DNA of 64,000 nucleotides from Amphiscolops sp. MND2022 (taxonomy: Eukaryota): NCBI GenBank assembly GCA_964187785.1, contig OZ076412.1, positions 38,750,001-38,814,000 of the forward strand, given 5' to 3'. Below are positions 1-64,000 of the stretch, piece after piece. How positions within the stretch are numbered: position 1 is the stretch's first letter; every line of letters begins with the position of its first letter. The notes under the pieces are model-generated. The model saw only the letters and a list, made by a program, of their open reading frames with translations, made no database searches and was not told where the DNA came from. The position numbers were made by a program, and so were the translations under genes.

Positions 1-734
1 TAAAATGCCCTAAATGCCTTTTAGGTGACGTTTAATTGATAATTAAGCCCCCTGTGAAATGTGAGCCCTGTTGTAAAGAATAAATGCAGCATTTATTTCC
101 ACTCAAATTTTGTCAGCGCATTTCATTTTAGAATGCCCTGGGTTCCACACCCCGGGTTCTATTTGAAATTACTTCATAGAGTGCGGCTTATGTTTAATTT
201 TTATAATGTTCGCTAACAAAATAGGGGCATAAGTGTTTCATATATGAGCTTCAAGTGTTTTATATTTGAGCTTCAAACAATGCTGACAGGCAGGCAGTGC
301 GAATCTATTAGCCGCTGTGCCTAAAAACAATCACCCAAGTATTTTTTTGAATGATTACAAATTTTGCTGCCGATTGTTCAAACACTTTTTGTACAGCCCG
401 CTTAATGCTTAAAAAGTGCTAAGTCACGGTAGCGGGACAAAACAGACTATTTAAAAACAGTACAAAATCGCCGATTGGTAAAAACAAAAATCGCCGGTTT
501 TGTCAATGCGTGAGATTAGCAGTCAATAAAATTATTATTGTAACGTAGTCAGCTATGTTCACATACCCCCAGTGCCCTAAATGCAGGGGCGAAGCGAAGC
601 GGAGCGACGTCCCATATGGCCATGCCTCAATGTTGCTACTTGGCGAAGGGAGCGAAGCGACCGAGCCATACAACAAATATGCTTACCTCTTCAAAAAAAT
701 CAAGTTCCATGCATATTGGCTGTAACAGCACTCA

Positions 735-847
735 TTTTGTTCCGTTTTGAAAATCGGCTATTTTGTCCCGTTTTGAAAATCGGCTGTTTTGTCTCGTTTT
801 GAAAATCGGTTGTTTTGTCTCGTTTCAAAATCCGCTGTTTTGTCCCG
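735..847. repeat. 26-bp tandem repeat, about 4.4 copies
   Basis: Unit ttttgtcccgttttgaaaatcggctg starts at 735, 761, 787 and 813, plus a partial copy. Confidence 0.9.
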
Positions 848-1045
848 CATCCCTAAGTCACATAAATGTGCTATGGCTTATAGGAAATTCTTGAAAATGG
901 GCGTGCCCTTTGTGCCCGAAATTCTTTCTAATTGGAAACTCAAATTAAAAAGCGAAAATTGGTGAAAAAGTTTAACCAAAAGTCGCTCAATACCAAAAAA
1001 CCCAAAATGAGACCGTTTTTCCTGTTGCATATATGACGATTTTTG

Positions 1046-1116
1046 GTCCTGTGTGGTGTTCGAACCGAGGACTTAGTGCTTGCAAAGCACGCATCCTAAC
1101 TACTATGCCAAGTGGC
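1046..1116 (-). pseudogene. tRNA-Ala(TGC)-like sequence (pseudogene or SINE head)
   Basis: Minus strand shows a D-arm gcat...atgc, anticodon arm cgtgc-TTTGCAA-gcact and B-box GGTTCGAAC. Acceptor and T stems pair poorly. Confidence 0.5.
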
Positions 1117-1274
1117 AGGAGGTTGCAACACATGTCTGTTCAAAAAATGGACAGTTCAGTGTGATGTATGTGGTCTGAGAAAAACTTACACAAAGCGTCG
1201 ACTAAAAACAGTTTTCTGGCTATCACTGCTCTGTACTTATATATCGTTGAGCAACTGCCATTCTAACCACCGTG

Positions 1275-1874
1275 TTTAGTCGGCGCTTTTCTAGGGAAAA
1301 GTGCCCGACTCTTACAGTGGCTAGTTTTTTTTCTTTTTTTTTCGTCAGACCACAGACCTCATCGCGTATGTACCACTTTTTACAGACTTCACTCTCGCTC
1401 ACATGTACTCGTCAGTACTCGGTTTACGGTGAACCCAGCGGTCACGGGTTCGAGTCCTTGCTTTAGCCAGAAACTTTTTCGAGCAATTTTTTTCGGCACT
1501 GTGCGACTCTTTAAATTTTTTTCGGCACTGTGCGACTTTTTTTCGAAATTTTTTTTGTCGCCAAAGGGTCCCCCTTCAAGTTTTTTGATATTTTGCAGCA
1601 AACTGAAGTTTCAAAAAGCCCAAAGGGTCCCCCTTTCTAGTTTTTCGGCACTATGAGACTGTTTCAAAAATCTCATTTTTCGTTTTTTTCGAAAATTTTC
1701 CCAAAAAAAAATATATTTTTTAAATGTCTCCAAAGGGTCCCCCTCAACTTTTTTGATATTTTGCAACAGACTGGATTTTCAAAAAGTCGAAAGGGTCCCC
1801 CCTTTAACAAATTTTTTTAATGCGCTTTTTTGAGCCTTAGATATAGCGCCGACTTTAGACGTTCCCGTCTTGTT
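1275..1874. mobile_element. Non-autonomous interspersed repeat, HINE/DINE-1-like (Helentron-associated)
   Basis: AGTCGGCGC near one end, followed by the hairpin agtcgg...ttttc-tagg-gaaaa...ccgact. Inverted copy GCGCCGACT near the other end, which finishes CCCGTCTTGTT. The same ends recur several times in the window. Confidence 0.6.
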
Positions 1875-4800
1875 TTTCTGAAGCATTACGTTTTGATCAT
1901 CCGTGTTTTGTCTTTGAGAGGGTTTTTAGGGTACTAACTTTCTCCAGAGTTCCCTGCAATGTACGATTTCATGTTTCCTCAATTGTGTCAATTTGTTGAA
2001 GAACAAATTTGTTGACACGATAATAGCAGGCAACTAGGATGAAAATAAACTTTAGTTGATATAAACTGAGAACCGCTGATAACACAAGCAGTCATAGTTT
2101 TTAATGTCTTGAGTATTGCTCAATAAGACTTTTCCTTACTGACGAATTCTGTGTGTACAGGTCCTTTTTAGTGTTCTTGCAGCACTGATAAGAAATTCCT
2201 TTGAAATAAACTTCTTTCACTTTCATCATAGATTGTCACATGCATTCATTATTTTATTTAAACCTCAAATGAAGCTTCATCGAATACCCGTTGCTTTCGA
2301 AATCAAGGTTGCATCTGATGTAACAAAATATCAGCGTCATATTCGCGCTCTAGTTTAATGTTTAAGGTGTGCGTCAAAGGGAGTTTTGACACTACTAGTT
2401 GGCGAATTAGTGGCCGCGCAGGATTTTTTACTTTTTAAAACATACTCGAAGTCAAACATTGAATAGTATAATAAAACGTCAGCTAAAAATTTTTAAAATT
2501 TTGAAATTAGGGATTCAGCGATTGGCGAAAAAAGTTTTCGCGAGATGTCAAAACCGTGGCGTCAAAGCAAGCTTAATCGTTTGCATGCTCATAATGTTGC
2601 GCAAAACTATTGCAACGGATAATGTGGTGCAGACTCTCTAGCAGAATCAAGTTGAATCTGAACAAACGATCATCTTTTCCGATTTGGAAACTATATTCGA
2701 AAACTGCAACGCTTGTTTTAGAGCAACGAAAAGAACTATTTAGAAAAAATGTTAAGTTGGTTGAAGTCTGGGTTACATATCAAAATCTTCTAGACCAAAC
2801 TCTACTAGAATAAAATCTAAAAATGAGTCAAAACGTTGATTGTTTGACTCGGTTTCCCCCTTCCGGGGCACTTGGCGCCCCTCCAGGTCGGCTTTCATCG
2901 AAGCAATTCTCATGAAAAGTAGTGGCACCTCGCTCCGCTTCGCTCCCGCTTTTAGGGCGCTATCGGTAGGCGGACGTAGCTAGTCAAAATTCTCTAATTT
3001 AAAATTTTTGTCTGGACGATTTCAACTTAGATTTTTAACATAGGAGATTTTGACTTGAATGATTTTAGCTTGATGCCGAATTGTGCTGCGCCATTTTGTG
3101 CAAGCTAGATTTTGAGAATAATTCATTTTCAACTTGTAATGGGGATCAAGAGGAAACCCATTGGCTCTAGGAAATCTAGAGTTCTAATTCCATTTCGAGC
3201 AGCCTCCCTTTAAAGTTTTGGACATGGGGCGTGGAGCTATAGGGGGCGTCGAGCTAAGGTCTGTATTATCTTTAATGACAATACCTTCGTCATCCCCGTA
3301 AGTACTTCGAAAAGCTATCGACAGACGCGAATGAATCCCATCAAAATGAATCTCATACTTTCACCAGATGCATGGTAAAGGGTGTTCTTTTCGTGGGAAG
3401 AAACCAGAGATGACAATATATCTGAAAACGTTGAAAAGTTTAACTTTCGTTAGGAAAAATGTTTTCTCGTTGGCATTTGCAATCATATATACTTTTGAGT
3501 TCAGTAGTATAGCGTGCTAAATTTTCAAGACTAAATAAGACGCATACGTCCCCTAATACACATTAATGTTGCGTTTTCGCAATTCCACTTCAAAAGTTGT
3601 TAAAAGATGTGTTGCCAACAAAATGTTAATGGAAACTTTTTCGAGTTAGTTTCCAAAAAAGGAATGCATTTCGGCTTAGACAGAAACAGAAATTGACTGA
3701 TAAAGTACAATCGCCTAAAACTGATATGGCCTAATTTTTCCGTTTTGTGGCTCCGGAATAATTTTAATGTTTTTTCTCTGACTCATGCGTTTATACCTTC
3801 CATCTGGGTCAACAGCTTTTAACTCATATAAGAGTCTTATATACCTTCAAAGATAACTTGAAAGCTTTTTATTTGCATCATATTGGCTATTGTTTGCTTT
3901 GTTTTTTCCTTCATCTTGCCTTTCATTTTCATACTGGAAACGGGTCTACTATCGTGTGAAGCCACCACTTAAAACGCTTTGTAATTTAGTCTAGCTAAAA
4001 AAGACCGGACCGGATGGTCTTAAGATTGTTAACAATGCGCAGGGGTAGGTGTAAAAACGTTTGGTGAATCTCGCTGTGCAGAACGTATCCGAAAGATTAC
4101 CCTTCACGCTCGAAAAACGCTTTTCCATAGCTTGGAATATCAAAAGACCTGAAAATGACATATTTTTCAAATTTCAATTCGCACGCTAACCACTGTGTTC
4201 GTTAAGTTTCGATATGAATGTATTCATAAGGTGGAAAGTTCAGTGAGAGAATAAATTAGTCACTAGTAGACCTTTTTTTTCAATGCTGCCGACTAAAAAC
4301 AGCATTAACTGTTTATCAAAAACGATTTTTAAGCCTATTTACTCAGAAGGCATTAAAAGTGCGGCCAGCATTAAGCACTTAAGGGCAACTTGAATTGGGC
4401 CGCGTATTTTATGGCCTCTTTATAAATTTCTGTGTTTTCTCTTGAAGAAACCAGCCCGAAGAAACAAGCCCATTGAAGTTCAGTATAATAAGTGCTGGCT
4501 GGCACAATGAAATTGTTTCAAAAGGTGCGCTGATTTTATGCTTTTCAACCGCTTTATGACTTGCAAACGTAAAAGCAGCAGCTAGCTTTTCGATGGTATG
4601 TTCGGACAATAGAAAGCGAAACAACTCGAGACCATGTCATATTGCGTTGTGCAGAGCCGGTCTCAGCAAAACCAGTATATAGGAGCATTTACTTTGTGGG
4701 GTATTTAATTACAGACCAATGGAGCCTTAATTTATGGTATTCGATATTGCCAGTCGTCGACGTCTTGTTCCTTAAGAGTTACGAAGACCTCTGTGTTTTC

Positions 4801-7800
4801 ACGTTTCATTACACTTGATGTCATTGAGCAAGTTGGTTGGTTTTGGTTTTTGTTGACGTCTTTACTACTACGTGCAGTCACTACATTTTTTCAATGGTAT
4901 GAAATGGTATATATGCTTACCACGAGATGATGTGTCGGTCTAAGCAATGCGTTTTTGACTGGTGATGACGTTTTTCTGCTGGTTCAGTTCGTCTTGAATG
5001 TACTTACTTGTATATAATAAACTCACTGATAAATATAATTCATCTAAACGCTCTCGCACCAGCATTGAGACATCGCATTATTCATTCATAAATACCGTCA
5101 ACTTGAATGTTATGTTTTTTCTAATATTTTCCTACTAATATAATAATTCCAGACGAATGGTTTCAGACAAAATTGCTTTTTGGTTCCAATCTTCGTTTTC
5201 GAATTTCATTTGTTTGACCTCTTTCATGCTTTACCTTGTATGTGTTTCATTAATGGAAATATTAAATTTGCAATCCATTCTGCACTAATACCGTGCCTAT
5301 GATTGTCCAATACCTTGCCTCTTTATTCTAATGCAACCAAGCCGGCAAAAATATTCGCAGCATTTGGCGAAGTGCTTTGAATTCATGGATCTCATTTCAA
5401 TGTTGTACACTGATTCATTCCTGTTTGACCAACTGTGTTTACCGTGGGTTACAGTGTTTAACCATTCATTCGAGAATCAATCGAAAGCATGACCTTTTAA
5501 GGCATCTCTAGTGAGCCTTTGTTTACTAACAAAATCCTAAAATAGTTTCTTCGTCATCGTATACGACGTGTTAATTAAGTCACAGGTCCCAGCTTCTCGA
5601 TCAGGGGTCAAGTCGAGTTTCCTTTTTTTGTGTATGTGTAACCCATAAATTCCACTAGTGAATGCCACCAAAGATTAATTGTTTCTTTTAATGAAAGTAC
5701 ACTTATATACAAGTTCAAGAGCATCATTATTTATCAATTATAACACCACATTGTACCAATAAGTACCAACCTGGCCTGTTATGAGCTTGGTTGACAACTT
5801 TCGGTGTCTTCATAAATGATATAAAAGCTGGTTTTAGTATTGTCTCGGTGAAAGGTCCTAATTGATTGATGACAGTTACCGTTATTTGGATACCTTTTGT
5901 GACTGACCGAAACAGTTTTCTGGAATTTACTGCGAACTGATCCATTACAATTTCATACTTGACTATCATTGATTGGCTTCAGATTTTTGCCTTAATTCAT
6001 AATTGTCGTAATACTACTATTGCTCTTTGATTGCCTGCTTGATTAGTACTTAATTACCAAAATGAAGAGTGCCTCTGCGAGTGACATCACCAATCTGATG
6101 TCCAACTCAGAAACATTTCTAGTTTCGTCCAAAACAATCGCTTACCAAGAGGAACACAACCAAGAAGTTCTATGCAATGACATCTTAGTGCCCCACTCGA
6201 AAAAGTTGTCTGCTTCATCACCTATGACGTCATCAGCAAGCAACCAATCCTATTGGTTATCATCTTTAACCTCTATGTTGCATTCCGCTTTTTCTGTAGT
6301 GACGTGCAAAACCTGCTCGGCTGATTTGAAAACCCATTCCACTGCTTCTAGTAGGAAAAACTCAACGACTGTTAACTCTGGGTCGATTTATCGACAAGAA
6401 CACGGTCAAATGAAGGGCTCCAACTCCGAACCGAAATGGGCAATATTCAAAATATCTTCGTTAGTTTTCATTTATTTCAACGTTTTATTTTGATCCTGTA
6501 TATAGCACTAAGTGTAACCAGGCAACCAACATTAACTATTCATTTTAAAATGCTTTTGATTTTGACGTCATGTGAATCAGTCGCTTCGTTCTTTGAATAA
6601 TTTTTATATTGAAACGGTCTTAACTAATAATTTAACATCATGAAATCTCGTCATTTCTTGTTCCTCGCTGGGGCGAATCAGCTGTTTTTCAATTCCTTTA
6701 GTTGGCGCATTTTGAAAAAAAGCAGATTTTCGCGTTTTGCTTTAAGTACCAATTTGAATTTTGACAATTTCAATAAATCATTCTCAATATTTTTTGCTCA
6801 ATTTCTTCGGTGTTGGTTCCAGTCGAAAAGTAATACATTTAGATTGATTTAAATAGAGCCTAATTCTGGAATGATTCATTTTCGAGAAAAATTCTTGATC
6901 GAATGTTGAGATTAGTGTCATCTGAACGAGTTCAAAAATAGTTTTTCTCGAAGTTGTTCAGTTCAATTCAATTCCTTTCAAAGCAAGTTTAATCAAGAGA
7001 TGCAATTTAGTGAAACCGTTTTTCTCAATATTGCTTCCTTTTGTGATGGAAGTTTTTCGATTCGCTTTCTTTCAGGCTAACGACCTTTTTGTTGTAAGTC
7101 AAAAATTTCGAATAGAAATTGTTTTATAAATTGTGAAGAAAACATTTCCCTTTCTTCGACAAATCTCCCTATAGAAACAAAATTCCTTATAGTAAGCTCG
7201 GCGCTATGTTTGCAGCCAAGTGATCCAGCAATGGTCTGCTTAAAGCTGCGGCTTCAAAGTGACTTGCTCAACGTCACAAAGATTTGAATGCTCACTGATG
7301 CTCTTTGTTTTTGCTTTTCTCCACCAAATGCGTCAATTTTTGTCTTGACCATACCATTAAGCTAACTATGAATGAGTTGCTCAAGGCTCAACTATGGCGA
7401 GTTGAGAGATTCGAACATGATTTTACCCCAGTATATACCGAATGCTCTAACCCTTGCATCATGCTCCTTACCCGAAGGGTTTCCTGTTTGTTCTTCAATG
7501 CTTCCCAAAACCAAAAAGGTCTTTTGAGACTGACGTATCCCTTGTGAAAGTTTTCGGCACTGTGACATTCCAGAAATTTTCTCAAAACAGTCCTTAGTGT
7601 ATTCAGAAAACTTCGAGCTCCTCGAACTGCTATTGGAATTTCTGTTTCCAGCTTGTTCATTGCTACCTAATGCCGTTACTGTTAGTTCATAGATATGTTT
7701 GATCAACTTCAAATCTTATCAATTGACCCAGATTGTCCTCCTAATGTGTCGATAAATCGCTCAAATACGTTTTTGATAGTAAAAAACGTATAAGGAACTA

Positions 7801-10069
7801 ATGGTATGCAAAAGAATAATTGGGACTTAAAATGAGCCGCCAACTGACGAAAGAAATAGACCATCTTAGTGTGTTCAAGTTTCTGTTGAACAGAAATTAT
7901 CACAAGGCATTTTCGCTTTTTCGATTCAGTTTATGTTCACTTAAAAGCCTGTGTAAATTATGTTGCGGTGACTTGTCTTCATATATAAACCCTAACTCAA
8001 CCATTCAACGGGACATCACGGTTGATAAATTGGTTATCGTTATCCTTTTGAAGTTTCGGATGCTTGTTATGTATCTTGAGAACCGTTCCTGCTTGAAAGA
8101 TAAAAGGTTTCTCAACGCAGTATCGGAGTTCGGAATGAAGTACAAAATAAGGACGTTTATCTCAGGGTAATGGGTATCCAGATCTTGTGGACTTTCCTTT
8201 TCTTTCAGATCTTGTGGAAACAAAACTAGTGCAACTTCTGCTGCGACAAGCCCAGTTTCACCAAGTGTTCCAACAAAGCTTCAATGACAATGACCTAAAG
8301 AGCCAAATAACTTTAATAGTCTAGCGATTTTAGTTAATTAAAAGCGCCGAGTAAAATTACCACCTTTTTGCCTTCTTGGGGTCGGCAAAGAACTTAACGA
8401 TTTCGGGGCGACGCCGAAAAATATACCCATGTGCGTCTTATGCAGATTAATTCAACGTTAAATGTCACCGAAAGCAAGCCATTCAAGAAATCGCCCATCC
8501 GATAAGACTTTGGTTCTCTTGATAACAGAAGATTCACATTCACAACAAAGCTCTGAATTTGGAACTGTATGCATGAAACGTCTCAAAGCAAGTTTTTGAT
8601 GGAAAGCTATTTCTTGATCTTTGTGATTGGATGTCATTTTTCAAAGTTTTTGGAGCGGTACTTCGACCAGTTGCTGGAATCGACTGGTTTATTTGCTTCA
8701 TTATTATACTCTTAAGTTAATTAATCTTTTTGATGTTTTTGAATGTCGCTTGTTGTAGAATACGATACGTTGATCGTTTTAGCTCTTGGTAAACAGAATC
8801 ATATGTTTCTGACGTTTTTGCAAGTGACGTTATATACGTCTTGATATTTTTGCGTCATATTTTATTCCAAAAAGATTTTAGCTTATCAACTCGTATGCAT
8901 CATCCTTGCATTCAACTTTTTCCTTTAGGATAATAGTTTGTGCTGTATTTGAGCGATGCCTCGATTTGATCCTTTTTGACCAGAAAAATTCTACAAATTG
9001 GCAAATTGATTTAAAAGTGTCCTCTCGTTAATATTTTGACATTTATCCGGATTAAAAAGAGATCTGAGGTTCACTTTCAGCACTGTGCGGCTTTTCTATC
9101 GAAAATTGCCCAAATGGTCCCCTTTGTTTGTTTTGACATTTTATTTGGAAAAAAGCCATTGAGTTTTTCTGGCACTGTAAGGTTCGCGAAATTTTCAAAT
9201 ACGATTCTATCGTTCGTCTATACGCGTATATACGGTAAATTTCACCCTGCCCAATGCTGACTCGCTATGATGCTTGGTCGCCATTTTTTCCAAAGACCAA
9301 CACCACTTTAGGGGCCTCAGGTGCCATGTTGTACCCTCAGGGGAATTTTTAAACTACCTGGTACCTGGCTGCCGAAAGTTTTCATGAAAAAATTCAGCTG
9401 TTTTTTCCCGGATGAAATGAGATAAGAAACCCAATACTCATTTTGATACTGATACTTCTCAGTTTTTCACTACTCACTGGCTGCTTTTTGTAAGACGAAT
9501 TTCGAATACAATTCAATTGACATGTTTTGCATTGCACATTCGCGCGATTTTAGTATTTCAGCGGCCTAAACTTCAAGTATAATGTTCCAAAAACTATCGA
9601 GGCAATTAAAGCAAATAAGATGGCTTCAATAGTGTATTGTACGGAATATAGAACATGTATTGATTAGCCATGTATTCTCGAACTCGTTTTCCTGTCCGGT
9701 ATACGTGCATTTTCTCTTGAATCAGGTATTCTCCGATACCTATGTCCAAAATATTCGAAGAAAAAGGTTCAAAATCTTTATACGATCGAGATAAATCGAG
9801 TATAAACTTTTAATATTTCTTTCCATTTGAAACGAAATTTTACAGTTTCCGGCGAAGTTCCGATTCGACGATTTGCTCATCGCAGCCCAAATAGGCTGAA
9901 AAGCCTATCGACACTTCCCAAAGATGCGGGACAAGAAAGAATACTCAGTGCACATTGTTTTAGTACTTAGGCGGCAAAAGATTGAATTTGAATAGCAGTT
10001 TCGATTTCATCCTCTATTTCGATAGTTCTTGAAAAATTCCAATGCTTTTTGAACTATTGAGACTTCGAT

Positions 10070-12330
10070 CAAAAAAACTCCAGAGAATACTGGTCGGTAA
10101 TAGGAAGTTTGAAAAGCAAAAGTCGCCTTCCACAATTAGATATCAAAACTTTTTCTGAACACTTTCATCATTTGAATTTGCTATCGTCGAACTTTTGTCT
10201 TGATGAAGTAGATTTCACCGAAGGGAGCATCAATGTTGAATTGAATAGAAATTTTAGTTATGAAGAAGTAAGAGAATCTCTGCAGAATATTAAATGCGGG
10301 ATATCAGCTGGTTAACACAGTATTTACCTTGAATATCTGAAATATGTCCCTCGGTCCCTCGTTGAAGTACTTAATAGTTTTTTCAACCTTGTTTCAAGTA
10401 CAAGAATCGTCCCCGATGATTCAGCTCTGTCAACCATATGTCCAATTCATAAGAAGGGAACAATGGCCGACCCTTATAATTATCGCGGAATTTCGTTGAT
10501 TAATTGCATTGGAAAAGTTTTCTCGTCAATTATAAGTACCAGGATCGAACACTATTTAGATTTAATGAACAAAATTGATACGGAACAGGCTGGCTTTAGA
10601 AAAGGATACGGATGTGAGGACCATACGTTTTCCTTGACTAAAATTCTATCATTGTATCTGGCAAATGGCAAACGAGTGTACGTCACCTTTCTTGATTATG
10701 GAGAAGCATTCGATTGAGTTCATCGAGCACTTCTTTTGAAGTTACAGGATCATCATATCAATGAGAAAATTTTCAATGTCATACGTTGTCTCTACTCAAA
10801 AACAAAAGCTTGTGTCAAAGTGGGCAACTTATTCTAGTTTTTTTTTCAAATGTGAGGTTGGTGTTGGGCAGGGTGATAATTTATCACCACTATTGTTCAC
10901 AATTTTTGTAAATGACTTGAAAGCCTACTTGAAAAATCAATTGTAAAGGATTGAGTTACCTATCGATTTCAATGAACAGCAACCTGGATGTCGACGAGGA
11001 GGAAATTTGCACTTCTGTATGCGTATGATACCATTGTTTTACAGAAAGCGAAGAGGACATGCAAAAAGCTTTAAATGCTGCATATCAGTATTGCAGTAAT
11101 TTTAACATTCGAATAAACTGCTCCAAAACAAAATATATGATCTTCTCCCGGGGAAAAAATTCGTAAATCATCAGTGATGTTTACAAACAACAGTCCGATG
11201 GAAAGAGTTAAGTTTTAGCTATTCAGGGGTAATTTTCACGTACAACAATACCTTTCAGCTAACGATAAGCCGGGAACGGCCCAAGTCGGCGCCATATCTA
11301 ACGCTCAAAAATAGCAAAAGGACTTCAAAGTTCAAAATTTTCTCTTTTTTCCCCTCTTATTTTTCTCCAATTTTCCCGAAATTCGATTTTTTTTCGACTT
11401 TTTTTTGGCCTTTCGGTAAGTCGCATAGTACCGAAAAATGTAAAAGGGGGGCCTTTGGGACTTTTTGAACATTCATTCTTTTGCAAAATAGAGAAAAATT
11501 GAAGGGGAACCCTTTGGAGACATTTAAAAAGTTTGCGGAAAAGTCTCACAAAGCCGAAATAACCTGCAAAATTTTAGGTCAAGGGTGAGACTCGAACCCA
11601 CGTCCTTCTGCTTGGTAGAGCTCAAAAAAACAAGCAGAAGGTACATAAGTGTGGCAGTTAGTGGAGGCCAGCTTTTAAAGCTTATAAAATCTGTCACGTC
11701 GTTGGTCCTAAAGTCGCTAATATGGAAAAGCGCTAACCAAAAAACGTTGACAATGCAAAGAAAGTAATTTCAAATTGACAGCTGAAACAAGTGGTCATGA
11801 ATTCGCAATAAAGATAAAATTACACTTGTTCGACTCAATATTGTACCGATTCTAACCTAGGGTTGCGAAATTTGGGGACTTGAACTTTTAGAACAGATTG
11901 TAATTTTCCACCGGAAGTTTTTGCGAACGCTTTTAAACGTTCGGAACAGTATTCCAAAGGCTGTGATTTACGGAGAATTATGCAGCAGTTAAATAAAATA
12001 TCATATTTGGCTCCGTATTCTCGGTTTTTGGAGAAGGTTGAGCGACCACAAAATCTCTAGTCCCAATTTTACAAGTACCTACGAAAAATTTCCCATCCGG
12101 GATAATAGTTGTCTTGTGATCGAATGCGGATTTCCCGGCGCTTATCCTTTTATCGAAAATGTTGATGAAGCTCGCTTTAAAGGCCAAGAACAAGCTGCAG
12201 GAGGAGTCAAGACAACTGTGAATCACATCAATGAAAAATTAATTACTCTGCAGAGTGTATGCTGCATATAAGTACAAATATCGAATCGAGCCATGTTTTT
12301 ACCCTGAAGACAAGACATAATTGAGTTGAG
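10070..12330 (+). pseudogene. Decayed non-LTR retrotransposon (LINE, APE-type clade) reverse transcriptase
   Basis: Fragments YRGISLINCIGKVFS, EQAGFRKG, VTFLDYGEAFD and GVGQGDNLSPLLFTIFVNDL, with stops and frameshifts. The C-terminal part resumes at about 11790 after an insertion. Confidence 0.85.
11261..11744. mobile_element. HINE-like repeat copy inserted into the LINE remnant
   Basis: Begins aagccgggaacggcccaagtcggcgccatatcta, matching the family end motif. Contains a tRNA B-box-like segment at about 11585-11605. Confidence 0.65.
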
Positions 12331-12901
12331 TATATTTCGATGTGCTGCTGACTATAGCAGAGGTCAGGGAAAACATTACAGGGGTAAGGGAGAGGCATTG
12401 TTCACTCGGTAATAATCAGGTGAATGCTGTTGAGGACCACTTTTTACTGGTTGTGCGCTGAGTTACCAGACCCACGTGCAATATACCTAAGAAACTGATA
12501 TCAGCAAAACCCCAGTCTGCTGAAACTTGATCAACTGATGAACTTGACAAGCACCGTAAAATTAACGCACCTCAGTATGTATTTTAAATTTGTCACCGAC
12601 TGTGTCCGCTGTAAACTTTAAAATTTGAGTTTTCTAAACCCTAACGGGGTAACAAATATGAAATATTCATTCATTTATTCATAGTTGGACAACTTTTGAT
12701 CGCGTATTCGTGTAAGGTATTTCCTTCGTCTTTTGCATGTATTCATAACAGGTACCAGATCTATATATGATTTGAATGAAGGAAATTTGGGCATAATATA
12801 GGTTAGATATAGTTTATAGTATCTGAAAACAAGCCGGGAACGGCATAAATCGGCGTTATGTCTAAGGCTCAAAAATAGCACCAGGACTTCAAAGTGTCAG
12901 G

Positions 12902-12948
12902 AGTAGTATACGTTGGTAGGGGTATTCGCACACTTTCGTTTCTCCCTA
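12902..12948 (+). repeat. Left terminal inverted repeat (47 bp)
   Basis: agtagtatacgttggtaggggtattcgcacactttcgtttctcccta is the exact reverse complement of 28324-28370. Confidence 0.97.
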
Positions 12949-13520
12949 CAGTTTAACATGGAGTTTTTGCAATTTTCTGCAAAAGGTAACCATATAAGGT
13001 AACAATTCTCAGCTAGGGCCACCTCTAAGTTGTGCGGGAGCGGGTAGAATCATTTAGATTAACAATTTGAACTGTATTCGCAATCTGATGATGTCTTTTT
13101 ACACTCTTAAAACTTATAACTGAACAGGCAGTGTAGCTCTAGTGCTTAAACCCGCTGCAGCGGGCTCGATGGTACCGTGATCGAGCCGCACCCTAAGCAC
13201 TAATCCTGCACTACCATTTTGATGGAAATCAACAATAAAATTGACCCTGAAAATTAAACACGCAGAGGTTAAAATACCAGATTTATTTTGACACTTCGCC
13301 ACGCTAATCAATAAATTTTTCCAGTCAAATCAGTTGTGCGTACCAAAAATATCGTGAGAAAGTTGCAATCAAGCCGGTGATTAATCTTTTCCAATTCAGA
13401 CGCTAATATGACTTTTTGATTTTTTCCCACCAAAAAGATGACATATCACAAATCGATTGAAAATAAAAACCGAGTCCGGAAGTTGAATTTCATTTCAACT
13501 GAAAACCTTGTCAGTACATC

Positions 13521-14414
13521 ATGACTTCCACTACAAAAGAATTTTCCACTGAACGTATGAGATACCTTCTATACGAGACAAACGAAGTCTTCACACAAAA
13601 AACCTGGGACTCTTCTGATCAAGACGACAGTGTGACAGAACCCATACCCAAAAAAGAATACAATCCATTGAGAGACACAACCCATTTGGTCGAAAGTCTC
13701 AAAAAATTCCTCGAATGGGTTATAGATTACTCCAACTTGGAATTTTGCGTGGCTCTGCATGCGAAGGAAGACGACGCAAACGAAATGGATATTTGCCAGA
13801 ACTATGGAAGACTGCACTATCACGTGATACTCTATAGTGTGAAATTTCCCAAAACCATGGATAAAATTATCAAAAAGAACTTTACCACTGCCCTCGAGGA
13901 AACCATGAACTCGCAGAACAACTACAGAATTGAAATGTTCAGCACAAATAGTTCATCTTTTCGGAGAGAATTTTTGAGAAACACAAAAACTTTGGTGACA
14001 CATGGGCCATCTATTCAACAGCACTTGAAGGGATTGAATCATACAAGCAGCCGCAATCACGTTGACTGTATCTGGGACAAATGTCAAAAAACTGGGCGGT
14101 ATGAAGCAAGCCGCGACACAATCATCGATCGAACCAAAATTCTAGACAACGTTGAAGAGTTGGAGAAATCCGCCAGTCAGTTCAAACATGTGATACCCGA
14201 TATCGTCAACTTCCTCACCCAAAACAGCTATGGATCCTTCACCAACTCCCAACACAGTTCGGTTTTAAAAGTATCACTCGACCTGACCGACGCTCAATGT
14301 TGCTGCCACGACTGCTGCTTTCCCGAAAAACAAACCCCGGAGAGCAGAAACTATCAATTCATTGACGAAGGAACTGTCCTGTTTGAACAATCATTTGATG
14401 GTATATTCAGCTAG
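13521..14414 (+). CDS. Polinton ORF, 297 aa, with HUH-like motif (GRLHYHVIL); function unknown
   Basis: ATG-initiated ORF and first gene after the left TIR. H-hydrophobic-H motif in a beta-strand-like context. No obvious catalytic YxxxK. Confidence 0.7.
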   Translation: MTSTTKEFSTERMRYLLYETNEVFTQKTWDSSDQDDSVTEPIPKKEYNPLRDTTHLVESLKKFLEWVIDYSNLEFCVALHAKEDDANEMDICQNYGRLHYHVILYSVKFPKTMDKIIKKNFTTALEETMNSQNNYRIEMFSTNSSSFRREFLRNTKTLVTHGPSIQQHLKGLNHTSSRNHVDCIWDKCQKTGRYEASRDTIIDRTKILDNVEELEKSASQFKHVIPDIVNFLTQNSYGSFTNSQHSSVLKVSLDLTDAQCCCHDCCFPEKQTPESRNYQFIDEGTVLFEQSFDGIFS

Positions 14415-14444
14415 ATTTCAGTTGCTAAAAATTTGCTTTCAATC

Positions 14445-14867
14445 ATGTTGTTTCCTGAGTATCTTGATATACAACAAGTAATAAAAAACTTTGATGAACT
14501 AGTAATTATTTTCCCACAAAATAAGGTCAGCAAAAATGCTTTTCTCCCAGTGTGTCAGGTTATTGACCCAACACGGGACCTGGCAGCAATAAATGTAGAA
14601 TGTGAGTACGGAGGCTTGATAGGGCCAGGCAACAGTTTCCTACATCCTTTGCTTCAGAAATTTAAACTTTTCCGTGTTCACGCGGCCTTTCATGATGCAT
14701 TTGGTTTCATGAAAGAAAAGTATAATTTGGGACCAGGATATGTTTACACATTGGGTGAGGAACCATCATTCAAAAACAGCTGCCTGTTGGGTCATTTCAC
14801 CGGCTTGTTTCTTTGGATGTATCTAAAACTGACACAATCACAGATTTATTCCGAGTTGCCATTTTGA
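14445..14867 (+). CDS. Parvovirus-type phospholipase A2 domain protein (PLA2X-like)
   Basis: Ca-loop-like LIGPGNS and catalytic HAAFHDAFG, resembling parvoviral YLGPGN and AxxHDxxY. ATG at 14445. Confidence 0.75.
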   Translation: MLFPEYLDIQQVIKNFDELVIIFPQNKVSKNAFLPVCQVIDPTRDLAAINVECEYGGLIGPGNSFLHPLLQKFKLFRVHAAFHDAFGFMKEKYNLGPGYVYTLGEEPSFKNSCLLGHFTGLFLWMYLKLTQSQIYSELPF

Positions 14868-14883
14868 CTAGTAAGCATTCCAA

Positions 14884-15171
14884 ATGTCAGCTGCTAGCTC
14901 CAAGCTACCAAACACATCACTGCAGCTTTCATTGAATTCGAAAGTTTTCATACAATATAATCATCAGAATCATTTTTGCATTTACCTCCAAAAGATTGAT
15001 TCTGGTGTCTGTCCGCTAAACAATTACAGGTTGAGACACCTAGTTCCACTCACTTTGGAAGAACTTCTCCAACTATCGGAAGCATCGAAAATTCGTTGTT
15101 CAACCCTAGAATACAACTATAATCTTTCTAAAAAGCGAGAATACCCAGATGCCAAACCATCTCGCAAATGA
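14884..15171 (+). CDS. Small Polinton protein, 95 aa (possible PC4-like beta-sheet/helix pattern)
   Basis: ATG ORF tightly packed between PLA2 and the next gene; KVFIQY..FCIYLQKID..VPLTLEELLQL. The fold is a guess. Confidence 0.55.
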   Translation: MSAASSKLPNTSLQLSLNSKVFIQYNHQNHFCIYLQKIDSGVCPLNNYRLRHLVPLTLEELLQLSEASKIRCSTLEYNYNLSKKREYPDAKPSRK

Positions 15172-15460
15172 AAAAGCTAAGGATCAACCAGACACACCAA
15201 TATCTGTTACTGGAGGCAGTCTGATTTTTGACAACGACGAAAACGAGAGACCTCCGTGGAAACTTCAATGCTGTTGTATTAGAAAAGAATGTGAGCGATC
15301 GCTCCTAGTCTTATTACTGCATTATTTTATCGTCTTTTTGGTTGTGGCAGCAAGTATAGGGTTCTTATTCCTCAAGCAGAGCGAAAACAAGGGCAGCATA
15401 GGAGTGGTTGCCATCATATCAGCGTGCTTAGGCTATATAATTCCGTCACCGAGACAATGA
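15149..15460 (+). CDS. Small two-TM membrane protein preceding the packaging ATPase
   Basis: Two hydrophobic segments (LLVLLLHYFIVFLVVAASIGFLFL; IGVVAIISACLGYII) ending GYIIPSP. Its TGA overlaps the ATPase ATG (ATGA at 15457-15460). Confidence 0.7.
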   Translation: MPNHLANEKAKDQPDTPISVTGGSLIFDNDENERPPWKLQCCCIRKECERSLLVLLLHYFIVFLVVAASIGFLFLKQSENKGSIGVVAIISACLGYIIPSPRQ

Positions 15461-16151
15461 ACAAAATAATCAGCACAGATCCCCACTGTTTTCTCATGGT
15501 AGTTGGACCCAGTGGCTCGGGAAAAACTTACTTAGTCTCGCAGCTTCTGAAACAGCATCACCAAATTTTCAAACCGAACTTCCAACAATTTCTGTACTTT
15601 TATAATCATTTTCAACCATTTATCAAGAACTGCAAGTATTACTGGGACCAAAAACTTTTCATCTTTGTCAAGGTGTTGACTGGTCTCTACTGGACAAGGC
15701 ATCGGCGTCAAACCAACACACTCTCGTCATTTTCGACGATGTCTATCAAGAAGTAGCTGCCGCGAAAGAGTTTTTGAACCTCGTGATTTCCGGCCGACAT
15801 CAGAAACTACATCTGCTGGTCCTGAAGCACAATTTGTACCAGCAGTCAACAAACTCCAAAACGATTGATCTGAATGTTACACAATTGTTGTTGCTGAGGA
15901 ACCCACGAGACACAAATCAAATTGACTACTTGGGACGACAACTTGGTTGCCGAGAACTTTTACTCAATTCGTATAAAAGAGCAACGCAAGATGAGTTTGG
16001 TCATTTGCTCATCGATCTGGATCACCGGCTGAATGAAAACTTGCGTTTTTCTTCAAACATAGTTTCTAAACCAGCCATTTATTACTGTAACACTTCAAAC
16101 TCGACAGCAATAAACATTGATGATTCCTTCACAACATCTTTATACAATTGA
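15457..16151 (+). pseudogene. FtsK/A32-like DNA packaging ATPase with a 1-nt frameshift at about 15619
   Basis: Walker A GPSGSGKT lies in the first frame. From 15621 the shifted frame reads YQELQVLL...TLVIFDDVY (Walker B)...ISGRHQKLHLLVLKHNLY and continues into ORF 15774-16151. Confidence 0.9.
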
Positions 16152-16479
16152 GTTGTTCTCATCGTTCAAACCAATACTAAAAAGACATTTCATCTTACAT
16201 TGTAGTGACGATAAAATAAAACTTTTCTGCAATTGCCTTTTCAACATCAAGGAAGGAGCGATAGAGCTCAAAAATGTGAAACCTAATACTCTCAAGAAAA
16301 ATAAACTGCTCATTCAACAGCTCTGTTCACCTAAGATCAGGTTGGCTGTGAAAAGAGAACTACTGGCGTCCAAGCAAGGACAAAGTCTTTTACGCTTGCT
16401 AAAAACTTCAATATTAAGATATCTGAAACTACAGTGCTATGAGCAAGCCAACAAAGCGGTTTGTACTTGTGTCAGCTGA
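16120..16479 (+). CDS. Basic Polinton protein of the type usually found after the ATPase
   Basis: ATG at 16120. FCNCLFNIKEGAIEL...LIQQLCS...KRELLASKQG resembles the recurring Polinton post-ATPase ORF (recognised by eye). Confidence 0.7.
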   Translation: MIPSQHLYTIELFSSFKPILKRHFILHCSDDKIKLFCNCLFNIKEGAIELKNVKPNTLKKNKLLIQQLCSPKIRLAVKRELLASKQGQSLLRLLKTSILRYLKLQCYEQANKAVCTCVS

Positions 16480-17095
16480 TGTGTACTTCAACCAAGGAGA
16501 GGAGAAGGCCATTAACGGCGGCTTAATTGCTCAACCATCAGTAGCAACATCTGAATCGAAAAGGGCCAAGTTTTCCGAACAAGACCTGAAACAAGAACTT
16601 ATCAAGGAAGAAACACTTTGCGAATCACCTTTGGAGGTGACCACAAAAGCGAGTCAACTCGATGTTCTAGATCGACTTGCGCCGTCGAATCGTAAAGAAG
16701 CAATCGATCAGAATAAATTGTGGAACATAAATAACAAAATACAAACAATCATTAGTAAATTGATCGAGCTCGGCTTTAGCAGCAGCAAGTTGGAAAGATC
16801 ACGAATTATATTACAATCATTTTTCAAAAATTCGCGACTGTCTCTTAACTAATTGCTGGAAATACAACTGGACGGCAGTCCAACACAGGTAAACCTCCTA
16901 GCATTTCTGAGTGACCTTCAAGTTGCCAACAAAAAACTGGGTGAAGCATCACTGAATGTGCTGCGTATACTTAAAATCACAACTAAACACATCATAGCAA
17001 ATGTCAAGGCAAAAGAGGTGGTGTCGTCAGCGGGACAAAACGATTCGACATCGAGTTCACTTTCTTCTTCGACCTTGTGGGTCGAGCGCTTCTGA
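16439..17095 (+). pseudogene. Polinton uncharacterised gene with an internal nonsense codon (TAA 16850-16852)
   Basis: ORFs 16439-16852 and 16853-17095 share one frame and are separated only by a single TAA. The second has no ATG at its start. Starts MSKPTKRFVLVS. Confidence 0.7.
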
Positions 17096-18281
17096 TGACG
17101 GGCAATTAGCAGCAGAACTCATCAATCAACTCTTGATTCGAGCAGGAATTGAATTAAATCCCGGACCTCTCAAATGTAATTGCTGTAAAAAACTTTTGGG
17201 CAAAAGTACGAAAAAGGCACCAACTGTTTGGTGTCACGTTTGCGGATGGGTACACTTCAAGTGCAGTGGCTTAAACACACCATTGGATTATCAAAAGACT
17301 ACCAATTTTCGGTGCCCGTGGTGTGCCACCAACACAAGATTCGCAAACGAAAGTTCAGACCCGGCACTTTTAACATTGCACAAACTCTACACTTCAACAA
17401 GCAGTCACGCCGCTTTCGGCTCGAGCGAGGTTTTGAGGAAGGCAGCAGCAACAAAAGGAATCAAGAGAAAACAAGTTGACAAATTCCTTTCACAGAGCGA
17501 AACGTACACCAAGTTCCGCGCTGGTATACACAAGTTCACCCGGCTTAAAGTGCAATCTTACCGAATCAATGAAATTTGGTCTGGTGACTTGGCAGATGTG
17601 CATCAATTAGCAAAAAACAACGACGGCAAGAAATTCCTCTTGGTTTTTGTGGATTGTTTGAGCCGATTCCTCCGCGTGGATGCAATTGAAACCAAGTCAG
17701 CGACGCAAACAAGGACTGCACTACAGCGTTTGATACGGAAGCAAAAACCAGAAAAGATTTGGGTGGACAAAGGAAAAGAATTTAAGGGCGAATTTGCCAA
17801 GCTTTGTGCAGAGAAAAACATTACAGTATATAGCACCCACAGTGAGATGAAATCATGTTTGGCCGAGCGCTACATTCGAACTCTCAAGTCAATTTTATTT
17901 AAATATTTGCATGAGAACAACACCAGTCGATACATTGATCAACTCCAAAACTTTGTTAACCTCATCAATTCTCGACCTAACAGGACCACAAAGATTGCTC
18001 CGAAAAAAGTGACAAAGAAAGATGTACCGTACCTCGTGTCGTTATCAGCCAATGCCAACCCTGTGAAAAAACCACGGTATAAGATTGGTGATACAGTAAG
18101 GATTCGATTGAAAATCCCCACTTTCCACAAGGGCTATAAAATTCAGTTTACAGAAGAAATATTTGAAATTGTAGCCAATCCGACACTGAACCCCCCGACG
18201 TACACAATAAAAGACAAGGACGGCCAAGTCATCGAAGGAAAATTCTACGAGGCAGAATTAGTTTTATTTCGTTACAGTTGA
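17001..18281 (+). CDS. Retroviral-like DDE integrase with N-terminal 2A-like peptide and PHD-like finger
   Basis: WSGDLAD, FVDCLSRF, WVDKGKEF and LAERYIRTLK form the DDE core. C-terminal YKIGDTVRI...FHKGY..QFTEEIF..KFYEAEL is typical of Polinton integrases. Confidence 0.95.
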   Translation: MSRQKRWCRQRDKTIRHRVHFLLRPCGSSASDDGQLAAELINQLLIRAGIELNPGPLKCNCCKKLLGKSTKKAPTVWCHVCGWVHFKCSGLNTPLDYQKTTNFRCPWCATNTRFANESSDPALLTLHKLYTSTSSHAAFGSSEVLRKAAATKGIKRKQVDKFLSQSETYTKFRAGIHKFTRLKVQSYRINEIWSGDLADVHQLAKNNDGKKFLLVFVDCLSRFLRVDAIETKSATQTRTALQRLIRKQKPEKIWVDKGKEFKGEFAKLCAEKNITVYSTHSEMKSCLAERYIRTLKSILFKYLHENNTSRYIDQLQNFVNLINSRPNRTTKIAPKKVTKKDVPYLVSLSANANPVKKPRYKIGDTVRIRLKIPTFHKGYKIQFTEEIFEIVANPTLNPPTYTIKDKDGQVIEGKFYEAELVLFRYS

Positions 18282-18310
18282 GTAGGTAGCTAGATGACCT
18301 TGTACCTGCA

Positions 18311-19156
18311 ATGGAACAAACTTTTACAATCAATTTAATTTCCAATGCTTCCATGCAAGTGTTTCCTGCAAACACTATGGCTCAATTCACAACATTATTA
18401 CCCCATAGAATTGAACTAGCTGGAGACTGGGAGGTTGCCATTCTAGAGGCATCTTGGCCGGCCAAAGTTAAAAACATTACAAGCGCCGCATTTACGTTGA
18501 GTTGCTTCGACAAAAAGTCAAAGAGACCAACAAGACCGAAACATAATGGAACGATACCAGACGGCTATTATCCAAACGTCGACATTCTGATGACTAAACT
18601 GATACAATCAGTGTATCAAAGAAACGACACAAACTTCCCAGTTAGTTGGAAAGTTGATCCAGTCAGCGGGAAAATTGAAGTTTTTTTCCACAGTCAAGAG
18701 TTGGAAGATCAATTTTGGCTCCTGTTCAAGTCAAGCGATCTTTCAAACACACTCGGAATCACCGACACGATTTGTTGCACAATTCAAAGCCAACTTGAAA
18801 AAGGTTACGCCGTGCAAGGCACTTACCCGGTCGATCTACAGGGTGGTCGGCACACAATGTTTTTATACTGCGATTTGATTCAAAACGAAATCTTGGGTGA
18901 CGCTCAAACAGCTCTTTTGAGGGCCATACCGTTGAACCAAAGAGATGCTGTTTCCAATGCAACATGCTACAGAAACTTTCACAAATTGCAGTGGAAAAAA
19001 CTGACAAGGTCAAATTTTCAATCAATAACGATAAGACTCTGCGATGAAAGCGGCCAGCTGATGCCTTTCGTCAGTATTGGACGGACCAATCTCACGCTAG
19101 CTTTCCGTCGCCGCAGCGGCCACTCGTCTTCATTCAACTCAAATCAACAATTCTGA
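18311..19156 (+). CDS. Penton / minor capsid protein
   Basis: FTINLISNAS..FPANT..FTTLLP..IELAGDWEVAILE at the N-terminus; FLYCDLIQ..LGD..TALLRAIP and ITIRLCDESG at the C-terminus. Confidence 0.9.
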   Translation: MEQTFTINLISNASMQVFPANTMAQFTTLLPHRIELAGDWEVAILEASWPAKVKNITSAAFTLSCFDKKSKRPTRPKHNGTIPDGYYPNVDILMTKLIQSVYQRNDTNFPVSWKVDPVSGKIEVFFHSQELEDQFWLLFKSSDLSNTLGITDTICCTIQSQLEKGYAVQGTYPVDLQGGRHTMFLYCDLIQNEILGDAQTALLRAIPLNQRDAVSNATCYRNFHKLQWKKLTRSNFQSITIRLCDESGQLMPFVSIGRTNLTLAFRRRSGHSSSFNSNQQF

Positions 19157-19189
19157 ACAGTTGCTAACTAAAAGACCAAAACACAATCT

Positions 19190-19643
19190 ATGGATGCTTA
19201 CTATGCTTCGCAGAGGACATTCCACGGACCAGCAAGGCAATTCGGTTCCGGGGCAGGTCTGGGAGCCTTTGCAGTTCGCGTGGGACGGACTGCCATGCCG
19301 CTTTTGAAAAAATACGTCGCCCCAATAGTCAAACAAGTAGGCCAAAATGTGCTGGAAGCCGCTCTACCCGAAGTGGCCAGTCTCATTTCAGGCAAAAAGA
19401 AGACGAAGAGAGCGATCAAGGATGTCGCCAAACGGGTGATAGCAAAAACTATTGAGCCGAGTGCCGCGGCGGGCGGCACGGCGGGCGGCGGTCGGGCGGG
19501 CGGCGGCGCAGCCAGAAAACGAAAGCATGCTGAGTTGTTGAAAGCTCCTTCAACAAAAACAATCATTTCGAACAAAGACTCCCAAGAGAAGTCGGGCAGA
19601 CATTTTGACCAAAGTGAGATTTGCCAATTCTTCCAACAGTTGA
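19190..19643 (+). CDS. Core/DNA-condensing precursor protein (adenovirus pVII/pX-like), in-frame with hexon in this copy
   Basis: YYASQ..F.G..RQFGSG.GLG....PLLKKY..P motif followed by a K/R/G-rich tail. An alternative-frame end KRSRADIL...* stops at 19641-19643. Confidence 0.75.
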
Positions 19644-19648
19644 AGGGA

Positions 19649-20995
19649 ATGAGTGCCAGCACACCCAATTCAATACAATTTCATAGCCGAGCAAGCGATG
19701 TAGCTCAACCAGTAACACACAGTGCACTAGACTTTTTTGAAAAACCTTCAGTCTTGATCAATTACGAAGGGTCCCACGACCAAGAAGTTTTTCCACAAGT
19801 GGGGTGTCGAGGACCACAATTGGATTTTGTAGTTACCTCCGACAATAGAAACCTGGTTGATTTGAACAAAATAGTCTTGGACATCGACTGTGCCATCTAT
19901 AAAGCCGATGGGAAAACGCCTGCCGAAGAAGTTCTTCCTGTATGTTTTGCAAACAACACGCTACATAGTTTGTTCTCTCACGCCGAGGTTTTTATTGACG
20001 GCATATTGGTTTCATCGAGCAACAATGCATACCACCACGCAGCATTCATCGAGACGGAAATGACGACCGACCTTGATGCGAAAGCAACTTGGGCTCGATG
20101 TCAAGGCTACGAGTACCAGGCAGACAAAACATCAGAGGAAGAGTTAGCCAAGTGGAAAAATGAAAAATACGAGCAGGCAAAAATCCCGAAAAACAAATTA
20201 CGACTGGTTGGAGCGCCCCATATTGACTTTTTCGAATGTGAAAAAATTCTTTTGCCAGGAATTACACTTCACATACGCTTCCACAGATCAAGCAACGACT
20301 TTGTACTAACATCTCTAGACAGCAGCAGTGATGATGAAAAGTTTGTTGCAATTATTGAAAGGGCATCACTGTTCGTCACCAAAATGGTCGTGAAGGACTC
20401 TGTGCGAATGTCCATAGAAAAGGCGTTGGTAAGTGGTCCTGCCCATTATCCCTACATTGAGACATTAAATAAAAGTTTCATCATTCAAGCAGGACAAAAC
20501 AGCTTTGTGAAAGAAAATATTTTTGGAACGGAACCAGTCAGACGTCTCACTTTGTGCATGACAACAAACGAACAATTCCGAGGAACTAGGAACGCAGATG
20601 CCTTCCATTATAAACCGTTTGGCTTGCAGAGACTAGAAATTACTCGTGGAAATGGGGTCCCAGTCCCAGGTAGTCCGCTGGACATGAGGAATGGAAAAAT
20701 GCGAGCCTATTACAACACAATATGTTCACTTGGCTTTGCTGCGGGTAAAGGAGGAAACGGAATCGCTTACAAAAATTTTGACGATCATTTCGTTTTGGTA
20801 TTCGATCTGACCTCTAGCAGAGAAGCTTCCAAAAGTCTCACCTTATTTCCTGAACTAACAGGAGGTAGTCTCACGTTGAAGTTAACTTTTGAGCAACAAT
20901 TGGAACAAACAATTGAGCTCTTCCTCATTGCGGAAAAATTTAGTCAAATTTTCATTACATCCGAAAGAACAGTTCTCAAAAATACGGTATTGTAG
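19649..20995 (+). CDS. Hexon / double-jelly-roll major capsid protein
   Basis: Internal ATG at 19649. SALDFFEKP, NNTLHSLFSHAEVFIDG, HIDFFECEKILLPGI, FHYKPFGL, VFDLT and GSLTLKLTF match the Polinton MCP pattern. Confidence 0.92.
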   Translation: MSASTPNSIQFHSRASDVAQPVTHSALDFFEKPSVLINYEGSHDQEVFPQVGCRGPQLDFVVTSDNRNLVDLNKIVLDIDCAIYKADGKTPAEEVLPVCFANNTLHSLFSHAEVFIDGILVSSSNNAYHHAAFIETEMTTDLDAKATWARCQGYEYQADKTSEEELAKWKNEKYEQAKIPKNKLRLVGAPHIDFFECEKILLPGITLHIRFHRSSNDFVLTSLDSSSDDEKFVAIIERASLFVTKMVVKDSVRMSIEKALVSGPAHYPYIETLNKSFIIQAGQNSFVKENIFGTEPVRRLTLCMTTNEQFRGTRNADAFHYKPFGLQRLEITRGNGVPVPGSPLDMRNGKMRAYYNTICSLGFAAGKGGNGIAYKNFDDHFVLVFDLTSSREASKSLTLFPELTGGSLTLKLTFEQQLEQTIELFLIAEKFSQIFITSERTVLKNTVL

Positions 20996-21013
20996 CTGTA
21001 TCAAGTCACACTA

Positions 21014-21505
21014 ATGGACACTTGGGCTCTACAAAAACTGGCACTCAAATGTAGTCATTTGATAGAAACATTTCGGGGAGTTTGGAGTGCAGACAACTTT
21101 CCTCTGATGGAAGAGGACGATGCATCACCGTCATTTCAAATTGTCAACACTGAAGCTAGCAACAAACCCGGAAAACACTGGATTCTACTATGCAAAAGAA
21201 CTAAATCAGGTATAGGTGCTATCATATTTTGGGATAGCTTGGGAAAAAGGCCGAGAAAATACAAGGTATTGTTCGAACGATTGAATGAAATTTATAAAAA
21301 AATTGTTGTATTCAACCATCCTCTTCAGAGCAACTATTCAAATTGCTGTGGTTTGTATTGTATACTTGTTGCACATTATTTACCATTATCGGAAAATAAC
21401 AAAGCAGCTGCACAAATGCTCCCAAAGAAGATGGTTGATGAGTGTTCATTAATTCGTTTTATAAATTACCATTATAATACTGCTTTCACATTTGTAGTCA
21501 TTTGA
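21014..21505 (+). CDS. Adenain-like (C5) cysteine maturation protease
   Basis: FRGVWSAD, IVNT...GKHW (His), FWDSLG (Asp), LQS..SNCCGLYC (Gln/Cys). Confidence 0.93.
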   Translation: MDTWALQKLALKCSHLIETFRGVWSADNFPLMEEDDASPSFQIVNTEASNKPGKHWILLCKRTKSGIGAIIFWDSLGKRPRKYKVLFERLNEIYKKIVVFNHPLQSNYSNCCGLYCILVAHYLPLSENNKAAAQMLPKKMVDECSLIRFINYHYNTAFTFVVI

Positions 21506-21519
21506 TTAATTGATCATTA

Positions 21520-21851
21520 TTAACCACAATCACTTTCTTCGGCTTCACTAAGTATGAAGGGACACTTTCGTTTTGGTTCTCTGTCATCATCATCATCTCC
21601 ACAGTAGTCAGACAGTTCATCGAAATTGACAATGTTTGAAGAATGCTCATCAGCATCGTCATCATAGGGTCGAGACGAGAAACCAGGATCAATAGGACCT
21701 GATAAGGAAAGAAAAAGTACTCGGTGCTTTAGTTTACAGAAATTCGAATACTTAGGGTGATATACATACTGAAGATGGAGGAGGCCAACGAGAGCACAGA
21801 GGCGTCGTCACTTTGAGGAAAAACAGACGACGAAGCCCCATCATCATCATT

Positions 21852-21911
<60 letters not shown>

Positions 21912-21976
21912 TAACTCAGTGTCATCTTCGGCGGATGAGGATGAGACTGAGTAGGAGCGGGTTGAGTCAGAGAAGT
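21520..21976 (-). CDS. Two spliced acidic exons (21976-21770, 21698-21520) encoding a poly-Asp tail
   Basis: Acceptor ttctttttttcag at 21977; 71-nt intron GTATGT...tttccttatcag at 21769-21699. The frame is kept across the junction through (GAT)20-AAT-(GAT)3 to TAA at 21522-21520. Confidence 0.7.
21840..21911. repeat. (ATC)n trinucleotide repeat, read as D20-N-D3 on the minus strand
   Basis: Counted directly. Confidence 0.95.
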
Positions 21977-22014
21977 CTGAAAAAAAGAACGAATAAAATT
22001 AACCATTCACACCT

Positions 22015-25000
22015 TTATGCATAAGATTGAAAATAGGTGAAAGTATTACTTGACTGCTTAAGTGAATGATGTCCGTAGGCCAAAGATTTAACACCACAAT
22101 CCAAGAGAAATCGTTTATCATCAAAGGCGCTTAGGGCAGTTTTGTTCACTTGAGCCACGACTAGTTGATGTTGCTGCGATCGAATTTGGGTGTTGACCCT
22201 GCAAATGTTCACTTTCGATTCTATAATGCTGGTGAACAGATCGTGATTCAACGTTTTTTTCACGCATTTTTTAACTCCTTTGGCACTCTGCTTTACGCCA
22301 CTGTCAAATTTTATACTGTAGAGTTTAGATCTCAAGCAAGTACATTCCAGTAGAATTTGACCATTCAATTCGTCCTTCATGGTTAGCGGCTTCTTCTTGT
22401 TAGTTGCGTCGTACAATTTATGATTCTGAGGGTAGTCAGACAAATCCAAGAGATTTTTGAAAGATTCCATGTCTGAGTATAGATCATCTGTTTCGATTCG
22501 ATATAAAAGAGAATCAGTATCCTTGTAGACGACAGTTACTTTTTCTCCATAACGTGGCTTCATTTCGTTATAGTGGAAATTATACAGCACAATTTTCGAT
22601 AAGTCCAAAATGGCGGCTCCAACAGGCGTTGGTTTATTCCATAAAATTGAGGTTTTCGAAAAATTCAGTGACACTAGATTGCTGTGGATTATTTGAAAAG
22701 TCAAAAAATTAGGCTTCAGGGTGTAACGTTTGGCCTCGGTAGTATTCGCAACAAACTTAGTATCCCTTCTATGACGTAGATTCTCCATCGTTTTGCCGAA
22801 ACAGGCATTAGAAAGGAGCTTGAAAAAATTCTTCTCGAAATCTGTTGTCGCATTTTTTCGCATTTGGGTGTTTTTGGATATGTAGTTTCCAAGCCAGCAG
22901 CTTTGATCGAACTGCAGAACACGATGGAGTTTCTTGACCTTGAGACCTTGCTCCAAATAAAATTTAAGGTTTCTAAAGTGGCATATATAAAACTGTTTAT
23001 CAAATAGCGTTTCAATAAGCTTGGCCACTGGTGAAACTGGAAGATTGAAGGAATTGGCGTAATCCGACAGCCATTCCTTCTTGATTGCGAGTTTTTCCGG
23101 AGCAAGAGGTAGGTCGTTGTGAGATGCATGCAAATGTGCTGGATATTCCAGGTCCACCTCAGCGAAAAAACCAACGGGCCCGAAAGAGTCAGTTTGTAGG
23201 ATATCCTCTAAAGTCAAATCTTCTCTCCATTTGTAGTTGCCGACAGGAAGAGGTTGCTGCATTGTTCCAGCATATAATGAAGTGACATCAAAAAATGCTC
23301 CAAACACTGAAGGCTGGGAGGGATCAAAATCTTGCATGTATTGATTGTTAGCTTTGAAGTGTCGCAGGGCGCCGGTTCCATTGATACCGCCGCGAATAGC
23401 CCGCTCACAAAACAGTAACATATCAATATCCGTCAAAACTCCAAGCTCAACTTTGGTGGTGATCAGCATCGCTTCCCAGCTCAAGTTGGGAGCTGAAAAA
23501 AAATGAGCAGGATCTAGTTGATACTCTTTCACACCCACGTCACGGAAAGCCTGAAAGATGTCTGCGAGAAGATACACATCAAGGGTTAAATATAGGTCAT
23601 GATAATCGCCAAAGTCTTTGCACTGCATCAAATTGAACATATCCTTTGCTGTTTGGTACTGATCCTCGGTTATATCAATTTTACCAGTAAGACTATTTCT
23701 CCAAGCATCACCGTATGCTGGAAAAGGATCCGAAAACCTTTCGAAGCTGTTCAAGAAACTGTAGGGAAAATACCCTTTACCGCGAACTTTTCGAAAGTCA
23801 GCATCGTTCAGATGCGAAAATTTCCTCCTTAAAAGTATGAGCGATGAAGACTCCATTGTTCTGGCCAAGCTGTCGAGAGATTGGGACATGAATTGAAAAC
23901 TGTCTAAGAAGCGAATTTCACTGTAAAGCGCAACAACTTTACCGTCCTTGCGTTTGTATTCAGAGACTTTGATGCGAAGGCTAAAAGAGATATAAATTTC
24001 GTCAGTACGCGAGATGGCTGAAAATTTTTCACCAGGGAGAACATTGATATTTTTCAAAATGTGGTGGGAATCATACCTGGAGAGATTGTGAAAGAACACA
24101 GGCAAGAAACGCTTGATCTGAGCCTTCAAATTACACATGGAATGAGCAATCCCAAAAATCATGCCCGATGAGTGGCAGTGATGAATCACCGGGTCATCTT
24201 GTATGACGCTTTTGCAAATACAACACTTTTCACCTCTAGTTGAGGCCAGGAATTGCTCTTGTTGAGTTTTAGTGAGCACATCACTTAGAAATCTGTACCT
24301 TTGTCTCTCAGAGTCACACCAGGCATTCCACTTGCGAAGGCAGTTCATCAACTTTTCGATGCAATCTTCTCCGCGGTAAAAAGATTCATCGACAACTTTG
24401 TTGCTTTGAGAATCAACCAAAACAGCTCCATAGCTCGCAGGTAGCTGTTTCTCAATCAGAACAGTTTTGCTGCCGCTCTGAATAAACATCGGAACATTGA
24501 GAGCTTCTAAATCTGCATAAACGACAAAAGGACACTTCTGAGTTTTTTCCCAGTTTGAGAAAGTCAGTTTCAGATGCTCACTGGGCATCACAATCCTCAA
24601 AGGTTGATTGTCATCACAAAGTCGAGCATGTTCCATGAATTTTTGCTTCCCAATAGACTGCATGCAGTTCACGCAAAACTTCGTTTTGGGACCCTTGGCA
24701 GCTCGTTTTGGAGATCTGCATACTTTATGCATGAAAGCTTGAAAATTAGTTATCAGACAATAGTGCGAATTGAAGCCATCCAAAAGTAAAAGCAAAAAAA
24801 TCTTTGGATATTCCCCTCTGTTTCTACTTCGATGACAACAGATGAGTCCTCCCTGCTCATCGAAATTAAACACTGTTATGGAGAGATTATTGTCGCTTTC
24901 AAATCTTGCGATATCCTTAAGTTTCATAGGCATCATTGACTCGCTGAATTTGAGACGATTAAATTTGTCACGGTATTGAGAAGGCCTGTCGCGATTTTTG

Positions 25001-25836
25001 GACCGAGGATAAAGGTACGCGAGAATACAATATATGAAGCAGAAATTGTCAAACAAGTTTTTGATATTAAGCAGACATTTACGCATGCCCTCAAGTTTTG
25101 CTGGGGTTGGCAGAAAAGAAGTTCCAGCAAGTGATCTTGTATGACAAATTTTGATATCTAAAGATGAAAGCTGTTTAAGAATCCAACCTGAACCACCGGA
25201 GCAGAAGACGTTGAGTTGTCTCAAAACTTGGTCAATCAACTCATCAAGGTCTGCGTTGTCGATCGACTCAACAGCTCGCACCAAACGTGATGAGAAGTGG
25301 GGAGATATAGTTTCTTCGGTACATGGTTTTGATAATACAACTTGCAAACACAGACCAACGCGGGATATTCCTTGGTTGGTTATTTCCTGGTCAATCAAAA
25401 GTCCGATATTGGCTCGATTACTCCATATAAAGGCCAATGGATCAACACTTTCAGTTTGAACATCTAGTCGCAAAATTTTGAAGTGAGAATTCAAGGCTAA
25501 CACTGTTTTAGAAACCTGCGGAATCGAGGCCCAATTGACTTCTGTTGTAGTTGTCATTGTGGACGAAGATACAACAGGGTGCTCCCTGCTCTTGTGCGCG
25601 TGGAGATAGGACTCGTTTCCAAAAATTTTTGGGCAAGCATTACATTGAATGCTTTTATTGAATTTGTGAATATTCCTCAGATGGCGGATCAAATTCTTCG
25701 AAGAAGTACATGTTACTTCACAATGTCCACAACTGAAAGACCATAGTGAGGGCTCTTTTTTGTGAACAGCTCTGATATGTTTGAAAAGAAGTCGTTTGGT
25801 TTGGAAGTTGTCTCGGCAGTCTGGGCAAGGAAACAT
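22015..25836 (-). CDS. polB: Protein-primed family B DNA polymerase (pPolB), 1273 aa, with N-terminal C2H2 zinc fingers
   Basis: Exonuclease motifs YADLEA, FHNLSRYDSH and DVYLLADIF. Polymerase motifs FDVTSLY, KLLSNACFGK and YKDTDS. The ORF is intact. Confidence 0.97.
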   Translation of the reverse strand: MFPCPDCRDNFQTKRLLFKHIRAVHKKEPSLWSFSCGHCEVTCTSSKNLIRHLRNIHKFNKSIQCNACPKIFGNESYLHAHKSREHPVVSSSTMTTTTEVNWASIPQVSKTVLALNSHFKILRLDVQTESVDPLAFIWSNRANIGLLIDQEITNQGISRVGLCLQVVLSKPCTEETISPHFSSRLVRAVESIDNADLDELIDQVLRQLNVFCSGGSGWILKQLSSLDIKICHTRSLAGTSFLPTPAKLEGMRKCLLNIKNLFDNFCFIYCILAYLYPRSKNRDRPSQYRDKFNRLKFSESMMPMKLKDIARFESDNNLSITVFNFDEQGGLICCHRSRNRGEYPKIFLLLLLDGFNSHYCLITNFQAFMHKVCRSPKRAAKGPKTKFCVNCMQSIGKQKFMEHARLCDDNQPLRIVMPSEHLKLTFSNWEKTQKCPFVVYADLEALNVPMFIQSGSKTVLIEKQLPASYGAVLVDSQSNKVVDESFYRGEDCIEKLMNCLRKWNAWCDSERQRYRFLSDVLTKTQQEQFLASTRGEKCCICKSVIQDDPVIHHCHSSGMIFGIAHSMCNLKAQIKRFLPVFFHNLSRYDSHHILKNINVLPGEKFSAISRTDEIYISFSLRIKVSEYKRKDGKVVALYSEIRFLDSFQFMSQSLDSLARTMESSSLILLRRKFSHLNDADFRKVRGKGYFPYSFLNSFERFSDPFPAYGDAWRNSLTGKIDITEDQYQTAKDMFNLMQCKDFGDYHDLYLTLDVYLLADIFQAFRDVGVKEYQLDPAHFFSAPNLSWEAMLITTKVELGVLTDIDMLLFCERAIRGGINGTGALRHFKANNQYMQDFDPSQPSVFGAFFDVTSLYAGTMQQPLPVGNYKWREDLTLEDILQTDSFGPVGFFAEVDLEYPAHLHASHNDLPLAPEKLAIKKEWLSDYANSFNLPVSPVAKLIETLFDKQFYICHFRNLKFYLEQGLKVKKLHRVLQFDQSCWLGNYISKNTQMRKNATTDFEKNFFKLLSNACFGKTMENLRHRRDTKFVANTTEAKRYTLKPNFLTFQIIHSNLVSLNFSKTSILWNKPTPVGAAILDLSKIVLYNFHYNEMKPRYGEKVTVVYKDTDSLLYRIETDDLYSDMESFKNLLDLSDYPQNHKLYDATNKKKPLTMKDELNGQILLECTCLRSKLYSIKFDSGVKQSAKGVKKCVKKTLNHDLFTSIIESKVNICRVNTQIRSQQHQLVVAQVNKTALSAFDDKRFLLDCGVKSLAYGHHSLKQSSNTFTYFQSYA

Positions 25837-26453
25837 TCTGGCAGTGGGTCAATCAAAAACTGAACGTTATATGATGGGTGAAAATTTGAAAAAATATTCT
25901 ATAAACCAAAAAAGAACAAAAGAAGTACTTTTCGAAACATGCTAGATCAAATTTAATTTTCACCCATCATTAGAGTAGATGTTAGAGAAGTAGGTTATTC
26001 AAATGCATGTCTATCATTCAGTAGCTAAACTTTAAAGGATTCTCCGTTGTGTTAATTATATACCAAGAAGAATACTTAGGTTCACCAAAGTTGAACGAAA
26101 GTCGAGTTATCAAGGTTCATCGACAAATATAGACAACTGAGAAGAAAATTTGAAGTCCAACATTATCGAAATCAACTTCAATTGACATTGCATAATTAAT
26201 TACTTCTAGGCAGACTCGTAAATGACCAGATTCTCAGTTATGTTTATTCGATAGAGAAAAGATCGTTTAGGTTCATTATTAAAGTTGAGCTGAAATCAGC
26301 TTATCAGGGTTCATTAGCTTATTTGGACAATGTGTGAAACAGTTTTGACATTATCAAAATGAACTCGGAAAAACTTCGGGCCCTTTGAATAACAAAGGTG
26401 TCAAAAAATTTGAAAAGTGACAAAAGATGAGATAAAAGTCGGCTGGAAAGGAG

Positions 26454-26460
26454 TATAAAA
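26454..26460 (+). promoter_or_regulatory. Candidate TATA box for the right-end gene
   Basis: TATAAAA about 100 nt upstream of caaccATG at 26560. Confidence 0.4.
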
Positions 26461-26559
26461 GTGCACACTTGGAATATATCTTGATTGAAGTTCCTGTTGA
26501 AAAACGCTCAATATTGGTTTTTAAAACTCTGCATCGTTGAAATTTCCAAATCATCAACC

Positions 26560-27558
26560 ATGAACAACTCATTCTTTTCAATATTGATTCATGAATCAAG
26601 AGAGGTCACGGTTCGCGAAACACGAAAACCCGGACAAGAGAGCAGCATCGAAATAAAGGTCCTCAAGAAGCGAGTTGACGAATTTGGCGAAGCTGGCGGG
26701 GTGATCGGCACCGAGGCTTCCTTCCCTGAGAAGGCCTTCACCAAACTGATGAGAATCAACTGGACAATAATTTTCTTCGGGATGCTGGTCAACGGTGAAT
26801 TGCCTCAGGAGATGCTGGTGCCGACCCCCGCCGACGAGGACGCAGGGCTCCGTATGGAATCGCGTTTCACGTCAACAATTTTCTCTGAAGTCGGTAAGCA
26901 TGAACATATTAAATAGGATTACTGTTGGTCAAAGAGAGAGGGACTCAGGCAAATTAGTCTTGAATCGAGCTTGAAAGATCACTAACATATTCAGTGCAAC
27001 CCTTTTCTTTGGGCGCTTGTGCCTTACAAGACGATGAAATTATCAAGATGACTTAGGTTGTATTGAAGTGCTTTGTTTCAATTCGATAACACTGTTCTCA
27101 TTTCATGTTTAGGAGAGAAGACAGCATTCAGGGCGTCAGTGAACATATACAACTCTAACATACATACAAAGAAGAGTGTGTATGTTACAATGAAGGCCTT
27201 CCGTTGGGAGCCCGAATGGTCACAATTCAATCGAGTTGGGCAAGTACTTACGCTGCATCATTGTGAGATGATGCGGCTGATTACGGAATATAACGCCTAT
27301 CTGGATAGAATTGTCTCTCCTTCTGGTAAGCCAACGGGAGAGAGCACTTGCGAGGAGGAAGACCGACCCTTGTCACTACTGAAAGCTGGGACGTCAAAGC
27401 GCACTAAAAAGACAGGATCTTCCTCCTCGCAAGTGCAAAAGAAAATACCAAAAAAGACGGCCCTTGCGGAAGGGACTTCAACGACGCCCGCAGTTGATGC
27501 CCCAAAGGAGACCACTAGCGAAGAAATCACTATCGAAGATAGTGAGGATGAAAACTAA
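26560..27558 (+). CDS. Predicted two-exon gene join(26560..26893,27113..27558), 259 aa, with two PC4-like repeats and a basic/acidic tail
   Basis: Donor G|GTAAGC at 26894 and acceptor tttcatgtttag| at 27112 are both phase 1. The joined length of 780 nt is in frame. The fold is a guess. Confidence 0.6.
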
Positions 27559-28323
27559 TTGTATAGATACAATTGATTTGTATTATTTTATTCAGTACCT
27601 AATTGTATATTGTTATATTACCTCAAAGTTTTGCTGCTAGTTAGCAAATGACGCATCAAGTTTGAAAAATACATCAAGTATTTCGAGTAAAAACAGTGAA
27701 AAAAGAAAGTCATCATGAGAGCGGGTTTTCAAAGTGACTGCGATCAGATTCGATCCGCGTTCAAAATACTTTTCATATTTTCAAATTGATCTAAAGATGA
27801 AAATTGAAGTAAGGAAATGTCCGAAAGTACAAATTCATTTTAATTCCAAAATTGATTTGAGCAAAACCCCTTGCTCCAATGCTTACTAAACGCGCCGTGC
27901 CGGCGCGCTGTTCCTTGCGGCCCAGTATTACGACTTACATGAATTCCATCGTGGTCTACACCACTAGGCTACAGGCGCACTGATTTAGAATGAAATTGGA
28001 AGACTGTAATTAGCAGCGAGAAGGATTGATAAAAGCGATGAAAGCAGTATTGGGAATGAGAAACATCAAATAGAATTAAATTGAGAATACAGCTATTCGG
28101 TGTGGTGGCCGTTCAAACTTCGATGACATTGAATAACTCTAGGGTTGAATTGAAACAGCATTGCAATTCAATCTTTCCAAAACACATAGCATTGAATAAA
28201 ATCAAACATTGGAAAGAATGATTAGCAGTAACACTTACATCGATAGTTCGAGTTTGTATCAATCGAATAAGTTCAAGGTTAAACAGAAATTTGCGAAAAA
28301 TGCAGAATTTTGTGGAAAAACAA

Positions 28324-28370
28324 TAGGGAGAAACGAAAGTGTGCGAATACCCCTACCAACGTATACTACT
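28324..28370 (-). repeat. Right terminal inverted repeat (47 bp)
   Basis: tagggagaaacgaaagtgtgcgaatacccctaccaacgtatactact, followed by the TSD gtcagg. Confidence 0.97.
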
Positions 28371-31300
28371 GTCAGGTATTCTCTACAGTACCCGAAAAAC
28401 CCAAAAGTTGGACCGAGCTGGCGCGCTAAATGGGGGACACTTCGGGATTTTTCAACATCCATTCTGTTGGAAAATATCAAAAAATTGAAGGGGGGCCCTG
28501 AGACTAAAAGTTTTTCGAAAAGTCTCACAATGCCGAAAAACTAAAGGGGCCCTTTAGTCTCGCCCGTATTGTATGTTACGCTGAAAAAAAGAAACAATTA
28601 TTGTAGTTCGGTTTCCTGGGCCAACTGGTCCAATTTGACAGACACCTTGAAATTTTGTAAAACTTTAGAAATATTTTGGTCAGTTCGTGTGAATTCAAAG
28701 AAAAAAGTCACTTGTAGTCGCGTTTCACTTCATGAAACGCCGTCTAAAAATATGGACAAAACAAGCCTTCTTTTTCCTTCGAATGCATTGCATTTCATAA
28801 CATTTTCTGAATTTTTCAAAATTCATTTTTAGTTATGCTTGTTTTTTGTCAGACAACAGAGATCACCCTGTGTGTATCACTTTTTGGTAAGAGGTTAATC
28901 GATTTAGGGGGAACCCAACGATCGCGGATTCGAGTCCCTGCTTCAGCCAGCAACTTTTTCGTGCTTTTGCAAAATTGGACGAGGCTAAAGGGTCCACCCT
29001 TTCGTTTTTTCGACTTTGAGACTTGTCTCCAAAGGGTTCCTCTTCAAATTTTTTGATATTTTGCTACAAATTGGATGTTCATAAAGCTCAAAGGTTCCCC
29101 TTTTACATTTTCCGGAATTGTCATATTTTTCAAAATGAATATTTTTCGTTTTAAAATTGTTTTCTCAGTGGCCCAGCACGCTATATTCGATTTTTTTCAC
29201 GTTATATCCGAAGTAACTTGCCTTCCATTATAGGTTCGGAAATATTGCGCTATATTCGAATTTTTGAACGAAATGTTTTGCGAGCATAGAGGACTCCTTA
29301 GGGCACTATGCAGTTTTTCCGAAAGAAAATCGATTTTTTCAAAACCAAATGGCTTTTTCCAGTTCGGGAAAGTGGTTTTCAAGTCTTATGCATATCCATT
29401 TGGGTATTTTTGGGCACTGTATTTAACAATTGTGTCCTTTTGCATATTAAAAAAAACTTTACTCTTTTGAACCTTGGGCGGGGCGCCGACTCGGTCTGTT
29501 CCCGGATTGTCAGTCTCTAAGAAGATTGTAAGATTGACAAAACGGAAAAGTCTCATTAAATTTCAGTTGAAATTTTGAAACATTTTAAAATTTTCACTGC
29601 AAAATCAGGCAATATTGTTGTCGCTAATTGAAATGTGCAAAACATGTTTCTGAGAAATATAAGTCTCTGCTTTGTACGCCGTCACTTCTAAAATTTCGTT
29701 TTTCTGAGAAAAATAGATCAAAATATGCAAATGTTTAAAAATTTTTCTACCAAATATGGGAATCCCATACTGGTTGTGTTCACATGGAAATCTGGTCTCT
29801 CATTCATACCGGTTTCGTGTATATCAGTACAATACAATGTTCAATATACAATATTGTGATGAGCAAAATCTTGGCAAAAAAGGTTTCATTAATATTGTTA
29901 CAATATGACATGGAAAGTTGTAGCTTGTTCTCTTGGACCATATGTCTTACCATTTAGCATTTAGGGCACAAGAGGTATGTAGCTGACTACGTTATATTAA
30001 TAATTCCGACAAATTCTGACATGCGTTTTTCAGCTTAGTGAATTCAATGAGACACATGGTCCGTTCTATTTAATCTCAAACACATCCGAAGCAATCGCCC
30101 TCACAATTTACCAAGCTTAAAAGTTGTTTATTTACTGCAAAGAACGAAATCGACCAATTATGTCGACTGTTACTTGTTCCCATCACGTTCTGCTGTATTT
30201 TTATGGCAATAGCTTTGTTATAATACATAAATTGATTGGTTCCATTACATTTTTATTCGAAATATTGTTGCATACATTGGAGGCATTTCTGCGGTGACAT
30301 TATAATACATATTGGCCCGTTCAATGAATCGGTTACGCCTCTAGAACTTGAATATTTGTATGTTTCACTCAGCAGCAACATTTCGGTGTGTAAACAACCC
30401 GACTGTTTTCAGCCCTTAACCCACCGTAACAAAACACTCGAGGTCGTATAAGTTGAGCGACCTTGGAATTTGTGGAATGATTAATGTTTGCATACTTGTC
30501 GTCGTTCATCGTGTTACCACTACTCCAATAATCCTGATTTCGGTCATGCCAAAATCAACTGATCCGTCTTCCCTTTCTGCTCTGAATTTCCGCTTTACGA
30601 TTGCATGTGCATTGTTTTTCGCGCCTATGTACATTCTCTGTATTTGCCTTCTCGAGTGAATAGTTCGAGAGAATTCAACTTTATGATTTCTTCTTTTAGA
30701 GATTTTGCCGAAGGTAAATAATCATAAATGTTTGATCATTGTTCACGAGACGGCCCACGTGCATATGGTGTGATTTTGTACAATATTAAGGTCAATATTC
30801 TTTATAGAGGGCGTCGCCTTGTTTAGTTAGTTAAGTGAGGCTGCTATAAGTCCAGGCTTTCAAGTTTTACAACACCTCCGTAACTCAAATTACCTTTTGA
30901 ATGACGTAATTGTTTGTTACGCGTTTCATCGACTGTAAAAGCGTTTGCAATCAATATTTCCGAAATACCGTACACAATGTTTTGACACCTTTAGTGGGGT
31001 TTGCATTTGTTCTGTGAAATTGCGGTATTGAAGTTATGACTCAAAGTATGTAGTTCACTTCTACCCTGGTTACTATCTTGGTCCGTTCTTTTCTGCGCCC
31101 AATATTGTGTTGACTGTTTTCGAATGAATTTTTGCTCAAGTTTTGCTATTCGAATCGTATTTTACTGTCAATATCCTGAATTTTCTACTTGTTATCTTTT
31201 GTTTACAGACAAAGCTTTCTTTCCTCATATTACTTTCGTCAACTTCAAATTACTTTTCATTTTATTTTACGCGCCATAGAAAATGTAAAACGATAGATCT

Positions 31301-31789
31301 ATATAATACTTTTGATAAAATGTATCTTTCCGTGATCTATCCTCGACAGTACACCGAGAAATCGAAAAACTTCTTCGCCGGACCTTTCCAATTCTGGTCA
31401 AACTCATTACTGAAACTTCATTGAAAAAACTTTTATATGCGATTTCAATTTTTTTCTTCCGCTTTTCTTTCGATTTTTTTCTTCTCTTACTCTCTTTTTC
31501 CTATTTAATAAATAACAAAAAGGATCGTGCGAACTGGAACCATGATGAAAGTGTTTGAAATAGAATTAGCCCGAGTTGAAGCATTGGCAGTCAGAAAAAG
31601 AAAAGCTAGGTGCCAGAGCGCTGCAAGCAGTGGAGCCTCTTTACAGTGTCAATAACGGTCCCCTGAATGCAGCAACCATCAAGAGCATCAAGTGGAGGAA
31701 AAATTTATAAATTAGGGCATCGTATCATAATTTTAAAAACATCAACTATAAATTTATCGCATGAATCACCAAATTAGGATCGTCGAGGT

Positions 31790-34520
31790 ACGTCACGACA
31801 ACCTTCCCTCTTCAACCATTGCAGAGATAGACGATTCGTCAGTTTGACGGCGAGTAGATCGAGACCCTCCAAGGCTCAGCACGGAACTGCGTAGCAAAGC
31901 GAAGCTAATTTGCGTCCTGATGTATCCTATGGCGTCCGAGTAGCTGTCTTGTCCTTTTTCGCTGATCTTCAGGGCAAATCGGGACATTAGTTTCGAGGCT
32001 GAAGGACCTGCGCCTCCTGAACACGCGCAGACAAGATAATTGAATGAGCTGTTTTCCACATCAAGGATTCTCTGTTCGTACTTCAGTTTCAAATTCTCAT
32101 GATATTTATATGCTTCCTTTACTTCTTTGGGGCAGGACTTGTCCAGCGGATCAAAAATTTTGACGTCAAAATACTGTCTGCAGAATCGGGAATCCCAGAG
32201 TCCATTTGCTCTGATATCTAGACGAGCTTCATCGTCAGTGCAAGTTGATTTATGTTCGGCTCCACCTCAACGTCAAAACAAACCTCTTTCATTATCTTTG
32301 CGACGTATCACGTATTTCATCATGTCTCATGTGGGTGTAGCCTCCTTTTCCGCAGTGTAGGGAATGGACAACAGTGAAGGGTTCACCACATGGGCATTTG
32401 GCAGGTAAGTTCTTTGGCCCCCAACGGTAGCGCAGCGCGAGACCGTCCCGAATTCAGACTTCGTAAGAGTGAAACCATACCGTTTCAGTGGGAGGGCTGC
32501 TAGCCAGCTGGATGCACTTTTTTTTTAAACAAGTGTAGCTGCATGTCCTTGTTTGTACTTCAAGCGACTGCAGATCGTTTCTATCTTCGGGTGAAAGAAT
32601 GTTCATCCCACCTTTGCTGAGCAGTAGGGAGAAAAGAGACCGTTCTGTTACAGATGGCTGACCACGGCCGGTGATGTTGGGGATCAGTTTCGTCGTCAAG
32701 AGAGATTCGGTGTTTTGTAGTGTGTTTTCCATGTCAGGTGTTGTTCTTGACAGGAAAGTTTGTTTGTGTTGAAGACCTTTTGTAAATGCATGATACTTTC
32801 TGTGGTGACTTCTTCGCATGCGACGCAAGTTTTTTGACAATGTTCGCGTACTCGGTGAGTTTAGAGGACTGGAAAGTGTGACAGGCCTCTGACGATCCAA
32901 TAACGGACCCCAGTATGCGATGTCCTCCCACCAGTTCAACTTTTGCTTTGTCCAGGGAGGAATCTTTCGTGATGATGTGGCATTCAGTGATGTTGTATGA
33001 CGCGGGACCGTGGAGCTTCAACTTTCCGAAGAGATTTCGGAGCGATTCGATGCTCCCAGCTACATTGCCATCGTCAGCATACCATTTTCGAAGCACTCCT
33101 TCGTTCACGAGTTCCATTAACGGTAAAAGCGCAATGCCATACATGGACATAGCCAGAGGGTCGCCTTGAGTTGTTCCTTCTTGCGACAAGAGTTTTCCCA
33201 TTCACGTAAAGGTTTGAAGGTGTACCATACGAGTTTCGGAGCGCTGTTATGATGGATGGACAGTTTCCCTGAATATTTTTCAGTGCCAGATCCCTATTTA
33301 GACTATTGAACGCGTTTTTGGCGTCAATGAGGAGAAGCCCTTCTGTCTCTGGCAGCTCGAACATCTCGCGTAGACTGAATGGCGTGTTCGTTGCCACATT
33401 TTTGACCAAGGCAGAGTTGCCTATTCTGGTCCAAAAGCTAGAGGTCGTTTCCGATGCATCGAAGAATGTTCCTCCCGATTATGCGTCTGATGACTTCGCC
33501 CACTCTAATTGTTCTAACACCTGGGTTTTTGTCAAGCGGTATGAGACGACATGCGTTGTAGGGAGTTAGATCTTGCATTTGTTCTGTTGCGAGCTTCCGG
33601 GCAAATGCCACCAGAGTCTTCCAGAGGTTTGTGGAGGCTTGACCGAAATGTGAAAGCCACCTGCGCCAGTCGTTGGCGTCGACGCCGGATGGTCCGTGGC
33701 TACCTTGCGTTACCATGGCTGTTTTTCGGATTGTCGAGGTGTCGATTTTGTCGAAGATACTGTAATGGTGTTCGAGGGTGTGCTCATTTTCGTTAGTGAC
33801 GTAGCTGTCTTCTTATGTCATCGGTTTTGGGTGTTTCTCCTGAAGGATTTGCATAACGGTTTTTCCCACTTTTTCTTGCAGCGATAGGACGTTGCCTTTC
33901 TGAGACCCATCCAGACACCGCAATGCATTCGAGATTTTCCCGGATGACATTTGGATGTCAAAACTTTTCATTGCGTCAGGTTTCTGGGTTTTCCGCACCT
34001 TTGGGATACGTAGCTGCAGTGCCTTCGCTTCGTTGAATTCGCAGCTAAGCCATGCTTCCATTCGTCTCTGAATGGTTTTTCCGGTGGATGTTTCACGGTT
34101 CTTCGTACAGGCCAGAACTAGATGGGGCATTACCATCGCGTAGTAAAAAGCCACATTTGAGTTTCGCAATTCTTCGGCAACTTCGTTGAAGATAAAGCTG
34201 AGGCTTTCGATGGAACAGTGTCCAGCTTTGTTTTTGCTGAGAGTGACAAATTGGGGCTTCCAGTGGGCTACTTCAGAATAGTCGTTTTTGATAGTCAGTA
34301 TGTGTTGGTGTTGTTTTCGTCCAAAAGTCAGCGGGTGTGGGCGAAGTGACATTGCGGGAAGTGTCAGGGTCGTTTTGGTTTGTTTCTGCAGTTGAAAGTG
34401 GTTTGACTTGTGGTGTCGCTGCGGGCGATGTGTTGGTGTCATCTTGTGGGGCGGCGGCAGGATTGCAGGTTTGACAGATGAAGCCTGGGTAGTGGTCTCG
34501 TCCGGATGCCAGATCACTGC
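31790..34520 (-). pseudogene. Decayed non-LTR retrotransposon, CRE-like (RLE-type) clade
   Basis: Frameshifted fragments GSHGPSG, LIPLDKNPGVRTIRVGEVIRRII, LLLIDAKNAFNSLNR, GTTQGDPLAM and KWYADDG, plus C-terminal KLKYEQ...ACSGGAGPSA. Confidence 0.75.
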
Positions 34521-36281
34521 ATCCTATATGAAGCTAGTCGCACTTGTTGCACCATACACCTCCACCCCTCATATATGCCCGTTGCATTTACTAGAATGGC
34601 TTTGATCGGCCATGGAATTGAGGGAAGGTATATATATGATTCAATCACTTACATATGAATAAAATTACAACTAGAGTGAGAAATATGACAGTATGCGGGT
34701 GAAAATATGATTGCCAAAGATGGAAGAGTGAACTCCGTCACAGCAAAATATCTTCGTGTCAAAATCACGCTTGAAATTTGGGGGCAAATGGGTATATTCA
34801 GTGAGCCTGAAAGCTTGTATAGAGCGAAGTTCAACCAATAGATACGTCGGTTGGTGATTGAATCGTTAGCGGTTGCAATTGTCTTTGGGATTATGACCGT
34901 TGAAGGGTTGAATTTCCAGTAGATCAGCTGAATAATATATTTCCGATTTTCTACAAAAAGGGCCGGGGATTTTCGATGGTCGTCGAAGCCAGCTTTTACA
35001 GTAACAGTATTCAATTGCAGGTGCGGGTATCTTTCAATAATGTGGCTCATTTCACTCAGGTTCGCGCCTCTGTAGGAGTGTATTGCGGCGCCGACTTAGT
35101 TGGCTTTGATGTATTTGGTTCTAGAGGTTCCGATAACTAAATTTATCGTTCTTGGGTTTTCTTGGTTCGAATCGGCACATGATGCAAAAACAGGATTGAA
35201 GCAGTATCCGATGCGCATTTGAGAGAACAACTTCAATGTGAAAAGTGATGAAAATCTTTATTCTAAAATAACATAGGTGAAACTTCAAGTTCAATCAAGT
35301 TCAAAATGACAGAAACAGGAGATGTACAACCTGGTGGGGGTGCTTGGGGCGGTTAGTTGCAGGTTCCTCTCCTTCTTGTGCCTCGCCGCACCTTTAGTTT
35401 GGGATAAAAGCTTAAGAGCTGTCCAGGTTCTGCTCACCTACGGCTGGGATGGTGAGACTTTTCGACAGTAACCAAAATTTGTCCAGGCCCAGCGCGCATA
35501 ATGTGAATTAAATCAAGTTTGTGAGAAAGAAAGGGAAAGGCCTATTTAATACGTTTATCACAACAATTAAGCGATTTCAATGGTCGCGTACTGTGTTACT
35601 ATAGTGGGACAGGATCTTAGCAAACAGTTGCACAGTTATTGAGAAAGGGCTATTTTTCTGAATTCAGGGGTGTTCTATAAATTATGGGTAACAATAATTA
35701 TAATAAATGAAATGATTTATTTTTACACTCAAATGAATAAAAATTATTTTTGGACCTGGTAAAATGAAAATAAATATTCTTGAGATAATTAAAACTAAGA
35801 GCGTTTACTTCAACATATCGTCGTCAGTCAATTAATTTCGAAAATACAGTAATCTTGAGCAAATACCTTGGGCTACTGACTCAAAAGCTCGAGGAGTCCA
35901 TTAAAAAAAGCCCCGTCTCCGCGTTTTGGCCTGATTATGGATAGCTAATTCATTTCTTGTTGATATCCGTTTTTCGCTGAGAATAAAACGAAATATTTTA
36001 GCAAAAAAATGAAATTTTTTTCCACCCTGAAAATGAAATTTATTTTTAAGCAATAATATTCGAATAAAATGAATCCGAATTCGTGGCTCGGAAAAAAAGC
36101 TATACTAACACAAATTACAACTCACCCCAGATAATCCAATGGATTGTCGATAAAGACATATTTTCTATACGTTTTTTGCGTTTCGTAATTTTTCATTGAT
36201 TGCGAAAAAAAATAGTTTGAGGACGAAGTTACTGTCGAGGCTATTTGTTGGTTTCTCTTGATACGTTTCGGTAGAGCATGC

Positions 36282-36748
36282 TTTTAGTCGGCACATTTTA
36301 ATAGAAAATGAGCCCGACCATTACAGTGGCTAGTTTTTTTCGTCAGATAACTATGTATGCTCAGTGGACACTTTTTACAGAACTACTAAACTACTGGACC
36401 GGTAAGCGCAAACGTATCTAAGTGCGAAGAGCCCCCCTTTCATATATTCCATTTTAACGTAAGATACAAAACCGTACGAGACTATAAGTTCGCTGTTTGA
36501 TTTTTTTTTCGGCACTGTGTGACTTTTTCGAAATTTTTTGTCTCAAATTGGAGTTTCAAATTGTTATATCCGAAGTATTTTGCCTTTTACTGCGGAGGAG
36601 GCGTGGGATCAAAAATGGCTCGCATTTGTTTCAGCACACTATATCCGAACTTCTGAAGCGTTTTCCGAGCACGAATGGCACCCTCATGATTTTTTTGCGC
36701 TTTTTGAGCCTAAGATAGAGCGGCGACTTTAGACGTTCCCGTCTTGTT
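36282..36748. mobile_element. HINE-like repeat copy
   Basis: ttttagtcggcac...cccgacc hairpin end; gagcctaagatagagcggcgactttagacgttcccgtcttgtt at the other end. Confidence 0.6.
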
Positions 36749-36852
36749 AATCCATCTAGTATTCTCCGAGTACTGTATGCTACAATTTAGAATATTTTAT
36801 TTCGACATGCTGGTATACTATTTGGCGGAAAGTTTTCGACCAATTGAACACC

Positions 36853-37332
36853 TTTTTAGTCGGCGCTTTTCTTTAGAAAAGAGTCGACTATAGTCATGGC
36901 TTTTCGTCAGTGTTTTTTTAAGACCACCTGAACTGACCAAAATAGTTCTACGAAATATTAATGCACCAAATTGCACCATTTGGCCTAGCGAACTGAACCA
37001 AAAAGGTTTTTCCTGTTTTCCCGCGTAACACCATACCGGGCGAGACCAAAGGGTCCCCCTTTCAGTTTTTTTCGGCATTGTGAGACTTTTCCCGGAAAAA
37101 AAAATTTCCCCAAAGTGTCCCCCCTTCAATTTTTTGATGTTTTGCCACAAAATGGATGTTGAAAACCCCCAAAGGGTCCACCCTTTCAGTTTTTTTCGGC
37201 ATTGTGAGACTTTATTTCCAAAAAAATTTTCATAAAAGGGTCCACAACTCACCAATACTTTGACATATTGAAGTCCTTTTGCTATTTTTGAGCCTTAGAT
37301 ATGGCGCCGACTTGGGCCGGTCCCGGCTTGTT
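36853..37332. mobile_element. HINE-like repeat copy
   Basis: tttttagtcggcgcttttctttagaaaagagtcgact end; gagccttagatatggcgccgacttgggccggtcccggcttgtt at the other end. Confidence 0.65.
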
Positions 37333-37986
37333 TAAACAAAATGTAGCCATATCAGATGGTTTTGTTATTATTCATTTCTCAATTCTACAGGATAAACTTT
37401 TTTGGTGTTGGGAAAGAAAAGTTCTCTGAACTTGGGGTTTTCTGGAAACTTGGTTCCATTTTGGGTTGTGTTTTCAAATTCAGTTGGAGTGACAGTTCTT
37501 AATATAGTTTTTCTGTGCTACATGCCAAAATTATGGCTCTCCTTAGCAATTTTTAATGATTTCAATGTGAAGTCATCTTTTATCTCTTGTATTTTTACTC
37601 GGAATGCGTGCGAGATTCGAATTCTTTACGTGGAGAAAAGCATTATTTTCCTGTAAATATTAATGTTCCCTCTTTGACGCTAAGTTTGCTCCCAGCGTTT
37701 CGTACATTACTTGGTATTAAGAATGCCAAGTGATTTCCAAATACGTGCGTACAAGTTCTAAGTGCAGCGTCGAATTAACACGATTGGTTCGCTGTCTTTC
37801 CAAAATCACTCCCTAAGCACATCGATCTACCTGTACCTGTAGATGCATCTGCGTCATCAGTGCCAATCAGAATGCAGTTGCTTCAGTTCGTATTTGATAT
37901 GAACTATCTGAACATACACCACCTACTTGCTTCCATCTTTGGTATCTATATTCAAAAATTATACCAAGTTACCAGTCAAGTGAGTG

Positions 37987-38081
37987 TGACGTCACGCCTA
38001 GATTGTGCCCTGGATATACGCAGTCTGACGTCATTGCTTAGCATAAATTAGGTTGTGACGTCATGGAATGGTATGACGTCA
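37987..38081. promoter_or_regulatory. Cluster of four perfect TGACGTCA (CRE/bZIP) palindromes
   Basis: Sites at 37987, 38026, 38056 and 38074. Confidence 0.55.
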
Positions 38082-41000
38082 GTCACTGGGTGATAGAGTC
38101 GAGGATGAAAATTACTTTGAGAGCCAGTCAAGTCACGCATCATCGCTCGTTCACACTGTTGGCTCCAGTTTTCATCTGGATTGCAGAAATTTGGAAAAAG
38201 TAAGCCGGAGCAAGAATGAAGGCGGTCGATGCCAGGCATTGTTGGTCGCTTGGTCATAGTCACGTGTTGCACTTCTCAATTCACGCGTCAAATGACTGCC
38301 GCTTTACTTACCATCGAAGATGCTCTGGCCTAATAGCTGGGCTGTAGCCGTTCGTGGTACATAGTGCAACAGAAGAGCGTCAAGTTGGAAGAAAGTTGAG
38401 ATGAAATGCAGGCTAGGTTGGCTGTGCATGGCTGCAACATGCATGGCTTTGAATGTAGACTGTGATTGAGTGCTACACCTGATGGCTGCTGAGTTGACTC
38501 GTTGATTAGAATGGAATTATCAAGTGTGCCGTTATTCCTGCTGCTGCTGCCAAGGCTATTGTTCCATTTTGAACAGACCTACTTCCTCACAATTCCTTTG
38601 TCTGCGCTTCAACAGTTTCCTTAATATGCCATTTAATAATACCAACCCAAAACATTGTTAGTTTGTCCTGTTTGTTGCGTCCTGTTCCACATATATGTAC
38701 AAGCGAGGAGAGCGAAGATTGAGTGACACGCTTTTCAAAAAGCGCTCCATGGCTCCTCTGTGCGCACTCAAATAAATTGGCCTGTCATGTGATTTGACCA
38801 AAAATTTCCAGCTACGATCCCATTTGTGTTTCCTTCCTCCAATCTTGCATCCATCGCCTCATAAATCAAACCTTTCCACTCTTCTTACTTACTTCTCGTG
38901 CCTACCATCTATCTGCCCTCCGCTTTCGACCTATAAATGCCAATTCTAGCAGGGAAATGTAATATTTTCCGTTAATATATACATTTGATATTTCAGTAAA
39001 ACCTCGGTTTACCGCACCTCTTGAGGATGTCTCATGGATAACGTTTACCTTGTCTCGAATACTTGTTTGAGTTCTTGATTTTGATCGGTTTAGAAATCAA
39101 ATAACTGTATCACGAGAATTACGTTGTTGCGATAGTTCGTTATAGTGATTGTATGGTCCGACTCTACAATATTCATAACCTGCGATTCCAAAAATAGGCT
39201 GTCATATTGACCTATTTGTGAAAACTTTTCGCGTTCCTTTTTTTTCAAATAAAAAGCTCAAGGCCTTTCTGGGTTCTGTTGCAAAAACGAAGTGTAACTT
39301 TTGAATTCTATTTGGTACCATAAGTTTTCAGTTTTTTTTCATGCTAGCACCAATTCTTGCTGTTAAAACATAATGGGGCTATTATTTTCTGCGTCAATAT
39401 TTCATGCGCAAATGACCCCGGTTTGATTGGTTCATATCGTCGTCACGTGAATTGTTTCCTGCCTTCCCAATATGTCTGCTCATGTCTCGCTGAATTGAGT
39501 GACACCGTCACTCAGTATGGAAAAATAGCTAATCTCGCTTTTAAAAAATTGCGACACGCAAATGTGCTAAAAATTCCCATTTATTTCACAATTGATTGAT
39601 TTACTAGTTCGCACTTTTCCCTGCTTAATTTGAATAGGGAATGTAGTGTAGGCGTGGGAAGATTACTTACCTCGCCAATGTGCTTTCAGCATTTTCCTAT
39701 ACATTGTCAAATAACTGAAATAGTACATTATAATTTTATTCCATTCAACAAGAGGAAATAGGCCGTGCGAGAAATTTGTCTATACTTTATTGACTTATTG
39801 CGCTATATTTAGGCAAGAACAATCGAAACAACGAGTGACATTCTAAAACTTTCCAATTTGCCATTTTTGTGGCTTCTGAAAAGATGGTTCTCTTGGACTG
39901 ATAGGGTATATATTTTATACATTTTTTATAATACACGAATTGAGATGGAATCCAGTCAAGATTTAGCTGAGTCACTGGGAAGTAAGAGGGCAAGTTTAAC
40001 GTACAAAACGAGTTCATCCAATTTGTTCACCTCTTTATACACTAATCCAAGTACAAGTAGAGGGACATGGGGGGAAGGGACTCAAGTACAAATACCGGGA
40101 AGAGGAAAGAAGTTGAGAAATTACGTGTTTGTTTATGTCATCGGGTGCTTTGTTTAACCGTCTTTTCAACCGTCATCACATAATCTTGTTACCTCTGTCC
40201 TGTTTAGGAGTTCAATTAATGCAGCTAACTATGTTCGTTCGAATGCTTGATAATTTCGTGCATCATGATGTTCATGTATGTGCATATTACACCCCGAATG
40301 AATTGCGGCCGGTCAGTTGTTGAATACCACCGATTGTGCGAAATACAATGGCAGTGTATACACACGCATTAGATGTATACATACATTGCTATGTAGAATA
40401 TGGGCGCATCATTTAATCATCCGTTCTCTGCTTCCTTTTCCCTATTCTAGCGCCCCCGCCCCACCCCATCTCATCCTAAATCCATGCACCCACATACACG
40501 CGTGTCAACCTGATTCCTATTTCTCCTAGGCAACTCAGTATTATCATCTATCTTTGCTATTTTACAGTCGTGTCGTCCTATTACCCCGCAAAACACATCA
40601 ACCTTTTTCTTCACACTTTGACACTTTTATTTTCCCAGCTTCAACCCATTGCTTCCTCCTGTTTGATGAAACTACGCTCCTCAGTCGGGAAAGATAAATT
40701 ACTGTATTATATATTGTCGGTGGTCTTGTCACTTTTCACAAAATACAACCCCTCAACAAACAACGTCAAGTTCAACGTGGAGAAAAAAGAAATTCCCAAA
40801 TACAGAAGAACGTGTCAATAAATTGTACTCATTTGCAGTTTTCACTTACCAACTCAACTGAATTGATTCCAGGCGTGATTCCATTTGAAGCGAAAATGCT
40901 TTCAAATTTTGTGGCTGCCACGAAATCAACTTTTCCCGTCTGCTCTTTATCCCTAATTCAACTTGACAACCCGTATGCATTAGATTCGGAAGTTCGTCCT

Positions 41001-43609
41001 CTGGAACCAAGTTGCATCCCCTATCTTCGGTTTCTTGTGGAAGCAGCCTCGATAATTTAGAAGGAACCTAATGTTATTGTGCGTAATGGTACTAACAATC
41101 AGGTGAAAAGAACTACTTGCGTCATAATGTTACCTCGACAACCTCGCATTCGTTTCAATTTCACTTATCCTCTTACTTCGAGGAAATGTTTTCGTTTCCA
41201 CGTTTCATTTTCCAACTTAATGACAAACAGAGGAGCTGCCTCGGTTACTTCATGATTTGTATCTAATTCGGAAGTAGTCTCCGCTAGTTATTTCAACATT
41301 TTAAGCTTTTGAAGCATTAATGGAGCTTATTGTGCTCCTGCAAAATATCGAAATTTTTAAAAAATGCCTAATGAAAAATAATTTGGACACTGTCTTCTCT
41401 TAAATGACAGGGAAGTCTATTACACCAGTTTTGGTAGAATTTGGTGGCCTTATTTTCTGCCTTTTCTAACTAAGGCTTTTTTACCTATAGGTTGTGGTGA
41501 ATTTTTGACTTGAAAGCTTTGTAAAAGCAATTGGTGTCAACGACTCAAATATTCATTGATGTCGTTAAGCAAATCGATTAGTTTTGTATGTTTGAAGTAT
41601 GTTCAAACATAGTTCCGCCGCTTCTAATCCGCACGCCGATCACGCGATGTGATCAGTACAAGGGCCTTCTATTGAGGACGAGGTCTTTGCTCGGTGAATT
41701 ATCTGCTGGTAGCTGTGGGCAGTAGTCACCGTTTTATCATCCGATCGCTTACCAACCAACCAACCACGTACTTACCAGACATTGGTCACCGCCGGATTAT
41801 TATTTCTGTGTTGTTCAAAGCCGCCCTTGAAGTTATTTGGCCTACTGACCTATTAAATGAGCTTCTCGACAGCTGAACCACATCGCGACATTTCTCTTGT
41901 TCAAAGTTTGAAATAGGTTATTATAAATCAGGTCAATCTGAAATCTAACTGAGAAACCCAGTTTGATGTAACGCCATCAGTGTGTTCTCATTGCCCCGCA
42001 TTGACTGACTTCTTTATTGAGAACAAGTTTGGCATCAAATGACAATTTGATTCCGTTTCGGATTAATCGCTTCCAACGTTGCCCTAAATTCGGATAATCT
42101 TTGAACGAACGAGTTATTTGCCTTTTATGGCATCAAGCCTCATTTTAATTCGTTCGCCGCTTACTTTCTTTGATCCAATGAGTTCGAAGCGCACAGATTT
42201 TTGCTGTTCAACCGTATACTTGGTATTTAAATTATTTGTTTCCAAATCCTTCTGGTATTTCTTGTTGCATTTAGAGTTTGGAGTTTCTTGCTTTCGGAGA
42301 TCGGTTTCTATGCCAAAATGGAAACCTTTCTTTTGGTTTTGTTTGTGAAGGATTGTGTTCTCTGATGTTCTGCTTATCGGATTATTCGATAAATATTTCA
42401 AGCATTTTTTAAATGACACCGTTTTTGCAAAGACAATTTTTTCTTAGAAAAAATATCGATGAAATATTTTCGACACTTGAAATACGGTATCCAGTTTACA
42501 TGGCATGAACATGCCTTTCTTGGTCACCTCCAACACCAGCTACTCTGGTTAATTGTTTTTGCATTATTTACATTAACAAGCGATTGGAGAAATGTTCATC
42601 AAATTTGGATTATTCTTCTATGCCATTTTCCAGTATTGCTCTTTCAATTTGGATTTTTTGAAGTATTTTCATCGAGCTCTTTAGAGTTTTCGTAGTTCAA
42701 TTGAGTGCAAATTGAAGCATCTAAAAATCTGCCTCGTTCTGCTTTTCAACTATGTAGCTTGTTTTCTTCACTGGAAAGTGTTTAATTCATTATGATACAG
42801 CAAAACATTTCAATTTCTTTTGTAGCATCTCGTAGATTTTGTAATGTCTATTTTTAGATGGTGCCACGTTTGCGTTGTTCAATACAAAAACACTTGCGTC
42901 AAAAAACGTCTTTAAAATTAGAAATGTTGTCGTTAAAATATTGGCTATATATACAAGAAGTGCTGAAAAAATAACCAATGACCGTTCTTCGCTGATGATG
43001 GAATCCTGCCACCTCTGCGAACGCGAGACAGCGTCTTTTTACTAGCACCAAGTGCTTTGTATTGTAGTTGTTCAGCTAGGCTCGTTTGATGACAGAGCCG
43101 ATCCTGCTGCTTACTAATTGAAATTATCCGCGTAACAAGTTGAAAGACGGCTTCTAACAGTGCTTTCATTTCTATGGCCTAATTTCAACAAGGACTAGGC
43201 ACCATCGCTCTCTGCACGATACCTTATTACTTTTTATACAAACTTCAGAAACCAGCGTATGTTGCCAACACTTTTTTCGGTCGCTCGTTTCATTCAAGTT
43301 ACAAGTCTTACCAAGCTTGAAACAGCTCTTACCAAGTTTCTTGTCATGGTGTTACTTTTAGATCACGAATTGACGTCAAACATGACCTTTTTTGACTCAC
43401 CTTCAATCTTGTCTGAAACTAGTTTAATTGATCGTTTCATTGTGTTCTTAGTTTTGTCTTAACCAGTTGTATAACTGCTGTTTGTAACTTTTCGTTGTTA
43501 CATTTTAGAACATATTTGTTCTCTTGTCTCTAGTTTCAAATTGACTGGATTTTGACAATAACTATTCTATTGTTAACCTGTGTTTTTTTCTGCCTCAGAT
43601 ACAAATGAT

Positions 43610-46600
43610 ATGACTTCAATTTTGAGCAACATTGGTGTTAATTTTTCCAGAAAGTCCACCAAAAAAGCTGCAGCCACTGCCGCTAATCAACACCCGGTTA
43701 ATGGGGCCGCCAATTACAGTCCAGCTACCACCCCTCTTGGCTCTAGCCCTCCAATGGGAGGAGGCGTTAACACTTTTTTCACATCTCTCACCTCATCTAG
43801 AAACAACAATGCAAATAGCGGCAATGTGATCAACTCCAACTGCGCGACCTGTTCGCAAGGTTGCCACACCTCATCTAGCAAAGATGTAGCTTGTCCGGGC
43901 GCTAGTCCTGGCAGCAGCAGCACTCCCAAATTTCACATATCGTCCTTGCCATCCACCAAAATTGTAAGTAGTGGGGTTGCCAACGCCTCTTCTACCTGTG
44001 GCGGAGGCGGCGGCGGCATTGCTCGTTCTGCAGAGTCTTCGCCATGTGAAAGTGCCGACGAGATTTCTTGTTCCATTAGCAGTAATTTAGCCGCCGCCAG
44101 CAACACGACGAACAACGTGCCCTATCTCACGTGCTGTACTACACAAGAACGACGAGAACGCTACAAAGAGTGCAAGTCTATGGTGCAATTACCTCGTGGC
44201 TTCGACAAGTTAGAATGGCTCGCCTACCACGGTTCGTTACTTGTTGTGCTACTTTTTTAAACAAATGAAATGTTAGCTTTTAGACTGTTAACTCTTGGTT
44301 CATTGCCATTCATGCATACATTTTATAATGTTCAGTCTCAGATACTTGCACATCCTGTTCCTAATGTAAATCGCGGGAGCCCGTTTTTTGTAACTTGGCT
44401 GCGCCCTATCAGGTTATCAATTCCTAATTTTGTTAAGTCTGATGTTTTGTAGATAAATATTTCATTTCTTACTGTGGGTAATGCAACCTGGTGTAACTTT
44501 ACCCTACATGTAGAGTATCGCTTCAAATAGGAAACAGACAACCTTTTTTTAAATTACTCCTTGCTACAATTTGTCCCCTCTGTGCTGTCCTAATTTTTAA
44601 AATTGGATTTATTACTATTTTAGGTACACTACCTCTTGTAAATGATTTTTTAAAAATTTTTATTTAACAAGCGGAATCTAGTGTTTTTTTATACAGTAGT
44701 GTCACAGACCCGAATACATGTAAATATTAGGAAATACTCGCTGTTTCTCCATTATCTCAACTTTACATGTATGACAGGCGCGGCCAGAGCGGCTTGGGTA
44801 ATAGAATCATTTTGATAGTTTCGGAGTTCTCGCGTTACTTCTTGGGTTTCTTAGTGAAGTTGAATTATAAAGTTACAGATAAAGTTATAGTTTGTACAAT
44901 TTACAGGGAGAATTAAAGACATCGCGAAAAAATTTTGAGATGTGAAGGAGTGTTTCAGCATGTTAGTCTCTGGTGGCTGACGTCCTTTGTCTGAAGTAAA
45001 GAGTAGCCAGAGTAGTATTCGCGATTGCACTAGCCGCTGTTGTACCAGTGTGGGGTCTCGGTGGAATGCTTTTCTGCCCAGATGCTCAAATCGTCATCAA
45101 CCTGTTGCTTTGTGATTGGCTGGCGCCTTCTATTGATCCACATCTGCTGGGCTTGCTAAGACTTAGAATTATTGAATAAAGTACATGACAAATGTCATGA
45201 CAATTGCATTAATGTGCTATGAGAAACAATTGCTTTTAAAAAAATCTGATTTATTAGTTGGATACTGTGGATTCCCAAATAACATGAGAGCGAATAACAA
45301 AAACGAAATTAGTTTCAGTGAACATAAATTTTCTTCTTTCAGTGAAAACGAATAGGATTATCCCGTGCTCACCATTGCGCTTGTTCGATCAAATTATTAT
45401 AACGTTATTTTGACCACGATCGGAAAATTGCATTGTCCCGCTACATTTAGTGCCCTACGAGCCGGAGCGACGTGCCATTACTCGACTAGCGGCTGGTTTT
45501 GACGAAGGGGCCCCGGCAGGAGAAGGGCCTAGTTATGCAACCAGTTTTGCGGTGGAAATCAATTCATGTTAAATGTAACTGATTTCATTTTTTGCTCTTG
45601 TGCTATTTGGTACATTCTGAGGACATGCTATTTCGAGGACATTGAAATTGCATTAATTAATTCAAGTTCACAATTGTTGAGCATTAATGAAGTACCGTCG
45701 GTTCTGGATTAAATGGTAAAAGTTTTTCTAAGGGTAAACGTTTTTCTAAGTTTTGCAATTTCTCAATTATTGTAGTCTTGATTTGTTTAAATCCATTGGG
45801 TCTGAATTGGTTGTTTTTGGTGTCGAGTTTTTACCGCATCATATTGAGTTAATATCTTTGCGGGATTTAACCAACCAGGGACTTAGAGGAAGCCTTGATC
45901 AGAAGACCTTGAATTGCAGCGGCGCTTTTTCGTTGTTTTTGCAATGAGCTTGAGGGGTAGTTTCTCAGGGGACCCTTATGTCGAGGTTCCACGTGCAAAC
46001 ATGCACATGTGTAGGCGTAGTCTATCGTCTGCAACCAAAGTTGGGGTACATGCATCCTATGAATATTCATTTGACACTTCTATACCATCTCAAAAGTTTG
46101 TGCTCCTCTTTATTGCTACTTGTTTGCTTGAATGCACTGGCGCATTTCCAGCACCAACATGTGCGCTGAACTGAAATGTGCTGAAGACTTATCCTAACTT
46201 CCTTCCAAAATTCAGCCAGCCACGTTGTGCTTGGAAGCACGTAGCGTCCTCTCATTTCAAGCGTTGCTTTTTTCCATCGTGGAATTATTGTGACTTTTCA
46301 AATAAGTGTCTCCTCCACTTCCGAAACTATCTCCTTCCACAAAATGTTGACATTGCCTGCTATCGATTGAGGAAGCGACAAATGCTAGTGCTGATCTTTA
46401 ATCACGCCTGAAAATATAGAAGTCTACTCATAATTGCTGATGAGATTTAATTTGCCATCTGTGCCTCTGATAGTTTAGACTCGTTGGCTACTCAAGAAAT
46501 GGATAAATGGAGAAAATGGCAACGAAACAATTGACGTAATTTTTTTCAGTTGGTTCGTTTGAAATGGGTCCCTGTAATCAATGTGATTCACTTTCGTGTT

Positions 46601-48896
46601 TGGAGACGACCAATTGATCGTACTTAGATTATATTCCGAAGTTCAGCAAGCAAGGCTCAGTCGTAATATCTATCGATAAGTTGTTTTCTGCATTGTTCTC
46701 TTTGTCGAATAAATAAGTTTGAGGACTATTGCACATTTCATTACTTCTGGATTCGAAGTAACAAACAGTAGATAGGTTTGGCATTAAAGCGTGAATATCT
46801 TGATTTGCCGAAGCTTGCGCGTTGAAACTTCAATGCGACCTAACGTCACATCCTTGGATATTTGAATTTCCAAAATTAATCTTCATATCAAGGCTGTAAT
46901 GTTGAATAGCAAGCCGTGAACGGCTCATGTCGGCGCCCCGCTCAATGTTCTAAAAGAGTGAGTGTTTTGAATATGCGAAGGGGGACCCTATTGCGAAAAT
47001 TTTATCAAATTTGCAGCGCCAAAAATACTGAAAACATCAAATACCCAATTTTTACATTGAAATGTCGAAAATTTTTCTTTCCGTAAAAAGTCTCACAGTG
47101 CCGAAAGACCCAAAAGGAAACCCGTAACGTTCGCATAACGCTTTTTTCCAGCCCAATTTTTTTTCGAAAAGTCGCTTAGTTCCGAAAAAACCCGGGTCTT
47201 TACGAGTGTTGCTTCATACCAAGTTGAGGGGTAATTTAAAAGCGGAAATATTGCTCGAATCAATTCGGCTAAGAACAATGATAGCATTTGTATTGTATTC
47301 TTAGTCCAGTGCAATTGATTTTCTGCATACCCTGGCCAATGTAAAGCACTTTCGACGTTGCAGGTTTTAGAGCGCCTCAATTGAGTGAAGCTAATTGTCT
47401 TGTGTTTCAGCTACTTTTCTGGTGCGCTTCGTGGGAATGTTCTGGCTGAGCAATGGGCTATCACAACAATGCAGATGCCCAACACTCTCAGGATCTCACA
47501 ATGTGTAAGATGCTCGTAACTATTATTTTTCACCTATGCTTCAAATAGGAAAGAATTAATCTCGCAGCTGGGGATTTTTCCCAAGGAGTATTATATATCG
47601 TCCGGAAAGTATGAAAGTATTCGAAGAGACGACTCTGTGAGCCTAAAAGGACTTTTTTCTAACTGAAAACATTTTTAAAACTTGAGATTTTTCACCGGTG
47701 TTGGGTCATTCTTCATGATTTGACAAAGGTTATAACAAACATGAGGGTGAAAGTCAAACGCGCATCTCAAATTTTTAGCGCTATCTATGATCATTGCGCT
47801 CATTCATCTTTTGTCTACAGAACGTGGACAATGTTAGATGAAAGAACTGGCAAGAAGATCACGTCAAAGAATTCTGGAGCTGTCGACGCAAGAGCATTGA
47901 TTGAGAACTCCATGAAGAATCTGGAGAAAATTTTGGACAACGAAGAGCTATTTCCATCAAAATATGGTTAGTGTGCTAACACATTACGTAGTTGCCACAA
48001 GCGTCTGTCTGGTCACAAAAACAGCCCCTGAAATTTGCGAATCGAAGAAATCTGCAGGAGAGTTTTTTAGTCGGCGCCTTTTCCCTTAAAGAAAAAAGCC
48101 CGACTCTTACAGTGAGTAGTTTTTTTTTAGTTGACAATCTCACTCTGAGTGGTCCACTTTTCTTACAATCTTTGTTCATTTGTTCACATTTGTTCAACTA
48201 ATTTTCTGAGAAGCAGGAGATCGTGGGTTCGATTCTCGCACTAAACCACAAATTTTTTTATGCTTCCAAAAGTAGATGCGAGACCAAAGGTTTTTTTCGT
48301 TTCGTTTTTTTTTTGTTTTTTTTCGGCACTATGCGACTTTTTTTTTCGAAAATTTTCGGATTCTATCAAAGGGTACCCCCTTGCATTTTTTTGAAGTTTT
48401 CGGTTTGTAAAAACGTTTAATGAGCCTGAATGGCCTCTTTTTGAGTTTTTCGGCATTGTGCGACTTAAAAAAATACTTGTTTCGAAAAAAAATTCAAAAA
48501 TAATTTTTTTGAAAAATTTTTTGCAAATGTTTCCAATAGTTGTTCCTTGAATATTTTTGAGCCTTAGATATGGCGCCGACTTGAGACGATCCCGTCTTGT
48601 TTAATATAATCGAGGGAAATTCAAAAGGGCGGAAAATTATGAAATGGTTTTCTTCAGGTAACCAGTTCAATGGGGACTTTGAGAATCTAGTGAAGAGATG
48701 TTGCCGATCCATGTATATAATGGTGTCGCACGTATTACACGCTCATCATGTATTCCTGTCAGAGAACAAGATTGATTCGTCTTTCATTGACTTGTTCGCT
48801 TACCTCATCACTTTCGTGCGCGAATTCTCACTCATGGACAGAAAGGATCTGCCTGCTCTGGAGCAAGTGGAGTTCGCCCTCAGTCGATGGAATTGA
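43610..48896 (+). CDS. MOB kinase activator family gene (MOB2-like), join(43610..44231,47411..47504,47821..47966,48658..48896), 366 aa
   Basis: VQLPRGFDKLEWLAYH, CPTLS, TW..LDE, KILDNEELFPSKYG, FENLVKRCCR..SHVLHAH and FVREFSLMD match the MOB core. All three introns are GT-AG with compatible phases (1, 2, 1); total 1101 nt. Confidence 0.85.
48063..48601. mobile_element. HINE-like repeat copy within the last MOB intron
   Basis: Same end motifs and an internal B-box GGGTTCGATTC. Close inverted copy at 54564-55058. Confidence 0.65.
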
Positions 48897-51800
48897 TGAG
48901 TGACAAAGAAAGGTAGAAGATACGACAAGACTGTCCACAGAATTACCCCGCTTCCTTCCTTATCTCTTCAACTTACCTCCACCCCTATGCTAACGTAGTT
49001 TGATCATCACTCCACCTAGCCGCTCCTGCTCGGCCGCCGCCTACGCGAAGACAAAACAAGCCAAGCCCCTACTCTACTATTTAGTCACCAATATCTCAAA
49101 TGTCCCACAACTTATTTAGTTTATAAAGACAACCAGTGTATTAATGATGTTGGAAGACGACGTGTTAGACCTTCAGTGGACAACGCAATCTGCGGAAAGC
49201 GATAATAATGTCAAAAGGTTAATGGGTGAAGTTGATGGTGTCATTATAAAGGCACAAAACACTTAGTTTTGATTCTGAGCGGCGCCCATATTTTTCTGGC
49301 TTGACGATGACGTAACGTGCGTCACTTGCTCCTTCTCCTCACCTCTGCTTTAGCTCTAGCGATTAGATTATTTTGCAGATAATAGTTTACATAGACAATT
49401 AAAAACTTTTTTGTTATAATTAATAATTGATGACGATAATGATGATAATAATGACCACGTTGTAAATCAACCTGTTGCTCTAAGGCAGCAACTTTTAAAC
49501 GACTAATTTCAACGGCAATCCTTCATCTACCGAATTCAAGTTTTGTGTAAAGAATCTATTTGGCCAAAAAACATATTGACAAAATTTCCCTTCAGTCAAC
49601 AAAGAGTAGGAATTAGTTTTTTGGGAAGATGTATCTTCGGTAAGAACTGGCTGCCAAAATTTTTTTCAATTTTGGAAAACGTTTTCAACGGCTTAATGGG
49701 CCCTGACGGCAGACATTTCATTTTGAGATGCTTCAACGAAAAAGGTGTTTTTCGATTTTGGGCGATGAAGGATTGGTTGCTGCAGACGTGAAATGGGATG
49801 AATTGACTTGACAAGGGAAGCCACAGTTGAATGGTGCTAAATGTAATTGTTTGTTCTGCTGTTAAATGTAATGTACTTTATATTTAATCCATACAATACT
49901 TAAAATGTACTGAGAATCGAATCGAATCAATTACAGATACATTAGATAAGGTACGGTGCTGTTTATCACAAAATCCACTCACGTATTGCAACACATAGCT
50001 TCAAAATATATTTTTCATCCGGCTCGTTGTTTTCAAACCGCGTTCCTCCAGTTAAATACAATATGTATCACGTTTTGTTATGAAGGGATATGAAAGCCGG
50101 CAGACTCTGATGTATCTCTTCCGTAGCCGAAAATGGAGTTTCCTATTTTTTTGTCAATGTGTGGGTACTTAATATTTCTACCTTAAGATTCGTTTATATG
50201 AAGCTTCACTATTACACTGACCAGACCTACTTTTTCGGTATTTGGTCAAAGTCCAAGTTAGTATCCTAAATTGCGGAATCGTGATTAGCAACGGTCACAT
50301 AACGATAGCGTCCGTGCTCTAAATGCTGGAGCGAAGCGACGTGCCACTACTTTTCCAGTAATTGGCTTTTAAGGCCGAGTGGAGGGGTGCAAAGCGCCCC
50401 GAAAGGATGAAGGCTGAGTCATACAACCGATGTTTTGACTTCATTTTAAGAGTTTTTAACTTAGATTTTCGTCTAGATTTTAACTTACGGGACTTTAACT
50501 TGGAAAATTTTGACAAGTAACCATTTTTGTTATACTGACGCGGAACCATATCCCAATCTTGTTTACATAGCTAACCTCCGAAGGGTTTTTAAAATACGCT
50601 GAAAGCGGTTTCTATGAGAATTTTGAAAAGTTTTACAGTACCGAAAATTACTCTGAGCTTGAAATGTCAAAAAGCGAAGAAAAGACCATCCTGTAAAATA
50701 GGAAAATTTTCTAATAACGCGACACAGTGACCCAAAGTCATCGGGCGGTACCCTTTGCTATTTTGTAGTTTAGTGAATCATGTAAAATGCAAAAACCCTT
50801 TGGTCTCGATTAGTGCACTCTAGATATTGGGCTAAGATTTTAAAAACAACCTTTCAGAGTGGAAATTTACATATAAAAATTCTTGCCACTGTAAATGTCA
50901 AGCACTTTCATTGTAAGGGTCAGGCACTTTCAAAATCTTCATTTACTAGTATCATTGCTTCTAGTTGGAAGAAGTTATCCTCCGTTACTCAAGTGTGGTT
51001 GATTTACCCTTCTTTCGCAAAATTTAAAAACAGTGTTTGAATATTGGAATTGGAAGTTAATACACTTGACGGAGTGTTAATACACACTTCCACAAACTCC
51101 AAGAAATATTTGGAATTTATTCGGGACGTTTTGCAGTTGCACTAAACAAGCATAAGAAGCTATTGATGTTTTTCTTCTCTAAAGTGAAATTATAAATTTA
51201 GAAAAGCACAATAACAGTAAACACACAACAGTTTTTCGTTCTCTTGTTTCAAAAATGTATTTTTTTTGTTTTCGATCAAAACCGCCAGGTTTTAGGTTCT
51301 TTCATACTGCGGGTTTCAACAACTAAGCTTCTCAGAGATGGCTGGGTAAGTTTTACAAAAACAAAGTCCTATTTGATGCGCCATGGACTATTGGTGCTCC
51401 TTTGAAATCTTTCACCTCTTCCGAAAGGCATCTTGTCCCAGGGCGCTGTGCTACTCGACTCGTCTTGACAATTTCACAATTGTGTCAAAAGTACCTGGAG
51501 ACAAACATCGATGATAAAACGGGACTTGAAAATTTTGACGGAAATGAAAGTTTTGATCTCAAAAAGTTCTGTTGAAACACGTATCAATGCCGAAAAGACG
51601 GGGATCATTTGAAGTATGTTAGTTAATCTCAGCCGTGTTCGTGAAAAAATGTAGAATCACATTGCCAGCACACTTCCATGTAAGATTTTAGGATTGCAAA
51701 CGTAGCTCTCCGTAGTCGAAACCTATTACCAAATCACTAACATTGAATCAGACATGTTCGATGGAAGAAAGATTGAGCTGTTGAAATATTTTCAGATATC

Positions 51801-52789
51801 GAGTTCTATTTTGATAGGCGAGGCCGGTAATGCTTCAGAAGAAGAGTTTATTAGTGTTAATTTTTGCTCTTTGGTTTTCATTTACATTCCGGAGAAGGAC
51901 TTGAAATTTCCAAGCGTTTGAATTGGAATGGAGCTGAACTTGGATGGTGAAAATAGTCAGCTTTGTTGAAAGATTTCAGATTCGATTGAGACAATTTGAT
52001 ATGAATCAATTTGTTCAATCAATTAAAATAAGAAAATCGAACATTCTCATTTATTCATTTGTAAAAAATGACCGCAAAGGCAACTGAAATCAGCTGCAAA
52101 AAATAGTGCGTTGTTTCTGAGGTAGCAGGGGTTTCAAGGAATAAATAAAATTACTTGGCAATACTTGCATTGTCGGCTTCCTAGTCAATCCGTCAATTCA
52201 ATTTCTTCATGCTTTTTTCACTTCCATAATTGCCAATTTTTAAAAAATCTTTGAAAATGCTCGAAAAATTTGAAAATGATAGAAAGAAGTTGAGTGATAC
52301 TGAAAGGAACTATATATTTAATAGCGCCCACTGTGTGAGCTACGCAACTTACCGCGCATGTATAGCGGTAATTTCAAAGATTTAAACATCCTGTCACGGA
52401 GAAACTCTTCAAAACCATTCGAAAAATTTCGAACAGTGTAAAACAGCGCTAAAACTGGGATTCTTTTGCAATTTTTAACATCCAATGTTGCAAAGCCAAA
52501 AAAATTGAAGGGTGAAAAAAATTGGTGGGAAAAAATTTTCAAAAATGTCCCAGAATGCGGAAAAAACTGAAAGGGAGACTCTTTAGTCTCCCGGTATGGT
52601 ATGTTACGCGGAAAAAGAAGAACCTTTTTGGTTCAGTTCGCTAGGCCAAATGAGTCAAATTGGGACCATAACATTGTGTAGAACTTTTAATAACTATTTT
52701 GGTCAGTTCGTGTGGATTGAAAAAAGTAACTATAATAGTCGCGTTTCACTTCATGAAGCGCCGACTAAAAATAAAATCCAGGGACAAAT

Positions 52790-55700
52790 ACTGGTGGACA
52801 TGAAATAACGGAAACAACAAACAAAAAATGGAAAGATTGGTAACCGAAAGAACGGATATAACATCATATTCAGAATGTACTGGATGATAGTCTTCAAACT
52901 AACCATTGTGAGAATACGATTGGTCGAAAGCAGCCAATCAAAAAAAGTATTCAGCAAATCGGAGAATTTGTTTGAAGACAACCGAACAATAAAAGATACT
53001 GAAATGAATATACAACTGAAAACCGGAACATTACCCGGAGAAACAAAAACAGACTAATACCATTACCCCTACAAAACGACCAAGAACGAGACCTAGAAAA
53101 ACGGATCAAAGCTGGAAATCTGGAAACTTACAATAATGTGGATGGAGACTGTTTTGTATCATCGATAGTGATCAAAGTATGGGACAAATCGGTAGAATTA
53201 GGTATTGCTTCGCTGGAGAATAGTTGCATAAAAAGAATACCTCATTTGCCGAATTTGAACAAATTATTAAAACAAATTTTGGTGGAAATAACTCGAGACT
53301 GAGCAGTGAAACAAATCAATTGAAAAATTGATTTCGATTACGGATACGGACAACTGAAAATATCCAAAGAGACGAGAGCCGACAATGCGGTTTCGCAATT
53401 GCCGGGCAAAATGCAGTAAATTAAATACTTGCCTGAAAAAAATTTTATGGTCTTGCCGACATACTCGTCGTATTAGAAGAAAAAGTTGACTGAACATTAA
53501 ACAACTACACACCGACTAGGCTAGACTCTTCGAACTGTTATCAAAACTCAAAACACTGGCTATCGAGCAAGCAAAACCACCCGAAGTTTTTTAAAAAAAC
53601 AAACAAAATGGTTTGGACTCGATATAGGTGAAGACCGGAATAAGGCGACCGAAAAAAGAAATATTGAAACCTATGTCACTGGAGAATACAAAAGAAGTAA
53701 GTTTTTTTTCTCGGAGCACAACAGCACCTAGCAAACGTCCTACGAAAAGCTTGGGGAAAGACCGCGAGACTCAGAAAGGTATTGAAAAAGACATCGTTGG
53801 AAATGGGCAGACGACGAAGAGAACGAAGCCAATCAAACAAAATAAATCTTGACAAAGAAACCCTGTTTAGCACAATGCGCAAAAGAAGGAGAACAACGTT
53901 ACGACGCATTCAAGCAAACCGGACTGGGTATTACATGATAACAAGAACCACCAGAGAACTGCGATGTTGAGCCGCCGATCGCATATAGTGGCAGTTATTC
54001 AAACGACACCGAAATGAACTCAATCGGAGTACTCGAACATTTACCAGTAGTATGGAGTTTTCTTTTTCTACCTATAAATGGAAAGAGAGTACGCCTTTAC
54101 ATGAAGAATCAAGCATTTGAACCGTTCACAAACGGAACCGAAGCAGTCACTAATGAAGTGCTTAATTACCACGATGGTTAAAATGGAATTCATTTTGATA
54201 ACACAGTCCAACCCATTGCTGGTAGTATCCTAAATTATACCAGCTTTCTCAGTGCATATCCGGCAGGCGGAGGCGTACCGGCCGACAAATTTGACGAATA
54301 GTATGTATTCACCATATCAACTGAGCACGCAGAATTAAACGCGAATAACGGCTCAGTATTTGGCAAGCAATCAAAATGCAGAAAGTGCGCATCTGAAACA
54401 CAGAAGATAAATTTATCTGAGAACAAAACTGAGAAAAACTTCAAACAATCACCTTCAAGTAGAATATTCCAGAAAAATCGCGACGTGAAAGTATTGAAAC
54501 GAGTAAGTTCTTCACACTCGAGCAGTCCGAAATCGGCAGAGCTAACTCAAGTTCAGCTATTGAAACAAGCCGGGATCGGCCCAAGTCGGCGCCATATCTA
54601 GGGCTCAAATATATTCAAGGAACAACTATCAGAAAGATTTGCAAAAAAATATTTTTCAAAAAAGTATATTATTTGTTAAAAAGTCGCACAATGACGAAAA
54701 ACTTGTAAAGAGGCCATTTAGGCTCTTTAATTGTTTTTAGAATCCGAAAACTTCAAAAAAATGCAAGGGGGTACCATTTGATAGAATTCGATAATTTTCG
54801 AAAAAAAGTATTGTTTCGAAAAAACCCAGAAGGGGAACCCTTTGGTCTCGCCTCTACTTTTGGAAGCATAACATTTTGTGGTTTAGTGCGAGAATCGAAC
54901 CCACGATCTCCTGCTTCTCAGAAAATTAGTTGAACAAATGAACAAAAGATTGTAAAAAAGTGGACCATTCAGAGTGAGATTGTCAGCTGAAAAAGAAAAA
55001 AAACTACCCACTGTAATACTCGGGCTTTTTTCCTTAAGGAAAAAGGTGCCGACTAAAATGAAGTTAGTGCAACAAAACGCGAAACTTTTCACTAAAAAAG
55101 AAACTTTTTACTTTTGACACCTGTTGAGCCACTGTAAATGTATGCTTAATATATCATCCGCAGACAAAAGAATAGCCTGGAAACCAGTAGATTAGTGGAA
55201 CGGAGAAAGGCACTGATGGGGCCCAAGAAAATTCGGAGACGCAATGATCCACAAACAAAAATGACGGTATTTGCGCTGTCCAGAACGATTAAAACAAGCC
55301 AAGAGGCAATCGTAGAACTAGATGCGGAGCTAACCCATTGAGCAAATCAGATAGGAGGAAGATACTGGCTGCTCCGAGAAGATGAAGCCGAAGCTCCGAA
55401 GGAAGGCGACTGGATGTCAAACAAAATACGGTAGACACCGAAAAAGAAAGTGTTAGGATGCAGGGACAATTGGCCAGGGGAACAGTTATGCGGAAGAAAG
55501 ATATAAACGTGTTTTCGAAAACTGATTTCAGATATTGGTCAGAATTATTAGCATTTTTAGCACATCAGAAGCCGAAAATTGCATAGTTTGCCTGTCGGTA
55601 AGGTAGGTTTTACCATTCACATGGTGATGGGACGGACCAAAGAGACTCGACTTCGAAAACCAAGTCCACGACGAAGAAAACTCCGACCAGTTATCCGTTG

Positions 55701-56480
55701 AACTTTGTTGAAAAAAGACACGACCGTAAAGCATAAGAAGGTAGGTTCCAATCAAATTTACGAACGGCAATGAGCGACATCGAAAACACTGAAAGCACAC
55801 CGGAAAAATAATTCACGAAAATTTCATGTCCACTGTTTCAGAGTGAAAAGTAGAACCTATGGGAGGCGGTGCAAGCGGTATCGAGCAAAATAACTCCGAA
55901 AAACCGTCATTGTGTGACCGGCTGTGAAGGAAAATACGAAAATGTGACTAGCTCCTCGGGGATATTTTGAATGACAAACTAAAGGTCGTCCACAAAAAGA
56001 AACCCGAAACGTATTGTGAGAAAAAATTTGACAACGAAGAAGATGAGGATTTGCCTGAAGAAGCCGGGTAAGCATATTCCACTTCCGAAAGAGACGGGAA
56101 GTAAATGTCAATCGGAACTGATCCAAAGAACGATGTTATTCGAATTCATACCAATGAAGAAATTCCACAGGGTCGGAAGTAAATATTAAAACATCTGGCC
56201 GAAATGTTAATAGACCGAACAAATACGGTGACAGACCATATTATTGATGCTTTTTGAGGTAACTATTCTATCTGCTCTGGTACAGGCCTTATATGAAACT
56301 GAACTAAGAGAACCCTACAACAAATCCATACAGAAGCCAGCCGACTTCTTACAGGGAGACATCACACTACCCGATACATCAACTTTCTAACAGAGATGCA
56401 TCGGAGAGAGAAGAGGGAATGTTATACCGTTCTACCGTCATGACCTTTACCGAGTTTCGGTTGTAGGCATTACCTGCCTA
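52790..56480 (+). pseudogene. Decayed Ty3/Gypsy LTR retrotransposon pol region with PPT and start of 3' LTR
   Basis: Translated fragments DCFVSSIVIKV, CIKRIPHLPNL, KIDFDYGYGQLK and FYGLADI (RT); DA...TGLGIT and SNDTE.NSIG.LE..VVW (RNase H). Purine tract ggagagagaagagggaa at 56403-56419 is followed by TGTTATA. Confidence 0.7.
54564..55058. mobile_element. HINE-like repeat copy inserted into the Gypsy remnant
   Basis: aacaagccgggatcggcccaagtcggcgcc...ggtgccgactaaaa. Confidence 0.65.
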
Positions 56481-59087
56481 CTTTAGACAAAATCCCTTTA
56501 TGTTCTTAAATACTTAGCCTGAGTTGTATTCTCAGAAGGTATTATTTAAATATTTCTGTTTTATACCTGAAGCCTTAGATTAAAACAGAAACATCCAGAA
56601 ACATATTCAATTCTCTTAAAACAATAATTTTACGGTGTGAAATATAAAATAATTTGTTCATTTTGACCTTTCTGTGATGTTTCTTTTTTGACAGTGTTTT
56701 TAGAAAACGTGTCGTTGTCACAGAAGTGTCAAAGGATTGAATCAAAATTGCCAATATTGTATCAGCTTTTTTCGTTACGAGTAGCGGTTTCTGAGGTATT
56801 GCGTCATAAATTTCGTGAAAGGTCAAAATCAAAAATTAGCCCATTGATGTATATCGTGATTTTTTGTTGATATCGTACCAGAAATTATCATTATATAGCT
56901 ATTCGAATATCGAGAGTTTTTCCCCTGCCAACTGGATGTGCAAAAATTCGACATGTAAAACTGCTTGTTAACGAAAAGTAGTCTCTTCAGCATTCCGGCA
57001 CCCTCTGTATGTGTAATAGGAAGAGGAATTCATTATGCTCGGTTCGGTAGGGAATTAAAAAGTCTATATGATAAAAATTGACCGTGCTAAATCGACCTTA
57101 TCTGGCTGTTGTAAAATGTTAGTCACGGTGGGACCATGAAGACACGGTCCTTGACAAAAACGAAGTGAAAAATCCAAAACTCAATTCATTGTCTTGAGAC
57201 TTTGAGTTTTAAAAAGATTTTTTTGAGTGATAAGTCCAAAATAAACTTTTTAAGTTTACACTACTTTCAGACCCATACACTGCTAGTGTAAACACTTCGG
57301 CTTATCGAACGTTTACACTGATGAAACCAACTTCACTCAGAAAATCTCTCATGAGGGGCGATAGCCTAGCGATAAGAACGCTCATTCCATATATTTCGAG
57401 TGATATGGTCAGTTTAAATCTAACCAACACCAATTTGAACTTCATTTTTATTCTTTTCGGATACAAAATTCATTGTTAAACAGTTGTTCAAAATACGGAA
57501 TTGATCTTAACCGCTTTTCGGATATCAGATTAGATAAGCAACGAGAATTGTTCAGAATGAATAAAATCAAATGATAGACTAAACTTGAACAAATTTTTTA
57601 TGTTGATTTGTACTAGTTAAAAAAAGTTGAGATTCTTGCAAACAAACTTTTTTTATTTAGCGAAGTATCAGAGGATAGCATGGCATAGTCAGTCAAACTT
57701 CATCACCTTACTAACCGAAACATGTTCACAATGATGACAGAAAAGCCAACTGTACTGAATACTGAATATAGAAATAAGCACTTTACAAGGATCTTACAAA
57801 ACTAAAAACCCTTAGATTTGAAACAAAAACGTTTACGAAAAGAACACAGTACAACTCAATACCGGACACGATAATGTTGGCACGAGCACAACAGGTGAAA
57901 GACGAATCATGTCAGAGAATGGTTAAATTCGCTACAAGACTGAAGAGAATTCCCTCCCAATTACCGACTATGCAGATTTTGCGATGTATCAAACTTAAAT
58001 CCGTCAAACAAATGCCCTGCACAAGAATCACTTTGGAATAGCTGCAGATCGAAAGAAAATACATTTCCTGAAAGCTTGTGAAGAAAAACATTCAACGGCC
58101 ATCCAGTGAGAAACTCACCAAGCAGAAGAAGCAAAGAAACCGAAGACTTACCGAGTGAGTCAGACAAAAGCCTGCCGAACACGAAAAATGAAGAAGATGG
58201 AAGGAAGAGAACACTTCACGGCAGAAATCACAGCCGGTCTAACAAGAGACACAGAATCACCAATAACGAAAATACTGCCGACAGAAAAAAATCAAAATGA
58301 CGGAATTTCTAAAAATAACCAATCCCATATTCAAAACATATACAAGAACTGGAGACAAATTCAGCGAAATTCTGATGGGAAGTTCCCGGGGAAAAATTAC
58401 CTCGAATTTTCTAAAAAGTCAAATAGTGTGGCTTATGCTCAGCATCTTGTAGAAACGTAAGATATCGAACAACGAAACACGAATACGGACTACTCAAAAA
58501 ATTAGTTGACTGATTACGAGAAATACAATTTCACCAGGAAACTACTCGATAAATATAAATACCGGGGTTTAAACAAACATTTCAGTAGATCTGTTCAGCA
58601 AATGGCCCACAGCAAAAATCTGCTAAACTTCCGCAACCAAAATATTGAACATTTTAACAGTAAGTTCAATTTCTACGGAGAACCGGAAAAACCGAATCTG
58701 ACAGAGGAGCCTTTGTATCAAACGAGCACAATCAATTTTTCAAAAAACTCTGGGAATTTTTTTCTGCGAAGTGGGGGAGATCTAGGTTAAAAAACTGACA
58801 TTGTCAATTAGACGGAATGTTCGGAAAATGGGATAGGATACTAAAAGACATCAAAAAATCATACAGAATTGGCAAAATCAAGAATCCGACAGAGAAGACA
58901 AGACGATGAAGAAGATAAAAGATCAGAATAAAACGGAGAAAGCAACGAAAGTGATATGATACGTACGGTAGCATACTATACTGTGGATTCTTTTAAGGAT
59001 GAAATGACTACACGCGAGAAAAGGCAAACTGAGAGCATCCAGAAACCAGCTGATTTAATATCTTGAACGCGCTTTCATGTGAAACCG

Positions 59088-59181
<94 letters not shown>
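59088..59181. repeat. (GATA)20 microsatellite followed by a short (GA)n
   Basis: Counted directly. Confidence 0.97.
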
Positions 59182-59878
59182 AATGCTATACTGTTCATCC
59201 TCTACTGAGTTTCGGTAATGTCATTACAACTATACTGAGTTTCGGTAATGTCATTTCAAAAAACTACAAAAACTGTTCACGAACAGTAGAATATTATGAC
59301 TAAGAACATAATGACTTCGATGTTGGTATGTACTAGCCAATTGAAGTTGAAGAGATTCTTGGCAACAAACTGTGTTTTATTTAACCATGTACCAGAATAC
59401 AACATGTATAATGTTGAGAATTCTAAGAAAACGTACTTCTATTGGATATAACACGTTTTCTGAATTTGTGTGCGTTTTGTGCGTTTTGCCAGATATGATG
59501 GTTGTTTTGTACGGAAAAAACCTGATAAAATATTGCTCTCATCTAGGTTGGGCGATAATTCGTCCCAAGCGACTATTCGTCCCAAGCGACAGTTCGTACC
59601 ATTTGTAAAAAGCGACAATTCGTCCCAAATTGTTCAATTGATAAGCTAGTTAACAACCTTTTGAATTTACAGAAGTAAACAAATAGTTCTAAAAGTAGAA
59701 ATTATTGAGTATTGCATTTTACGTACTAGTCTTAAAAAACTGAAGAATGTGAAAGAAGATTATCCAATTTGCCAAAAAGAGGTCCACATCATTTGAGACG
59801 AATTGCAACTTTTAATAATTGGGACGAATTGTCGCTTTGTTAAAATAGGACGAATTGACGCTTTTTAGAGTTTAGGAC

Positions 59879-61515
59879 TGTCGCATCCCTCGAGATGCGA
59901 TGGTTGCGTAGCGCAACCGTGAGAAAGGAACGCCTTAAGAGTCTCTGCAAAGGAACATTTTAAACTCCACTGAAACTCATTCGAATGATATTTCTTTTGA
60001 CTAGTCATGTAAATTGTTTGTTTGTAGTGAAGTTCCTTTTAAATTGGTTTCCTAGGTTTCTTAAAGAAGCTTGACTCATCTAGATTTCATTCATAAACGT
60101 AACATATGTAGAAAGACTTCATAAGTATGATCAATCTGAGATTTTGATTGCTCATTATTTGTAATAATGCTACAATTAGGTCAACGAATAAGCGTCAATG
60201 AGCGTTTTCAAATATCAAAAACTGTCATTATACACAAAATGACCTTGCGAGCATGCGTCATTATACGTTTTTTGAATATGCAGTATTATTCGTTTTGAGA
60301 TGACCAGAATATACGGCAACATACCTTTTGCCATTTTTAATATACGCTATCATGCGGTTCTTGCACTAATGAATATGAGTCAAAATACGCTTTGCGAGAT
60401 AAAGCCATAAGCTGCTATACGGATTGAATCATGATGTATATACATTATTATTCTTGTGTGTACATAATGTTCACGTGCATTATACGCCAACCTGCGGTAA
60501 AAGAATTACAGAATATACGGTGTTATGCGCTTTTCTCATAAGAATGCGATAAACGAGTGTTATTTAGTGTTATATTGTTCTAGTGCATTTGTATGCTATT
60601 TTCCAATACTTTTCAAAGGTACCTGGACCATTCAATCATATTTGTGATCATATGGAGGTGCTATAAATAGAATGATGCAACGGTGACGTTTTCCTATTTT
60701 TAAAATCTCCAAATTTTTGATGATGTTTGTAAAAGTGACTGTCATGTTTTTTATATTTTGAGATAAGGATCAGGAAAGCAAAACACAACGAAACTAATAT
60801 CCAACACGAGCAGTTGGTACCTTTCTCATCATTCCTGTAAACTATCCCTTAAACTTCCACTGTTCTTCTCAGTTTCTGTTTTCCATTTGAAAACATAATT
60901 CAAATTCTTCCCCAACAAGTATAATCTGTTTTCCACTGAGCAATATGGAAAATAAGAGGAATCGAAGGTCGAGGAGATTAGCAACCCCATCTCCCGACAG
61001 AGAAGTTAGAGAGACAAGAATTGATTCTTCAGAATCAGGTAATATAACTTTAACTAATTCTAACCTAAATGTTCAAGAAAGTTTAGGTGAACCTAACTTA
61101 GAGAATCAACTAAGAGAACCCAGCCAGATTAGCGACGAAATACAAGTTTGGACACAGATTGTTGAGCGGAAAAATACTGAAAGAATTAAAAATATGAGAG
61201 AAGAGATGGAAAATAAGCTAGAAGCAATTCTGAAGGAAATAAAATACAACAAAAGTGCATCAACAGTAACAAGTCCAAGATCAGACGTAAATGAAATACA
61301 AGAACCACAACCTTCGGGATCCAGGACAGACCCGTCTATAGGAGTTCACGCATCTAATAACGAAAACTCAAATTCTGAAAACGACGATTATCCTCTTAGG
61401 GCTTCAAAAATGAAGGACTTAAAGCATCCTGCTAAACCTCTATTCAGGAGTGAATCGGATGTATATGTTACTATACATTCAGATGAAGAGTCTGATATAG
61501 AAGAGGATTATCACA
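59879..61515 (+). mobile_element. Solo LTR (1637 bp)
   Basis: TGT...ACA termini with a 5-bp TSD AGGAC at 59874-59878 and 61516-61520. Removing it restores the host module aggacgaattgtcgc. Confidence 0.8.
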
Positions 61516-61550
61516 AGGACGAATTGTCGCTTTTTGGAATTTGGGACTAG
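60945..61550 (+). CDS. ORF inside the solo LTR (201 aa, hydrophilic, central coiled-coil-like segment), ending in flanking DNA
   Basis: ATG at 60945; the frame stays open past the LTR end at 61515. Expression unknown. Confidence 0.45.
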   Translation: MENKRNRRSRRLATPSPDREVRETRIDSSESGNITLTNSNLNVQESLGEPNLENQLREPSQISDEIQVWTQIVERKNTERIKNMREEMENKLEAILKEIKYNKSASTVTSPRSDVNEIQEPQPSGSRTDPSIGVHASNNENSNSENDDYPLRASKMKDLKHPAKPLFRSESDVYVTIHSDEESDIEEDYHKDELSLFGIWD

Positions 61551-63344
61551 TTGTCGCTTTACGTCTCATCTAGCGTTGTTAACTAAAAATGTGATGTTTT
61601 GAAGGAGCGGACTCGTAAATTGTGTGGTTTGGACGACAAACAACTAGTCCATGTGATAGTCGTGCTCGTTTTATTACTGAAGAGCCACCTAATGAGGTGT
61701 TAGGACTTACTTCAAAGCTCAGGCGTTTGTCCCGGATTTGTTTTGCATATTGGGGACTTTAATTTCTCCAGGAAAACATCATTCCCATCAAAGACCTTCT
61801 TTTTAATCGCATTTTGGTACTTCCATAGTTGGCTGTTTTTCCTTTTCCCAATATGCGGGATGCTTCTGCGAGTTTTCCGTGTGTATCCTCAAAAAACAGG
61901 AAACATCACTGCCTTTGCAAAACTTTGAATCAAGTTGAATTCGATGAAAACTCTTTTGTTCATACGATGTTTATACGAGATTAATTCTTGGTTAAGATAA
62001 TTCGAAACTGAAGTTTTGATATTTTGTATGCCATCTAATAGCTTTTCTCGCGAGGAACTGATTTTATTGACTTCTCTTATAAGTTGGCTCTACATTGTTT
62101 ATGTTGAATGGATTGGGTTGCACAATGTTTGACTTGGTTCGACGATGTTAATGAGCAAACAACTGTTGAGTATTGGTGTGACATTGGGAACAGAAAGGTT
62201 TTGGAATCTGTGTTGTTCATTCTGGCCATTCGGGCAGCTAGTGAATGATTAAAACTGGAGCCAAAGGGCTATTACACCACCCGAAACGCGACTGAAGAAC
62301 GAATGCCGTGGCGATTCAAAGACAGCCACACGACTGTCAAACTGCAATTCGGCCCCGACTTCGCAGATAAGGAAACCGAAAATAATCCGTTCAACAGCTT
62401 CACAGTTAGTTATTTCTTGCTTTTTAGTCTCTACTTTCAAAGATTCAAAAATTTAGTCTTAAAAACCCCTGACTGCTTAACAAGATAGGCTAATAGACAC
62501 AGGCTCAAGTGAAAGTAGTTTTGGCCGATTTGTTAGGAAAAATTGAAAGCATACTCAAGAAAATTGTGAACAAACCGGGAACGTATAAAATCGGCTCCCC
62601 TTTTGAGGGTCCAAAAGCGCAAAATTTTTCAAAATATGCTCAGGGCGTTTTTAAGGATCGCACAAATATAAGGGTGCCAAAAATACCAAGATGGTAATGT
62701 GCTCGGAAAATGTCTTCCTCTAACTGAAAACAGGAAAAAATGTTAAAAATTTGGTATTTTAGAAAAAAAATTAAAGAAAAAAGATGAAAGTACCGGAAAA
62801 CTTGAACTGGACCCTTTACGTTCTTGAAACTCGTTTCCTTTAGTGAAATTTGAAACGTTCCGAAAAAACGCACAGTGCCAAAAACTTCGGGGTGCACACT
62901 CTCGGTTCCCAGATAGTTTCGAGGAGACGGTAAAACTGTGAAAAACTTAAGGGGGAGTACCATTTGGCCTCTTTGGGCCCCTTTACTCGTTAGACGTAAG
63001 GTCTGAGAAAAGTGGCCATTTCAGTGTCAGCTATGTGGTCTGGAGAAAAAACAACTTAGTTTGAAAGTCGTGCACATTGGGCTATAAAATGCATCGAAGA
63101 AGAAAGTTTATTTCCCCAATTCCGCGGGGTGGACGCCGAATAAGCAGTTCTGCTTTTCTAAGTCGGCGCCCTTTCGGCTACTATCTCCCCAAAGCAAGCT
63201 ATGGTACCATATTTGCAGTCAAGTGGTCAAGCAATGGTGGACTTGAAGCTGTGGTTTCAGAGTGACTTGCTCAAGGTCACAAAGGTCTGACTGCTCACCG
63301 TTGCTCTTTTTAATTTTGCTTTTCTCCGCTAAATGCGTTATTTT

Positions 63345-63477
63345 ATGTCACTGACCATACCACTAAGCTAGGGATGAAGGACTTGCTTAAGGCCCAACAA
63401 TGGTGAGTTGAGAGAGATTCGAACCTGTTACCGCGCCAGTACAGGCCGAATGCTCTAACCACTACGCCATGCTCCCC
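63345..63477 (-). mobile_element. tRNA-derived SINE-like element
   Basis: Minus strand ggggagcatggcgtagtggttagagc (A-box)...ggttcgaatc (B-box), followed by a non-tRNA body. Confidence 0.6.
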
Positions 63478-63601
63478 AACCACTACGCCATGCTCCCCAA
63501 CCACTACACCATGCTCCCAAACCACTACGCCATGCTCCCCAACCGCTACACCATGCTCCCCAACCACTACGCCATGCTTCCCAACCACTACGCCATGCTC
63601 C
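63457..63601. repeat. 21-bp tandem repeat, 7 copies, of the SINE 5' end/A-box
   Basis: Unit aaccactacgccatgctcccc at 63457, 63478, 63499, 63520, 63541, 63562 and 63583. Confidence 0.92.
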
Positions 63602-64000
63602 TCTTCGACTAAGAAACTGCTGACCGAGAAAGCTGGTGGTCAGTTTCAGTCCGCACTTTAAAGATAAAACGCGACCGTCATAATGGCTTTCCCGTAGGCT
63701 AATTTCAAGCCACTGAAAATTACCAATGAGGTTCTGCGAAGAGTTACAATACGCCTACAATAAAAGATTGCCAAAATGATTTAAAGTGACGTTTCTCATG
63801 TTCCGACAATTTCATTCAAAAGATAGGCGGGTCTCATGCACTGTGCGACTTTTTTGATTTTTTCAGTTTCTCAAAAAGGTCCTCGTTTTGGTTTTCGGGG
63901 GTTACCCAACAAGCAAATTCAACACACTGTCACTTACAGAAAACTCAACAAATAAAAATTCAGCACAGAAAACTGAACACGAAATTTTATTCTAGTCATT

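Follow-up and report, generated by a model that had tools for sequence, protein, structure and literature searches.

We propose that, in a Polinton/Maverick element of Amphiscolops sp. MND2022, the gene for the protein-primed DNA polymerase of family B (polB, encoding pPolB) comprises three exons, with the acidic tail encoded by the two downstream exons most likely being its normal C-terminus. The explanation that best covers the data as a whole, to which we assign a probability of about 85%, is that the polB RNA would lose two short phase-1 introns to the host spliceosome, yielding as the usual product a 1390-aa pPolB that ends in a predicted disordered acidic tail of ~128 aa, a putative docking tail that is probably older than the introns. 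Splicing of both introns is likely, as judged by comparison of genomic copies and related proteins and not of RNA. The window, i.e. the entire 64,000-nt stretch of DNA that was analyzed, contains the following features.

12902-28370, no strand assigned: full-length Polinton/Maverick with AGTAGT termini, terminal inverted repeats and the 6-bp target duplication GTCAGG
21014-21505, plus strand: adenovirus-like protease gene, convergent to polB (Peptidase_C5, E 0.0015, below the curated cut-off)
22050-25836, minus strand: pPolB exon 1, 3787 nt (1262 codons + 1), ending in phase 1 shortly after the LAYGH motif
21977-22049, minus strand: predicted intron 1, 73 nt, phase 1, GTAATA...TTTCAG, ends TTTTTTTCAG
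21770-21976, minus strand: predicted exon 2, 207 nt, an open Ser/Asp-rich linker with a variable GAT repeat (21911-21852)
21699-21769, minus strand: predicted intron 2, 71 nt, phase 1, GTATGT...TATCAG, splitting the motif aromatic-x-x-P-D-P-G-F
21520-21698, minus strand: predicted exon 3, 179 nt, with three motifs

The element and its polB gene

The arms of the terminal inverted repeats lie at 12902-12977 and 28295-28370, with GTCAGG flanking both sides, a length within the 5-8 bp range of Polinton target duplications. The element encodes a retroviral-type integrase (PF00665, rve, E 4e-11, at 17001-18281), a maturation protease with the Peptidase_C5 match listed above and a packaging ATPase at 15457-16150 on the plus strand, the latter with Pox_A32 and P-loop matches at 15457-16148 in two frames that are below the curated cut-offs. 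That its polymerase belongs to the protein-primed family B is indicated by what we take to be its Exo and Pol motifs, which were identified in the window protein; PF03175 in Pfam had no match to this protein but is listed for a close relative, P0012. Two ORFs for putative major and minor capsid proteins (19190-20995 and 18311-19156) are conserved in the expected order in subfamily B, with no capsid match in Pfam. Among the descriptive traits of Polintons, intronless core genes would not apply here, given two predicted polB introns across eight subfamilies.

Other genes of the element displayed features of their own. The packaging ATPase of the window copy is split over two frames, while in another copy, L083, its two counterparts share one frame number. 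At its start, the putative major capsid frame (19190-20995, plus strand) has ~70-150 aa of basic, Gly/Ala-rich sequence. The parts of L083 that match this frame are in different frames; a fusion of a small core-protein gene with the capsid gene in the window, or a split between the two in L083, may account for this. In addition, a second spliced gene is likely in the same Polinton (26560-26893 and 27113-27558, plus strand), with a phase-1 intron of 219 nt (G/GTAAGC...TTTAG) whose GT and AG are kept in 30 of 30 close copies; neither of its exons matches Pfam.

Without splicing, the polB frame spans 25836-22015 on the minus strand and encodes 1273 aa, with the in-frame stop that ends it (22017-22015) sitting inside predicted intron 1. 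Exon 1 harbors N-terminal C2H2 fingers, an HNH (endonuclease VII-like) insertion, and the exonuclease and polymerase motifs. The tail exons occupy the gap between the protease gene and the polB frame, with the stop of exon 3 positioned 14 nt from the convergent protease stop; no canonical polyA hexamer was found on the minus strand within 20900-22050. Within the tail, a run of 20 aspartic acid residues (21911-21852) is followed by the three exon 3 motifs, DPGF (21690-21679), V-D/N-F/W-D (21630-21610) and CPFI-x-x-EA-x-E (21564-21532), with PKRK at 21576-21565, and the last full codon of exon 2 encodes the conserved aromatic residue of the junction motif. Recomputation reproduced the gene model of the initial annotation in full: a phase-1 donor A/GTAATA at 22049, introns of 73 and 71 nt, exons of 207 and 179 nt, and a predicted spliced product of 1390 aa.

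The N-terminal C2H2 zinc fingers are at 25836-25570 and the endonuclease VII-like HNH insertion at about 24270-24125, both on the minus strand. Such an insertion (PF02945) is also listed for many relatives; in the accessible text of one report, an HNH insertion is treated as a mark of nematode and oomycete pPolB2 (PMC10748475).

Conservation of the predicted introns

The host genome (1.07 Gb) yielded 45 DNA matches to the region, and copies are 92-99% alike. The initial annotation had named conservation of the splice sites in sibling elements as a check on its model, and this was borne out: of 30 close copies (window included), 30, 29, 30 and 30, respectively, retain the four splice dinucleotides, and both introns recur at the same places and in the same phase in eight subfamilies of the host genome. 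Of another nine copies that are partial or more diverged, L034 and L036 have all four dinucleotides, L031, L035, L037 and L039 have lost at least one, and L032, L033 and L038 are incomplete; the decayed copies with a lost splice dinucleotide are L013, L031, L035, L037, L039 and L041.

For the other subfamilies, matches to the polymerase end were taken from the 150 scored of 3002 candidates, and 20 of about 120 divergent matches were fetched. Eighteen of these loci, with ~60% aa identity in pPolB, are of the intron type; of the other two, L050 has foreign DNA inserted and L058 is a single open frame. An AG precedes the D of DPG[FL] by exactly 8 nt in 17 of the 18 intron-type loci (AA in L041), against an AG frequency of 0.032 inside the introns. 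In each of eight subfamily representatives, the window's included (L001, L040, L046, L047, L051, L053, L055 and L059), we found introns of 63-85 nt with YAG acceptors, a phase-1 donor that follows the YGH motif at 19-31 nt, and an exon 2 that is open and a multiple of three in length. Because the intron lengths across subfamilies take all three remainders modulo 3, read-through or a fixed frameshift is excluded. The introns are AT-rich (GC 0.19-0.40 vs. 0.42-0.48 in the tail exons), with interiors near the identity of shuffled sequence (0.52 vs. 0.50 and 0.52 vs. 0.49, 28 pairs each), and synonymous sites of polB are saturated between subfamilies (pS 0.72-0.97). Between subfamilies exon 3 displayed pN of 0.24-0.48 vs. 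pS of 0.63-0.89; among close pairs omega was mixed and based on few changes (exon 3: 0.24, 0.33 and 1.18; exon 2: 0.31, 2.42 and 0.58). Omega estimates of 0.0 stem from saturation and are left out of account.

The signals are of the U2 type, with all 16 chosen introns reading GT...YAG and carrying A at +4 in 12, G at +5 in 11 and T at +6 in 11. The choice was made by consensus and analogy among 4-36 frame-compatible GT-AG models per subfamily, and the chosen acceptor 1 in L051 and L059 is not the most pyrimidine-rich option. Donors of nine inferred host introns resemble those of the polB introns; these host introns are 315-5756 nt long, and a size of ~70 nt is not among them.

One could argue that an assembly artefact is at play, or that the tail merely reflects open frames that arose by chance around the GAT microsatellite as the element decayed. 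Changes in this repeat are multiples of three whether translated or not, which is why we did not count the frame-keeping of exon 2 among close copies (29/30) as evidence. However, the structure is kept in 30 close copies and in seven further subfamilies, and the other subfamilies retain the motifs without the GAT repeat. This reading, to which we give practically no weight, is refuted by the conserved motifs in one-frame relatives.

One-frame relatives and the exon junctions

A search of other pPolBs for the acidic tail, a further check that had been named at the outset, revealed that 27 database proteins and a sister family in the host genome carry the tail in one frame with pPolB. Six of these are among 120 listed database pPolBs, with D[PM]G[FLM] absent from the final 200 residues of the other 114; 13 came from 63 proteins found with an exon 3 profile, all 13 holding the polB end, the tail and the three motifs; and eight came from additional searches. 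Several of these proteins are on contigs of 100 kb to >1 Mb and are hence genomic, while those on short contigs may be RNA-derived. The sister family (L058) encodes a 1328-aa single-frame pPolB with DPGF and IIYEALE in all four copies fetched. A search for longer proteins with the exon 3 profile (8000 candidates scored, from gene callers that are mostly single-frame) found no spliced product of the eight subfamilies. One member of the tail-bearing group, P0285, is from the acoel Convolutriloba macropyga; it has a long branch, and its gene model ends before the DPG motif.

These relatives allowed a test of the second junction, with the donors having been picked before the one-frame relatives used in the test were seen. 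Among one-frame relatives with all three motifs, 19 of 21 have an aromatic residue at position -4 relative to the D of DPG (background 8%; 0/6 in short-tail relatives). In the intron clade, the predicted splice places F or Y at this position in 10 of 11 copies, whereas retention would place S or L there in 11 of 11, and only one of 12 alternative frame-compatible donors gives an aromatic residue. The place of predicted junction 2 is fixed by this aromatic-x-x-P-D-P-G-F test. Junction 1 is less sure in its exact place, lying in no conserved motif; its basis is the phase, the shape of donor and acceptor, and the fusion in relatives.

The same comparison bears on whether the acidic exons might belong to a separate small gene, or be spliced to an upstream exon other than that of polB. 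Stand-alone frames of 53-170 aa over exon 3 are often called, and 50 of the 63 profile matches are without the polB end; the stand-alone frames examined, however, start in intron-like sequence or are fragments. Moreover, exon 2 of the window has no in-frame start codon, confirming that the acidic exons lack an ATG of their own before the repeat, as had been noted. With donor 1 in matching phase in all eight subfamilies and the tail fused to pPolB in relatives, we consider a separate gene highly improbable. The joining of the acidic exons to pPolB, with the sites and phases given in the initial annotation, agrees with the finding of the same tail fused in one frame in relatives.

Proposed retention of intron 1

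The initial annotation had also suggested that retention vs. splicing would give two polymerase isoforms. In such a scheme of regulated alternative splicing, retention of intron 1 would yield a tail-less 1273-aa polymerase and splicing a tailed one, with both being functional. There are several points in its favor: 1) all catalytic motifs are within the unspliced frame; 2) in most other pPolBs the C-terminus comes a few to ~30 residues past this motif region, as marked by the same motif, so that a short form could work; 3) donor 1 of the window (A/GTAATA) differs from the GTTAGT/GTGAGT type of other subfamilies; 4) an in-frame stop is present in intron 1 in seven of eight subfamilies. However, a stop within GTTAGT donors is a by-product of the phase-1 donor sequence, and the ending specified by the retained intron is not conserved, with other subfamilies stopping within a few codons and L051 and L036, which have no stop in intron 1, reading through. 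The one-frame relatives, in turn, produce only the long form. As a general rule, a stop codon more than 50-55 nt upstream of an exon junction marks an mRNA for nonsense-mediated decay (NMD); with intron 2 removed, the retained stop would be 245 nt before a junction, making this RNA a likely NMD target. The two-isoform proposal thus fared poorly, and we deem it quite unlikely.

History of the tail and the introns

In a tree of 37 rows built on the final 240 residues of the polymerase, 19 tail-bearing and 18 tail-less rows part at 99/93, and a 100/100 group, next to two one-frame lineages, unites the intron subfamilies with P0288 and P0293; the midpoint root serves for drawing only and sets no order among the three tailed lineages. 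P0288 and P0293, placed inside the intron clade, are one-frame proteins. In P0288 the spliced type of junction 2 is found in one frame, while P0293 has an intron-sized stretch there; their one-frame state may reflect intron loss or read-through of a stop-free intron. We infer, as the simplest reading, that the tail was gained once and the two introns later. The tail would accordingly be a feature of a wider pPolB group, single-frame in the sister lineages and older than the introns, and the introns were probably acquired in the stem of the intron clade and then kept.

One copy of the sister family is part of an element of 16.8 kb (L060:2892 to L061:9735, on G000:C9) with AGTAGT ends, the target duplication CAGATC and an unbroken 1328-aa pPolB. 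None of the other proteins of the window element was matched in it, and much of the remainder resembles tandem repeats; it is possibly a polymerase-only, non-autonomous Polinton derivative. That a one-frame element has its own repeats and target duplication without the window's other proteins hints that the tail serves DNA copying and not particle assembly.

Composition and possible function of the tail

The poly-Asp run emphasized in the initial annotation turned out to be a GAT microsatellite, varying from 4 to 25 D among the 30 close copies and absent from the other subfamilies, whose tails comprise 18-24% D+E and 18-27% Ser; the acidic tail itself thus stands, but not poly-Asp as its key feature. 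Likewise, PKRK, put forward as a possible nuclear localization signal, is not conserved in place and appears to be incidental, with each subfamily having some basic cluster. What is kept are short motifs (aromatic-x-x-P-D-P-G-F; V-D-F/W-D-x-L-S; P-F-I-x-x-E-A-x-E), often with a last basic cluster followed by S-D-S-D/E. In an alignment of 11 rows (A1), the invariant columns are the D, P and G of the first motif and the I, E and E of the third. Selection on the tail probably keeps these motifs and not the poly-Asp run.

In an AlphaFold2 model of a sister protein (L060), the polymerase is confidently modeled and matches phi29 polymerase (E 9e-19), while the tail is unmodeled (pLDDT < 50, residues 823-907). 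The model displayed no docking of the tail on the polymerase, with only about 10 of 61 alignment rows holding a tail. Searches of Pfam and PDB with the tail gave no meaningful match, and a predicted complex between exon 3 and host H3-H4, each histone in two copies, scored 0.00 with the alignment not used and speaks neither for nor against binding.

We surmise that the tail may act as a docking platform for the polymerase in the host nucleus during DNA copying. As to its partner, we can only guess: histones or chromatin/replication factors seem the least improbable, an import receptor plus CK2-type regulation somewhat less probable, and the element's own proteins or DNA mimicry, or some other partner, less probable again. 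The third tail motif may resemble stretches of Mrc1/Claspin, FANCM and papillomavirus E1, and DPGF may resemble the D-x-x-F pattern of H2B binding. Pfam, searched with 11 members at E <= 10, gave no match to Spt5_N or MRC1. In yeast, Spt5N contacts H3-H4 via F180, E184 and V187, according to the available part of that report (PMC8886531); the third motif shares the F-x-x-x-E spacing (F180/E184), with F or Y in 10 of 11 A1 rows and E at +4 in 11 of 11, but at +7 all 11 have E and not V, so that the key residues of Spt5N are not all reproduced. A precedent for a polymerase with a histone-binding tail is the N-terminal histone-binding motif of Pol alpha, as described in the accessible text of PMC6166128. 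In these systems, as far as the partial sources go, an acidic disordered tail with conserved aromatic and acidic residues is likewise found on a nucleic-acid-processing machine, but their motifs are N-terminal, whereas the Polinton tail is C-terminal and on a viral-type polymerase, and its binding is hypothetical. Histone or chromatin-factor binding of the tail is, by this analogy, a lead only. A bolder reading would give an animal Polinton lineage its own histone-handling polymerase tail, as the viral equivalent of those found in Pol alpha, Mcm2 and Spt5, and would have one clade gate a chromatin-competent polymerase via two fixed host-spliced introns; we regard this as doubtful.

Relation to known elements

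As far as can be gathered from the accessible texts, the anatomy of known Polintons/Mavericks is found here as well (terminal inverted repeats, 6-bp target duplication, integrase, protease and ATPase), along with the polymerase motifs and an HNH-type insertion, and the sister protein folds like phi29 polymerase. The pPolB of these elements is described as having a TP-vOTU-EXO-PALM organization in the available part of PMC11161782, where a C-terminal acidic tail is without mention; here, such a tail is present with two predicted spliceosomal introns. In the portions of text available, intact vertebrate Mavericks are reported as intronless (PMC8097293), as are the core genes of a nematode Maverick (10.1101/2022.07.12.499685). 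Introns inside polinton-type elements have likewise been described, as introner insertions within dinoflagellate polinton-like elements (PMC12166617, accessible text) and, from sources available in part, as group I introns in some protist polinton-like elements. In contrast to the dinoflagellate introners, which the same text presents as recent intron-generating transposons, the polB introns here appear to be old, with randomized interiors, and are fixed across eight subfamilies in a core gene. Among the openly accessible articles searched, nothing turned up on the tail or on spliceosomal introns fixed within pPolB; Repbase may have an earlier annotation.

Annotation treats each Polinton core gene as a single open frame, and ordinary gene calling would cut the tail off; the database indeed has a truncated form (P0012) and loose exon 3 fragments. 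Adenovirus DNA polymerase, another protein-primed enzyme, depends on host splicing of its mRNA, which supplies its first residues; in the Polinton, splicing would instead give the C-terminal tail. Long-kept spliceosomal introns in a core replication gene would mean that transcription and splicing in the host nucleus are part of the normal cycle of the element. The polB introns would also be a clear-cut example of introns gained in one clade while its sister lineages are intronless, and the conserved motifs provide a testable host-interaction module in a polymerase family whose biology in the cell is nearly unstudied.

Additional observations in the host genome

The host chaperonin is encoded by an intronless gene with a 98% identical copy containing stops (L115 and L117), beside intron-rich paralogues. 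In many host contigs (G000:C67, C82, C33 and others), histone genes are arranged in tandem units of ~3.63 kb comprising H2B, H3, H2A and H4.
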